Shown here: positions 1 through 20,000 of the stretch, in pieces
How the letters are laid out: every line of letters starts with the position of its first letter
Position numbering within the stretch: position 1 is the stretch's first letter
Virus record (IMG/VR): IMGVR_UViG_3300012936_000007
Strand: one strand, 5' to 3'
Source of the DNA: an uncultured virus (IMG/VR IMGVR_UViG_3300012936_000007)
Lineage: Duplodnaviria; Heunggongvirae; Uroviricota; Caudoviricetes
Length of the DNA: 20,000 nt
Program-made: the position numbers and the translations under genes
Notes under the pieces: model-generated
Told to the model about the DNA's origin: nothing
Seen by the model: only the letters and a program-made list of their open reading frames with translations
Databases searched by the model: none

Positions 1-465
1 AAATTCGTAGAACATGAGAATCCTTTTTATCAGGTTGGTAAATTATTTGTATTTAAACTTCAGTGTGAATTGTTTGAATACTCAGGAGAAGATTTCGATA
101 CTAATGTTACTGATATTGACCTTATCGAAGACGAACAAGCATATCATATTGATATGACAATGGCTGCAGGTGGTTCAGGAAATTATGTTGCAAACGAGAA
201 TGTTACATTGAATAGTGTAGTGGTTGGAGAAGTTATTTCTTGGAACCCAACAACTAGACAACTTAAAATTAGAGATAACACTAAGACACTTGTGGTCGGA
301 GATGTACTTGTTGGTGCAGACGGAAATGCATCGCATACAATCGCAAGTATTGTTGACGTAATGACTATGAGTAACGATGGAGCTGCAGATAACTTAGACT
401 TTGAACAGAAAGCAGATAATTACTTAGACTTCTCAGAAACAAACCCATTCGGTGAGGTAACATAA
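1..465 (+). CDS. gp14: T4 gp14-like neck protein, 3' part (starts upstream of window)
   Basis: Frame is open from base 1: KFVEHENPFYQVGKLFVFKLQCELFEYSGE, and ends ...YLDFSETNPFGE. Both are typical of gp14 in marine T4-like phages, and the gene lies upstream of gp15. The TTG at 70 in the ORF track is internal. Confidence 0.9.
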   Translation, partial: KFVEHENPFYQVGKLFVFKLQCELFEYSGEDFDTNVTDIDLIEDEQAYHIDMTMAAGGSGNYVANENVTLNSVVVGEVISWNPTTRQLKIRDNTKTLVVGDVLVGADGNASHTIASIVDVMTMSNDGAADNLDFEQKADNYLDFSETNPFGEVT

Positions 466-680
466 TGGTAGAAAAAATAATTTCAGAAGTAATTGGTTGC
501 GACCAAAACTCAATAAAAGACGATTCTCATTTAGTAAATGATTTGGGTGCAGACTCACTTAATATTGTTGAACTTGTTATGCAATTAGAAGAAGAGTATG
601 ATATAGAAATCTATGACGAAGATGCAGAGACACTTCATACAGTTAAACAAGTAAAAGATTATATAGAGGCGAATGCATAA
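465..680 (+). CDS. acpP: Acyl carrier protein
   Basis: 71 aa and acidic. DLGADSLNIVELVMQLEEEYDIEI...TV...DYI matches the ACP phosphopantetheine-attachment motif (DSL serine) and helix II. TAATG stop/start overlaps at both ends; GAGG RBS upstream. Confidence 0.93.
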   Translation: MVEKIISEVIGCDQNSIKDDSHLVNDLGADSLNIVELVMQLEEEYDIEIYDEDAETLHTVKQVKDYIEANA

Positions 681-1729
681 TGTTTGGAACTCATTTTTAT
701 CACGAAACTATTAAAAGAAGTGTATCTATCTTTGGTACACTGTTTAATAATATCACGATTAAAAAAACAAAGGCAGACGGAACTGTTCTTGCACAACAGA
801 TAGTTCCTATATCATATGGGCCTAAAGCAAAATGGTTAGCAAGATTAAACGAAGAACCAAATCTAAGTGATAATAATAGGAGTGCAATCAGTCTACCTAG
901 ACTTGCATTCGAAATTACGGGATTCACATATGATGCAGATAGACAACAAAACAAACTAATCCGAACAGAAAAAGGTGGATTAAACGCAGACAAATCTAAT
1001 CGGGGATTCCAGTATGCACCAGCGCCTTACACAATAAGTTTTACACTAAGTGTTCTTGCAAAACAAGCTAATGACGGACTTCAAATTGTAGAACAGATAC
1101 TTCCATATTTCCAACCTGAATATACAGTCACCATGAAAATGATTGACGATATGAGTGAAGTTAGAGACGTACCAATTACACTTACAGGTGTAGAAATGAC
1201 AGACACTTATGAAGGAGACTTTACAGAAAGAAGAGTTATAGAACATACACTTACATTCGATATGAAAATATACTTCTTCGGCCCAATATACAATGGTAAG
1301 ATTATCAAGAATGTTATCGAAAGAACATATGTTAATCCTAGTGTTACTAAAGGATTCTCAACCACGCAGATAGATGAATCGGGTCTTGTTAAAGAAGTTA
1401 AACACTATGAACCTGCATTCGGTGAGGTTGCAAACGTGGTTAATAATTCTGCAAATGTAACTTTTGATACTGCAATAAATAGTTCTATAAGTGTTGGGGA
1501 CGAAGTGTTCGATACAGGTAATTCAACGAATCCAACAATTAGTGCGATTGGTAGTGATAAGAAGTCAATAACATTATCAGCTGCAATCACACTTGGAAGG
1601 AAAACTACACTTAAATTTGTAGGTTCAGTAGACCCTGAAGATACATTCGTAGTTGCAGAAACAGTGAATTTCTATGATGACGGAACGGGTAAAACATACT
1701 CAGACAATAAGACAGAAGATGCGAGTTAA
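680..1729 (+). CDS. gp15: T4 gp15-like tail sheath stabilizer / tail terminator
   Basis: MFGTHFYHETIKRSVSIFGTLFNNI, VPISYGPK, LPRLAFE and QIVEQILPYFQP motifs; synteny gp14-gp15-gp16. Confidence 0.93.
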   Translation: MFGTHFYHETIKRSVSIFGTLFNNITIKKTKADGTVLAQQIVPISYGPKAKWLARLNEEPNLSDNNRSAISLPRLAFEITGFTYDADRQQNKLIRTEKGGLNADKSNRGFQYAPAPYTISFTLSVLAKQANDGLQIVEQILPYFQPEYTVTMKMIDDMSEVRDVPITLTGVEMTDTYEGDFTERRVIEHTLTFDMKIYFFGPIYNGKIIKNVIERTYVNPSVTKGFSTTQIDESGLVKEVKHYEPAFGEVANVVNNSANVTFDTAINSSISVGDEVFDTGNSTNPTISAIGSDKKSITLSAAITLGRKTTLKFVGSVDPEDTFVVAETVNFYDDGTGKTYSDNKTEDAS

Positions 1730-1732
1730 ATT

Positions 1733-2128
1733 ATGGCAAAAGATATTGATTCTAAATTGGATGAAATCCTAGATATTTCTACCGATATTCAAAAAGAAAC
1801 CAAAGTAGTTAAATTACCTGCTCGTGCAGAGTCGGTGGATAACGACTACAAATATGGTCGTGAGACTCTCTACAATCTCGTAGAAAGAGGACAAGATGCA
1901 ATAGACGGTATCCTAGACCTATGCAAAGAAACAGAACACCCACGTGCCTACGAGGTTGCAGGACAACTAATAAAAACAGTAGGTGATACTGCAGAAAAAC
2001 TTTTAGACCTACAAAAGAAAGTAAAAGACTTAGAAAACGAAAACCCTAATTTGAGGTCACAAACAAATAATTTATATGTGGGTTCAACTTCAGAACTACA
2101 AAAGTTTTTGAAGAAAAATAAAGACTAA
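1733..2128 (+). CDS. gp16: Terminase small subunit
   Basis: DYKYGRETLYNLVERGQDAI...EHPRAYEVAGQLIK...YVGSTSELQK motifs; coupled to gp17. Confidence 0.95.
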   Translation: MAKDIDSKLDEILDISTDIQKETKVVKLPARAESVDNDYKYGRETLYNLVERGQDAIDGILDLCKETEHPRAYEVAGQLIKTVGDTAEKLLDLQKKVKDLENENPNLRSQTNNLYVGSTSELQKFLKKNKD

Positions 2129-3720
2129 TGACAGAAGCTAAAAATGACGGGTATCTAGGTAATACCCTAATCAAAAAGGCTGGAGTAGAAGTTCAGTATA
2201 CCGAAGAACAGTTGAAAGAATACGTCAAGTGTTCAGAAGACCCTATACACTTTATTGAAAACTACACGCAGATTATCTCACTAGACGAAGGTATGATTCC
2301 ATTTAAACTTCGTGGGTATCAGGATAAACTAATAAAACACTTCAATGAGAATAGATTTAACGTAGTTCTTGCGAGTAGACAGTCGGGTAAATCAATCACT
2401 TCTTGTGCATATTTAATATGGTACTTACTATTTCACCCTGAAGTTACTGTTGCTATACTTGCAAACAAAGGTGCAATCGCAAGAGAAATGGTCGCCCGTA
2501 TCGTAACGATGTTGGAGTCTGTTCCATTCTTTTTACAGCCTGGAGTCAAGATTCTAAACAAAGGTAACATAGAATTTGCGAATGATAGTAAACTGGTTGC
2601 AGCTGCCACGTCTTCAAGTTCGATTCGTGGACTTTCAATCAATTTACTATACTTGGACGAGTTTGCATTCGTAGAAAATGCAGAAGAATTCTATACTGCG
2701 ACATATCCCGTTATCACTTCAGGTAAACAATCTAAGGTTATTATTACTTCTACTGCGAACGGTGTTGGTAATATGTTCTATAAGATATATGAATCTGCAG
2801 TTCATGAACAATCAGAGTATCGTTCTTTTACAATTAATTGGGACGATGTGCCAGGCAGAGACGAAGAGTGGAAGAAACAGACCATTGCAAACACTTCAGA
2901 AACACAATTTGAACAAGAGTATGGTAACTCATTCTTAGGAACAGGTAATACACTTATCAGTTCTAACTGTTTATTGGGTATGAGAGCATTAGATGCAGAA
3001 TGGGGTAAGGAAGACTTTTCCATGTATAAACAACCTGAAGAGGGTCATACCTACGTTTGCACGGTGGACGTTGCAAAAGGAAGAGGTATGGACTATTCTA
3101 CATTTACTATATTTGATACTTCAGTACAACCATTTCAACAAGTCGCAACATATAGGAATAGTCTGATAAGTCCTATGTTGTTACCTGATATTATAAACAA
3201 ATATGCGACTGCATATAATAATGCATTAGTAATTATTGAGAATAATGCAGAAGGAGCTATGGTTGCAACACAACTACACTTCGACATAGAGTATGATAAT
3301 GTTTTTGTTCAAGGACAAACCAAAACAGAAGATATTGGTGTAACCATGAATAAAAAGATAAAAAGGATAGGGTGTTCTACTCTAAAAGAGTTGTTAGAGG
3401 AAAATAGACTGGTTTTATGTGATAGGAACACCATTACTGAGCTGATGACATTCATAAATAAAGGTATGTCGTTTGAAGCGGCAAAAGGGTATCACGATGA
3501 CCTAGTAATGAATTGTGTATTGTTTAGTTGGTTTGTTACAACGGAATATTTTCACCACTTAACAAATCATCAGATAAAAGACCTTTTATACGCAGAACAA
3601 CAAAAGTTAATAGAAAATGACCTACTACCTGCAGGTATCTTTGGTGCAAGTAACAAAACACCCGAAGCTACTTCCTTTGTAGACGATGAAGGAGATAGGT
3701 GGTATGTCGAAGGAAACTAA
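2128..3720 (+). CDS. gp17: Terminase large subunit
   Basis: Walker A (SRQSGKS), Walker B (LLYLDEFAF), TSTANG coupling motif, nuclease VDVAKG and HDDLVM motifs. Confidence 0.97.
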   Translation: MTEAKNDGYLGNTLIKKAGVEVQYTEEQLKEYVKCSEDPIHFIENYTQIISLDEGMIPFKLRGYQDKLIKHFNENRFNVVLASRQSGKSITSCAYLIWYLLFHPEVTVAILANKGAIAREMVARIVTMLESVPFFLQPGVKILNKGNIEFANDSKLVAAATSSSSIRGLSINLLYLDEFAFVENAEEFYTATYPVITSGKQSKVIITSTANGVGNMFYKIYESAVHEQSEYRSFTINWDDVPGRDEEWKKQTIANTSETQFEQEYGNSFLGTGNTLISSNCLLGMRALDAEWGKEDFSMYKQPEEGHTYVCTVDVAKGRGMDYSTFTIFDTSVQPFQQVATYRNSLISPMLLPDIINKYATAYNNALVIIENNAEGAMVATQLHFDIEYDNVFVQGQTKTEDIGVTMNKKIKRIGCSTLKELLEENRLVLCDRNTITELMTFINKGMSFEAAKGYHDDLVMNCVLFSWFVTTEYFHHLTNHQIKDLLYAEQQKLIENDLLPAGIFGASNKTPEATSFVDDEGDRWYVEGN

Positions 3721-3766
3721 ATAAAAGAAGAGAAATGTAATATAGTGTTGTTAGATACTGTATTGT

Positions 3767-3774
3767 TATAAATA
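3767..3774 (+). promoter_or_regulatory. T4-type late promoter for gp18
   Basis: TATAAATA 41 nt before the gp18 ATG, followed by an AGGAG RBS. A variant ACTAAATA at 3716-3723 overlaps the gp17 stop. Confidence 0.85.
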
Positions 3775-3815
3775 AAACAGTAAACAATAACTTTTTACAT
3801 TAACAGGAGAAAAGT

Positions 3816-5807
3816 ATGGCATTTCAAGTATCACCAGGCGTACAGGTCAACGAGATAGACCTTACAAATGTTGTCCCAGCAGTTGCAACAACTACTGGTG
3901 CATTCGCTGGTTCATTTCAATGGGGCCCTGTTGATGAAGTAAAGACAGTTTCAGATTCAAAAAGTTTGGTAGATTGTTTCGGAGAACCTGCTAATTCAGA
4001 TGCAGGTGCAGAAGACTTCTACTCAGCAGAATCTTTCTTAAAGTATGGTTCATCATTAAGAGTCGTAAGAATTAACTCTACGGGGTTATTCAATGCGAAC
4101 GCAAGTGGACACGCATCCACATTGTTAAAACACAACGATGACTACGTTAATACATTTAAGGCAGGTGCTCAAGCAGGAACTGTTGGAAAATTCATTGCAA
4201 AATATGCTGGGTCTAAAGGTAATTCACTACAAGTTCAAACTTGTGCTAGTTCAAACGCATATTTCAATGATGAAGTAACTACAGCAGGTGCAGCTGAAGC
4301 AGTGGGTCAAACAACCATTACAGTGGCAGCGTCAAACGTATTCACAATCAGAGATATAATTAAATTCGAAGGACATGACACTGAGTATAGAGTGTTAACT
4401 GCTCCTAGTGGAACAACTATTACTATCGAAGCATTAGACCAACCTGCAGGAACAGGATTAACAAATGCAGTTGCAAACGGTGCTAAAATCGACAGATATT
4501 GGGAACATTATGGTTTGTTCAATAAAGCTCCAGGCAAATCAGGAACAGCAACAGCTGCTGGTGGTTCCGATGACGAAATTCACGTTGTAGTTGTAGACGA
4601 AGACGGTGTTATCTCAGGAACAGCACACACTGTATTAGAAACATACGGTCACTTATCATGTGCCTCAGACGGTAAAGATGGGTTCGGTGCAACAAATTAC
4701 TACAAAGATGTACTCGCAAACAAATCAGAGTGGGTATATTGGTCAGGTCATTCAACAGGAACACACGCAAGTGCAACTGCTGAGACAACACACGCAGGTT
4801 CAGCTTCAACTGCATTTGGAAGACCTTCAAGTCCTGAAGTTTCATCACTAAGTGGTGGTGCAAATGGAAGAACTGCTACTGCAGGTCAAAAACAAACTGC
4901 ATGGTCAGACCATTTCGAAGATGCAAGTTCAATCGATATATCTTTCCTAATCGTTGGTTCAACAAGAACTGATAACGGTTCAGGAGTAGACCAAGACATT
5001 CTTGCAGATTGGACAACACAAGTAAACCAAGCAATCTTACTCGCAGAGAAGAGAAAGGATTGTATGGTTATCGCAAGTCCAAGACGTGCATCATGTGTCA
5101 ATGTATCTTCAGAATCAACACAAACAACTAACGTATTAGCAGATTTTGCTACTGCATCTTCTTCAAGTTTTGCAGTGTTTGACTCAACATGGGTCTATCA
5201 ATACGACAGATTTAACGACAAGTACTGTTGGATTCCTGCAAATGCTCACACAGCAGGTATCATGGCAAGAAGTGACTTACAGAGAGATGCATGGGTTTCC
5301 CCTGCAGGTTTCACTAGAGGTCAATACTTAGGTATCACTAAACTTGCTTACAATCCAAAACAGGGTTCAAGAGATGACTTGTATCGTGCAAGAGTTAACC
5401 CAGTGGTTACATTCCCTGGCCAAGGGACAATACTATTTGGTGACAAAACTGCACTAACATCACCTTCTGCATTCGATAGAATTAATGTAAGAAGATTGTT
5501 CATAGTCCTAGAGAAAGCAATATCAACTGCCGCTCAAGCGCAACTCTTTGAATACAACGATGCATTCACAAGAGCACAATTCAGAGCTGCGATAGAACCT
5601 TTCCTAAGAGACGTGAAAAATAGAAGGGGTCTAACAGACTTCTCAGTGGTTTGTGACGAAACAAACAACACTGATTCAGTCATGGACAGAAACGAGTTTG
5701 TATGTTCAATCTTCGTTAAACCTTCACGTTCAATTAACTATATAACTTTGAACTTTGTTGCTGCTAGAAGTGGTGTTCAGTTCGAAGAGATTTATAACGC
5801 AGTTTAA
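3816..5807 (+). CDS. gp18: Tail sheath protein
   Basis: MAFQVSPGVQVNEIDLT start; WVSPAGFTRG and FDRINVRRLF motifs. Confidence 0.97.
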   Translation: MAFQVSPGVQVNEIDLTNVVPAVATTTGAFAGSFQWGPVDEVKTVSDSKSLVDCFGEPANSDAGAEDFYSAESFLKYGSSLRVVRINSTGLFNANASGHASTLLKHNDDYVNTFKAGAQAGTVGKFIAKYAGSKGNSLQVQTCASSNAYFNDEVTTAGAAEAVGQTTITVAASNVFTIRDIIKFEGHDTEYRVLTAPSGTTITIEALDQPAGTGLTNAVANGAKIDRYWEHYGLFNKAPGKSGTATAAGGSDDEIHVVVVDEDGVISGTAHTVLETYGHLSCASDGKDGFGATNYYKDVLANKSEWVYWSGHSTGTHASATAETTHAGSASTAFGRPSSPEVSSLSGGANGRTATAGQKQTAWSDHFEDASSIDISFLIVGSTRTDNGSGVDQDILADWTTQVNQAILLAEKRKDCMVIASPRRASCVNVSSESTQTTNVLADFATASSSSFAVFDSTWVYQYDRFNDKYCWIPANAHTAGIMARSDLQRDAWVSPAGFTRGQYLGITKLAYNPKQGSRDDLYRARVNPVVTFPGQGTILFGDKTALTSPSAFDRINVRRLFIVLEKAISTAAQAQLFEYNDAFTRAQFRAAIEPFLRDVKNRRGLTDFSVVCDETNNTDSVMDRNEFVCSIFVKPSRSINYITLNFVAARSGVQFEEIYNAV

Positions 5808-5821
5808 CAGGAGTAAGATAA

Positions 5822-6319
5822 ATGTCAAGCATAGACCAATTTAAAGCACAACTAATAGGTGGTGGCCCAAGGGCAAACAGATTTAGAATCTTTCTACCTC
5901 GTGCTGGAAACAAAATCGAATTCCTTGCAAAAGGGTCTCAAATACCTGCTGCTACTTTAGGTGAAACACCAGTACCTTACAAAGGTATGATATTAAAACT
6001 TGCTGGTGAAAGAACCTATGACGATTGGACTGTTACAATTATCAATGATAATGAATTCAGTGCCAGAACTGCATTAGAACAGTGGCAACAAGAAATACAA
6101 GGTCATGGTGTTTCAACAGGTATGGCAACAACAGACTACTTATTAAGTAGAGGTTTTGTAGAACAGTTAGGTAAAGACGACTCAGTCCTTGCGAGATACG
6201 AATTCTTCAACTGCTTCCCTAAATCAATCGGTTCAATCGCATTAAGTTACGAAACTGAAAACGTTTTAGAAGAGTTTGAAGCGACATTCTCATACTCGCA
6301 TTGGGAAAGAGTCATTTAA
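5822..6319 (+). CDS. gp19: Tail tube protein
   Basis: GGGPRANRF, LAGERTYDDWTVTIIND motifs; follows sheath; AGGAG RBS. Confidence 0.95.
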   Translation: MSSIDQFKAQLIGGGPRANRFRIFLPRAGNKIEFLAKGSQIPAATLGETPVPYKGMILKLAGERTYDDWTVTIINDNEFSARTALEQWQQEIQGHGVSTGMATTDYLLSRGFVEQLGKDDSVLARYEFFNCFPKSIGSIALSYETENVLEEFEATFSYSHWERVI

Positions 6320-6360
6320 GTTCTTTAGAAAGAACAGTGAATAAGACTATGATTAGGTCT

Positions 6361-6368
6361 TATAAATA
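6361..6368 (+). promoter_or_regulatory. T4-type late promoter for gp20
   Basis: TATAAATA ending 5 nt before the portal ATG at 6374. Confidence 0.8.
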
Positions 6369-6373
6369 ATAGT

Positions 6374-7927
6374 ATGGATATATTTGGATTTGAAATCACT
6401 CGTAAGAAAGACGAGTTAAGAGCTACCGAGGTCAAAACTGCAAAGAGTTTTGTGCCTCAGGTTGATGATGACGGAACACCAGTCATCTCGCAACAAGCAG
6501 GTTTTATATCGGGTGGGGCATATGGTGCCTATGTCGATATGGAAGGTGGTATTAAGAATGAGATTGAACTCATTCGAAGATACCGTGAAACTTCCTTAGT
6601 ACCTGAATGTGACGCAGCTATTGAAGATATAGTGAATGAGTGTATCACATCGGATAGTGCCGATAGGATAGTAACACTCGACCTCAGAGACGTAAAGCTC
6701 TCTGATAGCATTAAGAAAAAAATGCAAGACGAGTTTTACGCAATCCTATCAATGATGAAGTTCAATCAGAACTCTCACGAAATATTCCGAAAATGGTACA
6801 TCGATGGAAGAATTTACTTCCATAAGGTCGTTGATAGCAATCGAACCAAAGCAGGTTTGGTTGACATCAGGAATGTTGACCCTCTTAAAATTAAGAAGGT
6901 TAGAAACATAGAGACCAAAAAAGATAAGAAGTTAGGTGTAGACATTGTTAAGAAAACGGAAGAATTCTACATTTTTAACGACAAAGGTTTCGAAAAGACT
7001 GGTACTAATGAAGGTACAACAGTCAAAATTGCACCTGAAGCGATTACATATACGACTTCAGGTTTGTTAGATTATAACAAAAATGCAGTTGTTGGTTATC
7101 TGCACAAAGCATTGAAAACTGCGAACCAGTTATCAATGATGGAAGATGCACTAGTAATCTATAGATTGTCTAGAGCACCTGAAAGAAGGATATTCTACAT
7201 TGACGTAGGTAACCTTCCAAAGGCAAAAGCAGAACAGTATCTTGCAGATGTTATGAACAAGTATAGAAATAAACTTGTATATAACGCAGATACTGGTGAA
7301 ATCAAAGATGATAGAAAACATATGAGTATGTTGGAAGATTTTTGGTTACCAAGAAGAGAAGGTGGTAGAGGAACGGAAATTACAACCTTGCCAGGTGGAC
7401 AAAACCTTGCAGAAATTGACGATGTAGAATACTTCAAGAAGAAGTTATATCAGTCATTAAATGTTCCAAGTTCTAGAATGGAAGCTGAGAACGGATTCAA
7501 TATGGGTCGTTCTTCAGAGATTTCTAGAGACGAATTGAAGTTTAATAAGTTTACTAACAGACTTCAGAAGAAGTTTGCTAGATGTTTTACCGACCTTTTA
7601 AGAACTCAATTAGTTCTTAAAGAGATTGTTCAGGCAGAAGAGTTTGATAAAATAAAAGATTTTATACAATACGACTACACTGCAGACAATCACTTTACTG
7701 AACTAAAAGAACAAGAGATTATGAGAGAAAGGTTAGATGCATTAGGAAGTGCATCTGAATATGTTGGTAAATACTTCAGTAATGAGTATGTAAGAAAGTA
7801 TATCTTACGTCAAACTGAAGAAGATATTAAAGAAATTGATGCTCAAATAGCACAAGAAAAGGCTGACGGTGTTGGTCAAGATGACCAAGACGGTTTTTAC
7901 AACAGTAATGAGTTTGGAGATAATTAA
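6374..7927 (+). CDS. gp20: Portal vertex protein
   Basis: YRLSRAPERRIFYIDVGNLPK and MLEDFWLPRREGGRGTEITTLPGGQNL signature motifs. Confidence 0.98.
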   Translation: MDIFGFEITRKKDELRATEVKTAKSFVPQVDDDGTPVISQQAGFISGGAYGAYVDMEGGIKNEIELIRRYRETSLVPECDAAIEDIVNECITSDSADRIVTLDLRDVKLSDSIKKKMQDEFYAILSMMKFNQNSHEIFRKWYIDGRIYFHKVVDSNRTKAGLVDIRNVDPLKIKKVRNIETKKDKKLGVDIVKKTEEFYIFNDKGFEKTGTNEGTTVKIAPEAITYTTSGLLDYNKNAVVGYLHKALKTANQLSMMEDALVIYRLSRAPERRIFYIDVGNLPKAKAEQYLADVMNKYRNKLVYNADTGEIKDDRKHMSMLEDFWLPRREGGRGTEITTLPGGQNLAEIDDVEYFKKKLYQSLNVPSSRMEAENGFNMGRSSEISRDELKFNKFTNRLQKKFARCFTDLLRTQLVLKEIVQAEEFDKIKDFIQYDYTADNHFTELKEQEIMRERLDALGSASEYVGKYFSNEYVRKYILRQTEEDIKEIDAQIAQEKADGVGQDDQDGFYNSNEFGDN

Positions 7928-8100
7928 TGAGTAAGATAGCGAGAGAAATAGTTGATACAATAGCAGATAAAGAACTTGCAAACGCAAAGGATTTAATCAA
8001 TCAAGGTATCAAAGAAAAGGCTGCACAAGCAGTTGATTTCAAGAGAGTTGAAAGTCAAACCAACTGGATGGACGTTCCTGCAGAGGATACGGAAGAGTAA
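7927..8100 (+). CDS. Small prohead core protein (gp67 position), 57 aa; absent from ORF track
   Basis: MSKIAREIVDTIADKELANAKDLINQGIKEKAAQAVDFKRVESQTNWMDVPAEDTEE. TAATG overlaps at both ends, GGAG RBS, fills the gap after the portal exactly. Product inferred from position. Confidence 0.8.
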   Translation: MSKIAREIVDTIADKELANAKDLINQGIKEKAAQAVDFKRVESQTNWMDVPAEDTEE

Positions 8101-8396
8101 TGAAACATTTTACCGAGATAATGGTAGAACTAAATGAAGCGAAGTTTAAACTTCCTTCAGGACACAAAGAACTCGAAAGAGACAGTGTCAAAGTCGGTAG
8201 TAAAATACACGATATAGTTTTTAGTCAGAAGTCAGGTAAAGTACACGCATTCGTAGATGGTCAAAGTATGGGAGACCCATATAGAGACCTAAAGAGTGCA
8301 AAGAAAGAGTTTAAAGACATTAAACAGATAATGAAACAAATGGGTGAAGATTTTGATGTCTCAATAGAGGAAATAATAAATGAAATTAATAGCTGA
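8100..8396 (+). CDS. Hypothetical prohead/internal head protein (gp68 position)
   Basis: 98 aa, coupled to both neighbours. N-terminal MKHFTEI...LNE-A resembles the targeting peptide and gp21 cleavage site of T4 head-internal proteins. Confidence 0.65.
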   Translation: MKHFTEIMVELNEAKFKLPSGHKELERDSVKVGSKIHDIVFSQKSGKVHAFVDGQSMGDPYRDLKSAKKEFKDIKQIMKQMGEDFDVSIEEIINEINS

Positions 8397-9027
8397 ATTT
8401 AACGAAACCATATCACCCGTTATTACGGAGGCCGCAAACGGTAAGAAAGAATACTTCATTGAAGGTGTATTCATGCAGTCCGACATTAAAAACAGAAACG
8501 GTAGAGTCTATCCAAAAGCAATTATGGAGAAGGAAGTTAACCGATATAAGAAGGAGTTCGTAGAGAAAGACCGTGCATTCGGTGAACTAGGACACCCTGA
8601 AGGCCCAACTATTAATTTAGATAAAGTATCTCACTTAATCCAGTCCCTTGAACTGGAAGGTAAAAACTATGTGGGTAAAGCAAAAGTTTTGAGTACTCCA
8701 AACGGAGAGATTGTTAAGGCTCTCATTAATGATGGTGCAAAACTCGGAGTATCTTCTAGAGGACTTGGTTCACTAGAACAAAAGGGTAACGCACAATATG
8801 TTAAGGACGATTTTCAACTTGCAACTGCAGGTGATATAGTCGCAGACCCTTCTGCACCTGAGGCATTTGTCGAAGGAATTATGGAAGGTGTTGAGTGGGT
8901 AATGGAAAATGGTATCTTAACAAGAGTTCAAGTTGAGACTATGCAGAACGAAATGCGTAATGCTAAGAGAAATCAACTTGAAGAAACGAAGTTAAATCTA
9001 TGGAAAAGGTTCGTTGAGAGTCTATAA
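8380..9027 (+). CDS. gp21: Prohead protease
   Basis: IEGVFMQSDIKNRNGRVYP, GELGHP, GVSSRGLGSL and DIVADPSAP motifs. Confidence 0.97.
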   Translation: MKLIAEFNETISPVITEAANGKKEYFIEGVFMQSDIKNRNGRVYPKAIMEKEVNRYKKEFVEKDRAFGELGHPEGPTINLDKVSHLIQSLELEGKNYVGKAKVLSTPNGEIVKALINDGAKLGVSSRGLGSLEQKGNAQYVKDDFQLATAGDIVADPSAPEAFVEGIMEGVEWVMENGILTRVQVETMQNEMRNAKRNQLEETKLNLWKRFVESL

Positions 9028-9029
9028 CA

Positions 9030-9037
9030 TATAAATA
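9030..9037 (+). promoter_or_regulatory. T4-type late promoter for gp22-gp23
   Basis: TATAAATA in the gp21-gp22 gap, followed by an AGGAG RBS. Confidence 0.85.
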
Positions 9038-9077
9038 AAATAAAGTAATACATAAAGTATTAAAACAGGAGAAAAAA

Positions 9078-10415
9078 ATGGCAGAGTTAGAAAATAACCT
9101 AGAAACTACTGAAGAAGTAGTTGAGACTATTGAAGAGGGTCAACAACCTGATTCTAAGTCTGAAAAAGGTGACAAGAAACCAGTCAAACAAGGTTCATCC
9201 GATGCTGAATCAATAGAAGCAGGCAAAGCGGAAGTCGTCCCAGTTGAAACCAATCCTGTTGACAAAGCAGTTAAAGCAGTAAAAGACGCTGAGAAAAAAG
9301 TTCCTTCTAATGAAGGTGACCCTCAGAAGAAAGGTGCTGGTAAGGCTGAAAAGCAAGAGAAAATCAAAGAAGATGCAAAACCTTCAAAGATGGAATCAAT
9401 TAAAGCTATAGTCAACGTAATGAAGGAAATGACAAAAGACGAACTCCAATCAGTATTGTCTACAATATCTGAATCAGAAGAGGACGATAGTTTGACTAAA
9501 GCAGAAGTTGCGAGAGCAGTTGTTGAGTCTTTGAAGACTATGGACGAAGACAAAGTTGGAGAAATCCTAGAGTCTTTATCTAAAGAGGAAGAAACTGAAG
9601 TTGTTTCAGAAGAATCAGAAGAAGATGCAGTTGCAGAAGAAGTTTCTGCAGATGTTGAATCCTCACTAGTTGAAATTGAAATAGATGACGACCTATCAGC
9701 GATTTCAGAAGCACTAGACCTATCTGAAGAGAATTCAGAAAAAGCTAAGACAATCTTTAAAGCTGCAGTTCAAAGTAAAGTTGCAGAAATTAAAGAAGAA
9801 CTTGATGCAAAATATCAAGAAGAATTAAAAACCACAGTTGAGACTGTCAAAGACGACCTTTCGGAAGCAGTTGACAAGTACTTAACATATTGTGCAGAAG
9901 AGTGGACGAAAGAAAACGAACTCGCAATCGAACGTGGTTTGAGGTCAGAAATGACTGAGAACTTCATCGAAGGACTTAAAACATTGTTCGTAGAACACTA
10001 CGTTGATGTCCCTGAAGATAAGTACGATGTTATTGACGAACTCGCAAATCGTCTTGAAGAGATGGAAGCAAAACTTGACGGTGAAGTGTCTAATAACATG
10101 GCAATCACTGAAGAGTTAGACGGTCTCAAAAGACAAAATGTTGTATCAGAAGCATCGAAAGATTTGACTGATACTCAAAAAGAGAAACTTTCTTCACTTG
10201 CTGAAGGAGTAGATTTCAAAGATACAGAAGACTTCGCTGAGAAGGTTTCTGAACTCAAAGAAGCATACTTCAAAGTAGACGGTGAGAAAGTAGAGGCGGA
10301 AACTAATATCCAAGAAGGTGCAAACGAATTCGAAGTTGAAGAAACAGAGAAGAAGTTAGAACCTGTAATGGAAAAGTATTCGTCTGCAATAACCAAACTT
10401 AACCCATTGGGATAA
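9078..10415 (+). CDS. gp22: Prohead core scaffold protein, N-terminally extended
   Basis: Highly acidic; KAKTIFKAAV, VDKYLTYCAEEWTKENELAIERGLRSE and LFVEHYVDVPEDKYDV motifs; lies between gp21 and gp23. Confidence 0.93.
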   Translation: MAELENNLETTEEVVETIEEGQQPDSKSEKGDKKPVKQGSSDAESIEAGKAEVVPVETNPVDKAVKAVKDAEKKVPSNEGDPQKKGAGKAEKQEKIKEDAKPSKMESIKAIVNVMKEMTKDELQSVLSTISESEEDDSLTKAEVARAVVESLKTMDEDKVGEILESLSKEEETEVVSEESEEDAVAEEVSADVESSLVEIEIDDDLSAISEALDLSEENSEKAKTIFKAAVQSKVAEIKEELDAKYQEELKTTVETVKDDLSEAVDKYLTYCAEEWTKENELAIERGLRSEMTENFIEGLKTLFVEHYVDVPEDKYDVIDELANRLEEMEAKLDGEVSNNMAITEELDGLKRQNVVSEASKDLTDTQKEKLSSLAEGVDFKDTEDFAEKVSELKEAYFKVDGEKVEAETNIQEGANEFEVEETEKKLEPVMEKYSSAITKLNPLG

Positions 10416-10439
10416 GTTTTAATTTAAAGGAAAAAGAAA

Positions 10440-11735
10440 ATGTTTTTATCAGAAAACTTACAAGAAAAGTGGCAACCGATTCTAGAACATTCCGATTTAC
10501 CAAAAATCGAGGATAACTACAAGCGTGCTGTTACTGCAGTAATTCTTGAAAACCAAGAGAAAGCTCTACAAGAGCAGAACTTGCAAGAAGCTGCACCTTT
10601 AAATGCTACTGGAACAGGTATTTCTAACTGGGATCCTATATTAATCTCATTAGTTAGACGTGCTATGCCAAATCTCGTTGCATACGACATTTGTGGAGTT
10701 CAACCAATGACTGGCCCTACAGGATTAATCTTTGCTATGAAAGCAAGATATAATGATTATCCTTCAGGAACAAGATTAGCTAAAACCGAAGCTATGGGTA
10801 TTGACGAAGTACATTCTGATTACTCTGGCGGCCCTAACCCAACAGCTGCAGGCCCACTTGCTGCTCAGAACCAAGACCCGTTTAACGGTTCTTATGCGAC
10901 TGACACTGGTGAAGGTATGTCTACTGCAAACGCAGAAGCATTGGGTGATGTCGAAGCTTCAAACGGTTTTGCTCAAATGGGTTTCTCAATCGAGAAAGCT
11001 ACTGTTACTGCTAAGTCAAGAGCATTAAAAGCTGAGTACACACTCGAACTTGCACAAGACCTTAAAGCAATCCACGGTCTTGATGCAGAATCAGAATTAG
11101 CAAATATTCTAAGTTCTGAAATTCTTGCTGAAATCAACAGAGAAGTTGTAAGAAACGTTAACATACAAGCAAAAACTGGTGCAGCTGCAACAGCTTCTGC
11201 AGGTACATTTAACCTAGATGTTGACGCTAACGGACGTTGGTCAGTTGAGAAATTTAAAGGGTTGTTATTCCAAATCGAAAGAGAAAGCAACGCAATCGCT
11301 AAAGAAACAAGACGAGGAAAAGGTAACTTTATCCTTTGTTCTTCAGACGTAGCTTCTGCATTGTCAATGGCTGGTGTATTAGATTACGCTCCTGCTCTTT
11401 CTACTAACCTAAACGTTGATGACACTGGAAACACATTCGCAGGTGTTCTTAACGGAAGAGTTAAAGTATACATTGACCCATATGCTGGTGTTGATTACTT
11501 AACTGTAGGTTACAGAGGAACTAACCCTTATGATGCAGGTATGTTCTATTGCCCTTACGTTCCATTACAAATGGTTCGTGCAGTTGGTGAGAACACTTTC
11601 CAACCAAAAATCGGTTTCAAAACTAGATATGGTATGGTAAGTAACCCATTCGTAGGTGCTACACCTGCTGACGGTCTTGCATCTGCAGGTACTAACCAGT
11701 ACTACAGAAAATTTGCAGTTTCTAACATTCTGTAA
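10440..11735 (+). CDS. gp23: Major capsid protein
   Basis: DPILISLVRRAMPNL, GVQPMTGPTGLIFAM, KSRALKAEYTLELAQDLKAIHGLDAE and FQPKIGFKTRYG motifs. Likely maturation site LQE/AAP. Confidence 0.99.
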   Translation: MFLSENLQEKWQPILEHSDLPKIEDNYKRAVTAVILENQEKALQEQNLQEAAPLNATGTGISNWDPILISLVRRAMPNLVAYDICGVQPMTGPTGLIFAMKARYNDYPSGTRLAKTEAMGIDEVHSDYSGGPNPTAAGPLAAQNQDPFNGSYATDTGEGMSTANAEALGDVEASNGFAQMGFSIEKATVTAKSRALKAEYTLELAQDLKAIHGLDAESELANILSSEILAEINREVVRNVNIQAKTGAAATASAGTFNLDVDANGRWSVEKFKGLLFQIERESNAIAKETRRGKGNFILCSSDVASALSMAGVLDYAPALSTNLNVDDTGNTFAGVLNGRVKVYIDPYAGVDYLTVGYRGTNPYDAGMFYCPYVPLQMVRAVGENTFQPKIGFKTRYGMVSNPFVGATPADGLASAGTNQYYRKFAVSNIL

Positions 11736-11761
11736 ATCAAAAAAGTTTTAACTAACTTTAT

Positions 11762-11790
11762 AAAACCCCTCACTTCGAGGGGTTTTTTTT
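11762..11790. terminator. Intrinsic terminator after gp23, probably bidirectional
   Basis: AAAACCCCTC-ACTTC-GAGGGG followed by T8 on +. On - the same hairpin is followed by TTTTAT. Lies between convergent transcription units. Confidence 0.9.
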
Positions 11791-11803
11791 GTCTCAGATA
11801 AGC

Positions 11804-11939
11804 GAAACCCCAAGTCCTTCTAGCTCTTCAGCAGGTAACTTGGGGTCTCTTTTCTAGGAACTTCGCACCTCACTGTCGTCATCAGTTTTTGTGCCCTCGT
11901 TATATCGGGAGAGGTAGACGAACCTCGGTTTCCTAAAAA
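11804..11939 (-). ncRNA. Candidate structured RNA: four-way junction with kissing loops, plus a long hairpin
   Basis: Hand-folded stems: P1 11930-11939/11851-11860; hairpins 11911-11926, 11895-11909 and 11865-11894; loop-loop complementarity UCGUC/GACGA; second hairpin 11804-11849. Two G-U wobbles on - would be A-C mismatches on +. Confidence 0.65.
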
Positions 11940-12379
11940 TCTCCTTCAGCAACTTGGATGCAAGTAGTACCTCTTGCTCTCCACATATCGACAACTTTGT
12001 TTCTATCGTCAAAGACAATGTCGATTTTGCCACCGAACTCTTCGAATTTATCTGCAAGGTCGGATTTGAATTCTTCATCAGGTCTAAAATCACCATCAGG
12101 TCTTAAAAACAAACCTTTGTGACCGTCACCAATCCATTTTTTGATTTGTAATTCAGTAATATCTCTTTGAGATTCATTCCTCGCAGAGAAGAATGCAACG
12201 TCATCACCTCTTGCAATATGTCTTTTTGCAAGGTCGCAAACCCACTCAACAGGAGTATCGAATCTAGTCTCAGATTTGAATGACTTCCAGTCTGCAGGTT
12301 TTTGAGTAACGAAATGTCTCCTATGTTCTACATCGGCGATAGTTCCGTCAACGTCAAAAATTATAGTTTGTTTTTCCAT
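11933..12379 (-). CDS. HAD-family phosphatase resembling the 3'-phosphatase domain of T4 PseT (polynucleotide kinase/phosphatase), 148 aa
   Basis: IIFDVDGTIAD (DxDGT motif I), FSAR, LRPDGDFRPDEEFK, VFDDRNKVVDMWR and CIQVAEGDF. No kinase P-loop. True start is probably the ATG at 12379, since the ORF-track start lies inside the promoter. Confidence 0.88.
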   Translation of the reverse strand: MEKQTIIFDVDGTIADVEHRRHFVTQKPADWKSFKSETRFDTPVEWVCDLAKRHIARGDDVAFFSARNESQRDITELQIKKWIGDGHKGLFLRPDGDFRPDEEFKSDLADKFEEFGGKIDIVFDDRNKVVDMWRARGTTCIQVAEGDF

Positions 12380-12385
12380 GATTCC

Positions 12386-12415
12386 ATTATACGAAAAAAT
12401 GCAACCCATTGTCAA
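12386..12415 (-). promoter_or_regulatory. Sigma70-type early promoter for the phosphatase unit
   Basis: TTGACA (12415-12410), 18-nt spacer, TATAAT (12391-12386), A-tracts upstream. The ATG begins after 6 further nt. Confidence 0.88.
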
Positions 12416-12439
12416 CTGTTTTTAACACTTTTTTAGCGT

Positions 12440-12447
12440 ACTAAATA
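12440..12447 (+). promoter_or_regulatory. Late promoter variant ACTAAATA
   Basis: Intergenic, 44 nt before the ATG at 12492. The same variant recurs in intergenic positions at 3716 and 16500. Confidence 0.6.
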
Positions 12448-12491
12448 TAAGGTACAATTAAGTACATTACACATACACACAGGAGAAAATT

Positions 12492-12707
12492 ATGAGTAAT
12501 TCAAAATCAGGGTTCGAAATCAGAGCCGACTTATTGTCCCAAGCAGAGGGTATTTTAACCAGTAATTATCAAAGAGAAGTTGACGCTATCCATGCACACA
12601 ACGATTCATTCCCTAATGATAAGAAACCATTACCTTTAAGAGAAATCACTGGTGAAGAGGTTATTAGAGTTGCAAGACAACTAAATGAGTTTGTGACAGA
12701 GAAATAA
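12492..12707 (+). CDS. Small hypothetical phage protein (KSGFEIRADLL type)
   Basis: 71 aa, strong AGGAG RBS, predicted helical; function not recognised. Confidence 0.8.
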   Translation: MSNSKSGFEIRADLLSQAEGILTSNYQREVDAIHAHNDSFPNDKKPLPLREITGEEVIRVARQLNEFVTEK

Positions 12708-12715
12708 CCTAAATA
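12708..12715 (+). promoter_or_regulatory. Late promoter variant CCTAAATA
   Basis: Intergenic, upstream of the GGAG RBS and ATG at 12735; would also serve gp3. Confidence 0.5.
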
Positions 12716-12734
12716 GTAATACACGGAGATAACT

Positions 12735-12947
12735 ATGCACAAAAATGTTAAAGTATTGGAAGGGCCATGGGAAAGGGAAAACTTTCCTAATGGAGAAGAA
12801 ACTACAGATGTAATCAGTAGAAAAACTATTACTTTATTCAAAGAAGACGGTTATCTATGTGAAAAAACTACAGTAAGAGAGTATCGAGATGGAGACTATT
12901 TCGATACCTCTTCTTCACGAAGGATATGTAAAGTAAATGACGACTGA
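12735..12947 (+). CDS. Hypothetical protein
   Basis: 70 aa, GGAG RBS, overlaps the gp3 start. Confidence 0.7.
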   Translation: MHKNVKVLEGPWERENFPNGEETTDVISRKTITLFKEDGYLCEKTTVREYRDGDYFDTSSSRRICKVNDD

Positions 12948-13476
12948 GATTAATAAATCAATACTGAATAAAAACAATTTTCGTCTGTTAATAGACAAAG
13001 TTCCGACAGTAGAATACTATGTTCAGACAGTAAATATTCCAGGCTTATCATTCAATGAAACTGTTTTACCAGTAGGTGCAGGAGTCGATGCATATTTTCA
13101 TGGTGATAAAGTTGAATATGAAACACTGAATGTATCATTTTTAGTAGACGAAGATTTATCAAATTATCAAGAAATGTATGATTGGATGATGGGAATTGTT
13201 CCAGTCAAGGATAGCGATGATTTTGCTTCGTTAACTGGGAGTCAGAAGAATACACTAAGTGTATCAGGAATGGACGGAGATAACCTAAAAACTACCTCTC
13301 AGATTACACTTGTAACCAATACCAACAAGAACATACCAAATAGATTTTTTAAGTTTTATGATGCATTTCCTATAAGTTTAGGTGCATTAGAATTACAATC
13401 AGGTGCAGAAACAGCTCCTGTTACTTGTGATGTTCAGTTCAGATTTAACTATTACGAGATAGGAACCAAGTCCTAA
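12937..13476 (+). CDS. gp3: T4 gp3-like tail completion / tube terminator protein
   Basis: NNFRLLIDKVPTVEYYVQTVNIPG, FLVDEDLSNYQEMYDWM and FYDAFPISLG motifs; g23-g3-uvsY-uvsW synteny of marine T4-likes. Confidence 0.88.
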   Translation: MTTEINKSILNKNNFRLLIDKVPTVEYYVQTVNIPGLSFNETVLPVGAGVDAYFHGDKVEYETLNVSFLVDEDLSNYQEMYDWMMGIVPVKDSDDFASLTGSQKNTLSVSGMDGDNLKTTSQITLVTNTNKNIPNRFFKFYDAFPISLGALELQSGAETAPVTCDVQFRFNYYEIGTKS

Positions 13477-13511
13477 AACCCCTTATAAATACTACTATAT
13501 TGTGGTATAAT
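13476..13511 (+). promoter_or_regulatory. Overlapping late (TATAAATA 13484-13491) and sigma70-type (TGTGG-TATAAT, -10 at 13506-13511) promoters for uvsY
   Basis: Both motifs sit in the 43-nt gp3-uvsY gap. Confidence 0.7.
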
Positions 13512-13519
13512 GGTATATT

Positions 13520-13963
13520 ATGAACTTAGATGAAATTAAATTGATGTGGGAATCCGATTGTGAAATCGATGATATTGAATTAGATAAATCTTCCTTAGAA
13601 GTTCCCAAACTACACGCAAAATATCTAGACTTACTTTCTAGTAAGTTACTAGTACAAAAACAATACCAAATGAAATACGATACATTACTTAGAGATAAGT
13701 GGTTATGGTATAACGGTAAATTAGATGATGAGACCATAAAAGAATATGGGTGGAAACCTGATGCATTAGACGGTGTAAGAGTTATGAAAAATGAAATGCA
13801 CCACTTCTTCAATGCAGATAAAGACCTTCAGGATATGAGTGCAAAAGTAGAATACCTGAAAGTAACTATAGATTTTTTAAGAGAGTGTTTACAAAACATT
13901 ACATGGAGACACCAAACGATTAAGAATACAATCGATTGGAGAAAATTCATGGCAGGTAATTAA
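13520..13963 (+). CDS. uvsY: Recombination mediator UvsY
   Basis: WESDCEID...SLEVPKLHAKYL...WYNGK...IKNTIDWRKF pattern; synteny. Confidence 0.92.
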   Translation: MNLDEIKLMWESDCEIDDIELDKSSLEVPKLHAKYLDLLSSKLLVQKQYQMKYDTLLRDKWLWYNGKLDDETIKEYGWKPDALDGVRVMKNEMHHFFNADKDLQDMSAKVEYLKVTIDFLRECLQNITWRHQTIKNTIDWRKFMAGN

Positions 13964-13964
13964 A

Positions 13965-14636
13965 ATGATATTGAAAAATTATGTGTGGCAAGCACCTGAG
14001 TATTTTACAAGACAAGAAATTCAAGAACTAATCACTGCATCTGATGTCTTACCATGGCACGCTGGACAAGTAGGGACACCTGCAGATGAAGACTCAGAAC
14101 AAGAAGGTGGAACAGAAGACCATAACATTCGTAGTTCTCAAATAAAATGGTTTTTATTGGAACAGAATCATATGCCTAAACATATAGAAAACAAACTATA
14201 TCAGGCAATAGACATTGCAAATGAACAATGCGAATGGAATCATGCGTGGGATTATATGGAGAATCCTCAGTATACTGTTTACAATGAACAAAAACAAAGA
14301 CAAGGAGACTTCTATACTTGGCATACAGATTCAGGCCCATTTTTATATCCTAACGGTTGTCATAGAAAATTAAGTATGACCGTACAGTTATCAGACCAAG
14401 ACGATTACGAGGGTGGTCACTTTCAGTGGTTAGAACCTCACCAACAGTTTGATAAAATGTTTACAAATGTTTCTAATATAGACATGACTGATGCAGTTAA
14501 GACATTATCTTTTTCTGCAAAAAGTATTGGAAGTGTTGTGGTATTCCCCTCATTTTTATATCATCAAGTAACACCAGTACTAAGAGGAACTAGAAAATCA
14601 TTAGTATGTTGGTTTAGTGGAAAACCTTATGTCTGA
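13965..14636 (+). CDS. 2OG-Fe(II) dependent oxygenase (prolyl-hydroxylase/PKHD-like)
   Basis: YTWHTD (HxD), RKLSMTVQLS, YEGG, VVFPSFLYHQVTPV (distal His) and RKSLV (RxS). Confidence 0.92.
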   Translation: MILKNYVWQAPEYFTRQEIQELITASDVLPWHAGQVGTPADEDSEQEGGTEDHNIRSSQIKWFLLEQNHMPKHIENKLYQAIDIANEQCEWNHAWDYMENPQYTVYNEQKQRQGDFYTWHTDSGPFLYPNGCHRKLSMTVQLSDQDDYEGGHFQWLEPHQQFDKMFTNVSNIDMTDAVKTLSFSAKSIGSVVVFPSFLYHQVTPVLRGTRKSLVCWFSGKPYV

Positions 14637-16041
14637 TGTTGTTAGAGTCTCAAAAATAAATGAAGTGTTCCTTAAAGTCGATTGTGACGATGGACTTGCA
14701 AAGGAACTCTTTGAATTCTTTTCTTTTAAAGTACCAAACGCAAAGTTCATGCCTTCCTATAAAAATAGAATGTGGGACGGTAAGGTATACCTATTTTCTA
14801 TTAAAACACATAAAATCTATATCGGATTACTTCCATATGTTGACGAGTTCTGCAGGGAGAGGGGATATGAATTTGAAGGTGTTGAAGAAGTACTTGGAAA
14901 CAAACAAAGAGAGAAGTGTAGTCAAGTATGGTTAGCAGACTTAAATCTTCCTTTTGAACCTAGAGAATATCAGATAGATGCATTTAATACTGCAATACAG
15001 TATGGAAGACAACTATTACTTTCACCTACTGCAAGTGGTAAATCATTAATCATATATCTACTCGCAAGATACTACAACAAGAAAACTGTTATTATAGTTC
15101 CTACTACTTCACTAGTAGAACAAATGACAAAGGATTTTAAAGATTATGGATATGATAAAGAGATTTGTAAAATTTATTCGGGTCAGCCTGTATTTGATTC
15201 GGACATCACCATCACTACATGGCAGTCATTTAGTAAGGCGCCTAAAAATGTCATGGAATCTTTCGAAGTTGTCTTCGGAGACGAAGCACACCTCTTCAAA
15301 GCAAACGTCCTCAAAGGAATCCTTGAAAAAATGAAAAACACTGCGATTCGTTTTGGTACTACTGGTACACTTGACGGAACCGAAGTTCATAGATTACAAC
15401 TGGAAGGATTATTTGGGCCAGTCAAAAAAGTTACAACGACTGTAGACTTAATGGAAGAGGGGACGATTGCAAACCTAGACATAGACATTCTTATTCTAAA
15501 ACATAAGAAAGTTAAACTACCTACCTATCAAGAAGAAATGGATTACTTGGTGTCGAATGATAGTAGGAACGAATTTATTTGTAATCTAGTTTATAGTTTA
15601 AAAGGAAATACACTTGTACTATTCCAATATGTTAAAAAACATGGTGAAGTATTACATGGTAAAATGTTTAAAAGACTAGGGGACAAACTACACTACGTTT
15701 TCGGTGGTACAGACGTTACTGATAGAGAAGACGTAAGAACTATAGTAGAAGGAAGTGACGAAAATGTTATACTTGCATCGTACGGAACTTTTTCTACTGG
15801 TGTAAACATAAAAAAGATTGACAATATAATTTTCGCAAGTCCTTCTAAATCTAGAATAAGAAATCTACAGTCTATTGGTAGAGGACTCAGGAAGGGAAAA
15901 GATAAAAATAGAATGCGATTGTTCGATATTGCTGACGACATAGGGGGTACGAATTATACTCTCAATCACTGTAAAGACCGTATAAATATATACAACGAAG
16001 AAGGATTTAACTATGAAATCAAGCAGTTCGAACTAAAATGA
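14629..16041 (+). CDS. uvsW: UvsW RNA-DNA/DNA helicase
   Basis: WDGK, PREYQ, SPTASGKS, GDEAH, TGT and LQSIGRGLR motifs. ATG at 14629 preferred over 14617. Confidence 0.96.
   Translation: MSDVVRVSKINEVFLKVDCDDGLAKELFEFFSFKVPNAKFMPSYKNRMWDGKVYLFSIKTHKIYIGLLPYVDEFCRERGYEFEGVEEVLGNKQREKCSQVWLADLNLPFEPREYQIDAFNTAIQYGRQLLLSPTASGKSLIIYLLARYYNKKTVIIVPTTSLVEQMTKDFKDYGYDKEICKIYSGQPVFDSDITITTWQSFSKAPKNVMESFEVVFGDEAHLFKANVLKGILEKMKNTAIRFGTTGTLDGTEVHRLQLEGLFGPVKKVTTTVDLMEEGTIANLDIDILILKHKKVKLPTYQEEMDYLVSNDSRNEFICNLVYSLKGNTLVLFQYVKKHGEVLHGKMFKRLGDKLHYVFGGTDVTDREDVRTIVEGSDENVILASYGTFSTGVNIKKIDNIIFASPSKSRIRNLQSIGRGLRKGKDKNRMRLFDIADDIGGTNYTLNHCKDRINIYNEEGFNYEIKQFELK
15981..15988 (+). promoter_or_regulatory. 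Late promoter inside the uvsW 3' end
   Basis: TATAAATA 49 nt before the ATG at 16038; could be constrained by coding (RINI). Confidence 0.55.
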
Positions 16042-16487
16042 AATATCAAGTAATCAAACTTAAAACTGGACAAGAGTTATGTGGAATGGTGTCTTATAAA
16101 GAGAACACTATAGAAGTCACTTTACCTATGATTTGTCAGTTGACTAAAATATCTGCAACAAATACTCTTGCAACGTTTATACCTTACAACCCACTTGGGA
16201 ATGATTCTATCCTTACAATAGGAAGAGAAAGTGTTATGCATACTAGTAATATGAATGACCAATTCATTCCCTTTTATGATGAAGCTTCTGCGAAGTGGTT
16301 AAGTATGGTTGAAGACGGAACTATTCCATTGACCAACCAATTACCTTCTGCAAAAGACTTCCTTAAAGAAAGAGTGGACGAAATGTTAAACACTTTGTCT
16401 GATGAGGAACTCGCACAATTAGAAGAGGACACACTTCAAGAAGACTACTTTCATGTAGCACCTGATGAGAAAAAAATAATTCATTAG
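16038..16487 (+). CDS. Hypothetical protein downstream of uvsW (possible Sm-like beta fold with acidic tail)
   Basis: ATGA overlap with uvsW; VIKLKTGQELCG N-terminus and C-terminal KKIIH typical of T4-like small proteins. Confidence 0.8.
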   Translation: MKYQVIKLKTGQELCGMVSYKENTIEVTLPMICQLTKISATNTLATFIPYNPLGNDSILTIGRESVMHTSNMNDQFIPFYDEASAKWLSMVEDGTIPLTNQLPSAKDFLKERVDEMLNTLSDEELAQLEEDTLQEDYFHVAPDEKKIIH

Positions 16488-16499
16488 ACTTTCAAACTT

Positions 16500-16507
16500 A
16501 CTAAATA
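16500..16507 (+). promoter_or_regulatory. Late promoter variant ACTAAATA heading the small-ORF cluster
   Basis: Intergenic; followed by hairpin AATGTTCATT-GACTG-AATGAATATT (16515-16539) and an AGGA RBS. Confidence 0.6.
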
Positions 16508-16571
16508 AATGCGAAATGTTCATTGACTGAATGAATATTATATTATAACTTTAACTTATTTTAGGAAAACC

Positions 16572-16751
16572 ATGACCACAGCAATTATAGATATTGCGAA
16601 GAACATGGTGCGAAAAGCTAGAGAAGTTACAGAACTTGTATCAAATAAAACTATGTGCAAGATTTGTGACACTATCGAATTTCTAGTACTAATGCTTCTT
16701 CCATTCGCCTTACCTTTTTTGATTATGTACTTTTCCCTAGCGGGGTACTAA
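16572..16751 (+). CDS. Small membrane protein A, 59 aa; absent from ORF track
   Basis: MTTAIIDIAKNMVRKAREVTELVSNKTMCKICDTIEFLVLMLLPFALPFLIMYFSLAGY; AGGA RBS; C-terminal hydrophobic helix. Confidence 0.8.
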   Translation: MTTAIIDIAKNMVRKAREVTELVSNKTMCKICDTIEFLVLMLLPFALPFLIMYFSLAGY

Positions 16752-16752
16752 A

Positions 16753-16842
16753 TTGAAAAACCAAAATAAACTTCGAGACCACTTGGAGATAGCCACATTA
16801 ATGACTATCTTCATGGTCTCCATTATCTCGATAACAGGATGA
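16753..16842 (+). CDS. Small membrane peptide B, 29 aa; absent from ORF track
   Basis: TTG start 1 nt after the A stop; MKNQNKLRDHLEIATLMTIFMVSIISITG; stop overlaps the next ATG (ATGA). Confidence 0.65.
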   Translation: MKNQNKLRDHLEIATLMTIFMVSIISITG

Positions 16843-17102
16843 AAACGGACGCTTGGAAAAGACCGTTGCCTTCTGCAGTGGACGATTGTGCAAACGTCAC
16901 TTGTGGGTACGAACAACAATTAGAATTTGTATTCAAACCAAGTGATGCGACACCCGAACAGGTGGAAGACTGGTACGAAACCGAACTAAAATGGTGGGGT
17001 GACCGTCAACTTAATATTGTCGCAATCGCAACTGTTGTCCAAATATCTGCACTCGGATTTATGGCACTAATTATGACTCTCAACCAGTGGTTATTCTCAT
17101 GA
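16839..17102 (+). CDS. Small membrane protein C, 87 aa
   Basis: C-terminal hydrophobic helix LNIVAIATVVQISALGFMALIMTL; ATGA overlaps at both ends. Confidence 0.75.
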   Translation: MKTDAWKRPLPSAVDDCANVTCGYEQQLEFVFKPSDATPEQVEDWYETELKWWGDRQLNIVAIATVVQISALGFMALIMTLNQWLFS

Positions 17103-17239
17103 AATACGGACACTATATAATAGGTACAACATTAATATTGTGTATGGGAATGATGTTATGGGGTGTTATAGATAAACTTGGGAGAGGTCGAGATATAGAA
17201 CAACCGATTGTAATCTCAGGTGCGTATATCCCTTATTAG
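17099..17239 (+). CDS. Small membrane protein D, 46 aa; absent from ORF track
   Basis: MKYGHYIIGTTLILCMGMMLWGVIDKLGRGRDIEQPIVISGAYIPY; N-terminal hydrophobic helix; ATGA overlap with C. Confidence 0.72.
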   Translation: MKYGHYIIGTTLILCMGMMLWGVIDKLGRGRDIEQPIVISGAYIPY

Positions 17240-17264
17240 CTAATATCCCCCTTGGGACATATTC

Positions 17265-17292
17265 ATTTTATCATGGATTTTGCCCTTGTCTA
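17265..17292 (-). promoter_or_regulatory. Predicted sigma70-type promoter pointing antisense into the small-ORF cluster
   Basis: On -: TAGACA, 16-nt spacer ending in TGa, then TAAAAT. An A/T tract at 17297-17333 is shared with the divergent gp55 promoter. Confidence 0.5.
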
Positions 17293-17336
17293 GTGGTTTT
17301 TTGAAAAAAATAAAAAAATATTTTATTGAAAAACCC

Positions 17337-17366
17337 CTTACAGAATACACCTTTTCAACGTATAAT
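17337..17366 (+). promoter_or_regulatory. Sigma70-type promoter for gp55
   Basis: CTTACA, 18 nt, TATAAT (17361-17366); upstream A/T tracts; ATG after 6 further nt. Confidence 0.75.
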
Positions 17367-17372
17367 AGAGTC

Positions 17373-17945
17373 ATGAAAACAAAAAAGAATCCTGAACATT
17401 ACGTTAATAATAAGGACTTTACAGCTGCTGTTGCCGAGTATGTAACACAAATTAAAGAGGCAGAATCAGCAGGGAAAACTCCACCTAGAATGTCAGAGTA
17501 CATAGGAGAGTGCGTATATAAAATTGCGACTCGATTATCTACAAGACCAAACTTCATCAACTACACTTATAGAGATGAAATGATATGTGATGCGATAGAA
17601 AACTGCATACAATATCTTGGAAACTTTAACATAGAAAAGTCCTCAAATGCATTTGCATACGTTACTCAGATATGTTACTACGCTTTCTTACGAAGGATAC
17701 AGAAAGAAAAGAAACAAGTGTATATCAAACAAAAGTCAATAATGGAATCAGATGTCTCTTTAGACTCATTCCAAACAATAGATGGTTCATACGACCCTGC
17801 ATTAACTAATACTAATATAGAGTGGTTAAAGGAGAATATGACTCATGTCAATTACGAACCTCGTAAAACCAAAAAGAAAACAACTACTAAAAAGAAAACT
17901 GGAACTTTAGAAGCTCAAATGACTTCTAAAAAAACGAAAGACTAA
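17373..17945 (+). CDS. gp55: Late-transcription sigma factor
   Basis: HYVNNKDF, YIGEC, RPNFINYTYRDEMICDAIENC and AFAYVTQICYYAFLRRIQKEKKQ motifs. Start reassigned from 17280 to the ATG at 17373. Confidence 0.96.
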   Translation: MKTKKNPEHYVNNKDFTAAVAEYVTQIKEAESAGKTPPRMSEYIGECVYKIATRLSTRPNFINYTYRDEMICDAIENCIQYLGNFNIEKSSNAFAYVTQICYYAFLRRIQKEKKQVYIKQKSIMESDVSLDSFQTIDGSYDPALTNTNIEWLKENMTHVNYEPRKTKKKTTTKKKTGTLEAQMTSKKTKD

Positions 17946-17947
17946 AA

Positions 17948-19015
17948 TTGAAGATTGCAATATTAAACGACACGCATTGTGGAGTTCGTGCAGATATGGT
18001 GGAAATGTCCAATTACGCAGGACGTTTTTATAATGAAATATTTTTTCCGTATCTAGACGAACATAACATAAAACAAATTGTTCACTTAGGTGATTACTTT
18101 GATAGAAGGAAGTTTATCAACTTTGCTTCATTGAAGGCAAATAAACAACATTTCATAGACCCTATGATTGAACGTGGTATTCATATGGACTTGATTCTAG
18201 GTAATCATGATACTTATTATAAGAATACAAATGACGTGAACTCCCCTGAACTTCTTCTATTTGGTGACAACAATATAAATGTTATTGGAGAACCAGTTAC
18301 TAAAAACTATGACGGTTGTGATATTACACTTATTCCTTGGATTAATCCTGAAAATTACGCAGATTCAGTTGATTTTATTTTGAATTCTAAGGCAACACAA
18401 TGTTGGGGACATTTTGAAATCGAAGGTGCATTAATGCAACCAGGCTTTAATTGTCCACATGGATTAGATTACACATATCTAAAAAGATTTGAACAGGTTT
18501 TAAGTGGACACTTTCACCACAAATCTGAACTAGGAAATATAAGATACCTAGGAAGTCAAATGGAATTTACTTGGGGAGATTATGGTGACCAAAAATATTT
18601 CCATATCTTTGATACAGATACTAGAGAAATACTTCCAGTGCATAATCCTCTTACTATGTTCCATAAAGCATTCTATGACGATACAGATTCTTCTTTTGAA
18701 GAAATACAGAATGCAGACTATTCAGAAATTGCAGGTAAGTTTGTAAAAGTTATTGTTATTAATAAAGACAATCCATACTGGTTCGATAGTTACCTTGATA
18801 AAATACACGCAGAAAATCCTTTACACTTACAAGTAGTAGACGATAATAAACATATGGACTTCTTTGACGATGACGATATAGAAGACATTGAAGACACATT
18901 AACCATTCTATCCAAGTACGTTGATGGACTAGAAATACAAGGGAAAAAGAAACCCCTAGACGAACTAATGACTTCGTTGTATCATGAAGCATTAGATGAA
19001 CATTCCTTTTTATGA
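17948..19015 (+). CDS. gp47: Recombination endonuclease subunit (Mre11/SbcD-like)
   Basis: DTHCG, LGDYFDRRK, GNHD, GHFE and SGHFHH metallophosphoesterase motifs; TTG start. Confidence 0.96.
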   Translation: MKIAILNDTHCGVRADMVEMSNYAGRFYNEIFFPYLDEHNIKQIVHLGDYFDRRKFINFASLKANKQHFIDPMIERGIHMDLILGNHDTYYKNTNDVNSPELLLFGDNNINVIGEPVTKNYDGCDITLIPWINPENYADSVDFILNSKATQCWGHFEIEGALMQPGFNCPHGLDYTYLKRFEQVLSGHFHHKSELGNIRYLGSQMEFTWGDYGDQKYFHIFDTDTREILPVHNPLTMFHKAFYDDTDSSFEEIQNADYSEIAGKFVKVIVINKDNPYWFDSYLDKIHAENPLHLQVVDDNKHMDFFDDDDIEDIEDTLTILSKYVDGLEIQGKKKPLDELMTSLYHEALDEHSFL

Positions 19016-20000
19016 TAAATTTTGAGAAGATACGTTGGAAAAACTTACTTTCATCGGGAAATAATTTTACCGAGATAGAACTGAACTCGCACCAAACAAC
19101 ACTTATACTGGGTGAGAATGGTGCAGGTAAATCTACATTATTAGATGCATTGTGTTTTGCATTGTATGGACGTGGATTTAGAAACCTAAAAAAAGATTTA
19201 CTTATCAATAGTGTAAATGAAAAAGCACTACTGGTCGAAGTAGAGTTTTCCGTTGGAAAGAAAAAGTATAAAGTTATCCGTGGTGCGAAACCAAACATAT
19301 TTGAAATCTATCTGAATGGTGATATGATTAATCAAAATGCAACAGTAAAAGATTACCAAGAAAATTTAGAAAAACATATTTTAAAAATGAACTATCGTTC
19401 GTTTACTCAGGTTGCGATTCTAGGAAGTGCAAACTTTACTCCGTTCATGCAGTTGAAAGCCGTAGAGAGAAGAAAACTGGTTGAGGATTTATTAGATATT
19501 AGTATATTTTCTACCATGCAGGATATACTAAGACAGAGAGTATCGACACATCAAGAACAAGTCCGTGACAATCAACATGAAATAAATATCATGGAAGAGA
19601 GAATTGCAGGTCTATCTAATCAGATGGTTGCACTCCAAGAGAATCGTGAACAGAAAATTAAAAAGTTCGAGTCGTCTATAGAAGAGGCACAAACAAACAT
19701 TGACGACCTGTTAGGTAAAGTTGACGAGAAAACCGAAGACATAGAAGAAAGACGTTCAACTATAAGTGACCAAGATACGATTGAGAATCGTTTTAAGGAA
19801 GCAACAGATTTATACAAACAATTATTAAACCGTAAAAAACAAGTTCTAGAAGAAATAGAATTCTACGAAAACCACGATAATTGTCCAACGTGTAAACAAG
19901 GAATAGATGAAGAACATAAAAAAATTCATGTCGCAGAGAAGGAGACGAAGAAGAATGAACTTCTATCGGGACTCGACCAACTTCAAACCACAATCGAAAA
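19012..20000 (+). CDS. gp46: Recombination endonuclease ATPase subunit (Rad50/SbcC-like), 5' part; absent from ORF track
   Basis: ATGA overlap with gp47; MINFEKIRWKNLLSSGN, Walker A GENGAGKS (19111-19134), FTQVAILG, zinc hook CPTC (~19882-19893); runs off the window. Confidence 0.96.
   Translation, partial: MINFEKIRWKNLLSSGNNFTEIELNSHQTTLILGENGAGKSTLLDALCFALYGRGFRNLKKDLLINSVNEKALLVEVEFSVGKKKYKVIRGAKPNIFEIYLNGDMINQNATVKDYQENLEKHILKMNYRSFTQVAILGSANFTPFMQLKAVERRKLVEDLLDISIFSTMQDILRQRVSTHQEQVRDNQHEINIMEERIAGLSNQMVALQENREQKIKKFESSIEEAQTNIDDLLGKVDEKTEDIEERRSTISDQDTIENRFKEATDLYKQLLNRKKQVLEEIEFYENHDNCPTCKQGIDEEHKKIHVAEKETKKNELLSGLDQLQTTIE

What the first reader, a model, noticed from the sequence alone, without database searches (positions are those of the whole stretch)
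11851..11939. Candidate novel structured RNA: cloverleaf-like four-way junction with a kissing loop, beginning at a phosphatase stop codon
Seen on the minus strand: a 10-bp closing stem UUUUUAGGAA/UUCCUAGAAA that contains the UAG stop of the HAD gene. It encloses three arms: GAGGU-UCGUCU-ACCUC, CCCG-AUAUAA-CG(A)GG, and GCAC-AAAA-ACUG-AUGACGA-CAGU-GAG-GUGC. The loops of arms 1 and 3 are complementary (UCGUC/GACGA). The stretch is GC-rich against an AT-rich genome, and a U-G wobble favours the minus strand. Arm 1's ACCUC can alternatively pair with GAGGU in arm 3, so two conformations are possible. Known: UCGUC and UGAC are the U-turn loop sequences of the VS ribozyme I/V kissing interaction, though I see no VS catalytic loops. 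An arm1-arm3 contact is also topologically like the tRNA D/T-loop elbow. Inference: a tRNA mimic or decoy, a ribozyme, or a nuclease-blocking fold. I do not recognise it as a named family.
Basis: partly seen in the sequence, partly recalled or inferred. Interest (0 to 1): 0.85.

Follow-up and report, generated by a model that had tools for sequence, protein, structure and literature searches.

The report
Conserved four-armed RNA in marine phages
Just after a small phosphatase gene, this uncultured marine T4-like phage encodes a roughly 135-base RNA that folds into a four-armed junction locked by two matching loops plus a second long hairpin; related phages keep the fold through compensating mutations, it matches no catalogued RNA family, and its job is unknown.

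Summary
Window 11851-11939 (minus strand) folds exactly as described. It is the 5' domain of a ~135-nt element (11801-11939) that also holds a long second hairpin with an invariant apical sequence.

I found 26 distinct versions in uncultured marine myophage contigs. All helices, and the arm1-arm3 loop-loop pairing, are kept by compensatory changes. G-U pairs and folding energies point to the minus strand as the RNA strand.

There is no Rfam 15 match, no tRNA call and no match to T4 rnaC/rnaD. Cultured relatives lack it.

It lies behind a consensus sigma-70 promoter and a leaderless HAD/PNKP-type phosphatase gene. In two distinct relatives it lies upstream of tRNA-Glu, in one of them also tRNA-Asp. 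The four-way-junction module has been swapped as a cassette between divergent phages.

Not conserved: the stop codon inside the closing stem and the two-conformation idea. No ribozyme or tRNA-membership evidence was found.

Best reading: an early-made, self-contained stable structured RNA. Function is inferred, not shown.

The parts
12386..12415 (-). Sigma-70-type promoter (TTGACA, 18-nt spacer, TATAAT) driving the HAD gene and, by inference, the RNA element
   Evidence: 12 of 12 consensus matches. The ATG at 12379 lies 6 nt after the -10 hexamer. A like arrangement is found in 62 of 75 related loci with enough upstream DNA.
11933..12379 (-). HAD-superfamily phosphatase gene of the polynucleotide kinase-phosphatase (PNKP) type. 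The true start is most likely ATG 12379 (leaderless); the stop is TAG 11935-11933.
   Evidence: Pfam HAD_PNKP E 4e-26 and PHROG polynucleotide kinase families. Translation. The TTG at 12415 listed as the ORF start is the -35 hexamer.
11851..11939 (-). Four-way junction domain. P1 11930-11939 with 11851-11860; P2 11922-11926 with 11911-11915; P3 11906-11909 with 11895-11899; P4a 11891-11894 with 11865-11868; P4b 11883-11886 with 11872-11875.
   Evidence: MFE fold and pair list. RNAalifold on a structure-blind MAFFT alignment of the 9 type-A sequences predicts the same junction: 32 pairs, 22 with double changes. Pair counts.
11917..11921 (-). Loop 2 kissing bases (UCGUC)
   Evidence: Pairs with 11876-11880. 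The helix is paired in 86.5% of cells, and 3 of 6 pairs show compensatory changes across 26 sequences. Cognate loop pairs average -3.87 against -1.60 kcal/mol for non-cognate pairs; 0 of 5000 permutations were as low.
11876..11880 (-). Loop 4 kissing bases (GACGA) in the 7-nt loop of arm 3
   Evidence: As for loop 2.
11804..11849 (-). Hairpin 2: a 10-13 bp basal stem, an internal loop, and a short apical helix (11820-11834) capped by GAAG. It carries the invariant stretch CUGCUGAAGAG.
   Evidence: Present in 26 of 26 distinct members. The basal stem is paired in 94.8% of cells, with 8 of 12 pairs changed on both sides. CTG.AAGAG columns are invariant.
11762..11786 (.). Bidirectional intrinsic terminator between the convergent gp23 and HAD units. 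It is context, not part of the conserved element.
   Evidence: It is absent where the element sits between two same-strand genes (L164, L136, L145).

Best explanation
This is a gene-like, non-coding RNA module of about 135 nt, carried by one clade of uncultured marine T4-like myophages whose capsid gene is closest to those of pelagimyophages and the OM43 phage Melnitz.

Shown: it has two domains. The first is a four-way junction whose first and third arms carry complementary loops that co-vary. The second is a long hairpin whose apical part is invariant in sequence. The transcribed strand is the window's minus strand. The element is not tied to one neighbouring gene. Its junction domain has been exchanged between phages as a cassette.

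Inferred: in the window it is transcribed early by host RNA polymerase from a consensus sigma-70 promoter, as the 3' part of a leaderless phosphatase mRNA that ends at the bidirectional terminator. The loop-loop lock makes a compact, nuclease-resistant particle. This particle persists, possibly after cleavage in the U-rich stretch just 5' of P1. It acts in trans as a stable small RNA, with the invariant apical part of hairpin 2 as the surface that binds a protein or RNA partner.

It belongs functionally with the small stable RNAs that phages keep beside their tRNA genes. What it binds is not known.
For: Fold and chance: (z -2.77).

Family: 24 of 80 loci that encode a relative of the HAD protein carry the element. 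Pattern scans plus covariance model R1 gave 48 matches of 57-140 bits in the 92 sources searched, of about 170 loci then held with duplicates left out. These reduce to 26 distinct sequences.

Covariation, all 26 sequences: 79.5% of cells paired against 40-57% when partners are slid; 30 of 42 pairs changed on both sides; score 0.355 against 0.146 in shuffles, with 0 of 500 shuffles reaching it.

Covariation, 9 type-A sequences on a MAFFT alignment not fitted to any structure: 91.2% paired against 28-42% slid; 22 of 38 pairs changed on both sides.

Kissing loops: (GC 21/AU 5; UA 19/CG 6; UA 14/CG 8/GC 2).

Strand: the given strand is more stable in 25 of 26 sequences, and 110 of 842 helix pairs are G-U.

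Non-coding: lengths are 133-139 nt, and stop-free runs on the RNA strand have a median of 24 codons. The open reverse-strand frames of different members read the invariant motif in different frames (by inspection).

Promoter and leaderless start.

Independence from neighbours: the element is found after the HAD gene plus a terminator; after the HAD gene and before tRNA-Glu (L029, L140), with tRNA-Asp also seen in L029; after an NT5C-type gene and before a small gene; and behind a 1-kb ORF-poor stretch.

Cassette exchange: the window's flanks are 89-100% identical to L001/L002, but the junction is 78-81% identical over 51-61% of its length. The junction is 91% identical over 96% to L176, whose HAD gene is only 75-77% identical.

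One contig of an RNA library joins 84 nt of the HAD 3' end, identical to the window, to 67 further letters. The 30 of these that were shown match the start of the other junction type.
Against: No direct evidence of a discrete stable RNA. The metatranscriptome data are contigs without strand or ends, and DNA carry-over cannot be excluded.

The sequences are related, so shuffle controls overstate significance. Only about 10 versions are strongly different.

RNAalifold on the model-fitted alignment of all 26 recovers only 17 pairs. On the 17 type-B sequences it recovers 23 pairs, without P1 and P4. I attribute this to mis-register between subtypes, but did not prove it with a corrected alignment.

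Within type A, the kissing helix shows no double change in any of its 6 pairs.

The kissing is weak in 7 of 19 loop combinations: L044/L133, L007, L013, L145, L099 and L078, at -0.1 to -2.0 kcal/mol.

Arm 2 is only 2-3 bp in type B.

In three contexts no terminator follows the element and a gene starts 17-30 nt after it, which would also fit a cis-acting leader.

No partner is known.
Confidence: 0.5

Rival explanations
1. Self-assembling RNA. Loops 2 and 4 pair between molecules, not within one, giving dimers or closed rings. This would resemble the phi29 packaging RNA and the ROOL/GOLLD phage RNAs. The swapped junction cassettes would then be compatibility types.
For: Covariation cannot tell intra- from intermolecular pairing. 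In ROOL and GOLLD, phage RNAs found near tRNA islands, kissing loops first seen by covariation proved to be bridges between chains (passages of bioRxiv 10.1101/2024.12.08.627333). Loop pairs differ between junction types while each stays self-complementary. The junction is exchanged as a unit. In type B2 all 5 bases of loop 2 would pair, which may be easier between molecules.
Against: No structural or biochemical data. The element is far smaller than ROOL or GOLLD. A conserved internal loop in arm 3 could supply the bend needed for an intramolecular kiss. Arms 1 and 3 of a four-way junction can lie side by side.
Confidence: 0.15
2. Cis-acting 3' element of the upstream mRNA: a structured block against 3'-to-5' exonucleases, or a processing signal that sets the mRNA's life-time. 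No trans function.
For: It lies directly after a stop codon in most contexts. The upstream genes differ: a PNKP-type HAD gene, an NT5C-type gene, and an unnamed gene. In the window it sits between the stop codon and the terminator.
Against: A terminator hairpin already follows. A covarying loop-loop lock and an 11-nt invariant apical sequence are far more than exonuclease blocking needs. In L078/L153 it is separated from the HAD gene by about 1 kb without ORFs. It is absent from 56 of 80 relatives of the same gene.
Confidence: 0.13
3. tRNA mimic or decoy. The junction imitates the tRNA L-shape, with the closing stem as acceptor and the loop kiss as the D/T elbow. It would be handled by, or titrate, tRNA-processing enzymes or tRNA-targeting host nucleases. 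The neighbouring 3'-phosphatase would belong to the same RNA-repair theme.
For: Four arms, with a contact between arms 1 and 3. Same-strand tRNA-Glu lies 105-110 nt downstream in L029 and L140, and L029 also has tRNA-Asp; L060-62 have these two tRNAs at the same place without the element. The neighbouring gene is the phosphatase domain of the T4 Pnk type. T4 Pnk's role in tRNA repair is recalled knowledge.
Against: ARAGORN finds no tRNA. The Rfam tRNA model gives no hit, even at E<=10. There is no T-loop or D-loop consensus, no CCA, and arm lengths are unlike tRNA (by inspection). Arm 2 is a 2-4 bp stem with a 4-8 nt loop, so there is no anticodon-loop look-alike. In L164/L136 the neighbour is a deoxynucleotidase-type gene, not an RNA-repair gene.
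Confidence: 0.1
4. Riboswitch or other cis-regulator that senses a ligand or protein and controls what lies downstream: terminator read-through, or translation of the next gene.
For: Junction RNAs locked by loop-loop contacts are typical aptamer architectures (recalled). A terminator follows in most contexts. A start codon follows within about 17-30 nt in L164, L136 and L145.
Against: The junction strands vary in sequence and length between types. Downstream content is not consistent: in the window only the convergent capsid gene lies beyond the terminator. The invariant part is a hairpin tip, not a junction core. A published scan for known riboswitches in pelagimyophages found none (PMC7029224, passage read).
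Confidence: 0.07
5. Self-cleaving ribozyme, whose 2',3'-cyclic phosphate product would be a substrate of the adjacent phosphatase.
For: Only circumstantial. Small ribozymes are often junctions with loop-loop contacts, and the neighbouring enzyme is of the family that heals such ends (the chemistry is recalled).
Against: No ribozyme family of Rfam 15 was listed over the element, even at E<=10; the only ribozyme-type row is a chance-level archaeal RNase P match in the HAD gene. None was found in 7 relatives at E<=0.01. No hammerhead, twister or hairpin core is conserved: the CUGA.GA-like string sits in a hairpin tip without the matching GAAA/stem arrangement (inspection). The neighbouring gene is not constant.
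Confidence: 0.04

Closest known systems
Phage T4 species 1 and species 2 RNAs (rnaC, 139 nt; rnaD, 119 nt)
   Same: Small, structured, non-tRNA RNAs of a T4-like phage with similar length. They are encoded with tRNA genes on the same strand, and their function is unknown (annotation; tRNA-adjacent contexts here).
   Different: No sequence or structure homology: model R1 gives no match better than 9.3 bits in the T4 tRNA region, and none on rnaC or rnaD. rnaC folds with a T-arm-like hairpin, which this RNA lacks. In most genomes this RNA is not next to tRNAs.
ROOL and GOLLD RNAs of phages and prophages
   Same: Phage-borne, often near tRNA islands, function unknown, and held together by covarying kissing loops (passages read).
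   Different: Those are several times larger (GOLLD members often exceed 800 nt) and are in Rfam. Nothing in Rfam 15 matches here. Multimerisation is untested for this RNA.
phi29 packaging RNA (pRNA)
   Same: A phage RNA of about 120 nt with a helical junction and two loops that are mutually complementary and co-vary. This is recalled; pRNA papers appear in the reference list seen.
   Different: pRNA has a three-way junction, its loops pair between molecules on the portal, and it belongs to phi29-like phages. T4-like packaging needs no RNA (recalled). No homology was tested or seen.
tRNA
   Same: A four-arm cloverleaf closed by a terminal stem, with a tertiary contact between the loops of arms 1 and 3.
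   Different: It fails ARAGORN and the Rfam tRNA model. The contact is a 4-6 bp Watson-Crick kiss. There is no anticodon-type arm and no CCA, and a conserved extra hairpin is attached.
Candidate structured RNAs predicted from IMG/VR (Fremin, Bhatt, Kyrpides 2023, PMC10690425)
   Same: That screen took intergenic regions of the same viral contig collection and reported 8,495 unnamed candidates of 29-151 nt (Results section read).
   Different: The main text does not describe this motif. The files that hold the alignments could not be opened, and the two spreadsheets searched held no match to the motif or to three of my contig ids. So it may or may not already be listed there under a number.

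Membership tests
tRNA / tRNA-like gene | Recognised by tRNA gene finders and the tRNA covariance model | tested here: not met
   ARAGORN finds 0 genes in the window. There is no RF00005 hit at E<=10 over 11650-12050, while true tRNAs in L029 score 61-64 bits.
tRNA / tRNA-like gene | Four-arm cloverleaf with a tertiary contact between arm 1 and arm 3 loops | tested here: met
   The contact here is Watson-Crick kissing, not the D/T elbow.
tRNA / tRNA-like gene | Conserved T-loop and D-loop bases, 7-nt anticodon loop on a 5-bp stem, 3' CCA or discriminator | tested here: not met
   By inspection of the alignments: loop 4 varies and has no T-loop consensus; arm 2 is 2-4 bp with a 4-8 nt loop; CUAGA follows the closing stem.
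Any Rfam 15 family (riboswitches, ribozymes, sRNAs, Y-RNA-like, IMES, manA/wcaG and others) | Score at or above the family's gathering threshold | tested here: not met
   0 matches in the whole window. Over the element, the only row at E<=10 is IMES-1 at 10.6 bits against a threshold of 81. 7 relatives gave only their tRNAs at E<=0.01.
T4 rnaC / rnaD | Homology in sequence and structure to the T4 RNAs | tested here: not met
   R1 with filters off on the T4 tRNA region: best 9.3 bits, elsewhere in the region.
T4 rnaC / rnaD | Encoded within or at the end of a same-strand tRNA cluster | tested here: inconclusive
   Met for L029 and L140, where tRNA-Glu follows the element (tRNA-Asp also seen in L029). 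Not met in the window or in most other contexts.
Riboswitch | Highly conserved junction or ligand-pocket bases and a constant position in the 5' leader of related genes | tested here: not met
   Junction strands differ between types. The position is mostly 3' of a gene with a terminator behind it.
Self-cleaving ribozyme (hammerhead, twister, hairpin, VS and others) | Conserved catalytic core; cleavage activity | not testable with these tools
No ribozyme model matched over the element. Whether Rfam 15 holds a VS model was not checked, and cleavage cannot be assayed here.
Self-assembling phage RNAs (pRNA, ROOL, GOLLD) | Mutually complementary loops that co-vary | tested here: met
Self-assembling phage RNAs (pRNA, ROOL, GOLLD) | The loop pairing is intermolecular and gives defined oligomers | not testable with these tools
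   No RNA 3D or complex prediction was available; this needs native gels or cryo-EM.

The most novel reading that the evidence does not exclude
A minimal, roughly 135-nt member of the class of self-assembling phage RNAs. The junction cassettes exchanged between phages would be mutually orthogonal assembly types. Other four-armed kissing-loop RNAs noted by this scan in phage tRNA operons (unchecked notes) would be further members of one wide, uncatalogued class.
Probability: 0.15. Interest if true: 0.85.

Novelty: new variant of a known kind. Interest (0 to 1): 0.6.

Why it matters
Phages have long been known to carry small stable RNAs of unknown role beside their tRNA genes; the T4 RNAs C and D are a classic unexplained pair. 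This element is a compact, well-defined new family with a tertiary contact proven by covariation, in phages related to those of the ocean's most abundant heterotrophs. Three features make it a tractable object for probing, cryo-EM and pull-downs: its small size, its two-domain build, and the cassette-like exchange of the junction domain. Together with similar notes from other windows of this scan, it hints that four-armed kissing-loop RNAs may be a recurrent accessory of phage early/tRNA regions. If the loops pair between molecules, it would be the smallest natural example of the RNA-only assemblies recently seen for ROOL and GOLLD.

Tried and rejected
**Known families**
- Rfam gathering and E-value scans found nothing over the element.
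- ARAGORN found nothing.
- The T4 rnaC/rnaD comparison gave no match.
- The cultured relatives Melnitz, HTVC008M and Mosig, searched whole with R1, gave only E 0.13-0.91, so it is absent or unrecognisable there.
- blastn of the region against named phages gave no match.

**Bacterial and archaeal genomes**
- The motif pattern gave 5 stretches. All scored 8-20 bits with R1, against 80-140 bits for members, so none is a member. The scan was limited to that pattern.

**Wider family search**
Of the 80 loci fetched, 27 were members, and only two (L220, L230) came from contigs not seen before. The other 53 had no R1 match at E<=0.001 and I took them as chance.

**Expression**
- Four marine RNA-library runs laid at 90% likeness gave no cover over 11738-11907. 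This says nothing either way. Their depth lies on the conserved capsid-gene end.

**Ideas dropped**
- Seed-target idea: the complement of the invariant hairpin-2 string has 7 matches with up to 2 mismatches in the window, one of them the element's own opposite strand, against 4.2 expected; 24 of 200 shuffles reached 7. No enrichment.
- Likeness of the hairpin-2 loop to the antisense of the capsid gene's 3' end: only 6 bases in the window itself. Dropped as chance.
- Frameshift or read-through idea: in the window the -1 frame stays open through the junction (ORF 11854-12096). In type-B relatives it stops within a few codons (inspection), so it is not conserved.
- Two-conformation idea: not conserved.
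- Coding on the reverse strand: open in some type-A members, but in different frames relative to the invariant motif.

**Limits of what I could check**
- RNAalifold on the mixed alignment recovers only part of the structure.
- Supplements of PMC10690425: the archives were too large to read, and the spreadsheets searched held no match.
It was replaced by automatic per-module folding.

Full report
**What is at the coordinates**

Its minimum-free-energy fold is exactly the proposed four-way junction:
- Energy -26.4 kcal/mol, z = -2.77, with 2 of 200 dinucleotide shuffles as good.
- The plus strand gives -23.0 kcal/mol and z = -1.34.
- The closing stem holds the TAG of the upstream ORF.
- Loops 1 and 3 are complementary.
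- The stretch is GC-richer (0.461) than the window (0.364); only 4% of 89-nt windows are as GC-rich.

**Surroundings**

The window is the structural and early-recombination block of a T4-like myophage: sheath, portal, prohead protease, scaffold, gp23 capsid (10440-11735, plus strand), tail tube, UvsY, a 2OG oxygenase and a UvsW-type helicase.
- The capsid protein is closest to the OM43 phage Melnitz (67%) and to Pelagibacter phages HTVC008M and Mosig (64%).
- The only minus-strand gene here is a 148-160 aa HAD phosphatase of the polynucleotide-kinase-phosphatase type (Pfam HAD_PNKP, E 4e-26).
- It is preceded by a 12-of-12 consensus sigma-70 promoter (12415-12386). The -10 hexamer ends 6 nt before an ATG at 12379.
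- So the TTG listed as ORF start is the -35 box, and the mRNA is most likely leaderless.
- 62 of 75 related loci with enough upstream DNA show the same promoter-ATG arrangement.
- A bidirectional terminator (11762-11786) separates this unit from the convergent capsid gene.

**The element is conserved and larger than reported**

- Of 80 viral contigs that encode a relative of the phosphatase (70-96% identity), 24 carry a recognisable copy.
- The other 56 have only a terminator, the next gene, or tRNA-Glu and tRNA-Asp at that place, as in L060-62.
- A pattern taken from that hairpin found more copies in viral and metagenome contigs.
- Covariance model R1 separates members (80-140 bits; one copy cut by a contig end scores 57) from chance pattern hits (24 bits or less) (92 of about 170 loci then held were searched, duplicates left out).
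- There are 26 distinct sequences of 133-139 nt.
- Two large contigs (124 and 151 kb) each hold one copy.

**Structure is under selection**

On all 26 sequences, with the model's structure plus the loop-loop helix:
- 79.5% of cells are paired, against 40-57% when partners are slid by 1-3 columns.
- 30 of 42 pairs have changes on both sides.
- The covariation score is 0.355, against 0.146 in shuffles; 0 of 500 shuffles reach it.

That alignment is fitted to the model and mis-registers some helices between subtypes. I therefore also took the 9 type-A sequences in a plain MAFFT alignment:
- RNAalifold, given no structure, predicts the whole junction plus hairpin 2: 32 pairs, 22 with double changes.
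- 91.2% of cells pair, against 28-42% slid.

Folding each module separately in every member gives the same local shape with different letters in nearly all cases.

Results on the other side:
- RNAalifold on the mixed alignment finds only 17 pairs.
- On the 17 type-B sequences it finds 23 pairs, without P1 and P4.
- Arm 2 is only 2-3 bp in type B.
- All these sequences are related, so the shuffle controls overstate significance.

**The kissing loops**

- Across the family the paired loop bases change together. Column pairs show GC 21/AU 5, UA 19/CG 6 and UA 14/CG 8/GC 2.
- With loops taken automatically from the module folds, the 19 distinct cognate loop pairs average -3.87 kcal/mol. The 306 non-cognate combinations average -1.60. 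None of 5000 permutations is as low.
- Exceptions: single uncompensated mismatches in L007 and in L044/L133, and weak pairing in L013, L145, L099 and L078.
- Within type A the helix is conserved rather than covarying.
- Covariation cannot say whether the loops pair within one molecule or between two.

**Strand and coding**

- The given strand folds better than its complement in 25 of 26 members (mean -39.5 against -32.6 kcal/mol).
- 110 of 842 helix pairs are G-U, which would be C-A mismatches on the other strand.
- Lengths differ by non-multiples of three.
- The RNA strand has short stop-free runs (median 24 codons).
- The reverse-strand frames that happen to be open in some members read the invariant motif in different frames (by inspection).
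- So it is not a protein-coding stretch.

**Context varies, so the element is self-contained**

It is found in five settings:
- After the HAD gene with a terminator behind it (the window and most copies).
- After the HAD gene and 105-110 nt before same-strand tRNA-Glu (L029, L140), with tRNA-Asp further on in L029.
- After an NT5C-type nucleotidase gene and 17-30 nt before a small unnamed gene (L164, L136).
- After another unnamed gene (L145).
- Behind about 1 kb of ORF-poor DNA that follows the HAD gene (L078, L153).

Neither the stop codon in P1 nor the terminator belongs to the conserved unit.

**Cassette exchange**

- The window's phosphatase gene, hairpin 2, terminator and capsid-gene end are 89-100% identical to L001/L002.
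- Its junction domain aligns to theirs only over 51-61% of its length, at 78-81% identity.
- The junction is instead 91% identical over 96% to that of L176, whose phosphatase gene is 75-77% identical.
- One contig from an RNA library carries 84 nt of the HAD 3' end, identical to the window, followed by 67 further letters. The 30 of these shown match the start of the other junction type as in L002.
- The junction is thus a module that recombines at its borders.

**What it is not**

- No Rfam 15 family matches.
- It is not a tRNA by ARAGORN or by the tRNA model.
- It is not homologous to T4 rnaC/rnaD.
- It was not found in Melnitz, HTVC008M or Mosig.
- It was not found among species-representative bacterial and archaeal genomes with the motif pattern.
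- No enrichment of sites complementary to the invariant hairpin tip occurs in the window.

**Literature**

- A pelagimyophage genomics paper reports that a scan for known riboswitches found none, and does not mention such an RNA (PMC7029224; passages only).
- A screen of IMG/VR intergenic regions lists 8,495 unnamed candidate RNAs (PMC10690425; Results and the supplement list read). Its alignment archives could not be opened, and the two spreadsheets searched had no match. Prior listing under a number therefore cannot be excluded.
- My three literature searches turned up no description of this motif.
- Passages of bioRxiv 10.1101/2024.12.08.627333 state two things. ROOL and GOLLD are phage or prophage RNAs often near tRNA islands. 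Kissing loops first found in them by covariation are intermolecular bridges.

**Earlier notes of this scan**

Unchecked AI notes describe other four-armed or two-armed kissing-loop RNAs in phage tRNA operons. They are leads only, and I did not test them.

**Mechanism**

Shown: a conserved two-domain RNA fold on the minus strand, a covarying loop-loop pairing, modular exchange, and a position behind a strong early-type promoter.

Inferred:
- It is transcribed early as the 3' part of the leaderless phosphatase mRNA.
- It is perhaps released by cleavage in the U-rich stretch kept just 5' of P1 in several contexts.
- It is stabilised by the locked junction.
- It acts in trans through the invariant tip of hairpin 2.

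My estimates:
| Reading | Probability |
|---|---|
| Stable trans-acting RNA | about 0.5 |
| Intermolecular assembly variant | 0.15 |
| Pure cis 3' stabiliser | 0.13 |
| tRNA decoy | 0.10 |
| Riboswitch-like regulator | 0.07 |
| Ribozyme | 0.04 |

**Verdict**

This is a real, uncatalogued, structured RNA family of narrow spread: about 30 viral contigs plus metagenome copies, all from one marine myophage clade. It is a new family within the known kind of phage accessory small RNAs. Function is open. Interest is moderate to high.

Noticed in passing
window 12379-12415 (minus strand): A perfect TTGACA-18-TATAAT promoter ends 6 nt before the ATG of the HAD gene. The mRNA is therefore probably leaderless, and the TTG 'start' at 12415 is the -35 box. 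62 of 75 related loci keep a promoter-ATG arrangement of this kind.
   Followed up: partly
window 11854-12096 (minus strand): An 80-codon ORF in the -1 frame of the HAD gene runs through the whole junction and ends in its closing stem, behind a U-run at the HAD stop codon. In type-B relatives this frame closes within a few codons, so it looks accidental.
   Followed up: partly
L078:1010-2060 (also the 516 nt before the element in L153): About 1 kb without convincing ORFs lies between the HAD gene and the RNA element. It has no tRNA and no Rfam match at E<=0.01. It could hold further unknown RNAs or decayed genes.
   Followed up: partly
L029:1277-1538: tRNA-Glu and tRNA-Asp lie downstream of the element on the same strand. 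A terminator-like hairpin stands before tRNA-Glu, and a short hydrophobic mini-ORF of about 25 codons lies between the two tRNAs (the ORF was read by eye).
   Followed up: no
L164:675-941, L136 and L145 (gene after the element): A small protein of about 70-105 aa, alike in the three loci by eye, follows the element in three contexts. Only the L164 copy was scanned, and it has no Pfam family.
   Followed up: partly
window 11762-11786: A 10-bp hairpin flanked by an A-run and a T-run serves as a bidirectional terminator for the convergent capsid and phosphatase units. The weak Rfam leader and sRNA hits are all due to it.
   Followed up: yes
window 11534-11635: Contigs of four marine RNA libraries pile up on the conserved 3' part of the capsid gene at 90-99% likeness, from many related phages. 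This says nothing about the element.
   Followed up: no
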